Below are positions 1-64,000 of a stretch of 64,000 nucleotides of DNA, piece after piece. The stretch is taken from positions 8,780 to 72,779 of the IMG/VR virus record IMGVR_UViG_2639763161_000004. One strand, written 5' to 3'. The DNA comes from a virus (taxonomy: Duplodnaviria; Caudoviricetes). Each line of letters begins with the position of its first letter. Position 1 is the stretch's first letter. A program made the translations under genes and the position numbers. The notes below the pieces were generated by a model, which saw nothing but the letters and a program-made list of their open reading frames with translations, did no database searches and was not told the DNA's origin.

Positions 1-27
1 GATAAAGCCCTTGCGGACTATCCCCGT

Positions 28-573
28 GTGATGGCTGTAAGATTTGACCTTCACTTCCCCGATGAAGAAGACAGGATGGACTGCCCTACACGCTATTACG
101 ACGCTCCCGATGTTATTTCCAACTTTATCGCCTCAGTGAAATCCCAGATTAAAGAGGACGTTAAGCGCAAGAGAAAAGCAGGTAAGACAACGCTGACCTG
201 TAAGGTAAGGTTCGTATGGGTGCGAGAACTCAATCAGGATGAAACAAAACACCACTATCACGTCCTTTTGCTGCTCAACAAGGATGCCTATCCCTGGCCT
301 GGTAAAAGACGAACAGAATCATTAACAAATTTTTATAGCATTTATCAAATCGTGATTAACGCCTGGATCCGAGCAATTAAACGTAATTGCCATGAAAAAA
401 ACTATCATGGGCTTATCCATATTCCTGCTGGGGGTTATTATTGTTTAAATAGTAATAAACCTCAGTTTGAGACTGATTACGAAGCATTAACCGAAAGAGC
501 AATGTATCTGGCAAAAGAATTTAGCAAAGATCACTCAGACGGCAGGCGTAATCTGGGTTGTTCGCAGGGGTAA
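28..573 (+). CDS. Inovirus Gp2 / YagK-YfjJ-like protein (HUH-type), probably 5'-truncated by the window edge
   Basis: RFDLHFP, WVRE, HHYHVLLL (HUH motif), YLAK and C-terminal GCS typical of this island family; frame is open upstream. Confidence 0.8.
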   Translation: MMAVRFDLHFPDEEDRMDCPTRYYDAPDVISNFIASVKSQIKEDVKRKRKAGKTTLTCKVRFVWVRELNQDETKHHYHVLLLLNKDAYPWPGKRRTESLTNFYSIYQIVINAWIRAIKRNCHEKNYHGLIHIPAGGYYCLNSNKPQFETDYEALTERAMYLAKEFSKDHSDGRRNLGCSQG

Positions 574-679
574 GCAGCAAGAAAGTATTTTATTACTCTC
601 ATGTGGATGTTGAGAAGGAGAAAGTGCCAACGGTCGATCAGACCTGTACGGCACATCTCCATACCTCTCAGCGTTACAT

Positions 680-910
680 ATGGAGACCGTCATTATGACA
701 ACTCAGAATAACTTACCCTTCCTGCATAACGACGAGCTTGTCGATATGGCATTCATCACCACCTACACCAAAATGACGGATAAGTGGTTCTACAAACTTA
801 TTCAGGATGGTGCTTTCCCTAAGCCCATCAAGCTCGGGCGCAGCTCCCGCTGGCTCAAAAGCGAAGTGGAAACCTGGATGCAGCAGCGTATTACGCAGTC
901 CCGCATGTAA
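680..910 (+). CDS. alpA: AlpA-family HTH regulator / recombination directionality factor
   Basis: FYKLIQDGAFPKPIKLGRSSRWLKSEV signature. Confidence 0.9.
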   Translation: METVIMTTQNNLPFLHNDELVDMAFITTYTKMTDKWFYKLIQDGAFPKPIKLGRSSRWLKSEVETWMQQRITQSRM

Positions 911-1041
911 CCCACGTATTCGCGAGTTACGCTAAACTAACGACTCACCGACCAGAATTATTCCACCATTTGCACACTCCCATTCTGCCCATCCTGGGAA
1001 GACTTTCGTCTGCGTGTCTTCTGGCGGTAATGAACAACATA

Positions 1042-1350
1042 ATGTATGCCAAATCTTTTATTGCCCATGCTTCACGTGGACGTCTGACTTCGGCTGCTGA
1101 AGCAATAACATCCCCTTACGACTGCTACACATGTCACCTATGCGGCAGTTCGCTAGACTTTCATACGTAATGGGGCATGGCTCGTCCCTAGTTTGTACAT
1201 ACCGCAGATGCCTACACTGAGAATAGTCGACTACCTTGCCTCTACGTGACGATCGTTCTCGGGAAATTTCCCCTTCTTCAGAGGCTGCGACGTCTGGTGA
1301 AAATACACACCTTTTGATGCGTAAGGGGGATTGGCAATGTGCGGGTTGCA
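1042..1350 (+). pseudogene. Degraded zinc-ribbon island protein
   Basis: MYAKSFIA...YTCHLCGSSL followed by premature stop at 1168-1170 and further stops; right end approximate. Confidence 0.55.
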
Positions 1351-1683
1351 GTAAGGGCCTGATTACCAGGTCAGGGTAAGGCCCCCGGAATTAACACACC
1401 TTTGCGCTGCTTTATAAAATCAGGTTGCCGGGTAGCGCACCAGTAGTATTCGCAACATAAGCTTTTGGCACGGAGCGGACGTTAGGTTCGCAACGGCCAC
1501 GGTGAGCGAAAAGCGGACGTTCGCAGTTAGCCGACAGTAGATGAAGAATTGGCTAATGAAGCCGTGTATTCATTTACAGGGAGCAGGTCACCTTCATCGC
1601 TAAAGTACAGAAAGCTTCTGGTTGAGCCTGTCGCGTAATGTTAAATTTCCTGAAACGAACCAAGTTAAGACAGGGAGCTAACA

Positions 1684-1998
1684 ATGCTTAAGGCGCTTGT
1701 TACAGGAAAATTGAGTCTGGCGAAGACATTCTGGGGATGGGGATTTGGCGGAACCGCGCTGATTGTGGCCATCAGTAAGGCAGGCGTCTATGCGGGCCAG
1801 TACTGGCTGCTCCCGGTGAGTCACGTACTGCAGGCCCTGCTTTCACTCGCGGTGCTGTCCGGACTGACGTTCATCCTGAAAGAGAAGCACACCATTCCGG
1901 GAGTTGTGCTCGGGGGCGTGGCTTTTGCCATTTTTCTTGCGCACTTAATCCTGAGCGCAATATTTGCCATGCGCTTCTCTTCATGGATTTTTTTCTGA
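1684..1998 (+). CDS. Small multi-pass membrane protein, unknown function
   Basis: GGGAG RBS, about 3 hydrophobic segments, GKLSLAKTFWGWG motif. Confidence 0.75.
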   Translation: MLKALVTGKLSLAKTFWGWGFGGTALIVAISKAGVYAGQYWLLPVSHVLQALLSLAVLSGLTFILKEKHTIPGVVLGGVAFAIFLAHLILSAIFAMRFSSWIFF

Positions 1999-2027
1999 AT
2001 ACCGGCAGGTCTTCAGTTGAGATGGAA

Positions 2028-2053
2028 TAAAAAACCGCCCAGTACCGGGCGGC
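2028..2053 (-). terminator. Intrinsic terminator
   Basis: A-run + CCGCCC-agtacc-GGGCGG hairpin. Confidence 0.6.
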
Positions 2054-2230
2054 TGAACTGACTGATATTCAGAGGGGTGAACTACTTGCGTAACCCTCAG
2101 CCAAGCCTCCCCGAAGACTAGCGGCAAGCGTAAGCGGTCAAATTTCTGTACACCATGTCGTATCCGGGCAGCAAAAAGGATGGCATATCAACTCCCACTA
2201 ACCACGTCAGTTTCATCTGGCCAGTCTTTG

Positions 2231-2503
2231 CTAAGGAGGATGCTTAAAATAATGTTCATTCAGCTTTTCAGTTATCGTGGTAAGGCGATCTTGCCGCGCG
2301 ATTTCAGGTATCTGCTGGCCGTCTTTCCAGACGACTTTAATGCGATTGTTTTTATCCCGAAACACTTTTAATTTTTCTTCAGCCTCCGGGGTATAAGTCG
2401 AGGATGTCCAGTACTCAAACGTCAGCTTACGGTCTCTATATACATCGCTGTTCTGATAAAACTTGCGGATGCGCTGTACCCGCTCGAACCATTTGTCAAT
2501 CAA
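2231..2503 (-). pseudogene. C-terminal remnant of a larger (possibly restriction-endonuclease-like) protein
   Basis: Protein-like IDKWFERVQRIRKFY...FEYWTSSTYTPEA segment with no credible start or RBS. Confidence 0.4.
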
Positions 2504-2661
2504 CGGGGAGCAGGTCAGAGATAGTCCATGAGGCCGCACTGCCGTAGGACGACTTAACTGGCATAAAGTCAGTAAGGCTGTAGGAGATATACATAACCAA
2601 GGGGCCAACCTTATCGATATTTTATAAAACCGAATTCTTTATTAGTTGAGTCTTTAGGCGG

Positions 2662-2856
2662 TCAGTTCTTATCCCATAGAAGCCAGAAAGTAACGGCTAT
2701 GATTGTGATCGCAAATATTGCTGTTGAACCCCACGCGTAAGCAGGCCAGTAATTGACAGCAAGCACTCCGAAACCGAGGATAAGTATTGCCGGAATAAGT
2801 GTGCTTGCAAAGTATGTCAGCTGCGTGCGCAACCATCTTTTTAAAAAATTAATCAT
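2662..2856 (-). CDS. 64-aa two-TM membrane protein
   Basis: Two hydrophobic helices; ATGA overlap with upstream gene. Confidence 0.75.
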   Translation of the reverse strand: MINFLKRWLRTQLTYFASTLIPAILILGFGVLAVNYWPAYAWGSTAIFAITIIAVTFWLLWDKN

Positions 2857-3545
2857 CTGATAATCCGTACAATGTCGTCAGCTATGTCCTTGTCTGATCG
2901 CGAGGAATTAAGCCTGTGCGCGTTTCGGCTGATAACCGGTTCAACAATAAAATATAGCATCTCCAGTTTTGCAGCGTAGAGAGCGGAGTAGTATCTTGGA
3001 TTTTGGTATTTAAGTCGGTTTGCAGCGTCTGCCGCCAGTTGCAAATATCCGTAATAGCTCACAAGGGTTATGCCTGCAGCGGAAAGTTTTGCGAAGTTTG
3101 TAGTCGCGCCCATTCTGATGCCAATACTGTAGCTGGCAGCCATCACGATAGAATAGGTTAGCGCCTGGTTTGTTAACGACCCCGAAGCTATCGTAACTCC
3201 CATACCGATGAGTATCTTCCTGATGCGGGTTATGCGGTCTGACGTCAACCCCTCAAGCAACTGGTTGACGTATATCTCAAGCATTTTTTTGACAACGTGG
3301 TGCTCTTTGACCAGCTGGCTAATGGCTTCTAAAAACCGGACATCTTCGGTTTTCTGAGCGGTACATACGTCCTGATAGTTTTCAGTGAAGCAGGATGTAT
3401 AAAACGCAAGACGTCTGGCTCCAAGCTGAATGCGGTTTGCCTGTGCCAACACCTCATCTTTTACACCGCTCAGAGCCTTATCGAGACGTACTCCGAAAAG
3501 CCTGTCTGCCTGCATACTGTTGATGATATCTGTGTTGCTGATCAT
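2853..3545 (-). CDS. Hypothetical 230-aa protein with central hydrophobic hairpin
   Basis: Long ORF translationally coupled to 2662-2856. Confidence 0.8.
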   Translation of the reverse strand: MISNTDIINSMQADRLFGVRLDKALSGVKDEVLAQANRIQLGARRLAFYTSCFTENYQDVCTAQKTEDVRFLEAISQLVKEHHVVKKMLEIYVNQLLEGLTSDRITRIRKILIGMGVTIASGSLTNQALTYSIVMAASYSIGIRMGATTNFAKLSAAGITLVSYYGYLQLAADAANRLKYQNPRYYSALYAAKLEMLYFIVEPVISRNAHRLNSSRSDKDIADDIVRIIR

Positions 3546-3784
3546 TTGGTCTCAGGTCCGTGATTTGTCAATTAAATAACGTCAATAAGACGTATTTTAA
3601 CCGAAAAGAAAAACCCATGCTTAGCATGGAGGGTCCATTAACTGCTCAACCGCAAAAATTATAGCGGGTTCAACCTCAACATTCCGCTCCAGTTTTGCCC
3701 TGAGCAAAAGCATAAGGGCTTCTTTGATTTCTTCGCGGCTGATTACGTCACCATCACTCGCTTTCCTCAGACAAACCAGGCCGC

Positions 3785-4885
3785 TGACCCTGACCCAAAA
3801 TCCTGCTCCATTCAGAAACAGAATTCCGGCATGATTAATACCCCCCCGAGCGGAGGTTGAGCCAATGAAAAAGTCACGATTCACTGAAGAACAGATTGTC
3901 TTTACCCTCAGGCAGTCTGAACCGGGTACATCAGTACCGGAGGTCTGTGGCAAGCTGGGTATCTCCGATGCCACATTCTATACGGGGCGCAAGAAATTCG
4001 GCGGGATTTCCCCCTCTTAACTGAAGCACGTGCGACAGCCTGAGGAAGAGAATCTCAGGCTGAAAAAGTTGGTTGCCGATCTGAGCCTTGACAAGGCCAT
4101 GCTGCAGGATGTGCTGGCAAAAAAGAACTGACGCTGGCAAGACTGCGCGAATGGGTCCGGGATCTGCAGGCACGCTACGGAGCCAGCGAAAGGCTAATAT
4201 GCTTTGCCGTGCGGGTCAGCCGCAGCTCGTTCAGGTATCGTTCTGTGGCGGCAGACGACAGTGCGCTACGCCTGCGTATCAGGGAGATCAGCGGAACCCG
4301 GATCCACTATGGCTGTCGCAGAGTTCACGTCATGCCCAAGCGTGAAGGCTGCCGGGATAACCATAAACGCATGTGTCGACTCTACAGCGAGCAGGGTCTG
4401 TCCCTGCGTCTCAAACGTCCACGTTGTAACAAATCGGCACATCGCCGACAACCCCAGCCTCAGGGATTGTATCCGAATCATATCTGGGGGGGCATGGACT
4501 TTGTCTCTGACGCATTATTTGACGGACGTCGGTTACGCCTGCTGACGGTAATTGATCTCTACACGCGTGAATGTCTGGGGGATCTGCGTGGGGCAGAATC
4601 TGCGCTCAACGGAGGTTGCGGAGATGCTTAACAGTATTGCTTGCGTTCAGACATCCTTTACAACAGTTGCTGAAAACCGATAACGGCTCTGAGTTTGCAG
4701 GAACAATGCTGGACAAGTGGGTGTATGAACGAGGGATCCGTATAGACTTCTCACGCCCGGGAAACCCAACGGACAATGCGACGGTGGAGTCGTTCAACGG
4801 CAGACTGCGGGAGGAATGCCTGAATGAAAACTGGTTCATGTCGCTGGAAGATGCCCGGTGCAAAATTGAGGCTTGGCGCATACAG
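3785..4885 (+). mobile_element. IS3-family (IS407-group-like) insertion sequence remnant, inactive
   Basis: TG start at 3785; OrfA MKKSRFTEEQI at 3865 with in-frame TAA at 4018; A6G frameshift motif 4119-4125; OrfB DDE pieces (MDFVSD, DNGSEF, ESFNGRLREECLN) split over frames; right end missing. Confidence 0.9.
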
Positions 4886-5294
4886 GATCAGATACGAGGA
4901 GCGGATCAGCCCATCAACTCCCCGGAGAAACTGAATGTGACGGAAATCGTGAGGGCAGCAAAGGCCGCACAGGAGCGGATGAGACTGAGTCAGCAAGATG
5001 GGAAGGCTTTCAAGGCGGAAAGATAAATACAGGATGCTTCAGTCATTAGACGGTTGCTGATATTTCCGGTAGCGAGCACACCTCCCGATTTATCCGGGAG
5101 CAATTGCTGCTGGCTGGACTGGCTCAGGAAATGCACGGGCGCAGGAGTCTCACTGAAGCGGCAAGTGTAATCCGGGAGTCAGCGCTTTATGTCCTTAACT
5201 CTGAAAGGTAAACTATGCCCATTCATAGGAGCTGTAATCACGCATTGCTTAATAGCTGATACGCAAAGCCGTGTGTACAAAACCAGGAAGGCAT

Positions 5295-6215
5295 ATGACC
5301 AGTCGTCCCCAGATGATAATCAATGTGTTACAGGCGAATCCCGGCCAGCAGTTCACTGCCCGTCAACTGGCGCAGAAAATCATCGATCACTACAGCGCAG
5401 AACTGGCTGAAAAACGTAAAAATCCACGTTTTGTCAGCGATGAAGCTTTTTTAAGCCAAATCACCGCTGAAGTTGGTGGCAGCCGAACTGTTAAAGCGAA
5501 AGCTATGTGTCCGCAGGTTATGACGCGTGATAAGCCAAGACCACGATTGTTTTATTGGGGGGAGTCTGTGGTTGGACAGGCGGATACTAATATAGCCCCC
5601 GAACCATCAGTTGAAACTGTTAGCTTTACCGAGCATTCGTTGTATCCAATCCTGATTGATTACCTCTCGCAGGAAGAAGGGCTATTGTGCCGTCGTATTG
5701 ACGAAAAGCGTTCAAGCAACAATAAGGGGCTAGGAGGAAACCATTGGTTATATCCCGATATTGTTGCACTGGATCCCCTGGATAAAGAGTGGGATGATGT
5801 GGTTCAAAACTGTGTTCGCCATAGTGAAGGTCGTTTAACGCGACTTTGGTCTTTTGAGGTGAAAAAGCAGCTCAATCGCAGCAACGTGCGTGAATGTTTC
5901 TTCCAGGCGGTAAGCAACTCCAGTTGGGCACATTTCGGCTATCTGGTTGCCACCGAGATTAACGAGGATAAGCAGCGTAGCGTGGAACGTGAACTTCAGA
6001 TGCTCTGTGCACTACACGGTATTGGAGTTATCCTTCTGGATCCGTATGATTTCTCTAATAGCCAGACGTTGATCCCTGCACGCGAGCGCACCAGCGTGGA
6101 CTGGCAGTCAGTGAACCGTCTGGTGGAAGAAAATCGAGATTTCAAAGATTTTATTGAGCTAGTGGGGGAATACCATCAGACAGGGAAAATTCATAAAACG
6201 CTATGGAATAAATAG
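5295..6215 (+). CDS. COG2958/HrgA-like protein: N-terminal winged HTH plus PD-(D/E)xK nuclease domain
   Basis: AGGAAGG RBS before ATG 5295; EHSLYPIL, WLYPDIV, SFEVKK, FFQAVSNSSWAHFGYLVA motifs. Confidence 0.8.
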   Translation: MTSRPQMIINVLQANPGQQFTARQLAQKIIDHYSAELAEKRKNPRFVSDEAFLSQITAEVGGSRTVKAKAMCPQVMTRDKPRPRLFYWGESVVGQADTNIAPEPSVETVSFTEHSLYPILIDYLSQEEGLLCRRIDEKRSSNNKGLGGNHWLYPDIVALDPLDKEWDDVVQNCVRHSEGRLTRLWSFEVKKQLNRSNVRECFFQAVSNSSWAHFGYLVATEINEDKQRSVERELQMLCALHGIGVILLDPYDFSNSQTLIPARERTSVDWQSVNRLVEENRDFKDFIELVGEYHQTGKIHKTLWNK

Positions 6216-6258
6216 CCAATGTCAGATCAGGTCTGAGCTAATACAGCTAATATATATA

Positions 6259-6292
6259 AGAATGGCAAGTCCTTTAAAGTACTTGCCATTTT
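6259..6292. terminator. Hairpin between convergent genes
   Basis: AATGGCAAGT-cctttaaagt-ACTTGCCATT inverted repeat. Confidence 0.55.
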
Positions 6293-6328
6293 GTTCAACT
6301 CACAACGTTGTATCATGAGTTGAAGCAT

Positions 6329-9427
<3,099 letters not shown>

Positions 9428-9450
9428 GCTTTACCCCTAAATCTTTTTCT

Positions 9451-10641
9451 TTAGTTTTCAGCCTGCTGAAAGCGATACATCGTATTGATTTCATTAACCA
9501 GATACTGCAAAACACGCTTGTCGTCTTCAGTGAGATCGGCCACTTCTTCGCCCGCATGTTTCGAGTGGCTGGAGATATTAATAATCCGAGCCTCATACGG
9601 ATTGGTTTTTCCGTCATTAGTTTTTGGCAAAAGATCACCCCATTTCTTATAGCCAAGAAACGTGGAGGTTTTTTCCAGAATGTTTCTTAAAAAATTAAAG
9701 TGATACTTGCTCAGTTGACCACTCTCGATGGCTTTTTCGAGTTCTGATTTCAAATAAAGATGATATGAGAATGGCGAGTCATTGGGTTGTTGGTCTAACT
9801 GAAATGTGCCGTCGTCAAGCCTAGTCATCCGATACTTATCAAGCCATTTTTTCTTGTAACCACCGTCATCACTGTTGAGCTCATTATGCAGAACGTTATA
9901 AAAAAGCGGATTGTGAGTGGTTATGATGAATTTGACATCAGAATTGTTTGACTTGATCAGTTGGGCCAAATCTACGGCCAATTCAATCAAATGGTTCTCA
10001 TCCAGCGAACTGACCGGGTCGTCAATAAATATATATTCCAATTGGTCAAACGCGTTGGTTTCACGCTCGGCGGGTTCAGCAACATTGAGAATGTCAATCA
10101 CCTGCTCGATCAGCGTATAGAAAATACTCCAAATGAAATTGCTTTCCTCGCCCTTGGAGATTTTTAGATTCCCAGAGTGTTCATCATCACCGCGCTCAAG
10201 GGAAAAAGTCACCTCCGAAAACGCCTTTACAGTGATTTCTTTGTCGTCCTTGCCTTTAACTTTATATTCTTCATTGAATCGTGGGGTTAACTTCTCATTA
10301 GCATAGCGCTGAAAGTTGGTGATAATGTTTCGATCTTGCCCTTGATCTTTCAGTACCCAATCAGTAAACGAATTGGGCTGGATTCTTAGCCTGGGCTCGG
10401 TATCCTGCAACAGGTCGTTGTCCCAAAAGAATAAATCCTCGGTAAAAGCATTGTAATACAGGAACTTGTCTCGTGATAGCTCAGATTGATCGACTTCATC
10501 CTCATCATTCCTGGAGGGAACATGCTGCTTAAATTCTCGCGACAGGCGCGTTTTCCCCGTGCCATTAAAGGCATAGATCAACTGTACCTTTTTATTGGCG
10601 TTTTTAAGCTGCTGGGCGATTTCTGCTAGCTTCTTGCTCAT
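9451..10641 (-). CDS. prrC: PrrC anticodon nuclease (ABC-ATPase + HEPN RNase)
   Basis: [14 protein letters not shown], PrrC box [42 protein letters not shown]...RIINISSH; position between hsdS and hsdR as in E. coli prr. Confidence 0.93.
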
Positions 10642-10642
10642 A

Positions 10643-11950
10643 TCAGGCCACTACCTCTTCAGGCTTGGGAAAACTCAACAGCAAATCGCGGTAATACTCA
10701 TATTGCTTTTGGCGTAATGCGATTTCACGTGGCAAACCTTCGCTGATGGAATTGGTAAGGGCTTCGAATTTGTCTAGAATAGCGACGATGCGGGCTTGTT
10801 CGGCAAGTGATTTTTCAGCGTCATTTGGATACGGAACAGGAATTGCGATTTTAGCAAATCCATTAATCAATAATGTATTGACCTTGGTTCTGGCCACATA
10901 CTTTGCTTTCTCGGCAATGAAAGATGCTGTTTGCATGCAATAGGAAACAAACTTCGGGTTCATTGAATGCCGGAAAGCATAACAATGGTCGTGAATAGCC
11001 ACTTTTTCATCTCCAAGCCAAGCCACGGCTTTACCAACATCCTCGACGGTCTCTCCGACATCAGTTATCACCACGTCTCCTGGTTTCGCATAGCGAAGTG
11101 ACTTTGCCATATCATTTCTGACTTGAGAAAGCGCATGAGTTGTAAAGACGCCGTACCGGGTGTATATCTCACCGTAGTGAATAACACTGATACCATCTCC
11201 GACATAGTCAGCTTTCGTAAAGCGCTTTCCTCGAATAAATTCGCCAATCTCCCCCAAAGCTTTCCACTCTACGTCCCCTTCCTTAAAACTCAACAACTGG
11301 TCACGATAGTAGTTGTATTGTTTTTTACGGGCTGTAAGCTCGGCTGTAAGCTCGGCTGTAAGCTCGGCTGTAAGAGAGGTGAAAGTGTCCAGAGTGCGGA
11401 CGATTTCGGCTTGGATTTCAAGCGATTTTTTTGGGTTTTCCGGGCAGAGGATGGGGAGTAGGATTTTCCTAAAACGTTCTTTTGAAATATTGAAGCGAGT
11501 TACACCACTTGCAGTTTTTGCAATTTCAGATCGCATGAAACGGCTGCGGAATAAATACTTTGAAAATTCAGGAGTCAGCGAAGCATTTTCATTAAATCTG
11601 ACTCCAAACGAAAAACTATTCAGATAAACAGGCTCTTCAGGCTGTATAGTGACAGATGAAGACATGCCTGCTTCCTCAGCGGTTTCAGAAGATCCTGTAA
11701 ATAAAACGTCACCGTATTTAACCTTATGTTGGTTTTCAGCATCAGACATCTTGACGGATTCAAGAGAATTAAAGTCAACATCTATATTGGCAAATATGTT
11801 TTTATATGTAACAAACTTTGCATTGCCATCCTCAAAATCAGATTTACTTTTTCCGTTAAGACCGCCATATATTTCGGCCACTTCTCCCAACGGTTTCCAG
11901 TCAATCTCAACACCATCAAGCAGCTTTTCGATAAAGCTCACCTTGTTCAT
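10643..11950 (-). CDS. hsdS: Type IC specificity subunit HsdS
   Basis: Two TRDs, central TAEL-repeat spacer, [13 protein letters not shown] and [13 protein letters not shown] conserved regions. Confidence 0.96.
11330..11374. repeat. 12-bp tandem repeat GGCTGTAAGCTC x3.75 encoding (TAEL)3 in hsdS
   Basis: Exact copies at 11330, 11342, 11354 and a partial copy at 11366. Confidence 0.95.
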
Positions 11951-13503
11951 GCCTCCAACTCCTTACCTTCGATCTCCGCTACGATAGAATCAATCTCCGT
12001 CCGCAATTGATCGATCTTGGTGCCGATGATTTTCAGCTCGGCATTGAGCGTAGTGATATCGACTACTTCGCGATTGTCCTCAGCTTCGATATAACTACTG
12101 ACCGACAAATTGTAATCATTGCCCTTAATATCTTCAAAGTTCACCGATTTGGCAAAATGATCAACCTCTGCCTTGCTATCAAACACCTGCATGATTTTCT
12201 CAATGTGCTTATCTGTGAGCGAGTTGTTATTGGTGTCCTTTTTGAACAGCCCGCTGGCATCGATAAATTGAGTGGACATGTCGGTTTTATGTTTGGATAG
12301 CACCAGAATATTGACGGCGATAGTGGTACCAAAAAACAGATTGGGTGCAAGTAAAATCACGGTTTCGACGTAATTATTGTCCACGAGATATTGCCTAATT
12401 TTCTTCTCGGCACCGCCCCGGTAAAAAATGCCGGGGAAGCAGACAATGGCTGCGCGCCCTTTGCTGGAAAGGTAACTGAGCGCATGCAGCACAAAGGCAA
12501 AGTCGGCTTTTGATTTGGGCGCTAAAACTCCTGCCGGGGCAAAGCGGTCATCGTTGATCAGCGTGGGATCGTCTGAGCCTATCCATTTCACCGAGTAAGG
12601 TGGGTTGGAGACGATAGCATCAAAAGGTTTGTCATCGCCAAAATGCGGATTACGCAGCGTATCACCGAGCTGGATATTGAACTTGTCGTAGTTGATGTTG
12701 TGCAAGAACATGTTCATCCGCGCCAAGTTGTAAGTGGTGTGGTTGAGTTCCTGCCCCCAAAAACCGTCTTCAATAATGTGGGCGTCAAAGTGTTTTTTGG
12801 CTTGCAGCAGCAGTGAGCCAGAACCACACGCCGGGTCATAAATCTTGTTAACGCTGGTTTGCTTGTGCATGGCAAGCTGTGCAATCAGCTTGGACACGTG
12901 TTGCGGGGTAAAAAACTCACCGCCGGATTTACCTGCGTTGGCTGCGTAGTTGGAGATAAGAAACTCGTAAGCATCACCGAAAAGATCGATGTGGCTACCC
13001 TCAAAATCGCCAAAATCTAATTCTGCCACCCCTTTGAGCACTGCTGCCAGACGTGTATTTTTGTCTTTTACCGTATTGCCGAGCCGGTTGCTGGTGGTGT
13101 CAAAATCAGCAAACAATCCCTTGATATCGTTCTCTGAAGGGTAACCGCTGGCTGACATTTCAATAGCCGAGAAGATGTCAGCCAAATCGGTATTTAATTT
13201 TTCGTTAGTACTGGCACCTGCGGCGATGTTAACAAACAAATCATCTGGGTAAATGAAATAGCCTTTAGTTTTAATGGCGTCGTCTTTGATTTCCGGGGTA
13301 ATGACGCTCCGGGGGAGTGTTGCATACTTGACACTGTCATCACCGCCTTCAATGTAATTAGCAAAGTTTTCGCTGATGAAGCGGTAAAACAGAGCGCCTA
13401 AAACGTATTGCTTAAAATCCCAGCCATCCACTGCACCGCGTACATCGTTGGCAATCTGCCAGATCTGGCGTTGCAGTGCGGCGCGTTGTTGGGTGCTTGT
13501 CAT
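11947..13503 (-). CDS. hsdM: Type I N6-adenine methyltransferase HsdM
   Basis: [14 protein letters not shown] (motif I), NPPY (motif IV). Confidence 0.97.
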
Positions 13504-13664
13504 GGTAAAACTCCGGTTTTAATACATTTTTGATAGCCAAAGGCCTATTATAAGTCCTGCATTATAACGATTAGGGGCGTTCTAATCATTTCGAATTGTC
13601 ACTAAAATGGGTGAATCGTAGCGGTAATGGTGATTGATTAATATTTAGACTACACACGGATAAC

Positions 13665-14344
13665 GATTTGCCCAGTATTCCCCCAAACGGCCGACTGAAA
13701 GGCTGGTGCACCTTGCATAATATATTCTGATCGCTGTTGGCCTTGCCAGACAGGAAAGGAAGCGCTTTAGGACTCGTAAACGCATATGTTCATCATGCTG
13801 AGGTTGCCGACGACGCAGAAACGTCATCTGTTTCCCGAACGTTAGCTTCGGACATCATCTGGCTGCAGGAACAAGCGAAACGTTACGGGCCATCAGCACA
13901 GCTCTACAGCAAGGGGAGTACATCTGGCTTGCCAGGTCTGGCCAAATCACGCAGTAGAGCATGCTGTTTCGCTTTACGTGCACGATCGAAACCCTTCGGG
14001 CAATGGACTTGATCGACTGGCTGGTGTCCGCAAAAGAATGGAAAGAAAAATCTAAACTGGCAGGTAATGTCTGTGCGATCTACACGCCGAAAGACGAACT
14101 GCACCAGGTGTTCAGTGGCACGGGTGAACTCATCAGGCCGATGAAGCTACGGCTTACCGGCGATATCAGCGGTATTCCTGCGCTGACCGCCCAGTGCAAT
14201 CTGAACGCTTGCCTGATGACGAGGGATTTTTCGTTTATCGGCTGTTACCTGACCCGTTCCGTGAGCATAAGAGGCTCATGCCCAACGAGGTTTCGGATGA
14301 AAAAAGAATATAGCGATAAAAGGACGCCCGGCCACATAGGCTGA
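13665..14344 (+). pseudogene. DUF2913-like island gene, frameshifted
   Basis: Fragments LVHLA*..IAVGLARQ, RTLASDIIWL and LFRFTCTIETL in different frames. Confidence 0.55.
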
Positions 14345-14365
14345 GCGTCCAAGGATTACGCCATT

Positions 14366-15547
14366 TTATTTACCACGGCTCAGACTATCTATATGGTCAG
14401 CATACCATTGCATCATCTCGCGGCGGTTTTCCAAATATTGCGCGTGGTTATATGTGCCGCGGATACTGTTTTTATCCACGTGAGCGAGCTGCATCTCTAT
14501 CCAGGCTGTATTAAACCCCTGCTCATGCAGAATGGTACTCATGGTGTGTCGGAATCCGTGACCTGTAGCCTTCCCGTGATATCCAATTCGCTTTAACACC
14601 TGATTGATGCTCGCTTCACTCATTGGTTTAGTGATGTCATTGCGACCCGGAAATACCAGCGAAAAACGCCCTGTAGCCGCTTGAATTTCGCGAAGTGCTT
14701 CAACCACCTGAGTTGACAACGGCACCATATGTGGTCGCCGCATCTTCATGCGTTCTTTAGGCACTTCCCAAATCGCTTTATCAAGATCAAACTCTTTCCA
14801 CTCCGCCAGACGAAGCTCAATGGTTCGCACGCCAGTCAGCATCAGAATACGTGTGGCAAGCCGTGTAATCGGACTGCCACTGTAATTCTCCAATGCTTGC
14901 AAGAATGGTGGCAGCTCTTCAGACAGTAAATGAGGGAAGTGTTTCGGCTTCGGTGTAGCCAATGCACTGGCAAGATCCGCAACCGGGTTGATCTCCGCCC
15001 TGCCCGTCACGATGGCATAAGTGAACACCTGCTTACAGGCTTGCCGAATTTTACGCAGTTTATCCAATACTCCGCGCGTCTCTAACTTGCGCAGCGTCGT
15101 GAGCATCTCTAGCGGTTTTATTTCAGCTATAGGACGCTTACCAAGATCCGGAAAAATGTCATTTTCAAACGCTTCTATCAGATCATCAGCATAACCCTTT
15201 GACCACCCTGGACGCTTGTACTCATGCCATTCCAGGGCAAGTGCTTTGAAGTTGTTCTCAATAGCAATTTTACGCGTTTGCTTATCAACTTTCTTCTGCT
15301 CACTCGGATCGATGCCGTTAGCAATCTTCCGTTTAGCTTCATCACGACGTTGTCTGGCTTCAGAAAGCGAGATCTCTGGATAAACACCTAACGCCAGGGT
15401 TTTCTGTTTGCCATCAAAGCGATATTGCACTCGCCAGTATTTAGAGCCGTTCGGATGCACCATTAAATGCATTCCTTCCCCATCGGTAAGCTTAAAGGCT
15501 TTATCGGTGGGTTTCGCACTTCTGACTTTTACATCTGTTAGCGCCAT
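14366..15547 (-). CDS. int: P4-family tyrosine integrase
   Basis: MALTDVKVR..LTDGEGMHLMVHPNGSKYW arm-binding domain; TGVR, HGFR, LAH, YNHAQY catalytic motifs. Confidence 0.96.
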   Translation of the reverse strand: MALTDVKVRSAKPTDKAFKLTDGEGMHLMVHPNGSKYWRVQYRFDGKQKTLALGVYPEISLSEARQRRDEAKRKIANGIDPSEQKKVDKQTRKIAIENNFKALALEWHEYKRPGWSKGYADDLIEAFENDIFPDLGKRPIAEIKPLEMLTTLRKLETRGVLDKLRKIRQACKQVFTYAIVTGRAEINPVADLASALATPKPKHFPHLLSEELPPFLQALENYSGSPITRLATRILMLTGVRTIELRLAEWKEFDLDKAIWEVPKERMKMRRPHMVPLSTQVVEALREIQAATGRFSLVFPGRNDITKPMSEASINQVLKRIGYHGKATGHGFRHTMSTILHEQGFNTAWIEMQLAHVDKNSIRGTYNHAQYLENRREMMQWYADHIDSLSRGK

Positions 15548-15568
15548 CGGCTGCTCTCCGTCATTGGA

Positions 15569-15619
15569 TGTTGGTACAAAAAGTCATTGAACGGTGCTAT
15601 ACCAACACATATACCAACA
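15569..15619. promoter_or_regulatory. Probable arm-type binding sites of the P4-family integrase
   Basis: TATACCAACA at 15598 and 15610, inverted TGTTGGTA at 15569. Confidence 0.6.
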
Positions 15620-15705
15620 AAGATTACTTGATGTGGGTTGATATCGATAGACTTAGGTTGAAGTTGAGAACCTTGTGTCGTGCTAATCCACTGAATTACA
15701 GGTAT

Positions 15706-15732
15706 AAAAAAAGACGTCAGTTGACGTCTTTT
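15706..15732 (-). terminator. Terminator downstream of the tRNA 3' end
   Basis: AAAAGACGTCA-gt-TGACGTCTTTT with A-run on the left. Confidence 0.7.
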
Positions 15733-15742
15733 GATATAAATT

Positions 15743-15787
15743 TGGCGCGCCCTACAGGATTCGAACCTGTGACCTACGGCTTAGAAG
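15743..15787 (-). tRNA. 3' half of tRNA-Arg(UCU) (argU-like) = att core; not a full tRNA
   Basis: Minus strand CTTCTAAGCCGTAGGTCACAGGTTCGAATCCTGTAGGGCGCGCCA: anticodon loop, T arm and CCA; 5' half absent. Confidence 0.92.
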
Positions 15788-15953
15788 ATAGTAGAGCGTA
15801 ATTTAACATACTGATTAACCGCACAAAATCCATGCTCGCAACAGGCTTTGTGTCGTTGAATGTCATCTAGTGCACTTAGCAGTAATTCGTGTTTTTCTTG
15901 TGACGCCACATTTACGACACAGTAGCGCCACAAGAAAGATTCGAACCTGTGAT

Positions 15954-16277
15954 TCAAACCGGCATCCAGTCAGCCTCGTAAACCGACAGGATTTCGTGCG
16001 TCACCACGCCGAGCATCACCACACCTTCCAGTGACTCCCCATCGATCGTCTCACCCTCTTCGGTGACAATTCCCGTTCTGAAGTACTTCCCAATCATCGG
16101 GTAGCCGTCAACCTGCCAGGCCACCTTATTGCCCGGCACCGGTGTAATGGAACTGTCTACCAGCGCAAACCCTCTCGGCGTCTCAATCCTGATGGTTGAC
16201 GATGGACGCTGAATCATCAGCTTGTTCAAATCTATGCGGCTCTCAACGAAGTCTGCCGCCGGTGATGGAAATCCCAT
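15954..16277 (-). CDS. UmuD/HumD-like S24 protein lacking the catalytic GxSM motif
   Basis: MGFPSPAADFVESRIDLN N-terminus and GVVTH C-terminus. Confidence 0.8.
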   Translation of the reverse strand: MGFPSPAADFVESRIDLNKLMIQRPSSTIRIETPRGFALVDSSITPVPGNKVAWQVDGYPMIGKYFRTGIVTEEGETIDGESLEGVVMLGVVTHEILSVYEADWMPV

Positions 16278-16278
16278 A

Positions 16279-16518
16279 TCAATACTCCCCGTAGTGGTAG
16301 AAACGCTGCCAGAGGTTGTTGTGGCCCTCTTCAGGTGATACGTCACGAAATGTCATCACATGCTGCGCTATCCACTCGTTAGCGCTCTGGTGACTCATTT
16401 CCCAGTTTCGCTTGGCAAGCTCGGCAACAAAGTCAGACGTCGAGACGGTGACGCCATACTTCGGGTTGCGCCGCATCGCCTCATGGAATGACAACCGTAT
16501 ATCGCCGTAACGTGGCAT
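16279..16518 (-). CDS. Small phage protein commonly paired with UmuD-like genes
   Basis: VTVSTSDFVAEL...ANEWI...FRDVS motif; GGGGG RBS; abuts UmuD-like gene. Confidence 0.75.
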   Translation of the reverse strand: MPRYGDIRLSFHEAMRRNPKYGVTVSTSDFVAELAKRNWEMSHQSANEWIAQHVMTFRDVSPEEGHNNLWQRFYHYGEY

Positions 16519-16533
16519 GTAGAGCCCCCGTGA

Positions 16534-16770
16534 TCACTGTTTATCTGTTTGATGTTCATCATGGGATACAGATGGCCTGGTCGCAGGTCCGAGTAAATAT
16601 CCATCAACCCCCGGGACAAGCAATCTGCCGGTATCTTCTGATCTGACCATCAGACAACCCATTCGCCAGTCCAATTGCTGAACCCACTTAACGCGTATAA
16701 CCCCGCCGTTTGTCAGGCAGGACAGGAACTTATCGCCATAGCGGGACGCTTCAATATTTGACCATCGCAT
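16534..16770 (-). CDS. Hypothetical protein, first gene after the SOS box
   Basis: ATG at 16770 with GGTG RBS; start uncertain. Confidence 0.45.
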   Translation of the reverse strand: MRWSNIEASRYGDKFLSCLTNGGVIRVKWVQQLDWRMGCLMVRSEDTGRLLVPGVDGYLLGPATRPSVSHDEHQTDKQ

Positions 16771-16785
16771 AAAATCACCATGAAA

Positions 16786-16828
16786 AACTGTATGCATATA
16801 CAGTATATGATGGATTGAATTTGATCAA
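16786..16828 (-). promoter_or_regulatory. LexA (SOS) box overlapping a sigma70 promoter
   Basis: CTGTATGCATATACAG at 16788-16803; minus strand TTGATC-17 bp-TACTGT. Confidence 0.9.
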
Positions 16829-16891
16829 TGGCGACTTCTTACCAGGGATTAACTGCTATATGATAAGTGACATAAAATTAAGGAGATCATC

Positions 16892-17026
16892 ATGCTTGAA
16901 CTTTTCTACAACTATGAAGGATGGATAACCAATCCTGGCGCTATCTTTGACATGGTCATGAATGTGGCCCTGGCGTGCGCTGTGGTTGTTTTTCTAGTGG
17001 GTGTCTTCATGAAGAGTGAATCATAG
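16892..17026 (+). CDS. 44-aa single-TM peptide, candidate inhibitor of host O-antigen polymerase (Iap-like); not in the ORF track
   Basis: AAGGAG RBS; MLELFYNYEGWITNPGAIFDMVMNVALACAVVVFLVGVFMKSES*; stop 2 nt before the wzy-like ATG. Confidence 0.7.
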   Translation: MLELFYNYEGWITNPGAIFDMVMNVALACAVVVFLVGVFMKSES

Positions 17027-17028
17027 TA

Positions 17029-18192
17029 ATGTTCAATGCTTTACTGTTTCCGGCGAACATACTTATCGCTCTTGGGTTCTGTTCACTAATCGCACTTGAC
17101 TCTCTTTCAAATCTCTACAGTTCGCCAGATGATTATGCGATCCTGGCTTTATCTGTAATGCTTTCCATCTATGGCGCTTTCTGCGTTTTCATGTTCCGCC
17201 GGAACAAACCATTTGTTGATGATTCAGGCGAGATGGCAAAGAAGTTCTCCCCCTTTCTGAAGATAGCGGCATGCGGATTCATAGTGGAATTTGCTCTCTA
17301 TGGAATACCTCTTCTGCTTAAGGGAGGGCGAGACGATTACACCGGCATTCCTGTGCTGCATGTGGTTTTCTATTCCTCATCCATCATATCAGTGCTGTTT
17401 GCATCCCTTTATGCCAGTAACCGGAACATTGCGATAACCCTTTTATTTGCCGCTGCGATAAGCGTACTGACGCTATCACGTCAGATGATGATGGTGTCAT
17501 TCTGCATATTTATAATTTCATCACTGATTCGCTACAAGATAACGAAGAAAATAGCTTTGCGGCTGTTCTTGCTGATATTTATTTTGTTTGCGAGTTTCGG
17601 TTTTGTCGGGGATATCCGGCAGCAGATGTCAGGAGACTATGTTAATAACTACATATTCCTGGTAGGAGGGGCTAATGCGGGGGGAGAAGCGCTGGGCTCT
17701 TCTCTTTACTGGCTGTGGATCTACATGGCTACGCCTGTCTATAACCTGATTCATAACCTACATGACTACAACGTTTATGGAAGCTTTTGCGGCCCGACAG
17801 ACACGATCGGAACCTGTAACGGCTCGTACATCAGCACTGTACTGATACCCAACACCATAGCGAAATACCTTGGTGAGCCTGAATTTAAGATATCACTGGA
17901 GGTTCCGTACCTGAATGCCGGCACCGGCTATGCTGCTGCTGCAAGGTTGCTTGGATTGCCTGGCGTCATAATTCAACTATTGGCTCAGTTTGCTTACTAC
18001 TTTATTGGAAGGATTGTGACGCCTGTCAGGATGAGAACGGCGTACACTGTTTATTTTTCTGCGCTATCTGTCTTTATGATATTTGATGACCTGTACACGC
18101 ATGGTGAGTTTTTCTTTGGCTTTATTTTGATAATTCTGGCATCGAAAGGAATTAAGTTAGGAATCCCAAAATACCATTTTGAAAGAAATTAG
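17029..18192 (+). CDS. Wzy-like O-antigen polymerase (serotype conversion)
   Basis: About 10 TM helices, LSRQ and FGFVGDIRQQ motifs, large periplasmic loop, AT-rich, opposite strand to the tail genes. Confidence 0.75.
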   Translation: MFNALLFPANILIALGFCSLIALDSLSNLYSSPDDYAILALSVMLSIYGAFCVFMFRRNKPFVDDSGEMAKKFSPFLKIAACGFIVEFALYGIPLLLKGGRDDYTGIPVLHVVFYSSSIISVLFASLYASNRNIAITLLFAAAISVLTLSRQMMMVSFCIFIISSLIRYKITKKIALRLFLLIFILFASFGFVGDIRQQMSGDYVNNYIFLVGGANAGGEALGSSLYWLWIYMATPVYNLIHNLHDYNVYGSFCGPTDTIGTCNGSYISTVLIPNTIAKYLGEPEFKISLEVPYLNAGTGYAAAARLLGLPGVIIQLLAQFAYYFIGRIVTPVRMRTAYTVYFSALSVFMIFDDLYTHGEFFFGFILIILASKGIKLGIPKYHFERN

Positions 18193-18216
18193 AATTGCGG
18201 CATCCGTGCCGCAGTT

Positions 18217-20646
18217 TTACCAGTTACTGACTATGACAATTCCTCTCAAAAACATTCTTTTAAGAGAGGTGTTTGCTCCTGAATTTTCCACCCTGAATAT
18301 CAGGCCATTATCTGGTGGTACCGATATATCTCCCGGCGTAACATCAGCATCGATAACCTGGTTATTTGAAGACAACCCTGCTGCATAAAGAGGTGAGGAT
18401 ATGGTATATCCGTTGTCGTTGGTTGATAACAGGCTGAATGTTCCGCTCGTTGTTCCGCTGAGATTGAAATACTCCATCACGGTTCTGATATGGCTTCCTA
18501 CCATTATCCCTGAATTGTAACTTGCAGATGTTCCTTTGAACGCAATGCCGCTGTAATCATAACCTGTAGTTGTGCTTGTTCTGTCTGACTCCGCAACAGA
18601 AGCATTTGTCAGAAGACGTATCGGGTAACTACCACCCTGAACATTGGCATTGCCGGTCGAAGTGTCGAGTATGCATGCCTTGCTGAAAAGTGATGTGATT
18701 GGCCATATTGTACTTGATGGCGTACCGCCAAAGAGATATGCCTCAAACCTTATCTTTGGCCTCACTTTCTGGCTGGCAAGTCCGATAACCAGGTTCCGGC
18801 ATTTAACGTTGTTCCTTACACTTCCCTGAAACCCGCCTGACACCCCATCCCAAATGAAAGCCCCGAAGTTACCCTCGCAAACTTTACCAAATACCGATGA
18901 CGCTGCCACAACCTGATCCACATCGCGGCTGTAGTAAGACTGACTGGTTGAGTCAACGTAAGCAGACACAACCGGGATGACAATACCTATCCCTGTCATG
19001 GCCTTGATAGTGCCGAAATCAAGCCTCATTTTTGCCAGGTCCTGCTTCAGCCAGTCAGCATAACTCCCGGTTGAATAATATCGAGAGTATGAGTCTACAA
19101 AAGCGATATCATAGTTTTTGCTGAAAAGCTGGTTGAAAGGCTGACCAGATGCTATCAGGTCCACAAAGTTCAGGTTTTTAGTGGTCAGCCCCCTTAAAGT
19201 TGTGATTTTCGCATCCTGCTGTGCAACTGTTATACCTTTTGTTGCGGGCTCGTCATAGACCGAATAACCGAACGTAGCTGCCTTTGCTGTTGTTGCGGTG
19301 ACAAACTCAGTAAGGTTAGCGTTTGCCCTTGGGTTATCTATTCCAAGATTCACCTGCAGTCCGGCGGTATAGGCATTGTCCAGCATCTGTTCTGCAGTGC
19401 CTGCCGCATCAATCGTTCCGTTGTTTGCAAACGTACAGTAGTGGTTGATCATGTTAAAGCCGAGCGACTTGATATAGAGAAGCTCAGCAAGGTCATAGGC
19501 ACTCTCCACGTACAGCATTCGGATGCTGGCGGAGTCCGGATCAACAGTGCGCGCCTTGATGCTACCAAGAGAATACCGGGAGGTGTTGATGGTAAACTCA
19601 CCAACAATCCTCTGGCCCTTGGAATTAATTATCCCCGAAACATTATATGTCCCGTTTCCAACAACAGGCTTTCCGGTTGCAAAGGCTGCGTTAATGGCTG
19701 CTGTCCAGTCTCCGGAGGTAACCAGGTTTGCATAGTCACTGATATAGGCAAACGATGCGTTCTGATTGTTGAGCGTGTCCACGCTTGTCTGTGCAGCTGC
19801 TCCGCCTACATACGTAACACCTGATGAACCTGTTACGTTGTTTTTAAATGTGTTTAGAGCATCAAGCTGTGTCGCCACGGTGCCCGTAGTATACCCAACC
19901 AGCGTGGCGCCGGTGGTCTGAGAAAGTGCTGATGCGCTTACTTTGTTGTTGAGCGCAGCCTGAACTGTTGTAGGGTTGTTGCTGTCGTCTGCCGCGCCAA
20001 CCTGAGTAGCGCCGGTCTTTTGCCCTAGCTGGGCCAGAACATCGTCTGTAAGCTGAATCCAGTTTGCCAAGGTTGTTGGTGGTGCCGAGGCAAGGCAAAA
20101 CGAATAACCCAAATCTGTGCGCTTACATATATCGCCTACCTGAGCATCAAGAGCCAGCATAGCTGCCTGGCTGTTGGCAACAAAAGGCTCGGTTAATGCG
20201 ATCGCCGGTATCACAGAAACCGGTATTTTTCCGCTGCTGTCCAGTATGGCAAATTCGGCAATGGCCTTTGTTGACAGGCTGCCGTCACCGCCAAAAACCG
20301 GAACAGATGAAGCGCGATCGGCGGCGGCTGGTAGCGCAGATAGAGACTCTCCAGATGGTGCCCTTACGGTGCGGCCTATTGCTGAATCGGCGGCACTTGC
20401 TGCCTCTGATGCCGACACGGCCGCGTCTGATGCCGACTGGCTTGCAGCGACAGACAGCGCCTGAACGGTAGACTCCGCGGCTGTTGCTGTCTGAGCAGAT
20501 GCTGATGCCGATGCTGCTGATGCGGCCGCCTGTTGCGCATAGTCTGGAGCATTCGCCAGCTGCTCGGCGCTCAGTTTGGCCTGAGCGGCTGCCGTTTCTG
20601 CGATAGATGCGTATTGCTGTGCTTTTTTGGTATCTGAAATAGACAT
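18217..20646 (-). CDS. Tailspike / depolymerase with probable glycoside-hydrolase TIM-barrel domain
   Basis: Ala/Ser-rich N-terminal coil, DWTAAINAA linker, IKSLGFNMINHY and GYSVYDEP motifs. Confidence 0.75.
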   Translation of the reverse strand: MSISDTKKAQQYASIAETAAAQAKLSAEQLANAPDYAQQAAASAASASASAQTATAAESTVQALSVAASQSASDAAVSASEAASAADSAIGRTVRAPSGESLSALPAAADRASSVPVFGGDGSLSTKAIAEFAILDSSGKIPVSVIPAIALTEPFVANSQAAMLALDAQVGDICKRTDLGYSFCLASAPPTTLANWIQLTDDVLAQLGQKTGATQVGAADDSNNPTTVQAALNNKVSASALSQTTGATLVGYTTGTVATQLDALNTFKNNVTGSSGVTYVGGAAAQTSVDTLNNQNASFAYISDYANLVTSGDWTAAINAAFATGKPVVGNGTYNVSGIINSKGQRIVGEFTINTSRYSLGSIKARTVDPDSASIRMLYVESAYDLAELLYIKSLGFNMINHYCTFANNGTIDAAGTAEQMLDNAYTAGLQVNLGIDNPRANANLTEFVTATTAKAATFGYSVYDEPATKGITVAQQDAKITTLRGLTTKNLNFVDLIASGQPFNQLFSKNYDIAFVDSYSRYYSTGSYADWLKQDLAKMRLDFGTIKAMTGIGIVIPVVSAYVDSTSQSYYSRDVDQVVAASSVFGKVCEGNFGAFIWDGVSGGFQGSVRNNVKCRNLVIGLASQKVRPKIRFEAYLFGGTPSSTIWPITSLFSKACILDTSTGNANVQGGSYPIRLLTNASVAESDRTSTTTGYDYSGIAFKGTSASYNSGIMVGSHIRTVMEYFNLSGTTSGTFSLLSTNDNGYTISSPLYAAGLSSNNQVIDADVTPGDISVPPDNGLIFRVENSGANTSLKRMFLRGIVIVSNW

Positions 20647-20654
20647 GGCTCACC

Positions 20655-21812
20655 TTAAAACTTAATGAAATAAGCCAACGCGATATTTCGCGGCCTGGTT
20701 TCGTTTGCAAATGAACCCACAGTTCCTGCAGCAAAAGTGCTGACAATGCCTTTGCCGGGTCCGGCGTCGTTGTTGGGATCGGAGGAGTTAAAGACGCTGT
20801 CTGGAATGGTTGCTACGGGGTCGACGCTTGTTCCTGTGGAGGTTTTAAGCCAGTGCTCATGTTGCTGGACGGCAAAGTCCTGGGAGCTGCCAATCGTTCG
20901 GCCCGAATCCACTCCGCGACTGAGATCTAACCCGCGAATAAACTCGCCCCGAAGGTCTGGTAATCCAAACGTTGTGCTTCCGTCCCCGGCCCCGAAGGTG
21001 GTTCCGATACGGGAGAACAGGCGTCCATAGACGTTACGGCTCACGGTCTGACCATTGCACAGCAGCCAGCCAGATGGCGTGGTTGTGGCGGCAAACGGCA
21101 TCACAGATGCGGTCAGATCAAACCCGGTGTTAAACGACTCGTCATACATATCCATGCCGTCACAAAAAAGCTTTGTGAAAACACCAGGGAATGCCTGAAC
21201 GCCAACGCCTGAGACTGTCTTGCAGGTCAGGGAAAAGTTGCCTGTGCAGTTATTGACGACTGTCCATGACTTTATCCATGCAGGGAAAATGATATTGATG
21301 TTCGCCGTCAGCGTTCCGGTGATGAGAATTCTGTCTTTGGCTGCCTGCAGGGAGCTCATGATTATGCTGGACGGCGAGGCTGTCAGTTGAGTGACGCCGT
21401 AGTTGTTAAGCGGCACCCATCCCGTTGTCGAACCATTGGATGACTCAGGGGCGGTGGTGTTTCCGTCTGTCAGATTCAGCCACTGGCCTGTCAGGACCGA
21501 ACTTGGAAGCAATGCCCCTCTCGGGTATCCGCTAATGGCAGTCGAGAAATCAGAGCTGAAAGGGAAACCCATCCCGGCATTACCCCACTGCAACTGCTGG
21601 GTAGCCGAATACAGTACGCCGTTTACATCCTTTCCATTGGGCGGCAACCCTCCAGCGCTGAGTGGCTGCATCGTTATTGAAGGGAATCCCTTGTCGTAAG
21701 TGGCGATGCCGCCGCTGTCTGTTGATGTGCTGGAATCGACCGGGAGCGTGTTTTTAACACCATTAACAGCGAATGCCTTTAGCAGGCGGGATGGAATGTC
21801 TGTTGAGTTCAT
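20655..21812 (-). CDS. Tail fibre with tail-collar domain
   Basis: GFPSITMQPLSAGGLPP N-terminus; PSGWLLCNGQ...FGLPDLRGEFIRG...ETRPRNIAL. Confidence 0.9.
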   Translation of the reverse strand: MNSTDIPSRLLKAFAVNGVKNTLPVDSSTSTDSGGIATYDKGFPSITMQPLSAGGLPPNGKDVNGVLYSATQQLQWGNAGMGFPFSSDFSTAISGYPRGALLPSSVLTGQWLNLTDGNTTAPESSNGSTTGWVPLNNYGVTQLTASPSSIIMSSLQAAKDRILITGTLTANINIIFPAWIKSWTVVNNCTGNFSLTCKTVSGVGVQAFPGVFTKLFCDGMDMYDESFNTGFDLTASVMPFAATTTPSGWLLCNGQTVSRNVYGRLFSRIGTTFGAGDGSTTFGLPDLRGEFIRGLDLSRGVDSGRTIGSSQDFAVQQHEHWLKTSTGTSVDPVATIPDSVFNSSDPNNDAGPGKGIVSTFAAGTVGSFANETRPRNIALAYFIKF

Positions 21813-21813
21813 G

Positions 21814-22401
21814 TCATACCTGCTGAACAATATTGACTGTGACGCCCACGGGGGCCGGTAGTGCGCCGGAGCTTTGCACGATCGCAAGCTCTGAAACGGA
21901 AAGCGGAAACTGGAATACGTAGCTCATCACCATGCCGCCATCGTTTCTGACATAGCAGCGACCTTTGTCGCCGAACATAAACATCAGTAGCCGGTTGAGA
22001 TTAGGGATGGTGCAGTCAGAGATGTTGGCCGCCGCCTTCATCATGATCAGCTTTCGGTAAATATCGTTTGTGAGCGTTACGGTTGAGGTAAGAACCTCTC
22101 CCGAATAGAAAGGGGCCTGGTTGAACGGTTGAGGGTCATCAACAACAGGAGGGTCAGATAACGCCTCCTGAAAGCCAAAATAGATTTTGTTCTCTGTCAC
22201 CGTCAGCTGCCTGCTGACAACCACGATTTTCCCCCACACATCCAGGCCATATGTGCCTGCTGTTTCAATGTTCCAGATCATGTCGTAAAAGGAATCGATG
22301 AAACCTTCTATGCCTACGGCCTGATTGAAAGAGTAAATGAGGGATTTTAATTTCGGGCTGTCTGCATATTGCGTCAGGATGGTATCCGCGACGTTTATCA
22401 T
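21814..22401 (-). CDS. Baseplate wedge protein (DUF2612-like)
   Basis: TQYADSPKL, GLDVWGKIV, LPAPVGV; position. Confidence 0.8.
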   Translation of the reverse strand: MINVADTILTQYADSPKLKSLIYSFNQAVGIEGFIDSFYDMIWNIETAGTYGLDVWGKIVVVSRQLTVTENKIYFGFQEALSDPPVVDDPQPFNQAPFYSGEVLTSTVTLTNDIYRKLIMMKAAANISDCTIPNLNRLLMFMFGDKGRCYVRNDGGMVMSYVFQFPLSVSELAIVQSSGALPAPVGVTVNIVQQV

Positions 22402-23630
22402 GCGAGTGTCACCGAGATGTTGGTTGCGTCAAGCGTTGGCACCTGATCGATACCGAAAGATAAAGACGTGCTGAATGTCGTTCCGTCACGGCTCAGCGTT
22501 ATGCTGAAGATATCTACGTTTTCAGGGTCGATCGCCTGTACGCCTGAGTAATAGCGACCTGCATATATTGTCGAGCCAATCCTTGCCCGAGTTCCGCCGT
22601 CCTCGCCATTGAATGCACTGAGGACGGCGGTGCGAACTCTGCTTACAATGTCACCCGGGAGAGCATTGTTGTTAGCCAGTTCGACTTTGACGAATACGTT
22701 TACGGCTGATGGTGTCTGCCAGGTAATCTCATATTCAGGGTAAGGCTGGACATAATTGACATCATCTACCACTGTGTAACTGGTGTTGCCTGCCATTGGG
22801 GGGCCGGGAGGAAGCTTCTGAAATATAGCTTTAGCCACATCAGCTGATGCACCGCCATACACGCACACGTAAAGTGAGTGCGCAGGAAGCGGAAATGAAG
22901 TTGATCCTTTGTTTACGGTGGTGCTGGTGTTGTTTTGGGTGACATAGGCATCCGTCACGCCATTTACCGCCAGCACGTTCGCATAAATTGCCCCAAGCTG
23001 GTTATTAGCATTGCCGGCTACAGATTGTTTGCGGCGATACTCAAAATTAGCCCTGCTCTCTACATCATTTCCCAGCACGCCCGCTGTTGCGTTGGTTATA
23101 CCCGACCAGCCGATTATCGCCCGGTAAATCGTGTTCAGCGCGCCAATTGGACAGGCGATAGGACCGGTTGCCTGATTCTGAAAGACGACATTCAACGAGC
23201 CAGAAGCAGGTATGGTTGCGGCTGACAGAGAGGAGTAAAGGTAGCCATTACTGTCCTGCGCCAGGCTTCCCGCCGGAATTACTGTTCCCTGAAGTCCAGT
23301 GCATGTTGCCGTCACTGTGGTTCCGATGGCTGCGATGCGGTCGATAAAGTAAATCTGCCCGATAGCGTCCTGCATGCGGCCCGATGCAAAGTCCGGATTG
23401 ACCTGGTTAACAAGCCATGCAAGGTTGTCGTTTTTGTCGCCGATGATGGCAGTGTCGCTCATGGCGATCTGTCCCTGCGGCGTCGTCAGGCTGGCGCTCA
23501 TCCCGCCGCCCATCGCGGTATTAAGATCGGTCAGTCGGCCATTCAGAATGTCGATTTCGTCCGGTACAGCCACGCCGGTATCGGAAAGCGTTACGGCAGG
23601 GACCGCCGTGCTCACTGTGACTTCAGCCAT
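22398..23630 (-). CDS. Baseplate J/gp47-like protein
   Basis: TPQGQI, GRMQDAIG, size and position. Confidence 0.85.
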   Translation of the reverse strand: MAEVTVSTAVPAVTLSDTGVAVPDEIDILNGRLTDLNTAMGGGMSASLTTPQGQIAMSDTAIIGDKNDNLAWLVNQVNPDFASGRMQDAIGQIYFIDRIAAIGTTVTATCTGLQGTVIPAGSLAQDSNGYLYSSLSAATIPASGSLNVVFQNQATGPIACPIGALNTIYRAIIGWSGITNATAGVLGNDVESRANFEYRRKQSVAGNANNQLGAIYANVLAVNGVTDAYVTQNNTSTTVNKGSTSFPLPAHSLYVCVYGGASADVAKAIFQKLPPGPPMAGNTSYTVVDDVNYVQPYPEYEITWQTPSAVNVFVKVELANNNALPGDIVSRVRTAVLSAFNGEDGGTRARIGSTIYAGRYYSGVQAIDPENVDIFSITLSRDGTTFSTSLSFGIDQVPTLDATNISVTLA

Positions 23631-23638
23631 TGGCTACC

Positions 23639-23998
23639 TCAGAATTGAACGTTGATCTGTGTGTTGTTTGTGTCCGTCACGGTCATGACGCCCGATGCGG
23701 CGCGATCGCTATTGCTGACCGTTGTTGTGCAGAAGGCTGACTGGACGTAAGGGAGCTTTTTGGCCTCGGTAGCCATTTTGGTGTTTATCAGTTGTGTGCC
23801 TGGCCACTTTCCGAGGATGCGCTCGTAATAAGGAATGCCAAGAGTCGTGTCGTACCACGCCTCCCCCAGGAAGGTAGAGCAGGCACATGCAACATCCTGA
23901 GCAACGGCATAAGGATTTGATGTGATCGCAATGTTGCCTGTGTCATCCAGTGAGATATCCCACGTTTCAGTCACAAGCTGGAATGATTTGGTGAGCAT
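23639..23998 (-). CDS. Baseplate wedge / sheath initiator (gp25-like)
   Basis: TFLGEAWYDTTLGIPY motif. Confidence 0.75.
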   Translation of the reverse strand: MLTKSFQLVTETWDISLDDTGNIAITSNPYAVAQDVACACSTFLGEAWYDTTLGIPYYERILGKWPGTQLINTKMATEAKKLPYVQSAFCTTTVSNSDRAASGVMTVTDTNNTQINVQF

Positions 23999-24011
23999 GG
24001 AAACTCCGGGC

Positions 24012-24036
24012 AATAAAAAACCCGCCGGAGCGGGTT
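24012..24036 (-). terminator. Intrinsic terminator inside the tail operon
   Basis: Minus strand ACCCGC-tccg-GCGGGT-TTTTT. Confidence 0.75.
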
Positions 24037-24736
24037 AGGTTGAAGGGGTATCTGTCTGGCCGGATCCTCTGTCTACGCCGCCATGTTTATGCGTAGATAG
24101 TGGAATGCCATTTCCGGTAACTTCCCCTACCGCAGTGACTGAACCACCGAATGTCGCATTACCCGCAAAGCTGCCAGAGCCCTGCGTAAGCTGCCCGTTA
24201 GCCTCGATGATCGGCGCATTGATGGAAACCCGGTCATCTGCATTCAGGCTGACAATGTTGGCCTGCACGTTAACAACCAGCGGAGAAACAATGTCTATGC
24301 CGTCACTGGAAAACTTCACGTACTGCGTGGGTTCGGCATTAAGCAGGCCGCCAAGGTAAACAGCATCTGAATAGCTGTGCGTGCGGTTTGAGCCGGGAAG
24401 CGCATCGGATTTGGTCTTTTTGACTGAGGTGATGTCACGATCGCAAATCGCTATCAGGCCAATATCCCCGGCGACAGGCGGCATAATCACAGCACTTGCA
24501 CCCCGCTGCAGCCGCCATACCGGTGCGCCATGGATGACAGAATTTGGAATGACATCGCCGCCACCAGTGAAGCCCTGAACCATAGGCCTGACAGAAACGC
24601 TTTCACCAGAGTCGCTGACGTCCGTTACGACAGCCAGGGTAATGAAGGCTTTACCCATCAGGAACTGCTGCATCATGAACTGTTGCGTATTGGCGTCCGT
24701 TGCAGTGTCCTGCGGCCGGTTTGTGAATAAATTCAT
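24035..24736 (-). CDS. Baseplate central spike (gpV/Gp138-like)
   Basis: N-terminal OB fold, C-terminal HKH iron-binding motif (THKHGGV). Confidence 0.85.
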   Translation of the reverse strand: MNLFTNRPQDTATDANTQQFMMQQFLMGKAFITLAVVTDVSDSGESVSVRPMVQGFTGGGDVIPNSVIHGAPVWRLQRGASAVIMPPVAGDIGLIAICDRDITSVKKTKSDALPGSNRTHSYSDAVYLGGLLNAEPTQYVKFSSDGIDIVSPLVVNVQANIVSLNADDRVSINAPIIEANGQLTQGSGSFAGNATFGGSVTAVGEVTGNGIPLSTHKHGGVDRGSGQTDTPST

Positions 24737-25590
24737 TACTGCCTCACTGTTAACTGCCCGATAGATGCCCAGACGATTGTCAGCCATGGGCCGCCCTCCA
24801 CCCATGATGAAAGGTGGTGGATTGCGGACTGAATCGTATAAACGCCACTCCCGTTGGGGAGGGAGGTTTCAAGCTGAACCTTGCGCCCCCGCAGGATGAG
24901 GTCGCTGTATTGGCACTGAAAATTAATGCCGTAGTTACTGAAAACGGGGTAACCAATCAGCCCATGATCTGGAGATATCAGCGGTATGGTGTCATCAACG
25001 CTGCCCCCCTGGGGCCAGATGTACACCGCGCCCAAACGAAAATCTATCTCGATACCAGCGGCATGCGCGCACTGCTGAATCTGGCTAATCGGGTTACCCT
25101 CAAAGTAAGGGTTTTCCAGTTGCGCCGTTACGCCGTTGTTTACCACGGTGTAATTTATGCTTCCGGCAATCGCCGTAATGATGTCGGCAACGTTAACCAC
25201 CCCGAGCTGAGAGAACGGAGAGGCCACCACCGACTGGTCGAACCCCGTTGAGAACGCGCTGATGATTAATGGCGCGTCAGGCATCTGATTAAAGTCGGCA
25301 AAGCAGTTTGTGATAGAGCCAAAAAAAACGGGTCTGTCATCGGCCCAGACCTTCATCATGTTCTGCTTTGCGCCGTTCAGCTGAATGCCCTTGTAACTGA
25401 GCAGCGCCATGTTCTCGATGCTGAGTCCGTATACGCGCGCCTCCAGCGTGGTGCCGGTGATGCCGCCATAGGCCCCGATTTCAACCTCAGCTTTGATGTC
25501 GCCTATCGTCAGAATGTTGTTGCCAGACTCATCAAATGCACCCTCTTTCAGGGTGAATTCAAACTTCAGCGTTCGCTTTTTGTAGGTCAT
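24736..25590 (-). CDS. Baseplate hub protein
   Basis: Position and size; GLIGYP motif. Confidence 0.7.
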
Positions 25591-25892
25591 GCTGCCATCT
25601 CTTCTGCAGTGGCATAAAACAGCTTGTAACGGGTGCCAAGTTCGTCATAAATCGGATCGTCGCTTCCTTTAGTGTCAGCAAAGAAAAGCTCACCCTGAAA
25701 CTTCAGGTAGGGATACCGGACAATCTTGTTGCAGTTCAGGCAAAGCACACCCTGAGCTATCCAGGTGTTACCCACTCCGATGTCCATAAACAGGCCCGTC
25801 GAACGCTGTACGATGCGGAGCGTAACCGTCTGGCCGCCCAGTTTCACACTGACCTCTTGCGCCTTCAGCGGCTTTAGCGAAATGTTCTGCAT
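25587..25892 (-). CDS. Small baseplate protein
   Basis: Position; translational coupling. Confidence 0.7.
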
Positions 25893-26695
25893 TACGACAA
25901 CCCCGCGACCAGTTCAGTGATTGTGGATGACAGGTTGTTTATCGCCGATGTCGCCGCTCCATTAATGGCGCTTGTTGCTCCGGATGTGGCGCTGCTGACT
26001 GCATTGCTGACGGATGTGGCAACCTTGACCGACGCGCTCGACACAGACGATTTGAGGCCCGTTAAAGCGCCCTTCACATCATCAAGAGTGGAGTTTGTCG
26101 CCGTGGAGTTTGCTTTTTCTGTGATGGTGCTGGCGGCTTTACTGGTTGCATTGGCAGTCGTGGAACTGTTAGCCGTCGTGCTGGTCAGCGTGACCTCTGC
26201 CGACTGTAAGACAGCCTGAAATATCGCCTCAACTGTCAGCAGAGTGACATCGCGATCTGACGTGCGGTAGTTGTACCTGACGAGATCGTAATCCTCGTAG
26301 GTCGTGTCCGGCGTCTCAATGTCGTAAACATCTGCTGTCGCCACCATCTCATCCAGCGCTGCCAGCATGTCAGCCCTGCTTGTCAGGCTGAAGTTGGTCA
26401 GGTTTGGAATGCTGCCACTAAACCCCGTCCACCCCTCAAGCGTGAACAGCACCCGAATGACCGGCGGTCGCTTTACTTTATTGAAGGATGAATACGAGCC
26501 CTGCTCGATCGGAGCCGACACCACAGAAGCATCAGCGCCATACTCAATGCCAAGGAACGACGTGGGATTCAGGGCAGCCGCGCCCGACTTAAGGTATATT
26601 CCGTAGCCGGGCGACAGCGTGCTGTTAATGATGGAGAAGATATTGCCGCTGTTTATCGCACTGAGCAGCGTTGTTTCATTCAGTGAAAATGCCAT
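25892..26695 (-). CDS. Tail-tube initiator / Dit-like baseplate protein
   Basis: [13 protein letters not shown] motif; follows tape measure. Confidence 0.7.
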
Positions 26696-26696
26696 A

Positions 26697-28475
26697 TCAG
26701 CCCTGCCCTGAGAGTGATGGTGTTACCAGCCGGTTCCTCTGTACGCTGCGCATGATGTCCTGGCCTAACGCGTTGGCGTTGGAGGCGGACGTAGTCATAT
26801 TGACCTCACCGATATGAATCTGAGTGCCTGCACCGGCAGGTGATGGGGAGCCGTTCATTGACGTAACGCCAGCGCCAAGGCGGATGCCGCCCATGATGTC
26901 TGATGAGCTGATGTAGCCCTTTCCATTTTCATGATCGACAATTCCCTTCATCAGGCGGGCGATGGTGCCAGTGTCATTCGGATCAAGCGCCTCATTCGCA
27001 CCTTTACCGGTAGCTGCCGACAGCGCGCTGATATAAGCACCGACATTGTTGTTGTCACCGGCAGGAGCGTATTTGTTGACGATGGCAGAAAGCGTATTAA
27101 CACCGCGCCTGAAATAAACCTGCAACTGCTTATACAGTGCGGCCACGCCTTCCTGCATTGACCCAAATACCGCAAAGCGCCCGTTCTCACCGCCTTCTTT
27201 GGTGGCCCCGGCCTGGCCTGCATAGTTCAGGTTGCCAGGGTTGTTATTTCGGATGCCACGCGGTGCAGATTTGTAGCCATCACCACGCGGAAGCTCTATG
27301 CCGGTTTTATCAAATGCCCAGTCATGAAACTTCTTGCCCCACTCGGTAGTTGTTCCGGTACCCATACCGCTATTGAGCGTGTTTGCTACCGGGTTGTTGA
27401 CGAGCCAGGAATATTTTTTCTCAAGCTGTTCGGCGTACTTCTGAAGCTCGACCAGACCGGCGATAAGGCTGAGACGCGACAGGCCGATTAGCGCGCCTTT
27501 TACACCACCAAACGCACCCAACATGCCTGTCAGCCACTTTCCGGCCACAAATACAAGCAACAGTGATAAGGCGTTTTCCCACCCGCCAACCGCATCGACA
27601 GCGTTGCCTATCTCTTTTGATGTGTCAGAGAAGAACTTCTGAATCTCCGGGCCGTGAGTGGAAATCCAGTTGCCAAATTTTTCGATAAGTGGGATCAGTT
27701 TCTCTACGTAGGGAATCAGAGCTTCATAAAGCACCTGTGAGGCGGCGGAGAAGTTTTGCTTCATCTCTGCCAGGCGACGATTAAACTCCTGCGCTTTTCG
27801 CGTTGCCTCGTCTGTCGCGCGCGACATCTTAGTGAAGCGGTCGGCATCCTGAACCAGATTGCCGCTTCCCATTGCCTGCTGAGTGGCATTATCAAATCCG
27901 AACATGCTGCCAAACCGGCGCTGAGCGTCTTTGTTAAGCTTGCCCCAGTTCTGCGCAATCTTGCGCATGATGGCTTCTGAGTTATCGTTTTGATAATCGA
28001 AGTTGGCCCCGGTGGCCGCCCCGAAGCTTGCCAGCGCGCCGAAAAGCGGATCATCCTGCGCGCCACCGGTCCTGATTTTGGTCAGTGTGTCCTGAAATGC
28101 GCCCAGTGTGCCGGTAATCTTCTGCGCGCTCGAACCGGCAGCTTCTGCTGCGCGCTGCCAGCCATCAAGTGATTTTGACGACATATCCAGCGATTTCGAG
28201 CTCACAGCAAGCTGCTGTAGGTTGCTCGTCATGCCAGTGATAAACGTCTTGATGCCCTGCGCGGACAATGTCACGCCAACAAGCGCCAGCAGTTCAGTAC
28301 GGATTGACCCAAAGAAAGAGGCCGCTCTTTTACCTGCGGCCTCCATTTCTTTCGCTGTCTGATCAGCATTGTCTTTGGTGTCTTTCAGGCCTTTCTTTAC
28401 GTCTGCCTGACCCTTTTTAAAATTACTTGAGTCAAGCCCCAGCGTAACAATCAGGGAATCAATGATGTTAGGCAT
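26697..28475 (-). CDS. Tape measure protein with C-terminal lysozyme-like domain
   Basis: IDSLIVTLGLD N-terminus, helical body, RNNNPGN...KYAP..NN muramidase motif. Confidence 0.88.
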   Translation of the reverse strand: MPNIIDSLIVTLGLDSSNFKKGQADVKKGLKDTKDNADQTAKEMEAAGKRAASFFGSIRTELLALVGVTLSAQGIKTFITGMTSNLQQLAVSSKSLDMSSKSLDGWQRAAEAAGSSAQKITGTLGAFQDTLTKIRTGGAQDDPLFGALASFGAATGANFDYQNDNSEAIMRKIAQNWGKLNKDAQRRFGSMFGFDNATQQAMGSGNLVQDADRFTKMSRATDEATRKAQEFNRRLAEMKQNFSAASQVLYEALIPYVEKLIPLIEKFGNWISTHGPEIQKFFSDTSKEIGNAVDAVGGWENALSLLLVFVAGKWLTGMLGAFGGVKGALIGLSRLSLIAGLVELQKYAEQLEKKYSWLVNNPVANTLNSGMGTGTTTEWGKKFHDWAFDKTGIELPRGDGYKSAPRGIRNNNPGNLNYAGQAGATKEGGENGRFAVFGSMQEGVAALYKQLQVYFRRGVNTLSAIVNKYAPAGDNNNVGAYISALSAATGKGANEALDPNDTGTIARLMKGIVDHENGKGYISSSDIMGGIRLGAGVTSMNGSPSPAGAGTQIHIGEVNMTTSASNANALGQDIMRSVQRNRLVTPSLSGQG

Positions 28476-28711
28476 TACGGATTCTCCTGAGAGCGGTTAA
28501 TAACCATCTGGTTGTAGTTTTCCACGGTATTGATTTCCAGCAGCCGCCATAAGTCCTCTGTGCCGTAAAAGGTATCCAGCTCATAGAGGGTCGCAAGTTT
28601 TGAGGAGACAACAGTTGCGATGGTGCTGGGAACATTTTCATATTTCACCAGCCCCACCACGTCACTCCCCATAGTAGGCGGAATGTCTAACCTGCGACGG
28701 CGGTGAAAAAA
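28475..28711 (-). CDS. Tail assembly chaperone C-terminal extension (gpT-like), reached by -1 frameshift
   Basis: -1 frame open from T TTT TTC (28711-28705) into ORF 28475-28672. Confidence 0.75.
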   Translation of the reverse strand, partial: FFHRRRRLDIPPTMGSDVVGLVKYENVPSTIATVVSSKLATLYELDTFYGTEDLWRLLEINTVENYNQMVINRSQENP

Positions 28712-29091
28712 TCAACGTGCAGCTTCAGCACTTCAGAACGCAACTTGAGGCGGGTTGTCACTTCCTCGACCGCATCTTCCATAATGGGCCGCTTAACAGA
28801 CCGGTCATCAGGGTTTGGCACGTACTCAACACAGGACATTAGCTCGTCGAGTAGCGGCTTTGCTTCTTCCGGGTCAATTTTTGCAACCATTTCGAGGCCG
28901 ACTTTAGCCATGCCTGCCATACCCAAATCTGAAAAGTTATCCGGAAGATTAACGCCGTTCTTAGCCATCGCCAGTCCGGCACGGATCGCCCACCATTCAG
29001 CTTTAGAGGCAGCCATTTCGCGAATAAAGAAGACCTTCCCCTGATCACGTCCTTTTCCCTCTACCGTGTAATAAAGCTCTTTACGTGCCAT
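28687..29091 (-). CDS. Tail assembly chaperone (gpG-like)
   Basis: Between tube and tape measure; ends with DFF slippery site. Confidence 0.8.
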   Translation of the reverse strand: MARKELYYTVEGKGRDQGKVFFIREMAASKAEWWAIRAGLAMAKNGVNLPDNFSDLGMAGMAKVGLEMVAKIDPEEAKPLLDELMSCVEYVPNPDDRSVKRPIMEDAVEEVTTRLKLRSEVLKLHVDFFTAVAG

Positions 29092-29099
29092 GTGATTCC

Positions 29100-29540
29100 T
29101 TACGCCTGATAGGCCTCAGCCGTGACATTCTCCCAGTTAATCTGGAAGGTCATTGCCTGCAGTACGCGCTGCGCATCCGGGATGGCTTTAACTCGCTGCA
29201 GTACGCCGTTGGTCAGTGTGAACTTACGGCCAATGGCCGGGAGGATGATTGTTGCGTTGCAGCGGAAAACCGCCTTGGACGTTACCGAAGTCAGTTGCCA
29301 GGTTTCGAACAGTCCGCGTGACGGGCTGTCTGGCATGATGGTGATCGTCTGAAGATACTCCCCGAACACGAAGCCAGCCGACAGCTTGCCGTCAGCGCCA
29401 CGGACAGACACTGCCATTTCGGTATCGCCCAGGGCGAACATCGCATCAGCGGCATAACCTTCCAGCGTTTGCGCGCTGGGGAAAAGGTTGGTAACAGTGA
29501 GGGCGAAAATAGAATCAGCGCTTGTGATAGTGTTGGACAT
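29100..29540 (-). CDS. Tail tube protein
   Basis: Follows sheath; GADG motif, 146 aa. Confidence 0.8.
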   Translation of the reverse strand: MSNTITSADSIFALTVTNLFPSAQTLEGYAADAMFALGDTEMAVSVRGADGKLSAGFVFGEYLQTITIMPDSPSRGLFETWQLTSVTSKAVFRCNATIILPAIGRKFTLTNGVLQRVKAIPDAQRVLQAMTFQINWENVTAEAYQA

Positions 29541-31018
29541 TATTGCACCTCAATGCTTGCCAGGGTGATTTTCTGCACACAGCCGCCATCGCAGTACCAT
29601 AGGGTCATGCTTGGGCTTGTGCGCGCCTGACGCTGTTCTGGCGTCGCGTCTGCGATAAACAGGTAGTAGCCTTTGGCGATCAGCGAGGCTGACACGTCGG
29701 TGCCGACAGCGTTCTGAATCTCTGAAATCTGCGAAGATGACAGGTTTACGCCGGTACGGATGCCGCCAAATGTGATGCCCTGATTAAGGGTATCTGCGAA
29801 TGACGCCTCAATGATTGCCTTGCCACGCGCGTTGTAAGGAATGCTGCGGTTAGACTGGAAAAGCTCAATCGCGTCCTGAGCCAGGTTGGCATTGAGCCAG
29901 ATCTGGAAGCAGAAGGAATCGAACCATTTGAAGTCACCAGAGACGGTGCCATCGGCCCAGTAGCGCGTGTCGTAATTGTTCGCCGTGTATGCGCCGTAGA
30001 AGTTGTATCCGTTGGCGATGAGCGCGTCGTAGTCCGCTGAAGAATCCACGGTTGACAACAGCCCTGACAGGGAGCGGAACTTGAACGGAACCCGACCCTC
30101 CTGGCGACTGAAGTCCAGCGAAGCTGAGTAACCTAACACTGCTGCGGCATGTGCCTGGCTGCCGTATACCGGCACTGCATTTGCATATGCGTTGGTGACC
30201 AGAATCAGGTGGGCGAGCGTCGTTGTTGAGCCAGAAACCAGCGCTGCGGCTTCCTGCGTATATGGCACGTAGCCAAAGCGGAAGTTCTGTCCATTTACCC
30301 AGGCAGAGAACGCCAGCGCCTGATCGTTGCTTGGCGCAAACGATGTGGTGAAGATGGCCCAGTTCTGAGATGAATCAAGAATCGCCTGCATTGCAGTAGT
30401 CACGACGGCAGCATCGGCACCCTGAGAGAGAAGAGCTCCATCAGTCGCGGTAAGCTTGAGGCCATCGGAAAGCGTTCCGGTCGCATAAGTGATTGTGCTA
30501 TCCGCGCCGGTAGTGGCAGAGGTGATGACGAAACGCTTCTGTGTCGTGTCGTAATCAACCGTAACACTGGACCCAATGCCTGTTTCAATCAGGTCTGCAG
30601 CCTGCGCAAAGCTTGTAGCCCCGCTCAGGTTGATAGAGGCTGAGGTATGGGGAGTTCCGTCAACCGTTAGCGTCAGGACGCCTGACAGCAGCTTTAGCTG
30701 GTCCAGGGTGACGTTTGCCATTGAACCGGAGCGCAGCCATGCCGCAGCCGCCGCCGGGTTGAACCGGGCGAAAAGCAGCGCGCCAGGCGTTTTGGTTGAG
30801 CCGTCATAGCCCTGAAAGTAGATTTCAGCCATGCTGAATTCATTTGACGAGCTGCCGAAATATGCCGACACGTCATCCTTACTGGTGAACGTGACAACAC
30901 TCCCCACCGGAGCATAGGCGCTGTCGGTCAGGATAAGGCCATTCAGATCGAGCGCTGAACCGCCAGCAGGCAAAACGCCAGGGTTGATCTGGACATCTTT
31001 ACGTAATGGGATTGCCAT
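29540..31018 (-). CDS. Contractile tail sheath (DUF3383-like)
   Basis: 492 aa; NGYNFYG, IPYNARG motifs. Confidence 0.88.
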
Positions 31019-31570
31019 TTATGCATTCTCCGGAGGGTATTTTAAATCTGCGGCAATGGTGCCGACGGTGATGCTGTCCATGAAGTCCTGACGTGTGGTA
31101 ACGGTCGGGTTGAACTGACCAATAAATTCCATCGTCCAGCGGCCTTCATACTGTTGTTCGCCGTTAATCATGGTTGTCTGGTGCGGGTCTGAGCAGTAAA
31201 GAGGGATAAGCACGGGTCCGTTTGCGCGAAACCAGTCACAGGCATAATCAGAGCGAACCAGGGTGCCGATGATGGCTGCGTTATCCGCCGCGTTCTCGCC
31301 GTAGCAGTCAATCTGACAAGGCCACTGGGTACTGCGCTGGTTAAGCTGCTTACCCTGACCATAGATGCCGTTATCGTTGAAGCTGACGCGGTTTGTGGAC
31401 AGGCCTATTTGCTTCAGTGGCGTCATGATGATGAAGTCACTGAGCGGCATAGGGTCGAGGTTTTGCTGACCGACCAGCACAAAGTCCATCGTCAGACCGG
31501 TCACTTCCATCAAGAAAGCCTGGAGAGCTATGCGCAAGTCTAACTCAGTAACATCAACGGTGGCTGTCAT
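31019..31570 (-). CDS. Neck / tail terminator protein
   Basis: QIDCYG, QQYEGRW; position. Confidence 0.7.
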   Translation of the reverse strand: MTATVDVTELDLRIALQAFLMEVTGLTMDFVLVGQQNLDPMPLSDFIIMTPLKQIGLSTNRVSFNDNGIYGQGKQLNQRSTQWPCQIDCYGENAADNAAIIGTLVRSDYACDWFRANGPVLIPLYCSDPHQTTMINGEQQYEGRWTMEFIGQFNPTVTTRQDFMDSITVGTIAADLKYPPENA

Positions 31571-31935
31571 GTCGGCCTCTGCAGGTTAATGATGAGTTTG
31601 CACCAGTCCGGCCAGAGTTCAGCGACTTTGACGACAAGCCACTTCTGATCGCCCACCATCAGGAAGTCACCACCTTTTTGCTCAGGCCGGTTGATGCCAT
31701 TGAAATTACCGGTGACATAAGCCGATCGCAGAATCCCCTGAATGTTGATGGCGTCAACCTGCTTCAGGTCTGTCGATGACAGTTCCTGCAACTGAACCAT
31801 CACCTCCACACTGGTATAAGACTGCGTCTTTTTACCGCCGGGTAGCGTGGAAGAGCCGGTGTTAACCATGAACGTGCCTGGCACATCGGGATTGACGCGG
31901 GTAATTGCTCCGCGCACGATTCCGTGTAGGTTCAT
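31567..31935 (-). CDS. Head-closure protein
   Basis: MNLHGIVRGAI, WPDW; position. Confidence 0.7.
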   Translation of the reverse strand: MNLHGIVRGAITRVNPDVPGTFMVNTGSSTLPGGKKTQSYTSVEVMVQLQELSSTDLKQVDAINIQGILRSAYVTGNFNGINRPEQKGGDFLMVGDQKWLVVKVAELWPDWCKLIINLQRPT

Positions 31936-32381
31936 CAGGTCACCTCGTAGTTGACGTCGCCGATCATCACGCGCGTATCGACAAGAGGTTTGTCTGACTG
32001 GTTTGGCATGACCTTGCGGTTTCTGCGGCGCTCAAGCGTGACGGGCGATAGTGCAGGCTCGGTAAGGGTCGCAATCGACTCCTGCACATCGCCTTTTATC
32101 TGCGCGCCAACTACTTCAAGCACAGTTCGGGCATCATTTCCGGCAGCAAGGCCACGCTCAATCGTTTTGGTCCACTCACCTTTTTTCTCTGCAATAGCAT
32201 TGCGGAAGAAAGGCCGTGGCGGCTGATTGTGTGCCGGGTCTCCGTATTCATTCATTGTGGCAACCAGCGCAACGCTGGTGCCATCCGGATACGTTGACCC
32301 GCCGAGAAACCCGGCGCGGACTTCAGTGGCATTCAGCTTTTCCAGCATTCCCTCAAGGTACTTATCCAGTCCGTCAGCCAT
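31935..32381 (-). CDS. Neck protein (HK97 gp10-like)
   Basis: NEYG...PPRPFFR, KPLVDT. Confidence 0.75.
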   Translation of the reverse strand: MADGLDKYLEGMLEKLNATEVRAGFLGGSTYPDGTSVALVATMNEYGDPAHNQPPRPFFRNAIAEKKGEWTKTIERGLAAGNDARTVLEVVGAQIKGDVQESIATLTEPALSPVTLERRRNRKVMPNQSDKPLVDTRVMIGDVNYEVT

Positions 32382-32778
32382 AAATGCTCCCCGGGTAGTA
32401 AGTCGCCATGCGGTAGACTTTAGTGGCCTGCCAGAAGCCCATGCCGTAAGGGCTCTGCGTATACCATGCATACCGGAACTCAATCGGGCCGAGCTCGGAC
32501 GATACCGACACGCTGCCCTCTGAAGCCGATGAAATCCGCCCAACCATTCCCGAGCCACCGTTACCCTTATTGTCGCCGTATCTCACATACGCGATGTGAG
32601 CCATCAGCATATAGAGCAGGCGCTCGCGCTTGATGGGGTCATCAACGAGTGAGAAATTGGTGTTATTCAGGTAGTCAGTTGCCTGGTCGAACAGGAAGGG
32701 CAGGATTGCATCGGTGACGTTTGAGAACTCAGGATACATGTCGCGGAAGCTGGTAATGTTCAGCGTCACGACAGCCAT
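32374..32778 (-). CDS. Head-tail adaptor (DUF4054-like)
   Basis: FRDMYPEF, GRISSASEGSVSVS, QSPYG. Confidence 0.8.
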   Translation of the reverse strand: MAVVTLNITSFRDMYPEFSNVTDAILPFLFDQATDYLNNTNFSLVDDPIKRERLLYMLMAHIAYVRYGDNKGNGGSGMVGRISSASEGSVSVSSELGPIEFRYAWYTQSPYGMGFWQATKVYRMATYYPGSIYG

Positions 32779-32781
32779 GAT

Positions 32782-33108
32782 TTAGTCCTCTTTGAGGTCT
32801 TCCACTCCTGCAGCGGCAGCATTGGCCTGCTCAAGGCCAGTCTTTTGCTTTGACCGTTCCAGAGCGGCGTCTGCTGCTGACTTCTCATCCGACACAGCAA
32901 ACACAATGCCGTTACGAATAAGTGGTCCGTCAGCATGGGCTTTGGCGAATGCATCCCACACATCCGCAGGCACATCCTTGGTAATGCCGAACCCGTTAAT
33001 CAGGGCCGAATCGTTGGCCCCTTTCAGTTCGACGCGATCAGCACCATGTCCGATGCGTAGGCCATTAGGAAGCTTGCAGCCGATTACGTAAGTTGATCCC
33101 TTTGCCAT
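32782..33108 (-). CDS. Virion-associated hypothetical protein
   Basis: CKLPNGL...GFGIT; follows capsid gene. Confidence 0.7.
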   Translation of the reverse strand: MAKGSTYVIGCKLPNGLRIGHGADRVELKGANDSALINGFGITKDVPADVWDAFAKAHADGPLIRNGIVFAVSDEKSAADAALERSKQKTGLEQANAAAAGVEDLKED

Positions 33109-33111
33109 GCG

Positions 33112-34137
33112 TTAAACTCCCAGCATCTGTGCGAACAGGAACGGCTGAGTGATAACTGCGCCGTAAGTGGTACCGGAGTGCTTCTGCTTCCAGCTTGAAG
33201 TCATGGTGATGACCGGATGAGCACGCAGTTTTTCACTGTATGCGCAGTAGCCGACATCCTGGCCCTGTGCGGTGCGCACAAACATCTGCACCAGCTCACC
33301 TGCATCAGTGCTGTACTGCGGAGCCACTTCGATGGTGATGTTGGTGAAGGTGTCTTTGACCATCTTCTCAACGGAGTTGCCGAACACTTCGTTCGACTTT
33401 TTGAACCACACCGATGCTTTAGGCGACATTCCCAGAACCAGCGGAGAGGCCATGTCAACGCCGTCACCTACTGCACCGTTGGTGCGGGTGATCAGGTCTT
33501 CGTACAGCGCCAGGATATCGTTGTAGATATCGATGACCTGCTTGGCAGACCACAGGGTTGCGCCGCCCACAGTGGCCGGAGTCAGCGGTGAAGGCAGTGA
33601 CGGGTCATTCAGGATGCCGTAGTTCAGCAGGCCATTGACGCCGTAGAAGTAAAACTTGTTCTGTGCCTGATTCATGGTCCAGGCAGCGGCGCGCTGCTTC
33701 TCAGCAACGTATGGCAGCATTGCCAGGCCGTAGCGTTCCTGCTCCAGTTCGCCATAAGTAACCATGGTCTGGTAGCGATACACCTGACGGTTTTCCCAGC
33801 GAGAGGTCACCTGGTTGGCACCCTGTTCGCTGTAATCGTCATACGCAACCACGTCACCAGACTGCTCAACGCGCTGGATCATCATGGTGTCTTGCGCCCA
33901 CGAACCTTTTTTCTTCTCGCCCAGAATGTCTACAGCCTTCTGCTTGGCGAAGATGGTGCGCACAATTTCGGGGTCAATGAAGGTTGAAACGATCGCCGGG
34001 ATGCCGCCGTTTGCTGCCAGGCTCGGCTGCGGGTCAGCATCCATTGCGAATTTGGTTACCGAAGCGGGCAGGTAAACGCCACGGGATTCGGCTTCCGCTT
34101 TAAAGGCCGCGAAATCAGCCTGAGTCAGTTGAGGCAT
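33112..34137 (-). CDS. Major capsid protein (DUF2184-like)
   Basis: 341 aa, FYG...YGILNDP; position. Confidence 0.88.
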   Translation of the reverse strand: MPQLTQADFAAFKAEAESRGVYLPASVTKFAMDADPQPSLAANGGIPAIVSTFIDPEIVRTIFAKQKAVDILGEKKKGSWAQDTMMIQRVEQSGDVVAYDDYSEQGANQVTSRWENRQVYRYQTMVTYGELEQERYGLAMLPYVAEKQRAAAWTMNQAQNKFYFYGVNGLLNYGILNDPSLPSPLTPATVGGATLWSAKQVIDIYNDILALYEDLITRTNGAVGDGVDMASPLVLGMSPKASVWFKKSNEVFGNSVEKMVKDTFTNITIEVAPQYSTDAGELVQMFVRTAQGQDVGYCAYSEKLRAHPVITMTSSWKQKHSGTTYGAVITQPFLFAQMLGV

Positions 34138-34625
34138 TATGCTTTGCTCCAGGTAGAAATGATGATCAGGTTGCCGGTGGTCGCCGCGTAAGAGACGTAC
34201 CAGTCGGTCTCTACAGCGCCCGAAATGGTCGCACCTGCTGTGCCGGTCTTCAGCGTGCCGTCTGCCAGCACAGCAAAGACTTTCTGACCAACGGTGGCAT
34301 CAGTAGCCGCCAGTGCCCAGAAGTCACCACCAACCACAGGGGAAGCCTCACGGCCTGCCGGGATGGTCATGCTGGTATTTTGCAGATAGCCGATGGTGGC
34401 GTTGGCGTTGTTGTAGATGAAGCCCAGAGGCTTGCCGGTTCCGGTATTGTTCAGCAACAGAGGGTTGGTGCCGTCGCGCCATGCGAAACGGGCCATGACC
34501 AGACCGCTTGCGCCAGCCTGGAATGCACCAGGGCCACCGGCAGCGGCGATGATTGGGCTGTTTGATGCAGGCTGACCAGCCTGACCAACGCCAGAGTAAA
34601 TGTTAACGCTCGTCTGGAAAGCCAT
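34137..34625 (-). CDS. Capsid cement / decoration protein
   Basis: MAFQTSVN, RFAW, GDFW; upstream of capsid gene. Confidence 0.75.
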   Translation of the reverse strand: MAFQTSVNIYSGVGQAGQPASNSPIIAAAGGPGAFQAGASGLVMARFAWRDGTNPLLLNNTGTGKPLGFIYNNANATIGYLQNTSMTIPAGREASPVVGGDFWALAATDATVGQKVFAVLADGTLKTGTAGATISGAVETDWYVSYAATTGNLIIISTWSKA

Positions 34626-34627
34626 TG

Positions 34628-35854
34628 TTATTTGCCCTCAAAGAAGTTTTTAACGTTTTCGCGTGAAGAGTGGTTGATCGGCGCTGAATCCTGAGCCATT
34701 GACGGCGTGCGGGCATAGGCCTTAAACACCGAGCTCAGCGCAGCAGACGGGATAGACGCGTGTTCTTCGCAGCCCAGTTGTTTCAGGGCGGTGCGATACA
34801 CCTCATCAGCGCTGTCACAGGCCAGTTCGCCTACTACCGGGCGCACATCGCGCTCAGCCTGGCGCAGGGAAATGAAGCGCTGCTCTACGGCCTGAGTGGC
34901 AGACTTGATCGCAGAGTCCATGGCTAACTTGCTGTCGTTCGCCATTTTCTCTTTCTTGTCTTTTTCTGACTCTTCTTCATCGTCAGCGGTTTTTTTGTCT
35001 TTCTTGTCGTCATCCTCATCTTTGGCAAGGTCTTTATCTTCCTTGTCAGAGTCTTTGGCGACTTTGTCGTCTTTGTCTTCATCTTTGATGATGGCTTCGA
35101 CTTTCTTTTCCATCTCTTCAGGGTTGGCGTCATTCGCCAGATGGGGCTTAAAGAGCGCCATCAGTTTCTGGATTTTTGACATCAGTTTGAGTCCTGTCGG
35201 TTGTGAGTCGTATACAAATACATCCGGGCCTGCCCGGCCTGATGGCACGATTGCCACGTGGTTACAAACGATGTCACGCATGACGCCATCGTATGCCTCT
35301 CCCTCAAACTCGCCCGGGGTCATGTCTGGCCGGTAGCGGTAAGAGGATGAAATTTCGCGCTGCTGCTTGTTCTCAACGCCGATGATGGAATTCACATCCC
35401 AGATGACCATTGAGTTTTTCAGGTAGGTGCCGTCGAATTCCGCGCTCTCACCCGTTGAGCCGATGATGGCGTCTTTGGGCGGGTCGGTGATGGTGACGGC
35501 GATATGCGTATTCAGCAGCGGCTGATTGTTAAATGTGTCTGCGGCCTTGCGTAGCTCTTCAGGGTCGCGTAACAGGCGGTAAGCTTTTTCAGGCTCAAGG
35601 CCAAGCTCTTGCCAGCCCGGGATTTCTTTGCCGTAGTAGACGCACACGTTAGCCTTGCTGATAGGCGTCATTTCGACATGCATCTTGCCGTCGGCGTCGT
35701 ACTTGCGCACGCTGGCCCGGTCGAATGCGAGCGTGGAATCACGGGCATAGCCATTGGCATAAGCGGCGCGCTCAACCTCTTCGGCCTTCTCTTTGGTTTC
35801 GAAAGGCCCGCGTCCACCCCACCACCAGGAGCCGTCTTTTTGATGTACTGGCAT
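34628..35854 (-). CDS. Prohead protease / scaffold (DUF2213-like)
   Basis: REISSSY, NHVAIVPSGRAG; acidic/basic low-complexity scaffold region. Confidence 0.85.
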   Translation of the reverse strand: MPVHQKDGSWWWGGRGPFETKEKAEEVERAAYANGYARDSTLAFDRASVRKYDADGKMHVEMTPISKANVCVYYGKEIPGWQELGLEPEKAYRLLRDPEELRKAADTFNNQPLLNTHIAVTITDPPKDAIIGSTGESAEFDGTYLKNSMVIWDVNSIIGVENKQQREISSSYRYRPDMTPGEFEGEAYDGVMRDIVCNHVAIVPSGRAGPDVFVYDSQPTGLKLMSKIQKLMALFKPHLANDANPEEMEKKVEAIIKDEDKDDKVAKDSDKEDKDLAKDEDDDKKDKKTADDEEESEKDKKEKMANDSKLAMDSAIKSATQAVEQRFISLRQAERDVRPVVGELACDSADEVYRTALKQLGCEEHASIPSAALSSVFKAYARTPSMAQDSAPINHSSRENVKNFFEGK

Positions 35855-35866
35855 GCTAAGCACCTA

Positions 35867-36103
35867 TCATATGTGGTAAGCCTTCTGCGCTTTACAGTCG
35901 CAAAATAAACTGCCTGATTTCATTTCAACGCTAACGAGGCGGTGGTCTTCACCAAGCAAATCCAAAAGCTTTTTTGCGCCACTTATCTGAAACCCAGCAA
36001 AAGAAAATGTGAACCTCTCAAGTTTTTCTTTTGATATGAATGTCAGCAACATTTGATGGTTTTGTTCTTTAACCCTCATTGGCCGATACCTTTCTTCAGG
36101 CAA
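35867..36103 (-). CDS. Hypothetical protein (moron-like)
   Basis: AT-rich insert in head operon. Confidence 0.5.
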   Translation of the reverse strand: MPEERYRPMRVKEQNHQMLLTFISKEKLERFTFSFAGFQISGAKKLLDLLGEDHRLVSVEMKSGSLFCDCKAQKAYHI

Positions 36104-36104
36104 T

Positions 36105-36130
36105 AAAAAAGGGCCACCGAAGTGACCCTG
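36105..36130 (-). terminator. Intrinsic terminator
   Basis: Minus strand AGGGTCAC-ttcg-GTGGCCCT-TTTTT. Confidence 0.7.
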
Positions 36131-36146
36131 ATGTTTAACGCTTTAT

Positions 36147-36347
36147 TTAATTTCTTTGCTTCATTTGAATGGCTAATACAACTAGCAGTATCGCCTGCTC
36201 AGCCTTATCATGCGTTTCCAGTTTTATATTAACTTGAAGTGAATCAAGAATGGATTGAACATCAGCCAGATTAAATAGCTTATTTTTGACATATCCATCG
36301 ATTGCCTTCTGCGCTGCTATGTAAAAATCTTCATTAAGCATTTTCAT
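36147..36347 (-). CDS. Hypothetical protein (moron)
   Basis: AGGAG RBS, AT-rich, followed by terminator. Confidence 0.65.
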   Translation of the reverse strand: MKMLNEDFYIAAQKAIDGYVKNKLFNLADVQSILDSLQVNIKLETHDKAEQAILLVVLAIQMKQRN

Positions 36348-36365
36348 ACTCCTGATTATAGCAAC

Positions 36366-37172
36366 TTAGAATGGCAAAACCGGCTTCCACGTGCAACCGC
36401 AGTTTGGCTCTTCTCCAGGCAACACGTACTGGCCTTTGTCGCCAACCGGTAACCCCTTGTCGAGGTCGAATTCCTTGCCGTTCGCCAGCACATGCTTGTG
36501 ACGGGGCTGATTGCCACCGCCGCTGTGTAGCCAGATGCCTTTTTTGATGCCAGCAGCCTGCTGCCTCGCGTTGGAAAGTGCGCTGGTAGCCTTGCGAACC
36601 TGATCGCGTGCAATAAACTCTGCCCGCCGGCGGGTGATGCCATTGCGCTTGCCAAACTCACGCTGAATCTCATCGGCCAGTTGCTTACGGTCACCACCTT
36701 TTGCTATGGAGCGAAACACCATCGACTCTACCTCGGTGAAATACTTCTCCGGGATAGAGCGAATCAGCGCCACGTTCTCAGCAATAATAGCGTCACGCTT
36801 TTGCAGCATGGCTTCCGTCCATTGCAGGTTGATAACCAGCGAGTCTTTACGTGCCGATGCGAGGATGCCGCGATCAACTGCTTCCTGTGTGCGGTCGGTG
36901 ATATCAGATGCTGTGGGAATGGCCTTTTCGATGAACCGGTCAATCCACTTCTTCGCCAGCGCTTTGATAGCACGGCCGACAAGCTCCACAGGGTTGGCAT
37001 CCATCGCAAGGGAGTCCTGAGCCATTGGATTGCCGAGCATGATGGTGACGACCTGCTCGCGCACATCGTCATTCATCTCACGTATCGTTCTGAGCAGCTC
37101 TCTCTGGTACCACCGGATGTTTCCCGCGTTGTAGTTCACTGGTTTCAGACTCTTCGTCTTCTTCCGGTTCAT
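36366..37172 (-). CDS. Head morphogenesis protein (SPP1 gp7 / Mu F-like)
   Basis: RAEFIARDQ, PRHKH, PGEEPNCGC. Confidence 0.88.
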   Translation of the reverse strand: MNRKKTKSLKPVNYNAGNIRWYQRELLRTIREMNDDVREQVVTIMLGNPMAQDSLAMDANPVELVGRAIKALAKKWIDRFIEKAIPTASDITDRTQEAVDRGILASARKDSLVINLQWTEAMLQKRDAIIAENVALIRSIPEKYFTEVESMVFRSIAKGGDRKQLADEIQREFGKRNGITRRRAEFIARDQVRKATSALSNARQQAAGIKKGIWLHSGGGNQPRHKHVLANGKEFDLDKGLPVGDKGQYVLPGEEPNCGCTWKPVLPF

Positions 37173-38553
37173 AATCACCATCCAGATTTTCGAAACCAGC
37201 GCCTTCAATGGACTTCAGCGCGTCACGGGCCTCTAGTGAATCGACCAGTTGAGAATCAGCAGCGGTTGTCACTGTTTCGACACGCATTTTCGCAATCTCA
37301 GCCTTCTCTTTCTCGCTCAGCTCATCCAGTGGGCGGAACTCGAAAAAGATGTCATCTTTGATTTCACCAAACTCCGAGAGCTGGATAATCTTGAAGATAT
37401 TCTCCAGAGCGCGGCGTATATCACGCTCCTGCATTCCTGAGATGGTTTCATGCCACGTTTCAAGCTCGGAGTCACCAGAAGCGTTCAGGCCCGCCGGAGC
37501 GTTGCCCAGAAGCTTCAGGTTGGTGATGCGCGCCGGGATACACATCTGGTCCTGATAGTTCGATAACAGGTTGGACAGTTCGCTGAGAGACGTCTGCATG
37601 TGAAGCAGGTCTTCTTCTTTATCGATGGCCCAAATACCGAAATTGTCCTGGTACTTGGTGAACATCTGGATGCGCTTGTCGAACTGCCCGGGCTCCTGCA
37701 GCCGCGCATCCATGTCAGTCTTCAGCGCGCGCATGCGCAGAGAGCGGAGAATCTTGATCACATTCTTCTTGGCATCGCGCCAGTCAGTAACGTAATCCTC
37801 CATCAACTGCGTCAGCGACAGGCCGCCGAACACGTAGGAAGGCTTGAGGATGTCGGGAACCGGACGGCTGATGATGTCGATAAAGCGAGACTCATGCAGT
37901 GTCTGACCCATCACATACCATGCCTGCGGCTTGTAATAATCAGCAGCAAGCGGCCAGCGCGTGTTGTACATCGCCGGATAAATCCAGGTCGGATCAACGC
38001 AACGCAGCCCTTTAAGCGAGCCCTTAGGTATTTTGCGCGGGTCAAGGAATAACGGCTTCTGCAGCTCTTTATCATCCGCGCCGGTATCGATGTAGATATG
38101 CGCCACGCCGAACATGGAGTCCTGCTTGACCGCTTCGTGAATCAGGCGCTTGACGTCGTACTTAACCAGCGCCTGCTCCATCAGGTCGATATCAGGGTCG
38201 CCATCCTTGCGGCTTTTCACCTCAATCCAGTTGCGCGTCATCTCGTCGGCCATGACGGTATGCATGTTGGCATACTCGACCTGCTGAGACATGGCGGCCA
38301 GAATGGGGTAGCCACGGAATCCGGAATACTCGGTGCCGATTGACATGCTGTTCAGCACATCATAGGGCGTAGCGTCCATCGCCAGTACGGCTTCTCGCTG
38401 CGTGTCAGGAACAACTCCAGGAAGCGGCTCAGCGCGTTTAAACTCGGCATACTGCTGCGCGTCGTTCGCTACTGATGCGCTGTCTAAATGGGCCTGCGTG
38501 ATTTTAACCAGTTCCCGCCGAGGGGCCTGCGCAGTCTTCGTGCGTCTTGTCAT
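37078..38553 (-). CDS. Portal protein (DUF1073-like)
   Basis: Follows terminase; IPITNLKLLG-like and GLNASG motifs, FRPL. Confidence 0.88.
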   Translation of the reverse strand: MTRRTKTAQAPRRELVKITQAHLDSASVANDAQQYAEFKRAEPLPGVVPDTQREAVLAMDATPYDVLNSMSIGTEYSGFRGYPILAAMSQQVEYANMHTVMADEMTRNWIEVKSRKDGDPDIDLMEQALVKYDVKRLIHEAVKQDSMFGVAHIYIDTGADDKELQKPLFLDPRKIPKGSLKGLRCVDPTWIYPAMYNTRWPLAADYYKPQAWYVMGQTLHESRFIDIISRPVPDILKPSYVFGGLSLTQLMEDYVTDWRDAKKNVIKILRSLRMRALKTDMDARLQEPGQFDKRIQMFTKYQDNFGIWAIDKEEDLLHMQTSLSELSNLLSNYQDQMCIPARITNLKLLGNAPAGLNASGDSELETWHETISGMQERDIRRALENIFKIIQLSEFGEIKDDIFFEFRPLDELSEKEKAEIAKMRVETVTTAADSQLVDSLEARDALKSIEGAGFENLDGDYEPEEDEESETSELQRGKHPVVPERAAQNDT

Positions 38554-40076
38554 TGCAGTATCTCGTCAGGAATGTGGAACAGAATGCCCGCTTTCGCTTT
38601 CATCTCAGTAATGGCGTCCATCATTGGATCGAGCTGGTCATCATGGGTATTAAACTCAGGGTTAATCGCCTCCATCTCGACGAGGAAGTCGTTAATGAAC
38701 GGCTTGTCAGCTGGAAGTTTGATGTAACCTGATTCGATGTAACCCTGCGTATCCATGAGGCGGGTGTATTTGTCTTTGTCGCGCTGAATGGCTTTAACAG
38801 GACATACGGCATCTTTGCGGATGCTCTGTATCAGGCCAGTGCCGGATGCTTTGTCCTCGATTGCCATGTGGCGGAGCGGTCCGTTTTTCACCTGCTTGCA
38901 GGCGTTCCAGAAAGCCACCGCGCGGCGTTTTAACTCGTCGGATTCCCACTTGCCGCGAATCATGTCTATCAGGTACATGTAGCCGTCAATGCCAAGCCCC
39001 CAGTGCTCGAATACCGAGAAGTCATTAACCTCTTTGGTTTTCTGCGCGGTGTCGCCATATACGGCGCGCCACTTCATCGGGGGTAGCTCTCTGTACTCAC
39101 CAAACCACTCTGATTTGATGAGTCCGCCACCTTTGGCTGTTGGCCGCTGCTGATACAGGGCATTCCATACAAGCGAACCGCGCTGCTTGGCCTTATCGAC
39201 GAAGTCCTGAGGCATGCGCTCGGGGAAGAGTATTTCGCCCGGCTTGCGCAGTAGGTACGTTTTGCCATTCAGCTCATGCACCTCTTCTTTCTCAGCCTCC
39301 ATTGGGAAGCTGACAACGCGCCACTGCTCACCACCTTCCTCTGCTTTTTTCAGCAACTGTCCGGCAAGGTCATTCTGATGCCAGCGGGTGAGGATGATGA
39401 TGATCCCGTTTATCTTCGGGTCAGCACGCGTAAAGAATGTGGTGTCGTACCAGTCAATCACCGCTTCCTGGTAGGTTGGCGATGCTGCTGTTTTGTAATC
39501 TTTGGCCGGGTCATCAATGATGCCAATATTCATACCCTGGCCGGTAATGCCCCCGTTAACACCTGCTGCACGATATGAGCCACCATGAAGCTCTCCATTA
39601 CCATTAACCACCTCCCATAATTCTGCCGTGCGAATAGCACCACCGGCCCCAGATCGGCCTGATGGAAGGGCTGTGTCTGGGAATACGTCCGAATATTTCT
39701 TGGAGCCAACGATGCGCTGTGTGTCGCGTGACATGCGATTGGCGAGGTCAGAGGAATACGAACAGGCAATAACGTTCCAGTCGGGATGCTTTCCCAGCAC
39801 ATAGGCAGGGAAGCGGCGCGATGCCTTTTCGCTTTTACCAGAGCGCGGAGGTGCAAATATCATCAGGCGCGGCATATTTCCCGCCTCAACCTCAGCCAGA
39901 AAGTGGTCAAGCTCGGCAGAAAGCAGCTCGTTAAACCAGCCAGTTTCATACAGTGGGTTGGTGTAGAGCGTGAAGCCCATGAGGGACTGTCGTGCCTCAG
40001 CTATGGCCCGGCGCTTAAATGCTTCAAGAGTCTGCCTGTTTCTCAGCGAGCTGTGATCTGTGCCGACCATGACCAA
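38550..40076 (-). CDS. terL: Terminase large subunit
   Basis: PPRSGKS Walker A, IIDDP Walker B, TRWH, HDDQLD nuclease motif. Confidence 0.95.
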   Translation of the reverse strand: MVMVGTDHSSLRNRQTLEAFKRRAIAEARQSLMGFTLYTNPLYETGWFNELLSAELDHFLAEVEAGNMPRLMIFAPPRSGKSEKASRRFPAYVLGKHPDWNVIACSYSSDLANRMSRDTQRIVGSKKYSDVFPDTALPSGRSGAGGAIRTAELWEVVNGNGELHGGSYRAAGVNGGITGQGMNIGIIDDPAKDYKTAASPTYQEAVIDWYDTTFFTRADPKINGIIIILTRWHQNDLAGQLLKKAEEGGEQWRVVSFPMEAEKEEVHELNGKTYLLRKPGEILFPERMPQDFVDKAKQRGSLVWNALYQQRPTAKGGGLIKSEWFGEYRELPPMKWRAVYGDTAQKTKEVNDFSVFEHWGLGIDGYMYLIDMIRGKWESDELKRRAVAFWNACKQVKNGPLRHMAIEDKASGTGLIQSIRKDAVCPVKAIQRDKDKYTRLMDTQGYIESGYIKLPADKPFINDFLVEMEAINPEFNTHDDQLDPMMDAITEMKAKAGILFHIPDEILQ

Positions 40077-40533
40077 GCTCCTTAAGGCGTTCGTCTAACT
40101 CTTCTTCGGTGATGTCTGAATAACGTATCGGACCACCATCGGCACCTGTGCTTTCTACCTTGAGCCTATTGGTATATGCATCGCCGACCTCCTTAGCAGC
40201 CTGCTCCATCAGTGATGCAGCCAGCGCCATGTTTCGCATTCCCTCAGCTTTAACCGTCATGCGGTCGAGTACGCGAAGCCGGTATGCTTTATTTGCAATG
40301 GGGATTTCAGATATTTCGCTTTGAAATCGCGCGCGGGTGGAGTTAAAAAGGTCTCGCCACTTTTGAGCCAGCGCAACACCAGCAGCTTTTGTCGGATCAT
40401 GTGACGCCACTTGCTGGCGAGTAATCTGTAACGCAAATTCATTTTGTACGGCCTCAACTATCTGTGAGGGCGTATCAAAGCATGCAAGCTGCTGGACAAT
40501 GAAGGCTTTCACTTCAGGTTTAAGTGATGCCAT
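40024..40533 (-). CDS. terS: Terminase small subunit (DUF2280-like)
   Basis: LACFDTPSQ, IPIANKAYRL, EQAAKEVG, TGADGGPI. Confidence 0.82.
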   Translation of the reverse strand: MASLKPEVKAFIVQQLACFDTPSQIVEAVQNEFALQITRQQVASHDPTKAAGVALAQKWRDLFNSTRARFQSEISEIPIANKAYRLRVLDRMTVKAEGMRNMALAASLMEQAAKEVGDAYTNRLKVESTGADGGPIRYSDITEEELDERLKELGHGRHRSQLAEKQADS

Positions 40534-40564
40534 GTTTCACCATCCGTATAATTCAGTATGATTA

Positions 40565-41221
40565 CTAAGCCAATTTCATGAGGCATGTTCCGCATGCTCT
40601 GGCTATGTTTATTTTCGCAACCTCTGCCGGGCTGTTGGCTGCATGAACCAATTCCTGCACATCCGCGCTTGCTCCATACCTGCGGACAACTCCGACGAAC
40701 TCTTCGACGTCATGCCCTCTGATGCAGAGCTTAGGCATTCCACTGTCGCGATAGAACTTCGGAGCGCCAAACTCATCCCTTTCCTGTGCGATGTGGTAAA
40801 GCTCATGCTCAACCAGCGCACAAAACTCCAGGTCACTGCACTGAGAGCAAAAGTCAGCAGCAAGAGTTATTACGTAATCCGGCTTGTGCCCGAACCATTC
40901 ATTCATCTGCTGTTCCATGCGCGCCTTTTGCCAGCCACCTGCACGAAACATCATCTCTTCAGCCTGGCCTACTACAGTGCGCCCCTTCTTTGTAAAACCA
41001 TGCTGAGCCCACAAAAAAGCAATATCTGCACCCTCAAGATGCGCATGGTCAGGATTATGGAGCGACCCTGTATCAGCAATGATGTTGCGATGCACCCAGT
41101 CACGAACTCCCTCAGCAGGAATTAAGCAGTTGTATGGATGGAATGCCGAGATAAAGCTTTCAGCCGCAATCGGTCTTGACTCACGGGCAAACAGCTCTTG
41201 TTTGTCGGTGAGCTTTGCCAT
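40565..41221 (-). CDS. Putative phage metallopeptidase
   Basis: LVEHELYH (HExxH), GHDVEEF. Confidence 0.8.
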   Translation of the reverse strand: MAKLTDKQELFARESRPIAAESFISAFHPYNCLIPAEGVRDWVHRNIIADTGSLHNPDHAHLEGADIAFLWAQHGFTKKGRTVVGQAEEMMFRAGGWQKARMEQQMNEWFGHKPDYVITLAADFCSQCSDLEFCALVEHELYHIAQERDEFGAPKFYRDSGMPKLCIRGHDVEEFVGVVRRYGASADVQELVHAANSPAEVAKINIARACGTCLMKLA

Positions 41222-41239
41222 TTTACTTTCTCTGTTTCA

Positions 41240-41479
41240 TTAGGATGAGAGGGTGATCCCAGTGATTTTCACGTCACCAGTAAGCCGGTGGTAAACAAGA
41301 TGACCTTCTCGTATCAGAGGGTTGCCGAAATGGTCGAAGCGAGGGAAATAGGCTTCACCTCTTTCTTCATCTGCGCAAACGCAATAACTAACTTGCTTGC
41401 CGTTTAGCATGACTGACGCTGGCAGAAATGGGCCTGGCACAATATATCCGCCCAACTCTGAGTCTATGCTTAATCTCAT
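41240..41479 (-). CDS. Hypothetical phage protein
   Basis: Coupled ORF; CVCADEERG motif. Confidence 0.65.
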   Translation of the reverse strand: MRLSIDSELGGYIVPGPFLPASVMLNGKQVSYCVCADEERGEAYFPRFDHFGNPLIREGHLVYHRLTGDVKITGITLSS

Positions 41480-41700
41480 CAGCTCACCCTCTCAGTGATA
41501 ACTGTTTTCTTGATGCCGTACCGGTTGATGAAGCAGCACAGCACATGAGGATCAACCGGCAGACGGGTAATGGATAGCCACATGCCTGTTGCAATGATCA
41601 GCGGGCGGACCCACCAACGGAATTTTATTTTGCAGTACAACCGACATGTAGCCATGTTATTTACCGAAGTTGCTTGCTTGGTACTGGAAAGTAAACTCAA
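41479..41700 (-). CDS. Hypothetical protein
   Basis: Coupled ORF; start uncertain. Confidence 0.5.
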   Translation of the reverse strand: MSLLSSTKQATSVNNMATCRLYCKIKFRWWVRPLIIATGMWLSITRLPVDPHVLCCFINRYGIKKTVITERVS

Positions 41701-41881
41701 CTGACTCGGCTAGGCGCGGATTAATAATTACCGAAACAGATTCGCTTCCATCTGCTTTTTCAGACAGAAAAACCTGAAAGCTATCATCGGTCTTATTTGG
41801 TGGTGACTTTGTCCATCCGCTGACTTCCCTACCGCCAGGGAAGGTGGCTTTGACATTTACCTGCTTAAGAATATAAGCCAT
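41657..41881 (-). CDS. Hypothetical protein
   Basis: Coupled ORF in late operon. Confidence 0.6.
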   Translation of the reverse strand: MAYILKQVNVKATFPGGREVSGWTKSPPNKTDDSFQVFLSEKADGSESVSVIINPRLAESVEFTFQYQASNFGK

Positions 41882-41883
41882 GG

Positions 41884-42102
41884 TTACATCATCCCAGCAG
41901 CACGCGCTTTAGCCAGCAACGCATTGAAGTCAGCCAGCAGGCCGGCAACATCAGTTGCAGTTGAGTCTGCCTGTGACGCCATTTTCTTCACGATGCCGGC
42001 AGTAGTGGTTGTGGCAGCCGGTAGATTAGCAGCGCTGCCGATGTCTGCCAGAGTCGCGACAGTAGCAGTCGAACCGTTTTGAGCGATTACGCGTTGAGTC
42101 AT
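41884..42102 (-). CDS. Head-fibre-like small protein
   Basis: LPAATTTTAGIVK...DFNALLAKARAAG motif. Confidence 0.7.
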   Translation of the reverse strand: MTQRVIAQNGSTATVATLADIGSAANLPAATTTTAGIVKKMASQADSTATDVAGLLADFNALLAKARAAGMM

Positions 42103-42218
42103 TTTAGAGTTTCCTGCTGGATTGATTTATATCTGTGCCGTGATATCCGATACCAATGGCATCCAATACAGTATGTTTATTCTGTCAAAGTCTCTCGGCG
42201 AAACCCTTTTGCAGAATT

Positions 42219-42473
42219 TTATAAATACTTCACTGCCAGCGCTTTCAGCTCATCTTTCGCCGCTGCGCCCAGCTGACTTACGCCACTCTCGACAAACTTA
42301 AGAGCAGCTTCGAAGTCTTTAACGCCGGTCTTTACTTCCTGCACTGGCTGAGCCACTGGCGCTGGCTTCTCTACACTTACCGCTACTGCTGTGTCGTTTA
42401 ATGGCTCTGACATGGTTTTAGTCTCTTGCTTTGGATGGATAAACAGGCTTATCAGCCAGTGGATGAACTTCAT
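42219..42473 (-). CDS. Hypothetical phage protein
   Basis: ATGA coupling to o-spanin. Confidence 0.65.
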   Translation of the reverse strand: MKFIHWLISLFIHPKQETKTMSEPLNDTAVAVSVEKPAPVAQPVQEVKTGVKDFEAALKFVESGVSQLGAAAKDELKALAVKYL

Positions 42474-42724
42474 TTCTGCCGCTCCAGTTCTATTTGCCTG
42501 ATGGCAGCTTTGTCGCGATTGCAGTTCTCTATCGATTTCAGCAGTTGCTCATTCAGTGTGAGGCTGTCACCCCAGGTAAACGGATCGGGGATTGCAGGGA
42601 TGTAGCAGTCAGCGGTCAGGTTTACCGGAATTGGTACCGGCGGCACCGTTACGTAATTTGTCTGCGTGCGCGCGCAACTCGCCAGTAGCAACGGCAGGAA
42701 CAGGTAACTTAGCGCAGGTATCAT
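42470..42724 (-). CDS. Rz1: Outer-membrane spanin lipoprotein
   Basis: Lipobox LLASC, Pro-rich, CNRDKAAIR; overlaps Rz. Confidence 0.85.
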   Translation of the reverse strand: MIPALSYLFLPLLLASCARTQTNYVTVPPVPIPVNLTADCYIPAIPDPFTWGDSLTLNEQLLKSIENCNRDKAAIRQIELERQK

Positions 42725-43007
42725 CTTTAACCGACTGGCGGATAATGACCACGCGCTGATCGCTTTCGGCATCGCTTTGCTTATTCGCTTCATAGGTGGC
42801 CTGCGCAATGTCGTTAAAAAGGGATGTGGCTTTAATCACGTTGTTCGTGACGGCCTGAGCAGAATCGCGCTCCAGGGTGAGCTGTTTGTTTTGCTCTGCA
42901 ATGAGCGCTTTTGATGACGACTGAATTTTTACTGTAACGGCCAGGATGATTATCAGCAAGAGCATCACGGCGATGCATACCGCATACCATTTCACCCGGC
43001 TAATCAT
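42609..43007 (-). CDS. Rz: Inner-membrane spanin
   Basis: N-terminal TM followed by coiled coil. Confidence 0.85.
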   Translation of the reverse strand: MISRVKWYAVCIAVMLLLIIILAVTVKIQSSSKALIAEQNKQLTLERDSAQAVTNNVIKATSLFNDIAQATYEANKQSDAESDQRVVIIRQSVKDDTCAKLPVPAVATGELRAHADKLRNGAAGTNSGKPDR

Positions 43008-43543
43008 TGGTCTAAGCCCCAGCATGCTAGCGCTGATTCCTGGTCACGGCGCGCCACCTGTCCGAGGCAGTTATTGGACCGGATGCGACAGTCTTTGCCA
43101 CCATCATAAATCCATCTGCGCATTTCAGCGCATGCGCCTTTGCGATCACCGCTGTTGAGCTTCTTATAGAAGGTCGAGGAGAGGCATTTGGACGGACCGA
43201 TATTCCACGGGCAGAAAGAAGCGATACCAACTTTCTGCACTTCGGTAAGTGGCACTTTGACATTGCGATCGACCCAGTCGAGTGCTTTGCGCTGCTCTAT
43301 GGCATCAATCCGATCGCACTGTTGCTGCGAAAGCTTCATGCCCTTAACGACAGGCTTACCGTCTACATAAGTCACGCCGCCGCAGATAGTCCAGACTCCG
43401 CCAGCGTCCTGATAGGCCACTAAGCGACTGCCTTCTTTCTCACTCTGGAACTGTTTCATCAGGGTTGGTGCTGAGGCCCCCGCAGCAATCAGGGCCAGCA
43501 TGGCGGCACTGAGCCGGTTACGTAATTGCGGGGACATTGCCAT
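43004..43543 (-). CDS. SAR endolysin (T4-type lysozyme)
   Basis: Ala-rich N-terminal SAR segment; E-x8-D-x5-T triad (EGSRLVAYQDAGGVWT). Confidence 0.93.
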   Translation of the reverse strand: MAMSPQLRNRLSAAMLALIAAGASAPTLMKQFQSEKEGSRLVAYQDAGGVWTICGGVTYVDGKPVVKGMKLSQQQCDRIDAIEQRKALDWVDRNVKVPLTEVQKVGIASFCPWNIGPSKCLSSTFYKKLNSGDRKGACAEMRRWIYDGGKDCRIRSNNCLGQVARRDQESALACWGLDQ

Positions 43544-43553
43544 AGGTTATCTC

Positions 43554-43871
43554 TCAGACTGATTCAGGTGACTCCGGGTCCGGCGTTCTCATTTCGCTGT
43601 CGAGGCTTTTCACAATTCGACTTGCCTCTGCAATGTTGTTCACATCGCCACGGTGATATGCCGCCATGAGTATTTCGGTGCGCTTGCGATCTTCATCTAT
43701 CGCAGCCTGATTTTTGCGGTTGTTCGATCGGTAGGTTAGCCAGGTGAAGGTCGCCGTGATGGCAAAACCCAGGGCAAAAAGTACGTCCTGAAGTGTTAGC
43801 ATGGCGAAAAATCCTGTCATTCCAGACCATAGATAAGGCCAGAAACCGTTTTGTGTATTCATGCGGAACAT
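43554..43871 (-). CDS. Holin
   Basis: Hydrophobic N-terminal half, charged C-terminus, M-F-R-M dual-start motif, upstream of endolysin. Confidence 0.8.
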   Translation of the reverse strand: MFRMNTQNGFWPYLWSGMTGFFAMLTLQDVLFALGFAITATFTWLTYRSNNRKNQAAIDEDRKRTEILMAAYHRGDVNNIAEASRIVKSLDSEMRTPDPESPESV

Positions 43872-44057
43872 GCTCTACCCCATAGATTTGGGGATTTGTT
43901 CAAAATAAGAATTAAGGACATTGAGTACTGAACAAATCCGATATATCGTCTTGGTGTCTGATCAGACGAGATGGGCCTCGGTCTTTGTTCGTGACTAAAT
44001 CCCATGAGCAAGATGGCCGCCGGTAGCTCCAACTACTTGCGGTCGCCCATTTTCACG

Positions 44058-44088
44058 AAGCCTCGCTAATGCGGGGTTTTGTCTTTTT
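44058..44088 (+). terminator. Intrinsic terminator, antisense to the late operon
   Basis: GCCTCGC-taat-GCGGGGT followed by T-rich run. Confidence 0.6.
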
Positions 44089-44181
44089 AAAATCGCTCTA
44101 ACCCGTGGTCACAGCTGTAAATGAGAGGGTGTTTGTCTGTCTGACTCTTGGCGAGAGAGCGATTTCAGAAATTCCGTGCAT

Positions 44182-44206
44182 AAAAAAAGGCCGCACATGG
44201 CGACCT
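44182..44206 (-). terminator. Terminator after moron gene
   Basis: Minus strand AGGTCGC-catgt-GCGGCCT-TTTTTT. Confidence 0.7.
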
Positions 44207-44210
44207 GATT

Positions 44211-44624
44211 TCATTTACTCATATGCTTAGAAATTATTAATTTCCTTATCTCTTGATAATTCGGGTCCAGTGGTTCCATGGAAACCTTTTTGTCAAGCTC
44301 TTCTAGCTCTGGCGTTGCCTTTGCTAGCGCATCTATATATTCGCTTGTGTTCAGATCAGGTAATGGCTTTAGTCTTGAAAGTTTTTTAAGGTTATCTTCT
44401 TCAATTAAAACGGATGCTTCTCTTTGAATTTTTTTTACCGCCGAAATATACATTTCTTCATGATTAGCTTTCATCCAATCATAAAAGCCCTTATCTGCGG
44501 CCTTTCTTTTCAACTCTCTGGCACTATATCGCCTGTTACCCATAACAACCTCGTCTAGTTGCTCGTCATGTTTCGCCATGGCAGGCAGTGACGAATCTGC
44601 TTTTCGGCTGGCCGGCCTAGCCAT
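44211..44624 (-). CDS. Hypothetical moron protein between Q and lysis genes
   Basis: AT-rich ORF with own terminator; start uncertain. Confidence 0.65.
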   Translation of the reverse strand: MARPASRKADSSLPAMAKHDEQLDEVVMGNRRYSARELKRKAADKGFYDWMKANHEEMYISAVKKIQREASVLIEEDNLKKLSRLKPLPDLNTSEYIDALAKATPELEELDKKVSMEPLDPNYQEIRKLIISKHMSK

Positions 44625-44869
44625 GGCTAACTCTAATATCTGCTCTGACGCTATTGCGATTAACTGCCCGGCACGTCTGCCCAGAGCGAATTCACCAAAA
44701 CAAAAACGCCCTGCCAGGCGGTGAACTCTGGAGGGCGCTTAATTGTCAGTCATTCGTTGCGGGGGAAGGACTAATTAGCTTATCTGCTCAACTACTACTG
44801 CCGGGAGCATACCACAAATCTATCAGTCTCATTTCGCGTTTTCAACATATTTTTCGCACAATGCAACAT

Positions 44870-45484
44870 TTAGGCAGCACTTTGTTGCACAATGCCATCC
44901 AGTTCACGCTTTATGGCATGATAGACGCTTTCTTCAAGCAGTTCCCGACACCATTTCACCCTTCGCCATGCCGACTGAACATCAATTCCGGTCAGTCTGG
45001 CGAGGTCTACGGCAATATCTTGCGAGCACTTTCGTTCGCAATGGTATTTAATAGCCACCAGTCGGATCGGATTGTTTGCTGCAAAGATGCGACAGATTAC
45101 AGATTCAACAAGGTCGGCATCTTCCTGCTCGTTGGCGCGGTCGAGAAGATTGCTGACAGTGTTTTGAGGGGAGATAATTTGCTTCGCTTTGTGGAATAGC
45201 TCTGTGCCGGTATAGCCTTGTTCATGCAGCGCGTTTACGACCTCCTTGATTCTTTCTGATTCCCTTTCGCTCCATTCCCCCCGAATCATCAACCGGCCTA
45301 TCACGTTTATCTTCCCGCCATCCGGCCCAACGCTTCCCCCGTACTTTTCACCCCACGTATTGAGCAGGCATCGTACCCAGGTGCGCTGCAAAGGTGTGAT
45401 GCTCTCCAGTTTCCCGAGATAACGCTTTTTCATTTCTGACTTGCGTGCGCAGTCTGTCAGTTGAGTGAACTGATCGCTCTTCAT
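44870..45484 (-). CDS. Q: Late antiterminator Q
   Basis: Last early gene before lysis cassette; C-terminal HTH (IAVDLARLTG...RRVKWC). Confidence 0.8.
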   Translation of the reverse strand: MKSDQFTQLTDCARKSEMKKRYLGKLESITPLQRTWVRCLLNTWGEKYGGSVGPDGGKINVIGRLMIRGEWSERESERIKEVVNALHEQGYTGTELFHKAKQIISPQNTVSNLLDRANEQEDADLVESVICRIFAANNPIRLVAIKYHCERKCSQDIAVDLARLTGIDVQSAWRRVKWCRELLEESVYHAIKRELDGIVQQSAA

Positions 45485-45594
45485 GGCTACCTCTGTTTAG
45501 TCTGGATTTTTTCTGGAGAAGGGAGTAATCGGTGCTGAATGGAATGTATAATGCTTTGCTGCCGAGCCGTAGTAGCTGCCAGTATTGCCTGAGG

Positions 45595-46002
45595 TCATCC
45601 ATGGAGATTCCTTACGCCTCGCAGAAGGTCGTCCATGCGCTGTATGGGGCTGTTTATTTTGCACTCATGGAAAATGCGATTGCCCTCCGTGGTTTTGCCT
45701 TTGCAGAGAAACACCATGGTTCGGGTATTGCGCCGCGCTTCTCGCCGCGCTAATTCACGCTCGCGGATTCGTTCCATTTCCAGCAATTGCCGCTCGCTGG
45801 GTGATTCCTTCACATAGCGCTTGCCCTGGTAGCCATTTATTTCGTAAATGACGCCAAGGTCTATCATTGCCTTGATAGCTTTACGGACAGTTGGAAGTGA
45901 GCACATGAAGATGTGTTGAATCTCACGAATGGAAAGTGTTGGCTGATTTTTTAGCGTGGCTTTGACCTGCTCTATGCCACTATCAAAGTTAATAACTTTC
46001 AT
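45595..46002 (-). CDS. Winged-HTH nin-region protein
   Basis: HTH-like N-terminus; NRIFHECK. Confidence 0.6.
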   Translation of the reverse strand: MKVINFDSGIEQVKATLKNQPTLSIREIQHIFMCSLPTVRKAIKAMIDLGVIYEINGYQGKRYVKESPSERQLLEMERIRERELARREARRNTRTMVFLCKGKTTEGNRIFHECKINSPIQRMDDLLRGVRNLHG

Positions 46003-46126
46003 GGCTTACTCCTGCGTTTTCGCCGGGACATCGCATCCCAGCTCTGGATGTGTGCTGGCTGGATTACTGGATAAATTGGACGGAATTGGAAAAGAAGCCG
46101 TCGCCATTTGGCTTTGAGGTATTCGG

Positions 46127-46753
46127 TCATGCTGCACACTCCATTTGACGTTTGCGCAATTTTTCGTAATGACGGGCCCGGCGTGTGAATATGCGCTTCA
46201 CTCGCTTCATATACTCGATGTCGAATTTGCGAACGGTATTTTCATGCTCAATGCGCTCAACCCTTTCAAGGCCGAACTTTTTGATGAGGTTGATTCGATA
46301 GGGGATCAGATTGCCTGACAGGTCTCGATTGCAGGTAACGCAACTGGCGTTATTGTTGAATACATTAAACCGAAGCCATGGAGCCGCTCCTCTTGACCTG
46401 TAATGACTGGCGTCTACTGCACCACCTCGCACGCCATAATTCAGTTTCCGTCCGCATGAGATGCAGGGCTTTCCGTAATCGCGCCAGAATATGAATTTAT
46501 TAACCGCTGCCTGAGCCTCTCTGTTCCAGTCTGATTTTCCCTTTAGCTTTTCCCTTCTCTGTCTCAAATCATCACGCTGTAACTTTTCCTGCTTGCGTAT
46601 TTCGCGAGCAGCAAGTTCCTCATCGCGCTTCTTGTTGAAGGCAATGGCGCATAGGTAGTTGTGGCAGACTTTCTGAATAGAACTTCGGGGAGTGTATTCA
46701 TTAGAGCAGATGGGGCATTTTCTCGGCTTCGGCTTTTTAGCCTTGACCATCAT
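46127..46753 (-). CDS. ninG: NinG/Rap recombination endonuclease
   Basis: CPIC, CISCG, DASHYRSRGAAP, CVTCN. Confidence 0.9.
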   Translation of the reverse strand: MMVKAKKPKPRKCPICSNEYTPRSSIQKVCHNYLCAIAFNKKRDEELAAREIRKQEKLQRDDLRQRREKLKGKSDWNREAQAAVNKFIFWRDYGKPCISCGRKLNYGVRGGAVDASHYRSRGAAPWLRFNVFNNNASCVTCNRDLSGNLIPYRINLIKKFGLERVERIEHENTVRKFDIEYMKRVKRIFTRRARHYEKLRKRQMECAA

Positions 46754-46807
46754 CGACCTCTCATGATTCCAGCTATGACGATTGATATGATGAAGATTCC
46801 CAGGATG

Positions 46808-46987
46808 TCAGCGAATGTCATTGTCTTCTCCTGATAAACGGTAATTTGGATCAAGCATCAGCGTTACCTCGCAGGCGGTGCAGCAATAAACCTGTGAGTC
46901 TGCCAGGGTAGTGCCGCAGAACGCGCAGGCAGTAACAGATTGCACGCCATCGCCAGTAGGCTGACTTGATTGGGTTGTGTCGCTCAT
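46808..46987 (-). CDS. ninF: NinF-like protein
   Basis: CAFCG...CCTAC..LMLDPN as in lambda NinF. Confidence 0.65.
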   Translation of the reverse strand: MSDTTQSSQPTGDGVQSVTACAFCGTTLADSQVYCCTACEVTLMLDPNYRLSGEDNDIR

Positions 46988-47093
46988 GGTTCTCCCATTC
47001 GATATCGCATTCACACTGGTTGCAGTTAGCGCCGTAGTGATATTTATCCTCTGAGGTGAGAGTGGTGTGACATCGGCAGCAGCGGTCATTCAT
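46851..47093 (-). CDS. Small Zn-finger nin-region protein
   Basis: CCRC...CNQC; overlaps NinF-like ORF. Confidence 0.5.
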   Translation of the reverse strand: MNDRCCRCHTTLTSEDKYHYGANCNQCECDIEWENHERHNPIKSAYWRWRAICYCLRVLRHYPGRLTGLLLHRLRGNADA

Positions 47094-47427
47094 TTGGCTT
47101 TTCTCTGGATTGGAGAAAAAGAATCATTGCCGCACGAAGGGGGTTGTCGCTTCTTACTGCTTCTTTATCCCAACCGTAAGCTGGCCTCGCAACCCATTTG
47201 CCACCATCTTGAGGCTCTGCAAAAACATCAGCTGCAAGGCAAATCATTTGCTTTTCAATAATCGGTCCGGCGTCCTTCCAACTTCTGCAATAATCTACGC
47301 TTCCTTCCGTAGTCCTTACGGTGCTTAATCCTGCCTCGCCGAAGTGTTGCCTTACGCTACAGTCAAAGCCTTGAATTACGGCAACAGACCGGTTGATTTC
47401 AAAGTCACTCATTTCGCTGTAATTCAT
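47086..47427 (-). CDS. ninX: NinX-family protein
   Basis: MNYSEMSDFEIN, DYC..W.DAGPII, NPLRAAMI. Confidence 0.8.
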   Translation of the reverse strand: MNYSEMSDFEINRSVAVIQGFDCSVRQHFGEAGLSTVRTTEGSVDYCRSWKDAGPIIEKQMICLAADVFAEPQDGGKWVARPAYGWDKEAVRSDNPLRAAMILFLQSREKPNE

Positions 47428-47630
47428 AACCTGCTCCACATTGGGTTTTTATACTGTTGGGTTGGTATTGGCTCCTCCCTGTACTCTGGCAACAACGCAG
47501 TAACAATCCACAGCCGCGGGTCGAATGCTAGAGTCTTGGTTGCCTGGATGTTTCGGAGTTTGTATCAGGAGAGGAGGTCGTCAGCGGTGGCCGCGTCGCA
47601 TGCGTCATGCACGAAGGGTGTGATTTTCAA
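47424..47630 (-). pseudogene. Small nin-region gene with in-frame TGA
   Basis: GGAG RBS + TTG; MKITPFVHD...DLLS*YKLRNIQATKTLAFDPRLWIVTALLPE; stop at 47565-47567. Confidence 0.6.
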
Positions 47631-47832
47631 TTTCTCCACCTTTGCTTCTGATGCCGCGATTACCCTGTGCCACCATCAGAACGCCGTTGATGACGATATG
47701 CTTTTTGGCTTCGAAGTCTCTGGCGTATTCGCGGACTGTGTGTCTGCTTATGCCGAGTATCTCGCCAACTTTTGTCTGATTGCCTCTGGTGGTGACCAGT
47801 AGCTCAGGAATGGTTTTAATCAGTGCGTTCAT
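47605..47832 (-). CDS. ninH: NinH-like Fis-type DNA-binding protein
   Basis: TIPELLVTTRGNQTKV...HIVINGVLMV. Confidence 0.85.
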   Translation of the reverse strand: MNALIKTIPELLVTTRGNQTKVGEILGISRHTVREYARDFEAKKHIVINGVLMVAQGNRGIRSKGGEIENHTLRA

Positions 47833-48110
47833 GCTGCACTCTCCTGATACAAAGACAGCCAGCGCTTGAGTTCATGCAAAGTCTCAGCCGCTATTTGACC
47901 GCCGTCATGCTGGGTCAGGCTTACGGCCATAATCCCAATGCCAGTAAAGTGAGTGCCGCGGTCTTTTCGCAGGGTGAAATAGATAACACCGCGGTCAAAG
48001 GATGGCTCTCTGCCCTCTATGCTCAATAATTTCGGCTTACCTTCGTCGTATTCATTGCAAATCTTGAAAAATTGCGCCTGCGTAATTTCTCTACCCTTTA
48101 GTGGTGTCAT
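47829..48110 (-). CDS. Hypothetical protein
   Basis: ATGA coupling on both sides. Confidence 0.65.
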   Translation of the reverse strand: MTPLKGREITQAQFFKICNEYDEGKPKLLSIEGREPSFDRGVIYFTLRKDRGTHFTGIGIMAVSLTQHDGGQIAAETLHELKRWLSLYQESAA

Positions 48111-48541
48111 GCTGCACTCCCGAATCTGTTGGCCCATTCTGCCGCCTGCGCTGATTCATCGCTGAACCTGACTCCGCGCTCGGCACCGAAGGCATGAATT
48201 AACGTGATTAAATCCCGCATCTCGCTGACGCGCATCTTGCTGGTTGACTGACCGAGAACGACAAATCCGCCGTTGATACCCGGCACTGTCTCCTGCCCTT
48301 TCAGGCTGGCGCTGAAGATATGCTTCCAGCTCTCTGAGTCGAGTTTCTTCCCATACCAGACCACCTGGCTCGATACGTCATGCAGGCAGGCCCAAAGCAT
48401 GCGGTTCTGCGCAAGGCTGCGGGTATCTTCCTGGATGGTCACTTGCAGAGGTTTGTCGGTGTCGGTGGGTAGTTGCTGAATGGTACTGATGCAGTTCTGT
48501 CGTATGCTGTTGTTACGCAACAGGTAGGTCATCTTCTCCAT
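48107..48541 (-). CDS. ninB: NinB/Orf recombination mediator
   Basis: RSLAQNRMLWACL.DVS.QV.W, GQSTSKM. Confidence 0.9.
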   Translation of the reverse strand: MEKMTYLLRNNSIRQNCISTIQQLPTDTDKPLQVTIQEDTRSLAQNRMLWACLHDVSSQVVWYGKKLDSESWKHIFSASLKGQETVPGINGGFVVLGQSTSKMRVSEMRDLITLIHAFGAERGVRFSDESAQAAEWANRFGSAA

Positions 48542-48803
48542 AATCTTGCTCTCGTTTAAGGGCTTCTAAGTTATATCCACCTTGCTTGTCGATGAGTTGG
48601 CGAATTTCACGCACTGCGTCGTTCTGTTTCGTCGGCATTTTGTCGCTATTCGCAGATTTGGCCTCAATCATCTTCTGCACCAACGCTAAAGCCTCATCAG
48701 CGATGCGCTTCTGCTCTGGTGTTGGGTTGGTGTCGTGGATGGTGTCGATGAGTTCGTAGAGATTGCGGAGTGGGTCAGGTCGGAGTGGGATGACGTTGTT
48801 CAT
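48513..48803 (-). CDS. Hypothetical protein
   Basis: ORF in early-right operon. Confidence 0.6.
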   Translation of the reverse strand: MNNVIPLRPDPLRNLYELIDTIHDTNPTPEQKRIADEALALVQKMIEAKSANSDKMPTKQNDAVREIRQLIDKQGGYNLEALKREQDYGEDDLPVA

Positions 48804-48806
48804 GGA

Positions 48807-48956
48807 TTAATCCCCAAGGATTTTTATTGCGTTAACAATGTCCTCAATCGGGTCATCGCTATCATTGATAATCTCCCATACGGAATCATCTTCCTCAACC
48901 TCGTAGTATTGCTTGAGGGCATTAAATACATTTTCATAAGTTATTTCTGGATTCAT
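48807..48956 (-). CDS. Small acidic hypothetical protein
   Basis: GGGGG RBS; MNPEITYE...EVEEDD. Confidence 0.55.
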   Translation of the reverse strand: MNPEITYENVFNALKQYYEVEEDDSVWEIINDSDDPIEDIVNAIKILGD

Positions 48957-49103
48957 ACTTCCCCCTGCTTGCTTTTCAATGCTGCCTGCCATGTGAAAAA
49001 CATGATGTCTTTCAGGTATGGTCCGGTTCTATCTGGGTGGTATGAGGATTTAAACCATGCGTTAAACGCTTCTCTCTGCCGCTCCATCTCATCGTTGCTT
49101 GCT

Positions 49104-49388
49104 TCACTGGCGGCTAGTTGGCGCATGAGTCCTCCCGGGCATGGAAAAAGCGATAATCCAGCATGTAATAGGAATGCTTAAAGTCACAACAACCATCAAA
49201 AAACGAACGAATAATGCAAAAGTAAATTCTTTTACGGAATCATCAAGGCTGATTTCTGGCAGGTGCCTGCTTCGAACTCTGCTTGAAAATGCTCGGTTAA
49301 TAACGGCGCTAACCTTAGTGAGATAACATGGCTGATAGCCATTTTTTACGGCCCCATCAGGGCTGTTGATGTAATCAAACACATTCAT
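49104..49388 (-). CDS. Hypothetical membrane protein
   Basis: GGGGG RBS; C-terminal hydrophobic segment. Confidence 0.5.
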   Translation of the reverse strand: MNVFDYINSPDGAVKNGYQPCYLTKVSAVINRAFSSRVRSRHLPEISLDDSVKEFTFALFVRFLMVVVTLSIPITCWIIAFSMPGRTHAPTSRQ

Positions 49389-49436
49389 CCTAAAACCCCC
49401 CTCTCTTTGGTTTAACCGGCTGCTGGCGTGAGTCCA

Positions 49437-50828
49437 TCATACGGCTGCCCCGCGCTGGTATTTGCGTGGTGCCGAAGTTTCCTGCTGATGCTTAGGCCTG
49501 CAAATTTTCTCAGCTTCTTGCTGGTCAGTTGGTTTGAAGTGGCCGTTTCTGAACTCCTGAAATACTGTTCCCAGTTGTCCAAATCGGTTTTTGGTGACGA
49601 TGATTTCTGCATACTTAGCCGCAGGTGATTCCTCGTCGTAAACAGCTTCTCTGTAAAGCATGATGATGCTGTCGGCGTCCTGCTCAATGCTTCCTGAATC
49701 TCGCAGGTCTGCATTTGTCGGCCGACGCTGTCCCTTTGGGCGCTTCTCAACGTCTCGGGAAAGTTGACTGAGTGACATGACCGGAGTTTTTAAATCCTTT
49801 GCCATGCGCTTGAGACTTCCTGAGATGTGAGCAATGGCAAGGTCGTTGCGATCTGCCTTGGGCTTGTCAATAAGACCCAGATAGTCAACCAGGATGAGTG
49901 AAAGTGAGGGGTAGGTACGCTTGTGGCGCTCTGCAATGGCGCGGATTTGCTCGACGGTCATTTTACTGGCATCGACAATCCATACATCAAGCTCCATCAG
50001 AGTTCCCAGACCCATGGTTACTTTGGCCCAGCCCTCATCATCCATCTTTGAGGGGTTACGCAGTGCTGATACAGGCAAATTTCCGGCACCGGCAATCTGA
50101 CGCTCGACGATCTGATTGCTGTCCATTTCCATGCTGAAAATCATCACACCGCGTTTCTTATCGCTTCCAGGGCAAGGTTGCTTTGCCACTCCCTCAGCTA
50201 CGGTAAGCGCGAACTCTGTTTTACCCATGCCGGGGCGCGCTGCAACAATCACCAAATCGACGTTGTTAATTCCACCGGTAATCTGATCCAGCTCTGGAAT
50301 CCCTGTCTTTAGCGTATCGGAGTCATCACCCTGCCTCAGTCGCTTCTCGAGAAGGTCGTTATATCCATCCAAAACATCGCGAATGTGCATCGGTCGAACC
50401 TGATCGCTCGGACGGTCAACCTCACTTAGCGACGCCATGAATTCGCTGATATGGTTCATGGCTATCTCATGATTACCCGAGGTGTTGATTGCATCCTGCC
50501 CCCTGGATAGCAGCTCGCTAAATCGGCGCACCATTGAGTATTCACTTACAACGCGAGCATACCCTTTCAGGTTTGCGGCGCTGGGAGTCTGGCGCATGGT
50601 CTGCATTATGTGACCAAAATTGCCTTCACCCATTGCCTCAGCAACCATCAGTCCGTCAATCAGTCCACGCTGTTTAGCCTGTCGCTTAATCTCGCGGAAA
50701 GTCTCACGGTAAAGCGTCGTGCTAAATGCTGATTCATCGAGAGTGGCGATTACGTCTCCTGCATCCGGCGTATAACCGCCAATCAGCAGCCCTCCAATCA
50801 CACTGGCTTCAATGTCTGTGTTTGTCAT
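49437..50828 (-). CDS. dnaB: DnaB-like replicative helicase (P22 gp12-like)
   Basis: [45 protein letters not shown]. Confidence 0.95.
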
Positions 50829-51640
50829 AGCGTTCCCTCGCGAACTTTGGTGAGTGTTTTGCGTTGAAGCAGGAAGTCGAATGTCGCCACCCATTCACGA
50901 TCGTTATCACCGAAGTGGAATGGGCGAGCCTGCTGCATGAAGGCGCTGACGTAAGCACGAAAGCCGTCTTCGTTTGGCGTAGCCAGGGAGGTGACGATGG
51001 TTTTGAGTTTGCGCTTACGTTCTTCACTGAGTTCGACTGCATGAGGAAGTCTTTCACCAGCAAGTTCGTTGTAGCTCTGCATGCAGGCTTCGTAGTTGAT
51101 GTGAACTGGTTTTCTCTTTGCAGGTTTAGCCCGGTCGGCACTTACACCCGTAGGGGGTAAGGGGGTGTTTTCTTTTTTCTTTTGAATAGTTTCTTTTGTG
51201 TGACTCTGTTTTGGTGACACCCCTGTCACCGTTTTGGTGACATTATTTGTCACCAATGCAGTGACATTATCACCAGAGTAGTGACACCCGGTCACACACC
51301 ACTCCGAAACTTCTTTGTTTGGGCCAATCTTGTTACCCTCGCGGATGATGACTTTCATCTCGATAAGCTCATTCTTGGCCTTGTTAACTTTCTGGCGGGG
51401 AAGTCTTGTCAGCTCTGCAAGCTGGCTGTCGGCAATGCGGTCCATCTTCTTGCCAAAGCCATAAGTTTTACGGCAGATGGCATGTGCTACCTTGCTCTGA
51501 TTCTTCGTTAAATCAGCACCGATAAGCTCGTCATACAGCGCATTGGCAAGACGGGTGAATCCATCTTCCAGTTGAGCCACGCGACGCTCCATACCCTCCG
51601 TAGAAGGGCGATAATCTGATAGGTTACGTACAACACTCAT
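50825..51640 (-). CDS. Replication initiator (lambda O / P22 gp18-like)
   Basis: [20 protein letters not shown]; internal iterons. Confidence 0.9.
51167..51286. promoter_or_regulatory. Phage replication origin: 4 iterons plus AT-rich tract
   Basis: TGTCACC-N5-RGTGACA-like palindromes at 51201, 51224, 51248, 51268; T-tract at 51167-51197. Confidence 0.85.
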
Positions 51641-51780
51641 TTGCCCTTCTCCTTCACCTTGTGCTCTTCCAGTATCTCTCGCAGCTTCTCAGCCAGAATC
51701 GGGTTACATGAGCGCAAATATCGGGATCGGGTAATGTTTTTGTGTAAATCCGCCTGGTACACAACGTGTTTCTTTGGCAT
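51637..51780 (-). CDS. 47-aa conserved ORF between cII and O (not in ORF track)
   Basis: AGGAG RBS; MPKKHVVYQADLHKNITR...; ATGA overlap with O. Confidence 0.7.
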   Translation of the reverse strand: MPKKHVVYQADLHKNITRSRYLRSCNPILAEKLREILEEHKVKEKGK

Positions 51781-51790
51781 AATTACTCCT

Positions 51791-51857
51791 GTGAATTGAT
51801 CCAGTCATTTCGCATCAGGCCTCAAAGTTGTTAGCGCAACTTGAGGCTTTTTCTTTT
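51791..51857 (+). ncRNA. oop-like antisense RNA and terminator overlapping the cII 3' end
   Basis: GATCCAGT start like lambda oop; GCCTCAAAGTTG-ttagcg-CAACTTGAGGC + T-run. Confidence 0.6.
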
Positions 51858-52087
51858 CCCATCGCAGCAGCTACTGCCTGGCGGGCAACTTCTGCAATCA
51901 GGCTCGTTTCCCAAACCTTCTCAAGCAGCACGAAAACCGTTGCCATGTCGCGCAGGTTTAACCGGCTTACTTTCGATTCATGCCATCCGGCCTCATCAGC
52001 CAGAACGCGCTGACCTTTGTGCGTAAGGCGACTGCGTAATTCTGTCTCTACTTCGTTGATCAACTTGCTGTTTCTTGCTTGTTCCAT
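51815..52087 (-). CDS. cII: CII activator
   Basis: GQRVLADEAGWHESKVSR HTH; position. Confidence 0.88.
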   Translation of the reverse strand: MEQARNSKLINEVETELRSRLTHKGQRVLADEAGWHESKVSRLNLRDMATVFVLLEKVWETSLIAEVARQAVAAAMGKEKASSCANNFEA

Positions 52088-52097
52088 GATTAATAAT
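52065..52097 (+). promoter_or_regulatory. pRE (CII-activated promoter)
   Basis: TTGC-tgtttc-TTGC then 13 bp then AATAAT, same geometry as lambda pRE. Confidence 0.8.
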
Positions 52098-52154
52098 TTC
52101 CTTGTAGGTAAATGATTGCGTGACATTGCGGTGAGCAAGTCACTTGGGTATTTC

Positions 52155-52191
52155 AGGGACGAAACATCCCCAGCCGAATTGATAAAGAGCG
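52155..52191 (-). promoter_or_regulatory. nutR (boxA + boxB)
   Basis: Minus strand CGCTCTTTATCAA then GGGGATGTTTCGTCCCT hairpin. Confidence 0.85.
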
Positions 52192-52198
52192 GTGTTTC

Positions 52199-52426
52199 TT
52201 ATGCTGCCCGATCCGGTTTAGGGAACAGGTTTGGTAAATCTGGGCGAATCTGGTGAGCCTGAATTCGACCCTCAGTTGCCAATACCAGAGAAGCAACGTT
52301 TTGGGGCGCTACCTTTGCCTTGTTGTGCAGCCATTTCTGAACGGCTGCCTGACTCACACCGCACGCTTGAGCTAATTCCTTTTGCGTGCCTACGATGGCA
52401 ATGGCAGTTTTAATAACATGGTTCAT
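52199..52426 (-). CDS. cro: Cro repressor (YdaS-like)
   Basis: GTQKELAQACGVSQAAVQKW, IRPDL; GGAGG RBS. Confidence 0.9.
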   Translation of the reverse strand: MNHVIKTAIAIVGTQKELAQACGVSQAAVQKWLHNKAKVAPQNVASLVLATEGRIQAHQIRPDLPNLFPKPDRAA

Positions 52427-52462
52427 AAAAAACCACCTCCGTTGTAATAACAACTCAAATAT

Positions 52463-52528
52463 ATAACTTTGGTTGTTATTATGCAAACACTTTAGTTGTT
52501 TGACGGTGTATTACTGTGGTTGTATTTT
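52463..52528. promoter_or_regulatory. oR operators and pRM (leaderless cI mRNA)
   Basis: 14-bp sites ending GTTGT at 52463, 52486, 52510; TTGACG-17-TATTTT ending 7 nt before the cI ATG. Confidence 0.75.
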
Positions 52529-52535
52529 GCGCGGC

Positions 52536-53261
52536 ATGAAAATGACACTTGCAGAACGCTTAAAGCTCGCAATGCGCGAGGCGGGAGTAACACAAGCTGG
52601 CCTGGCTGAACGGGTTGGCGTGTCTCAGGCCGCCATTCAAAAATTAACATCAGGTAAAGCCTTAAGCTCAACTAAGTTGATCAAGATCGCCGAATCATTA
52701 GGAGTAAGTGCTACATGGTTGGCAGATGAGACCGGTCCGATGTATGTTAGTCGAAGCGGTGAGCATCACCCTGCATCGACAATACCTTCAGAGGATAAAT
52801 GGATCACGGTTGACCCTTGGGACACTTCTACACCTTTAGAAGATGACGAGGTTGAGGTTCCATTTCTCAAAGATATTGAATTCGCATGTGGTGATGGCTC
52901 GATTTCAGACGAGGACTACAACGGATTCATGCTACGTTTTTCAAAAGCCACCATGAGAAGAAGCGGGGTCAATAGCGATGGCTCCGGTGTCCTGTGCTTT
53001 CCCGCGCATGGAAACAGCATGGAGCCAGTAATACCCGAAGGAACTACAGTAGCTGTTAACTGTTTGGACAAAAAAGTTGTTGATGGCAAGCTGTACGCCA
53101 TTAGCCAGGGCGGATGGAAAAGATTAAAGCTTCTTTACCGTACAGGCCCCGAGAAATTAGCTATCAGAAGCTACAACTCAGATGAGTACCCCGATGAAGA
53201 AGTAGACATGAAAGATGTAGAGATCATCGGAAGAGTATTCTGGTCTTCAACCCTCTGGTAA
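52536..53261 (+). CDS. cI: CI repressor (HTH + S24 peptidase)
   Basis: TLAERLK..TQAGLAERVGVSQAAIQK; ACG cleavage region; GNSMEP; IIGRV. Confidence 0.95.
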   Translation: MKMTLAERLKLAMREAGVTQAGLAERVGVSQAAIQKLTSGKALSSTKLIKIAESLGVSATWLADETGPMYVSRSGEHHPASTIPSEDKWITVDPWDTSTPLEDDEVEVPFLKDIEFACGDGSISDEDYNGFMLRFSKATMRRSGVNSDGSGVLCFPAHGNSMEPVIPEGTTVAVNCLDKKVVDGKLYAISQGGWKRLKLLYRTGPEKLAIRSYNSDEYPDEEVDMKDVEIIGRVFWSSTLW

Positions 53262-53278
53262 ACCACCTCAAATAAATG

Positions 53279-53300
53279 ACCCGCTCCGGCGGGTTTTTTA
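53279..53300 (+). terminator. Terminator after cI
   Basis: ACCCGC-tccg-GCGGGT-TTTTT. Confidence 0.8.
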
Positions 53301-53339
53301 TTACCAAATAAAATATTTATAACTATTTTACCTTCCAAA

Positions 53340-53413
53340 ACAACCACAAAACAACCATATCGCATTTATTTACAACCAAAGTTGTTGACATGATTACAAC
53401 CATAGTTTTAAAT
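53340..53413 (+). promoter_or_regulatory. oL operators and pL
   Basis: ACAACCAAAGTTGT at 53372, ACAACCATAGTTTT at 53396, further ACAACC half-sites; TTGACA at 53385. Confidence 0.75.
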
Positions 53414-53453
53414 AGGTTCATCAGCAGGACGCTGGCGAAACATGAAACGGATT

Positions 53454-53491
53454 TGCTCTTTAACAATTGAGAATGGGGATGATTCGTCCCC
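53454..53491 (+). promoter_or_regulatory. nutL (boxA + boxB)
   Basis: TGCTCTTTAACAA then GGGGATGATTCGTCCCC, nearly identical to nutR boxB. Confidence 0.85.
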
Positions 53492-53512
53492 GCCAAAGTG
53501 CAGTTGGCTTTG

Positions 53513-53596
53513 GGGTGTGTAGCTCAGCAGGTAGAGCGGATTCGTAGGCCCAGCCATGGAATCGCGTCACCGGTTCAATTCCGGTCACACCACCCA
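53513..53596 (+). ncRNA. tRNA-like cloverleaf with enlarged anticodon arm in the N leader
   Basis: TA-GCTC-AGCAGGTA-GAGC D arm; GATTC/GAATC stem around 15 nt; ACCGG-TTCAATT-CCGGT T arm; GGTGTG/CACACC acceptor; 3' CCA. Confidence 0.8.
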
Positions 53597-53617
53597 AGTC
53601 AATTACCGGAGGTAACT

Positions 53618-53860
53618 ATGAAAGCAAGAGAGCTACGCAAGCGCCTTCGGGCAGAAGCTCATCGTGAGCAGCTGGACTATGCAGGCCGTATTGACCGCGC
53701 ATACAAGAAGCTCAGCACCGGATGCAGCCTGACAGTATCCCGCGCAATCAACTCCCCTTCTCTGCGTAGTAAGCATGAGAGTGGGTCAGCTTGTTTGCCA
53801 GAGGTTGCGAAATACGCAGCTGGGTTTCGGGAATCTAAAGACATTGTGACAGCGAGATAA
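53618..53860 (+). CDS. N: N antiterminator
   Basis: GGAGG RBS; Arg-rich KARELRKRLR; C-terminal GSACLPEVAKYAAGFRESKDIVTAR like P22-type N. Confidence 0.88.
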   Translation: MKARELRKRLRAEAHREQLDYAGRIDRAYKKLSTGCSLTVSRAINSPSLRSKHESGSACLPEVAKYAAGFRESKDIVTAR

Positions 53861-53863
53861 CGA

Positions 53864-54355
53864 ATGACTAAACGACTTGAGATTTTGAAAGCCTCTCTCG
53901 TCAAGAAGGAGGCGCGGTTTGATGAGCGGCTTCAAAACCACTTCGACACTGTAGCCCAGGCAAGCGGACAGCCTCTTAACGACAAGCGCAATGGACGCAC
54001 AACTCTGAATAAATGGGATAAGCAGAGTGATGCTCTGAGGGTGTTGCAGGACAGCATTCAGCGCACCAAGAACGCAATCGAACGTGAAGAAACAAAGATT
54101 GCGCTCGCAAGCATGGTTGAGTTGCCTGCATACCTTCAGCAAGCGATTGATGATGGACTCATTACTCAATGGAGAAAGCACCCCCGATTTTTCTTTGTCG
54201 TTGGCGTAAGCGGCGGTCGAATCGTGCTTGATGAGGAAACAGGGATTATCGGGTACCGGTATCTGAATAAAGTATCAAAAGACGACTATCCCACCTTCCG
54301 CGACGTATTCAACAAGCTAAACCGGCAGTGCCGGGAATCACAACAGGCTGCCTAA
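53864..54355 (+). CDS. Hypothetical phage protein
   Basis: GQPLNDKRNG, QWRKHP motifs. Confidence 0.75.
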   Translation: MTKRLEILKASLVKKEARFDERLQNHFDTVAQASGQPLNDKRNGRTTLNKWDKQSDALRVLQDSIQRTKNAIEREETKIALASMVELPAYLQQAIDDGLITQWRKHPRFFFVVGVSGGRIVLDEETGIIGYRYLNKVSKDDYPTFRDVFNKLNRQCRESQQAA

Positions 54356-54370
54356 CCCGCAGCCTTTTTT
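54345..54370 (+). terminator. tL1-like terminator
   Basis: AGGCTGC-ctaaccc-GCAGCCT-TTTTTT. Confidence 0.75.
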
Positions 54371-54470
54371 ACTGGAGCACTCCCATGATATGCACCAAAA
54401 ATTATTGGTCAGGCTGGGCAGTCTTTGCGGTTATGGGAGTGTGTTTTTATGCGTTTGTTTAGGGGGTTGT

Positions 54471-54635
54471 ATGAGTGATGAAAAAATGAAGTCGTTCGAA
54501 GAGGCAGCAAAACCACTTATCAAGTGGCTGGCTGAGAATGAGCACCCGCACCACACGGCAATTATTACTAGCGTCCACGCTGAGTTGCTTGAGTCAAAGA
54601 TTAGCTTCCCAACCATGGAATTCATTAAGGACTAA
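54471..54635 (+). CDS. Small phage protein
   Basis: FEEAAKPLIKWLAENEHPH motif. Confidence 0.7.
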   Translation: MSDEKMKSFEEAAKPLIKWLAENEHPHHTAIITSVHAELLESKISFPTMEFIKD

Positions 54636-54639
54636 TGAG

Positions 54640-54873
54640 ATGAGTCAATATCCAATTACAGCATTTCCTACCACTGAAGCTAACTGGTTCAACGAGAACG
54701 TTCGCACAGAAGGTATGGACTTGCGTGACTACTTTGCTGCAAAGGGCCTGGTGGCGGTAATTGGCTCTCTTAATGGGCCAGTAACTCACGAAGAGCATCC
54801 CGGCGATTTTGATTATTACGCTAACTGCGCATACAAAATGGCCGACGCAATGCTCCGCACCCGCGGCCAGTAA
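54640..54873 (+). CDS. Conserved phage protein
   Basis: AFP...GMDLRDYFAAK...AYKMADAML motif. Confidence 0.75.
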   Translation: MSQYPITAFPTTEANWFNENVRTEGMDLRDYFAAKGLVAVIGSLNGPVTHEEHPGDFDYYANCAYKMADAMLRTRGQ

Positions 54874-54888
54874 CCACTACAGGAGAGA

Positions 54889-55125
54889 GTGATGGAATGG
54901 ATTAAGTGCAGCGAGCGGATGCCTATAGATATCGATGAAGTCAGAGCATACAAATCCACAGAAGTTCTGGCTACGGATGGCCGCGTGGTTACTGCTATTG
55001 ATTGCATTGCTGGCATACCAATTGGGAAAAGAGAGGAGTTTTGGTGTGTTTTCAGCCCTTACGGAAACATGAATCCCAAAGAAATAACCCACTGGATGCC
55101 ACTACCTGAACCGCCAGCTGAGTGA
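54889..55125 (+). CDS. DUF551-family protein
   Basis: WIKCSERMP...ITHWMPLPEPP. Confidence 0.85.
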   Translation: MMEWIKCSERMPIDIDEVRAYKSTEVLATDGRVVTAIDCIAGIPIGKREEFWCVFSPYGNMNPKEITHWMPLPEPPAE

Positions 55126-55214
55126 CACCGTAAAGCTGTCTGCTTAGACGGCTTTGAGGTGCTACGCACCAACGCCTTTAGAGGGGCTAAGACAGTAAGA
55201 AAGAAGTACCCACC

Positions 55215-55241
55215 AGGGGCCGCAATGGCCCCTTTCGTTTT
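55215..55241 (+). terminator. Intrinsic terminator
   Basis: AGGGGCC-gcaat-GGCCCCT-TTCGTTTT. Confidence 0.7.
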
Positions 55242-55275
55242 CCCAGGTTAAACCAACTAATTCATGAGGTATCCC

Positions 55276-55452
55276 ATGCAAGAACTAATGTTCGCAGGGG
55301 CGGCATCGGGCTGCCCAAAACACACCGCTCCAGCTTCTTTAAATCACTTTCGCCTGACTGGCTCCGACGTTATGCACTGGCAGCCAAAGAGCCGCTTACA
55401 GCAGCTTTGGGAGCGCCTGGTGCAGGTCATCACGCAGGAAGGCCAGCCATGA
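55276..55452 (+). CDS. cIII: CIII-like FtsH inhibitor
   Basis: FAG...GCP N-terminus and WERLVQVITQEGQP C-terminus resemble lambda/P22 CIII. Confidence 0.65.
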   Translation: MQELMFAGAASGCPKHTAPASLNHFRLTGSDVMHWQPKSRLQQLWERLVQVITQEGQP

Positions 55453-55610
55453 TATCGCCAACCGAACAATATCGCCGTGAGCAGGAAGCTCTTGAGCACC
55501 AGCGCAAGGAAGAAGCAGATCGCGAACGCCTGAAGTATTACGACTTCATCAGAGCGTTATTCGAAATGGCATGCCCCGGAGTAAAGAATGAGTCTCGCAA
55601 CCACAACTGA
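55449..55610 (+). CDS. Hypothetical protein
   Basis: ATGA coupling to cIII. Confidence 0.55.
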   Translation: MISPTEQYRREQEALEHQRKEEADRERLKYYDFIRALFEMACPGVKNESRNHN

Positions 55611-55758
55611 AGAGAGCAGCGTTAAACGCCGTGGCTACGTCATGGACGCGCTTTATCACCGTCGTAAGGGTAATCGCAAGTCGATGCGACTGTCGCTGCA
55701 ATTGGCCTTCTATGAACGTCTGAACAGTAAATATTTTATCGGGCCATGCCCGTTCTAA
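55588..55758 (+). CDS. 56-aa basic protein (not in ORF track)
   Basis: GGAG RBS; MSLATTTEESSVKRR...IGPCPF*. Confidence 0.55.
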   Translation: MSLATTTEESSVKRRGYVMDALYHRRKGNRKSMRLSLQLAFYERLNSKYFIGPCPF

Positions 55759-55770
55759 AGAGGTGTCACG

Positions 55771-56643
55771 ATGAAGTTTGAAAAAGCCATGAGAAAGAAA
55801 GCCAAGCTACGGCTGGCACTTACCGGGCCGAGTGGGTCAGGAAAAACTTATAGCGCACTGTTGGTCGCCAAAGGTATCGGCGGGAAGATAGCTGTGATCG
55901 ACACCGAGAAAGGGAGCGCCTCACTTTACTCAGATATTGCCGACTTCGATGTGCTTGAGCTTGAGCCTCCATTCACGCCAGAACGCTTCATTGAAGCCAT
56001 AAACGCCGCTGAGCAGGCTGGTTACGACAGCCTGATAATTGACAGCATCACCCATGAATGGGGAGGTGTTGGTGGCTGCCTTGAACTGGTAGACACAATT
56101 GCCAAGTCCAAATACCGCGGCAACTCCTGGTCGGCATGGAGTGAGATCAATCCGCGCCATCGCTCATTCTTAGACGCCATTCTTCGCTCATCAATGCACA
56201 TCATTGCCACTATGCGCAGTAAAACAGAAACAGCGCAGGTTGAGGAAAAGGGCCGCAAGAAAGTCGCCAAGCTTGGTATGAAGTCAGAGCAGCGTGATGG
56301 TGTTGAGTATGAATTTACTACCGTGCTTGATATCGGACACGAAACGCATCACGCAATCGCAAGCAAGGACAGGACAAAATTATTCAGCAATTCAGATCCT
56401 GTAATCCTCAGTGAAAAGACCGGCGAGCAACTGCTCAGCTGGCTTGAGTCAGGTGCAAATCCTGCCGAGGAATCACTCAAAGTATTCACCGAGTCCGCCG
56501 CTAACGCCGTGAGCATTGATGCACTGAAACCTCTATTTGAAGAGGCCTGGCGGACACTACGCGGTACAGAGTATCAGGCCAAGGCCAAAGAGATTTATGA
56601 CATCCGCAAGGCGGAACTTGAGCAAAATAGCGAGGCAGCATAA
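55771..56643 (+). CDS. Sak4-like AAA recombinase
   Basis: [24 protein letters not shown]; directly followed by SSB. Confidence 0.85.
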
Positions 56644-57125
56644 TGGCAAGTCGTGGCGTAAATAAAGTGATTCTTGTCGGCAACCTCGGGCAAGACCCCG
56701 AGGTACGTTATATGCCAAATGGTGGCGCTGTCGCCAACATTACGCTGGCTACCTCTGAGAGCTGGCGCGATAAGCAGACTGGTGAGAACAAGGAGGTTAC
56801 GGAATGGCATCGCGTGGTGCTGTTTGGAAAGCTGGCGGAAGTGGCGGGCGAATACCTGCGTAAGGGTTCACAGGTTTACATTGAAGGCCAGCTACGAACC
56901 CGTAAATGGCAAGACCAGAGTGGACAGGAGCGCTATACCACGGAAGTTATCGTGAATGTCGGAGGCGTCATGCAGATGCTCGGAGGTAAGCAGGAGGCAT
57001 CTGGTAAGACTCAATCACAACCTCAGCAGCAGCGAAACAACCGACCAGCACCACAGCAGCAACCTCAAAGCCAGCAGGCCAATAGCGAGCCTCCTATGGA
57101 CTTTGACGATGACGTGCCATTTTAG
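56643..57125 (+). CDS. ssb: Single-stranded DNA-binding protein
   Basis: [20 protein letters not shown]...DFDDDVPF. Confidence 0.97.
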
Positions 57126-57135
57126 AGAGGCTGAG

Positions 57136-57315
57136 ATGATTATAGCCGTAACCATGTACTACAAAGATGAGAAAACAGGCCGTACCTCACTCGTTGTTTC
57201 GCATGGAGTTGAACGCGACTCCGGAAGGCAAATAGTTCTCCCTTGTGAGCACCCTAAAGACATTGGCGCAGTCTGGAATGCAGAGTTGCGTGAATGGGTG
57301 CTTATTTCTAAATAA
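57136..57315 (+). CDS. Hypothetical protein
   Basis: GAGG RBS. Confidence 0.6.
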   Translation: MIIAVTMYYKDEKTGRTSLVVSHGVERDSGRQIVLPCEHPKDIGAVWNAELREWVLISK

Positions 57316-57334
57316 ATCAAATAAGGCTCGCCAA

Positions 57335-57649
57335 ATGAACAACACCGGAACCCCGGCGGATTCTCTGCGCCCTGAAGACAGAGCAAAGCTCGACAGGCTC
57401 TATGCAATGACAGCAGACGTCATCAGGGAATACGAGGAGAAGCGCAAGGTTAAGGTGCTGTTCAGCACCAGGGAAACACAGGAAGAACGTGATGCATGGA
57501 TGCTTAAGTCGATGGAGCGCCAGATAGCGGAGAACAACGAGAAAGCACGGAAAGCGGAAATGAACCGGCAGAGCATCAGTGAGGATGCAAAAGCCGATCG
57601 CAATCAGGTCTATCCAGACTGGGCTGAGCGCCGCTATCAGGGCGACTAA
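57335..57649 (+). CDS. Hypothetical protein
   Basis: Helical; C-terminal RYQGD. Confidence 0.6.
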   Translation: MNNTGTPADSLRPEDRAKLDRLYAMTADVIREYEEKRKVKVLFSTRETQEERDAWMLKSMERQIAENNEKARKAEMNRQSISEDAKADRNQVYPDWAERRYQGD

Positions 57650-57663
57650 CCGGACACGCTCCC

Positions 57664-57876
57664 ATGCAAACACTTCACCGCAGGCAATGCCGAATACCGG
57701 CATATCGCCTCAACAGCTTCATGTTCATCGTATTAGCCGATGAGCAGTTAGCCATGGTTACCAACGTCAGGCATCTTGCCAATAAGGTGCTTTGTTACAT
57801 CAACGATAAGCAAGAGTCATTCGATAACGATGAGCTTGTCGTGGTGTCTGTAGCGGATTCAGGAGAAGGGAAATGA
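57664..57876 (+). CDS. Hypothetical protein
   Basis: Coupled ORF. Confidence 0.55.
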   Translation: MQTLHRRQCRIPAYRLNSFMFIVLADEQLAMVTNVRHLANKVLCYINDKQESFDNDELVVVSVADSGEGK

Positions 57877-58169
57877 TTAAGCGATATGACCACGGTGTTG
57901 CACATGGGGATTCTCAGATTCCTGAGTCTTTCATGTGTGTTAGAGATAACGGTGCATATGTGGATTACGAGGACTATGCCGCATTGCAGCAGAAGCTGGA
58001 TGCGATTTCTGCAAAGGCACTTGAGCTATGCAGTGAAGCGGCTCAAATCTATCAGAAATATAACGTCACTCAGATGCCTGACAGGGATTTAGTAGACCAC
58101 CAGACAATCCAGGAGCTTTCGGATTTAATCCGCTCCGGCACCCATGACACTGCGGATGAGGCGGGTTGA
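57873..58169 (+). CDS. Ea/Ead-region hypothetical protein
   Basis: GAYVDYEDYAALQQKL motif. Confidence 0.65.
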   Translation: MIKRYDHGVAHGDSQIPESFMCVRDNGAYVDYEDYAALQQKLDAISAKALELCSEAAQIYQKYNVTQMPDRDLVDHQTIQELSDLIRSGTHDTADEAG

Positions 58170-58170
58170 T

Positions 58171-58392
58171 ATGGATAATAAAATAACCGAATCGGACAAG
58201 CAAGCACTCAAGGCGATGCCTAATATCCGCTGGTTTAGCTACATGGAGAGCTGGAGCGCTAAAATAAATCGCCCTCAATACCGTATGGAGAGGCTGGAGG
58301 CGGCGGGCTATCTGGAAAGTCGCGTTATCGGGGAGTATCCGAATTTGACGCGACAATATAAAAAGTTGATGGAGGCCAACCATGACAACTAA
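58171..58392 (+). CDS. Small winged-helix-like protein
   Basis: MERLEAAGYLES. Confidence 0.55.
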   Translation: MDNKITESDKQALKAMPNIRWFSYMESWSAKINRPQYRMERLEAAGYLESRVIGEYPNLTRQYKKLMEANHDN

Positions 58393-58822
58393 TTACCGCA
58401 ATCCAGTTGATGGTGATGTGCAGGCGCTGATTGACGTCTGCAAGTCTGATATTGCGCGTCTGGAAGGCACCATCAGACGATGTGAAGCTAATAAGATTTT
58501 TAGCACAATACCAGGCCACAAAAGAGACTTGCTGATTCGGCAAATAGCACTCGCCGCGCTGGCGGCTGAGCCTGTCTATCAATTCATTGTAAACAATCCT
58601 GATAAGGATGGGTATATCGAATGGGCAGACTGTAACCCTGATTACTTCAGTAATGAGCCATCAGACAGACGGCGAATTCTATACACCACCGCTCCCGCTC
58701 AGCTTTTGCGCCCGGTGGAGTTGCCAGAGTTCGTTTACGATGCAGAAGGTGAGCCGTTTCTTCATCGCGATGAGGTTGTAGAACTGCTTAGCGCATTAGG
58801 CTACGAGGTGAAAAATGATTAA
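58382..58822 (+). CDS. Eaa-like hypothetical protein
   Basis: IALAALAAEPV, ILYTTAP, PVELP modules. Confidence 0.65.
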   Translation: MTTNYRNPVDGDVQALIDVCKSDIARLEGTIRRCEANKIFSTIPGHKRDLLIRQIALAALAAEPVYQFIVNNPDKDGYIEWADCNPDYFSNEPSDRRRILYTTAPAQLLRPVELPEFVYDAEGEPFLHRDEVVELLSALGYEVKND

Positions 58823-59258
58823 GTTGCCAGATGAATTAACGCCTAAAGCAGCCAGCCGCGCGTATGGTGGGCAGGTTGAAGGTTATCGCGATGGGTGGAA
58901 CTCCTGCATTGCAGAAGTCCAGCTCCTTAACGCCACCGCACAGCCTGTAAGTGAATCGTCTGCGGATGCCTCTAAAGCTATCAGACAGTTAGCGAGAGAA
59001 ATACAGGGTGTAACACCGCGCGCACAGCCTGTAAGCGATGGGTGGGTAAAGTGCAGTGAGCGGATGCCGAGTAAGGGTGAAAGGGTTTTGGTGTTCATCG
59101 ATTTTAATTCAGATGGCGTCCCTCCGAGCATTCACGATGCAGAATTTACAGGGCAAACATTCAGAAGAGGTGGTGCCACAATCAAGCCTTACCCCTTAGA
59201 GGATGGATTTGGTGTAACCCACTGGATGCCACTGCCAGCAGCGCCGGGAGGTCAGTGA
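58815..59258 (+). CDS. DUF551-family protein
   Basis: GWNSCI, WVKCSERMP, VTHWMPLPAAP. Confidence 0.8.
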   Translation: MIKLPDELTPKAASRAYGGQVEGYRDGWNSCIAEVQLLNATAQPVSESSADASKAIRQLAREIQGVTPRAQPVSDGWVKCSERMPSKGERVLVFIDFNSDGVPPSIHDAEFTGQTFRRGGATIKPYPLEDGFGVTHWMPLPAAPGGQ

Positions 59259-59452
59259 TGATTAGTGATGAGCGGCTTGAGAAAATTGCCCAAGGCTTCG
59301 AGTGGCCGCTTACTGGTGAGGATGCGGAGATGGCAAAAGAGCTTCTGTCTCATCGACCCTGCCAGCATAACTGGAATGTCCTGAGGCTTATCGAGGGCAA
59401 TGGTCGATACCAATATTGCACCTTTTGCGGCGCGAAGAAGGTTGCGGATTGA
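59255..59452 (+). CDS. Hypothetical protein
   Basis: ISDERLEKI..MAKELL; CQH..CTFC. Confidence 0.6.
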   Translation: MMISDERLEKIAQGFEWPLTGEDAEMAKELLSHRPCQHNWNVLRLIEGNGRYQYCTFCGAKKVAD

Positions 59453-59489
59453 ATCACCTTCACCGAAAACCAACCATCACCGAGTAACC

Positions 59490-59512
59490 AACCTGCTACG
59501 GCGGGTTTTTTT
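59490..59512 (+). terminator. Intrinsic terminator
   Basis: ACCTGC-tacg-GCGGGT-TTTTTT. Confidence 0.7.
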
Positions 59513-59537
59513 ACGAATTCATTCAGGAGTAGCCACT

Positions 59538-59747
59538 ATGTCCGCAGATATTCTCGATGAAGCTGCTGAGCACACGCAGCGCATGATTGACCTGGCATTA
59601 GCCAACCGCAATAAACCTCAGATGCAATTCACCGGTGCCTGCCATTACTGCGAGGAGAAGGTATCGACCGGATTCTTCTGCTCGCCAGAGTGCCGTGAGG
59701 ACTACGAAAGAATTGAGCGCGCCAATAAGCAAAGGAGAGTGGCATGA
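59538..59747 (+). CDS. DksA/TraR-like C4 zinc-finger protein
   Basis: DILDEA (DxxDxA) plus CHYC...FCSPEC; AGGAG RBS. Confidence 0.75.
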   Translation: MSADILDEAAEHTQRMIDLALANRNKPQMQFTGACHYCEEKVSTGFFCSPECREDYERIERANKQRRVA

Positions 59748-60370
59748 AACTTATTGATTTGTTGGTGACTCATCTAGGAAGCAATGGCGGATGGCCTATC
59801 GGCGCTGAAGTTTGCGCTCAGGATAACGATTGTGAAATCGTTTTTTATTCGCGCCCAGGAATTCATCGCCGAGGGAACAATTTGGTTTGGACAATACCAG
59901 AGGGAGTTGATTCAAAAGTTGTAAAACGAAGAATATATCTCGAATCTGCTGACGATATGCAGACGAAGGTGATTCATCGAAATCAATACGAAGTCGCCCT
60001 TGCAGCATCAAAGCAGTCTGAATGGGATGGAGAAGGTTTGCCACCGGTTGGTTGTGAGTGTGAAGCGCTGTACGATACCTGTGATAAAGCATGGTTTCGC
60101 GTCAGGGTTATTGCACATGACGATAAGCGCATTATTGGACGATGGCTTGAGGGATCTAAAGCAAACCAGTTACTTGACTACCCGGTTATCGATAATTTCC
60201 GGCCGGTTCGCACCGCAGTAGATCGTAAGCGCGACCGTTTTTATGAAGACGTGCATCCATATCTTTCGAAAGGTCTAAAATCAGTAGGATATAATGTTAA
60301 AGAGCTTTACGACGCCATCGCCGCCGGCGAGATTCCCGGCATAAGGCTGACAGATGACGCCAGAAACTGA
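59744..60370 (+). CDS. Hypothetical phage protein
   Basis: WDGEGLPPVGCECE, YDAIAAGEIPG motifs. Confidence 0.75.
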   Translation: MKLIDLLVTHLGSNGGWPIGAEVCAQDNDCEIVFYSRPGIHRRGNNLVWTIPEGVDSKVVKRRIYLESADDMQTKVIHRNQYEVALAASKQSEWDGEGLPPVGCECEALYDTCDKAWFRVRVIAHDDKRIIGRWLEGSKANQLLDYPVIDNFRPVRTAVDRKRDRFYEDVHPYLSKGLKSVGYNVKELYDAIAAGEIPGIRLTDDARN

Positions 60371-60578
60371 AAACGCCATCCGCGCCGTAGCCCGCAAGTG
60401 CAGACAGGAAATCATCAAAGCCACTGACGGCAATCCTAAAGCAGACCACGACGCCATCACCACCGCCATCCTCGATAAACACGCCAAATCAATCACCGCA
60501 CTGCCGCCGAATACATTCACAGCAAAGCTGTGGCTGAGCTATTTCGTGCGTCAGGTAGACAGGGAGATAAGACAGTGA
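60354..60578 (+). CDS. Hypothetical phage protein
   Basis: Coupled ORF. Confidence 0.65.
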   Translation: MTPETENAIRAVARKCRQEIIKATDGNPKADHDAITTAILDKHAKSITALPPNTFTAKLWLSYFVRQVDREIRQ

Positions 60579-61870
60579 AATACGGATCTGTTTGCAGCGG
60601 AATAGAGGCTGCCAGCGTAGCCTGGGAGCCGCTCGGGCTTGAGCCTGCATGGTTCTCTCAGTTTGACCCCGAACACAACTATAAAAAAGGGACTGACTTC
60701 CCCTCTGCCGTTCTCGCCCATCACTGGCCGCACGTTTCCAATCTTGGAGATATGACAAAGCTCGCAATCATGGTGAGGTCTGGTGATGTGGAAGCGCCCG
60801 ACATCCTTGTTGGCGGTACGCCGTGCCAGGCATTTTCTGTAGCTGGAGCACGCAAGGGTCTTGAAGATGATCGAGGCCAGTTAACAATTTCATACGGAGA
60901 ATTAGCAGATGCAATCGATGATCAGCGTATCAGAGAAGGAAAGCAGCCATCAATTATCGTCTGGGAGAACGTGCCAGGCGTCCTGTCGTCCAAAGATAAC
61001 GCCTTCGGTGCGTTTCTTGGCCTCCTCGCCGGTGAAGACTGTGAGCTGGAACCACCAGGGAAAAAATGGTCGAACGCTGGTTATGTGTCTGGACCCAAAA
61101 GGTCAATCGCGTGGCGGACCCTTGATGCCCAATATTTCGGAGTGGCCCAACGACGCCGACGTGTGTTTGTTGTCGCAAGTGCTAGAGCCGATTTCGATCC
61201 CGCAAAAGTTCTTTTTGAGCGAGAAGGCGTGCGCCGGGATATTGCGCCGAGCAGAAGCACGGAAAAGAACGTTGCCGCCCTTACTGCAAATGGCGTTGGA
61301 ACGTGTGGCGCAGATGACAACCAAGCCCAGGCTGGACATCTGATCCCCATTTCTACAAGTACATGGCCCGTATCTCACTGCCTTAATGCTGGAGGTATGG
61401 CCCGCATCGACTATGAAACAGAGACGATGGTTGTTCACGGCACGCAGGAACATGACAGACCCATTGCTTGTTATCCCATCAATACTCAGCTAGCTTTGCG
61501 TGGATCTGAAACAAGCAATTCAACACGGGAAGGTATAGGCTTAGGTGATGATGGTGATCCAATTTTTACATTATTGGCAGCACATCATCATGCAGTAGCA
61601 ACTAACATGCAGGTTCGTCGCCTTACCCCCATTGAGTGCGAGAGGCTCCAGGGGTTCCCGGATAACCACACCCTTATACCCACTGAGAAGCGCAAACAGA
61701 TTACAGCAGAAGAGTATGCTTATTATCGCCATCACAACCCTGAAATGACAGCGGAACAGGCCTACAAACTGGCGGCAGATGGACCTCGGTACAAAGCGAT
61801 CGGCAACTCCATGGCTGTTCCGGTAATGGCCTGGATTGGAAAGCGAATCATTTCTCACCTGAATAAATAA
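60575..61870 (+). CDS. C5-cytosine DNA methyltransferase
   Basis: SVCSGI (I), GGTPCQ (IV), WENVPG (VI), QRRRRVF (VIII), RRLTPIECERLQGFPD (IX), KAIGNS (X); GGGAG RBS + GTG. Confidence 0.93.
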   Translation: MKYGSVCSGIEAASVAWEPLGLEPAWFSQFDPEHNYKKGTDFPSAVLAHHWPHVSNLGDMTKLAIMVRSGDVEAPDILVGGTPCQAFSVAGARKGLEDDRGQLTISYGELADAIDDQRIREGKQPSIIVWENVPGVLSSKDNAFGAFLGLLAGEDCELEPPGKKWSNAGYVSGPKRSIAWRTLDAQYFGVAQRRRRVFVVASARADFDPAKVLFEREGVRRDIAPSRSTEKNVAALTANGVGTCGADDNQAQAGHLIPISTSTWPVSHCLNAGGMARIDYETETMVVHGTQEHDRPIACYPINTQLALRGSETSNSTREGIGLGDDGDPIFTLLAAHHHAVATNMQVRRLTPIECERLQGFPDNHTLIPTEKRKQITAEEYAYYRHHNPEMTAEQAYKLAADGPRYKAIGNSMAVPVMAWIGKRIISHLNK

Positions 61871-61915
61871 CCCCCACCACATTAACCTTTATCGCGCTCT
61901 GCGTGAGGAGTTGTT

Positions 61916-62512
61916 ATGTCCGGAAAGTACCGGCTCATTTATGCTGACCCGCCTTGGTCATACCGCGACAAGGCCAATGATGGCAGCCGAGGCGCATGCC
62001 ATAAATACCCGGTTATGACGCTGCAGGATATCTGCAGGTTGCCGGTGTGGTCACTCGCCGATCCCGAATCCTGCCTGCTTGCTATGTGGTGGGTGCCGAC
62101 TCAGCCGTTGGAGGCGTTGAAGGTTGTCGAGGCGTGGGGCTTTCGGTTTATGACAATGAAAGGTTTTACCTGGCACAAGACGAACAAGCGCAAAGGGAAC
62201 AGCGCAATCGGAATGGGCCACATGACGCGTGCAAACAGCGAGGATTGTCTGTTTGCGGTGAAAGGACGTCTGCCAGCACGCATGGATGCCTCAATATGTC
62301 AGCACATCAGCGCGCCACGCATGGAGCATAGCGCTAAACCACAGGTTATCCGTGACAGCCTGGTGAAGCTCATCGGCGACGTGCCGCGCATTGAGCTATT
62401 CGCCCGTACCGCCGATCAGGGTTGGGATTCGTGGGGCAACGAGCTTGATACCAGTGTTAATTTAACCGAGGGAGGTTTTCGGCGAGTCATTCGCAAGAGC
62501 ACAGCAGCATGA
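61916..62512 (+). CDS. MT-A70-family adenine DNA methyltransferase
   Basis: IYADPPW, HSAKP, RIELFAR, WGNE. Confidence 0.92.
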   Translation: MSGKYRLIYADPPWSYRDKANDGSRGACHKYPVMTLQDICRLPVWSLADPESCLLAMWWVPTQPLEALKVVEAWGFRFMTMKGFTWHKTNKRKGNSAIGMGHMTRANSEDCLFAVKGRLPARMDASICQHISAPRMEHSAKPQVIRDSLVKLIGDVPRIELFARTADQGWDSWGNELDTSVNLTEGGFRRVIRKSTAA

Positions 62513-62612
62513 ACATCTCCATCACCCCCGACCCGGGCGACATTCTCACTCTCGCCCTTCTCATCGCTCTCATTTACGCATTCAAACACAGCAAGCCACC
62601 TGAGGAGTAGAT

Positions 62613-62960
62613 ATGGAAAACGACGAGCCATTGACGCTTGCCGAGGCCGCGCTTTACCTGAAGGTTTCAGCAAGGACAGTAAGCAACCTGATTCGCCGCG
62701 GAGAGTTACCGGCGCGCAGAACAGGTGGTGACAGCGGCAAGTACCTTGTGCTTCGCTCCGCCTGTATTGATTATGTTCGCAATCCATCACAGAATCGCCC
62801 GGCGAGCATGGGTGATGGCACAAACGGAGGTCCATCATGTCAATCACCCTCAGAGGCGGGGTATGGCACTGTCATTTCTTTACCCCGAATGGCAAAAGAG
62901 TTAGGCGATCGCTTAACACAGCGGACAAAAAGCAAGCGCAGGAGCTGCACGACAGGCTGA
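62613..62960 (+). CDS. xis: Excisionase-like HTH protein
   Basis: [28 protein letters not shown]; overlaps int. Confidence 0.75.
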
Positions 62961-64000
62961 AGGCGGAGGCATGGCGGGTTGAGGAGTTAGGCGACCTGCC
63001 TGTGAGGTCTTTCGAAGAGGCCTGCATGCGCTGGCTGGATGAGAAAGAGCATAAGCGAAGCCTGGATGATGACAAGGTAAAGATTGAGTTCTTTCTTTGT
63101 CATTTCTCAGGGCGGGATATTGCCTCTATTACCGGCGAGGAGGTGCAGAAGATTGTTGGCAGGATGATCAACCGCAACCATCGCCGTAAATGGGAGATTC
63201 AGCGCGACGCGGCAATAAGGGACAGTAAACCCGTGCCTGAATACAAAGACCGGCCAGTCAGCGCAGGAACCAAAAGCCATTACCTTTCTTTTATGCGATC
63301 ACTTCTTCGTGCCGCGGCTAACGAATGGGGATGGATAAAGACCGCGCCAGTCATCAAGACCAAGAAGCCCGTAAGCAAAAGGATTCGCTGGCTGACCAGA
63401 GAGGAAGCAAACAGGCTCATCGACGGCATGCCAGACAGCATCAGGCCAGTGGTTGTTTTTGCGCTGTCCACCGGGCTACGCCGTTCAAACATTCTGGATC
63501 TGGAGTGGACTCAGGTTGATATGCAAAGGAAGGTGGCATGGATAAATCCGGAGAACGCCAAAGCGGGCAAGGCTATTGGCGTGGCGCTGAATGATACCGC
63601 ATGCCGGGTGCTGAAGGAGCAGATTGGGAAGCATTCACGATGGGTTTTCGTTCACACAAAAGAGGCAACCAGACCAGACGGCACCAAGACGCCATCAGTC
63701 AGGAAAATGCGCTGTGATGATAACACGGCGTGGCGGATAGGGCTCAAGCGGGCAGGCATTGAGGATTTCCGTTTTCATGACTTACGGCATACCTGGGCAA
63801 GCTGGCTGATTCAGGCAGGTGTTCCGCTTTCGGCATTGCAGGAAATGGGAGGATGGGAAAGCATCGAAATGGTACGCAGGTATGCACACCTGGCACCTAA
63901 CCACCTGACTGAACATGCGCGCAAAATTGACTCACTTTTGGGTGAAAACGACACAAATACGACACAAGGAGGAAATCAGGTAGGCTTGAAACTTGCTTAA
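62837..64000 (+). CDS. int: Tyrosine integrase, P22/DLP12 IntD-like
   Basis: [47 protein letters not shown]. Confidence 0.97.

What the first reader, a model, noticed from the sequence alone, without database searches (positions are those of the whole stretch)
53501..53620. tRNA-shaped RNA with an enlarged anticodon arm built into the RNase III stem of the pL/N leader
Seen: between nutL and the N start codon, 53513-53596 folds as a near-canonical cloverleaf. It has U8-A9, a GCTC/GAGC D stem with GG in the loop, a 5-nt variable loop, an ACCGG-TTCAATT-CCGGT T arm and a terminal CCA. The anticodon stem GATTC/GAATC encloses 15 nt (GTAGGCCCAGCCATG, able to extend as GGC-CCA-GCC) instead of 7, there is no U33, and position 1:72 is G:A, so it should not decode. 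The acceptor stem continues outward as AGTTGGCTTTGG/CCCAAGTCAATT. Known: this flank matches the lambda N-leader RNase III stem and boxC (GGCTTTGGGGTGTG...CACACCACCAAAGC), whose cleavage relieves N translational autorepression. Inference: a tRNA body has replaced the variable top of that stem, so RNase III and/or RNase P processing would release a tRNA mimic as one of the first products of infection or induction. Possible roles are a decoy for tRNA-targeting defences (a PrrC lies in the neighbouring island), a ligand for tRNA-binding host proteins, or an alternative processing switch for N. I do not know a description of this arrangement.
Basis: partly seen in the sequence, partly recalled or inferred. 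Interest (0 to 1): 0.88.

Follow-up and report, generated by a model that had tools for sequence, protein, structure and literature searches.

The report
tRNA-shaped cap on phage N-leader hairpin
A non-decoding, tRNA-shaped RNA sits at the tip of the processing hairpin that lambda-type phages place between their early-left promoter and the N gene, and it belongs to a small, undescribed family of such caps whose anticodon arm is free to vary.

Summary
Window 53513-53596(+) is called a tRNA by ARAGORN and passes Rfam's tRNA threshold (37 bits, cut-off 29). It has a 15-nt anticodon loop and a G:A at 1:72. It sits on a long stem whose base matches the lambda N-leader stem (boxC).

It is not a one-off. 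I found four sequence classes at the head of early-left operons:
- A: 15-nt loop (this window; Salmonella and E. coli P22-like prophages).
- B: 7-nt loop with G33 (Hafnia phages), also found without the long stem in phages with no N-like gene seen behind it.
- C: 3-bp mini-arm.
- D: about 65-nt insert.

All keep the acceptor, D and T arms and the elbow nucleotides; only the anticodon region varies. Near-identical flanks carry different tops, so the top behaves as a swappable cassette. Lambda, P22 and phi80 tops are not tRNA-like.

Best reading (about 0.5): a leader-trailer helix like that of rrn operons (boxA, boxC, enclosed stable RNA). RNase III and/or RNase P would cut out the tRNA-like RNA and uncouple nutL from the N ribosome site. 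No RNA ends were seen.

The PrrC-decoy idea has no support. The scan met the E. coli form before on other DNA. GenBank rows call it tRNA-Gly or tRNA-OTHER; my searches found no paper describing it.

The parts
52536..53261 (+). cI-like repressor gene (LexA/S24-type) that ends just before the early-left promoter
   Evidence: ORF 52473-53261. The start at the internal MKM and the S24-type motif are my reading of that translation. Same position as the 'LexA family protein' and 'CI-like repressor' genes in relatives. No Pfam run on it.
53278..53295 (+). terminator-like hairpin plus T run after the repressor gene
53385..53432 (+). early-left promoter region: TTGACA 53385-90, and ATCAGCAGGACGC 53420-32, which is the start of the pL transcript in lambda and P22
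   Evidence: Sequence. The same ATCAGCAGGACGC is in lambda and at the annotated 5' nt of the P22 early-left RNA. The consensus promoter scan found no site, so the promoter is inferred by homology.
53454..53491 (+). nutL: boxA TGCTCTTTAACAA (53454-66) and a boxB-like hairpin GGGGA-TGATTCG-TCCCC (53475-91)
   Evidence: Sequence. boxA matches the rrn boxA quoted in PMC2724277. L191 has a compensated version of the hairpin (GAGAC-TGATTCG-GTCTC).
53502..53512 (+). 5' arm of the outer (leader-trailer) stem. It holds the boxC-like GGCTTTGGGG that runs on into the acceptor stem.
   Evidence: Fold; lambda comparison
53513..53596 (+). tRNA-shaped RNA, class A: 6-bp acceptor plus G:A at 1:72, canonical D and T arms, 5-bp anticodon stem around a 15-nt loop
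   Evidence: model R1 103.1 bits; pair counts
53593..53604 (+). 3' arm of the outer stem (CCCAAGTCAATT). It overlaps the apparent CCA.
53608..53860 (+). Shine-Dalgarno GGAGG (53608-12) and the N-like antiterminator gene (53618-53860, 80 aa)
   Evidence: Pfam PF25694 N_peptide, E 1.5e-10

Best explanation
The element is a non-decoding, tRNA-derived structural RNA. It is the enclosed 'payload' of a leader-trailer helix at the head of the early-left operon.

Proposed order of events:
1. RNA polymerase leaves pL and transcribes boxA and boxB (nutL).
2. It transcribes the GU-rich boxC strand, then the tRNA-like body, which folds as it is made.
3. It transcribes the trailer strand, which pairs back with boxC just upstream of the N ribosome-binding site.
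4. Host stable-RNA processing enzymes then cut at the base of the body. RNase III would cut in the long helix, as in lambda. RNase P would cut at the 5' end of the acceptor stem, because the body keeps the acceptor/T-arm stack and the D/T-loop elbow that RNase P reads.
5. Cutting separates the nutL-bound antitermination complex from the N message, allowing N translation as described for lambda. It also frees a compact, probably stable tRNA-shaped RNA.

The anticodon arm has no role in this, which would explain why it varies so freely.

Shown here: the anatomy, its conservation, the compensated stems, the cassette-like exchange of tops, and the position at the head of pL operons. Inferred: the cuts, the stability of the product and the effect on N.
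For: Anatomy and detection.

Four classes keep the acceptor, D and T arms and the elbow bases U8, A14, G18, G19, T54-T55-C56 and A58, except L033, whose T loop is changed. The anticodon region is a 15-nt loop, a 7-nt G33 loop, a 3-bp hairpin or an ~65-nt insert.

Pair counts:
- 17 distinct sequences: 96.7% of 333 cells paired, 5 of 21 pairs with changes on both sides.
- 23 distinct sequences: 96.0% of 447 cells paired, 11 of 21 pairs with changes on both sides.
- In both, 0 of 500 shuffles reach the observed percentage paired or covariation score, and slid structures pair in only 28-46% of cells.

Within 18 P22-type loci, all 5 variable sites of the 84 nt lie in the anticodon-loop extension or at T-loop position 68; none lies in the other 79 positions. 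In four RNA-run contigs no difference is listed between 6410 and 6619, a span that holds the element, while each contig has 15-19 differences in 0.66-1.1 kb.

Same outer stem and single bulged A as lambda.

Cassette behaviour.

Head-of-pL position even where no N-like gene or long stem is seen.

rrn parallel, from passages of PMC10250234: boxC lies in the 5' strand of the leader-trailer helix, the RNase III site overlaps it, and boxA lies 18-19 nt upstream.

A leader hairpin can yield a small RNA: P22B, 96 nt, ends 16 nt before the gene 24 start (PMC13397905 passages).

RNA-library contigs run from about the pL start through the element into gene 24. One of them begins 1 nt inside the homology-inferred +1.
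Against: No RNA end, cut or product was observed. One search used assembled contigs, which cannot show ends, and DNA may be present in RNA libraries.

The 5' leader is paired with the trailer, which should hinder RNase P until the helix is opened (my knowledge, not tested).

Position 1:72 is mismatched in all 9 distinct class A sequences. No CCA register is conserved.

If only cutting mattered, an acceptor/T-arm minihelix would do, yet the D arm and an anticodon-side arm persist.

Most leaders manage without a tRNA shape. Only 2 of 5426 E. coli genomes hold most of the E. coli-type stretch with its class A element.

The covariation counts are weaker than they look:
- The number of pairs with double changes is no higher than in shuffles: 5 against a mean of 4.1 (171 of 500 shuffles reach it), and 11 against 10.1 (189 of 500).
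- The count of further pair types is below the shuffles (500 and 499 of 500 reach it).
- Alignment A2 was fitted to the model.
- The classes may be separate tRNA captures, which would fold as cloverleaves anyway.
Confidence: 0.5

Rival explanations
1. The released tRNA-shaped RNA is the point. It would be a trans-acting early product that mimics tRNA to occupy a tRNA-binding host or defence protein (a decoy or sponge), or to be recognised by tRNA enzymes. The hairpin would be only its delivery vehicle.
For: The module also occurs without the long stem and with no N-like gene seen behind it, still as the first element of the early-left transcript (13 of 15 class B loci lack the stem; gene context read in L013 and yong2 only).

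The full elbow and a D arm are kept, which is more than a cutting signal needs.

It would be among the first RNAs made.

A PrrC anticodon nuclease lies in the same record.
Against: The part that anticodon nucleases read is exactly the part that is not conserved: 15-nt loop, G33 loop, 3-bp hairpin or 65-nt insert.

No 7-nt loop with U33 occurs in any of the 23 distinct sequences.

No co-occurrence with any defence system was tested.

The element is rare, so it is not a general need.

My searches found no paper on such a decoy in lambdoid leaders.
Confidence: 0.2
2. It is a passenger: a tRNA gene captured into the variable top by recombination at GU-rich boxC-like sequence. It is kept only because any stable, compact fold serves as a top, and it is slowly decaying, starting with the anticodon arm.
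For: Tops are extremely diverse: 23 distinct tops of 66-218 nt among 46 closed leaders.

There is a graded series. Classes C and D have degenerate middle parts. The 218-nt tops (8 loci) keep the class B/D T stem and acceptor strand but have a 10-nt loop in place of the T loop.

Single sequences carry breaks: L011 at 27:43, L034 in the T stem, L033 in the T loop, L021 and L025 in the mini-stem.

The acceptor 5' strands all read as shifted boxC.
Against: Between classes the stems differ by compensated changes, while the tertiary-contact bases stay fixed.

Within 18 close relatives no stem or elbow site varies.

A neutral relic should lose the elbow as fast as the anticodon loop.

Among the species-representative genomes (the collection's description gives 185,579 species), the pattern hit only two unrelated true tRNAs, so no recent donor is seen.
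Confidence: 0.2
3. It is a cis-acting transcription element. The fold would either shield the long untranslated leader from Rho or act on RNA polymerase like the HK022 put RNA, especially in relatives with no N-like gene seen behind it.
For: It lies directly behind a boxA-like CGCTCTTTA or TGCTCTTTA in 6 class B loci (L013-L016, L028, L036). It occupies the place where HK022 has putL (recalled; only the abstract of PMC9378689 was seen, in the listing). The leader is untranslated for about 200 nt.
Against: The window's phage has a full nutL and an N gene, so it needs no put-like RNA. A cloverleaf is unlike the put RNA as I recall it (a recalled shape; no model was run). Any structure would shield from Rho, which does not explain the conserved elbow bases.
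Confidence: 0.1

Closest known systems
Lambda N-leader RNase III-sensitive hairpin, between nutL and the N ribosome site. The papers of Steege 1987, Kameyama 1991 and Wilson 2002 are recalled; Wilson 2002 was seen only as a reference and could not be opened.
   Same: Same place between nutL and the Shine-Dalgarno sequence. Same outer stem sequence with one bulged A (GGCTTTGGGG.../...CC-A-CC.AAG). Same short distance to the ribosome site.
   Different: Lambda's top is a ~108-nt branched hairpin with no match to Rfam tRNA or model R1. Here the top is a cloverleaf that passes the Rfam tRNA threshold.
rrn operon leader-trailer helix with boxA and boxC around 16S rRNA (PMC10250234 and PMC4807359, passages read)
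   Same: The order is boxA, then a GU-rich boxC in the 5' strand of a long helix that closes around a stable-RNA-like body. In rrn the RNase III site overlaps boxC. The Nus-tethered looping model would apply equally.
   Different: The payload is ~84 nt rather than 1.5 kb. A boxB hairpin and an N protein are present. A protein-coding gene follows directly. No processing data exist for this element.
Non-tRNA substrates of RNase P from phages: C4 RNA of P1/P7 and M3 RNA of phi80 (listed in PMC11143913, passage read; the original papers were not held)
   Same: Phage early or regulatory transcripts that RNase P recognises through a tRNA-like top half.
   Different: Cleavage of the present element is untested. 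I could not find where M3 RNA maps. The phi80 N-leader top does not match model R1.
True tRNA genes of P22-like and lambdoid phages in the late operon (phage L, Sf6; PMC8022706 passages)
   Same: tRNA genes co-transcribed with phage mRNA.
   Different: Those have normal anticodon loops, plausible decoding roles and a late-operon position. This one is early-left, cannot decode and is boxed in by a processing stem. That paper states that P22 carries no tRNA genes.

Membership tests
tRNA (Rfam RF00005) | Score at or above the family's gathering threshold, with all four arms aligned | tested here: met
   37 bits against 29, model positions 1-71 of 71. ARAGORN also calls it.
tRNA (functional, decoding) | 7-nt anticodon loop with U33 and a purine at 37 | tested here: not met
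   The window has a 15-nt loop. Relatives have 7-nt loops with G33, a 3-bp mini-arm or a ~65-nt insert. None of the 23 distinct sequences has a 7-nt loop with U at position 33.
tRNA (functional, decoding) | Paired 1:72 and a free 3' end with discriminator plus CCA | tested here: not met
   1:72 is G:A or C:A in all 9 distinct class A sequences. The 3' end is paired into the outer stem. The CCA register is not conserved.
tRNA (functional, decoding) | Aminoacylation and use on the ribosome | not testable with these tools
   Needs acid gels or tRNA sequencing.
Lambda-type N-leader processing hairpin | Lies between nutL (boxA, boxB) and the N ribosome site, closed by the boxC-containing stem with a bulged A | tested here: met
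   N gene confirmed by Pfam N_peptide
Lambda-type N-leader processing hairpin | Cut by RNase III, with an effect on N translation | not testable with these tools
   Only assembled RNA-library contigs were on hand.
RNase P substrate (tRNA-like top half) | Coaxial acceptor/T-arm stack of about 12 bp, plus a T-loop/D-loop elbow (G18 G19; T54 T55 C56 A58) | tested here: met
   6 bp plus one mismatch plus 5 bp. The elbow bases are invariant or nearly so in 17 and in 23 sequences. That these are the determinants is recalled knowledge.
RNase P substrate (tRNA-like top half) | Actual cleavage at position +1 | not testable with these tools
   No raw reads or assays.
rrn-type leader-trailer helix | boxA upstream of a GU-rich boxC that forms the 5' strand of a long helix enclosing a structured RNA | tested here: met
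   boxA 53454-66, boxC strand 53502-19, trailer 53586-604. The definition comes from PMC10250234. The boxA-to-boxC spacing is longer here because a boxB hairpin lies between them.
Decoy for the PrrC anticodon nuclease | Presents the anticodon stem-loop that PrrC cuts (that of tRNA-Lys; recalled) | tested here: not met
   The element has no 7-nt anticodon loop, and that region is the least conserved part of the family. PrrC itself is present in the record.

The most novel reading that the evidence does not exclude
Two linked claims.

First, the boxC stem and the variable hairpin of lambdoid N leaders in general descend from an embedded tRNA. The early-left operon would then be a miniature rrn-like 'stable RNA first' operon.

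Second, in the phages that still keep the cloverleaf, the excised tRNA-shaped RNA is a working early product in its own right: a non-decoding tRNA mimic that engages a tRNA-binding host or defence factor, or routes leader processing through RNase P and so frees N expression from RNase III control.

The graded series fits this: classes A, B, C and D, the 218-nt tops that keep the class B/D T stem, and the acceptor strands that all read as shifted boxC.
Probability: 0.22. Interest if true: 0.8.

Novelty: new variant of a known kind. Interest (0 to 1): 0.58.

Why it matters
The pL-nutL-N leader is one of the most studied regulatory regions in biology, yet my searches found no paper that notes a tRNA-shaped form of its hairpin. 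Database records label it tRNA-Gly or tRNA-OTHER, or leave it blank.

- It gives a natural set of swapped tops in identical flanks. With these one can test what the leader hairpin is for, and whether RNase P can stand in for RNase III in controlling N.
- It ties phage boxC to the rrn leader-trailer helix in a concrete, testable way.
- It warns annotators that these 'tRNA' calls in prophage immunity regions are not decoding tRNAs.
- If the excised RNA acts in trans, it would be a new kind of early phage RNA.

Tried and rejected
Host tRNA donor. One scan of the species-representative genomes with a pattern spanning the D arm to the T arm gave only two unrelated true tRNAs, Gly-UCC in a Herbaspirillum MAG and Pro-UGG in an Aminicenantes MAG. 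No donor was found. The window's own record is a 72,779-base provirus with no host tRNAs to compare.

Lambda, P22 and phi80 leaders as hidden tRNAs. Lambda and P22 gave no Rfam tRNA match and no R1 match at E up to 1. phi80 gave only R1 scores below 5 bits with the filters off. P22's top folds as a stem with three hairpins; I make nothing of that.

Prevalence. Class C was not found in 5,426 complete E. coli genomes. Among the phage records, only Pocitis76's own class B element and leader flanks matched the class C query.

Sequencing runs. 20 holders, of which 6 are RNA runs from 3 studies. The four I laid are assembled contigs. They show no ends, joints or depth steps that could speak to processing. 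The lack of cover upstream of about 6320 goes with a different immunity region: X19's contig runs on into unlike sequence there. It is not a finding. Contig ends at 6336, 6377 and 6422 differ between runs and are at most a hint.

Promoter scan. No consensus site was found. pL is placed by homology only.

PrrC link. PrrC's presence is confirmed, but I saw nothing that connects it to the element.

Literature. Searches found no description of a tRNA-like RNA in an N leader. The Pas sRNA preprint's 'tRNA-like' refers to integration sites. The phage L paper's refers to attP.
Full report
WHAT IS THERE

The window's record is a 72,779-base provirus. Around the finding the gene order is that of a lambdoid immunity region read leftward:
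- dnaB-like, O-like, cII-like and cro-like ORFs on the minus strand (my reading of the translations and of their order in relatives);
- a cI-like gene ending at 53261, followed by a terminator-like hairpin at 53278-95;
- TTGACA at 53385-90, and ATCAGCAGGACGC at 53420-32. The latter also stands in lambda's pL region and begins at the annotated 5' nt of the P22 early-left RNA;
- boxA TGCTCTTTAACAA (53454-66), which matches the rrn boxA quoted in PMC2724277;
- a boxB-like hairpin (53475-91);
- the structure in question;
- GGAGG (53608-12) and an 80-aa ORF (53618-53860) that matches Pfam N_peptide at E 1.5e-10.

ARAGORN finds one tRNA in the window, at 53513-53596. Rfam's tRNA model scores it 37 bits against a gathering score of 29, with all 71 model positions aligned, 15 nt where the model has 7, and a non-standard 1:72 pair. 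The minimum-energy fold of 53501-53612 is the cloverleaf on a 17-bp outer stem with one bulged A and one mismatch (z -2.85, 2 of 200 shuffles fold as well).

Lambda's leader has the same outer stem, GGCTTTGGGGTGTGTG...CACACACCACCAAAGC, with the same bulged A. Its top, however, matches neither Rfam tRNA nor my model R1.

The second loop base is a U. And the in-register CCA exists only in this window; relatives have CCAA, CCTA, GCAA, GTAA or GCTC at that place.

IT IS A FAMILY

BLAST against phage records found the element in two named phages. In Hafnia phage Pocitis76 it is annotated tRNA-Gly, directly before 'antitermination protein N'. In Salmonella phage P6 it is unannotated. Two E. coli chromosomes carry it as PGAP 'tRNA-OTHER'.

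A motif scan of IMG/VR gave 35 stretches. Together with the named records and the window that makes 41 elements, 17 of them distinct.

- Class A: 26 elements, 9 distinct. It has the 15-nt loop and always sits in an N-type leader. Most have P22-type nutL. L011 has a lambda-like boxB and L027 another nut type.
- Class B: 15 elements, 8 distinct. It has a 7-nt loop with G at position 33 (CGCCCGA, TGCCCGT or CGCCAGA).
- Class C: found by a second, looser scan (70 stretches, 48 rows examined). It comprises 8 loci: L061, L168, L181, L190, L191, L203, L205 and L208. The acceptor is GGTGTGG/CCACACC, the D stem has 3 bp, the anticodon arm is only GGC-(5-6 nt)-GCC, and the T arm TCTGG-TTCGATT-CCAGA is canonical.
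- Class D: L181 carries two modules in tandem. The first is class C. The second has a class-B-like acceptor and T arm and about 65 nt inserted in the anticodon region.

WHAT IS CONSERVED AND WHAT IS NOT

On the MAFFT alignment of 17 distinct A and B sequences:
- 96.7% of 333 cells pair;
- 5 of 21 pairs change on both sides (3:70, 4:69, 49:65, 51:63 and 52:62 in tRNA numbering);
- the D stem never varies;
- slid structures pair in 28-46% of cells.

On the model-fitted alignment of 23 distinct A, B and C sequences, 96.0% of 447 cells pair and 11 of 21 pairs change on both sides.

In both, 0 of 500 shuffles reach the observed percentage paired or covariation score.

Several points weaken this.
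- The count of pairs with double changes is no better than in shuffles: 171 and 189 of 500 shuffles reach it.
- The count of further pair types is below the shuffles.
- A2 leans towards the model.
- The tool warns that relatedness alone can beat the shuffles.
- The classes could be separate tRNA captures.

Other evidence is more telling. The invariant columns are the tertiary-contact bases (U8, A14, G15, G18, G19, A21, G26, the GCGTC variable loop in A and B, and G53-T54-T55-C56), with A58 nearly so. Among 18 close P22-type loci, all 5 variable sites of the 84 nt fall in the anticodon-loop extension (36, 38, 39, 43) or at T-loop position 68. By comparison there are 5 of 100 variable sites upstream and 17 of 99 in the gene 24 start.

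The anticodon side is the free part. Even the GGC/GCC mini-stem inside the class A loop is broken in L021 and L025. Position 44 (A or G) can pair with U33 in every class A variant, which suggests a longer, bulged arm rather than an open 15-nt loop. That is my reading.

THE TOP IS A CASSETTE ON A CONSTANT BASE

In E. coli, 266 of 5426 genomes share the P22-type nutL with L003, but the match stops at about the first base of the element. Only 2 genomes continue through it.

Of these, 46 have the closing strand, carrying 23 distinct tops of 66-218 nt. Only L061 gets an ARAGORN call.

Exchange of tops within the same flanks is seen three times:
- L061, L191 and L205 have flanks nearly identical to the window's but carry class C.
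- P22 and phage P6 share flanks but not tops.
- phi80 and L208/L168/L203 share flanks but not tops.

The bulged A of the base stem falls at tRNA position 72 in class A, 73 in class C and 75 in class B. The body is therefore docked at slightly different depths, and the CCA-like letters belong to the base stem.

The 218-nt tops (8 loci) begin like class D and end with the class B/D T stem and acceptor strand around a 10-nt loop. This hints at descent between tRNA-like and non-tRNA tops.

NOT ONLY AN N-LEADER PART

Thirteen of the 15 class B elements lack the long stem. In the two contexts I read (L013 and Hafnia phage yong2), the element follows a cI-like gene and precedes the first early-left genes, which are not N-like (a hypothetical protein, then a YfdQ family protein). 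I ran no N model on these loci. In 6 loci it lies 3 nt behind a boxA-like CGCTCTTTA or TGCTCTTTA. In L208 the class C element, here with its stem, also heads the early-left genes behind a cI-like gene. The constant feature is therefore 'first structured RNA of the early-left transcript'.

HOW IT MOST LIKELY WORKS

The layout is boxA, then a GU-rich boxC as the 5' strand of a long helix, an enclosed compact RNA, and the trailer strand. This is the layout of the rrn leader-trailer helix. There, boxC sits in the 5' strand, the RNase III site overlaps it, and the Nus complex is thought to hold the leader near the RNA exit channel until the trailer emerges (PMC10250234 and PMC4807359, passages).

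For lambda, RNase III cutting of the leader hairpin relieves N-mediated repression of N translation. This is recalled; Wilson et al. 2002 was seen only as a citation and could not be opened.

Here the lambda-equivalent part of the stem coincides with the 5' and 3' borders of the body. The body also keeps what RNase P is known to read (recalled knowledge). I therefore propose excision by RNase III and/or RNase P, which would uncouple nutL from the N ribosome site and free a tRNA-shaped RNA.

Two indirect supports:
- In P22, whose top is not tRNA-like, a 96-nt RNA from this hairpin accumulates in infected cells (642 reads per million) and in vesicles (216). Its 3' end lies 16 nt before the gene 24 start (PMC13397905, passages and table).
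- For the Salmonella-type class A element, contigs of four RNA-library runs from three studies run from about the pL start through the element into gene 24. One begins 1 nt inside the homology-inferred +1, and no difference from L031 is listed within the element.

None of this shows a cut. My confidence is about 0.5.

RIVALS

- Trans-acting tRNA mimic or decoy (0.2). It is favoured by the stem-less occurrences with no N-like gene seen behind them and by the kept D arm. It is weakened because the anticodon region, which anticodon nucleases read, is the variable part. The PrrC in the neighbouring type I restriction island is real (6329-13503), but nothing I saw links it to the element.
- Decaying passenger tRNA serving as 'any stable top' (0.2). 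It is favoured by the diversity of tops and the graded series. It is weakened by the fixed elbow bases and compensated stems.
- Cis-acting Rho shield or put-like element (0.1).

KNOWN OR NEW

Database rows call it tRNA-Gly or tRNA-OTHER, or leave it blank. The phage L paper states that P22 carries no tRNA genes and describes tRNAs only in the late operon. Nine full-text searches found no description; supplements were closed.

This scan met the E. coli form twice before on other DNA. Those follow-ups reached the 'tRNA-shaped cap on the N-leader hairpin' reading, with which I agree.

- classes B, C and D;
- the occurrences without the stem and with no N-like gene seen behind them;
- the cassette exchanges around this window's own flanks;
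- the pair counts;
- the shifting register of the bulged A;
- the rrn parallel.

I rate it a new variant of a known kind and of moderate to high interest. It is a real, conserved and ill-annotated RNA in a classic regulatory region, and its function is still open.

Noticed in passing
window 6329-15547: A type I restriction-modification island: hsdR 6329-9427, hsdS 10643-11950 and hsdM 11947-13503. A 396-aa PrrC anticodon nuclease gene lies between hsdR and hsdS (9451-10641, PADLOC PrrC E 2.4e-149). A tyrosine integrase follows at 14366-15547.
   Followed up: partly
window 44561-44627 (-): Rfam int-alpA RNA (RF02996), 47 bits against a gathering score of 35.8. It is the only other Rfam match in the window.
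   Followed up: no
L181 8704-8774 and 8924-9053: Two tRNA-like modules in tandem in one phi80-type early-left leader, each in its own copy of the boxC stem. The second has about 65 nt inserted where the anticodon arm should be, and folds with D-like and T arms intact (-61.7 kcal/mol, z -4.16).
   Followed up: partly
L043 1176-1305 (-), phage P22: The P22 gene 24 leader folds as a long stem closing three hairpins (a four-way junction) but matches no tRNA model. A 2026 paper reports a 96-nt small RNA (P22B) from exactly this hairpin, also found in outer-membrane vesicles.
   Followed up: partly
L003 2610-2738 (E. coli EC20 prophage): In the E. coli form a small ORF (it begins MLEIITNPILGGAIITFAIG) is inserted between the tRNA-like hairpin and the N gene. 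PGAP does not annotate it. Earlier notes of this scan call it a 39-aa membrane peptide.
   Followed up: no
L066, L077, L078, L096, L132, L146, L156, L164 (218-nt tops): These non-tRNA leader tops begin like the class D module (GTGAAGC...). They end with the class B/D T stem and acceptor strand (GCTGG...CCAGCCACCACACC) around a 10-nt loop instead of a T loop. They look like derived forms of a tRNA-like top.
   Followed up: no
window 60530-64000: A C-5 cytosine DNA methylase (60530-61870, Pfam E 8.4e-35) and a second tyrosine integrase (62837 to the window end, E 3e-40) at the far end of the early-left operon.
   Followed up: no
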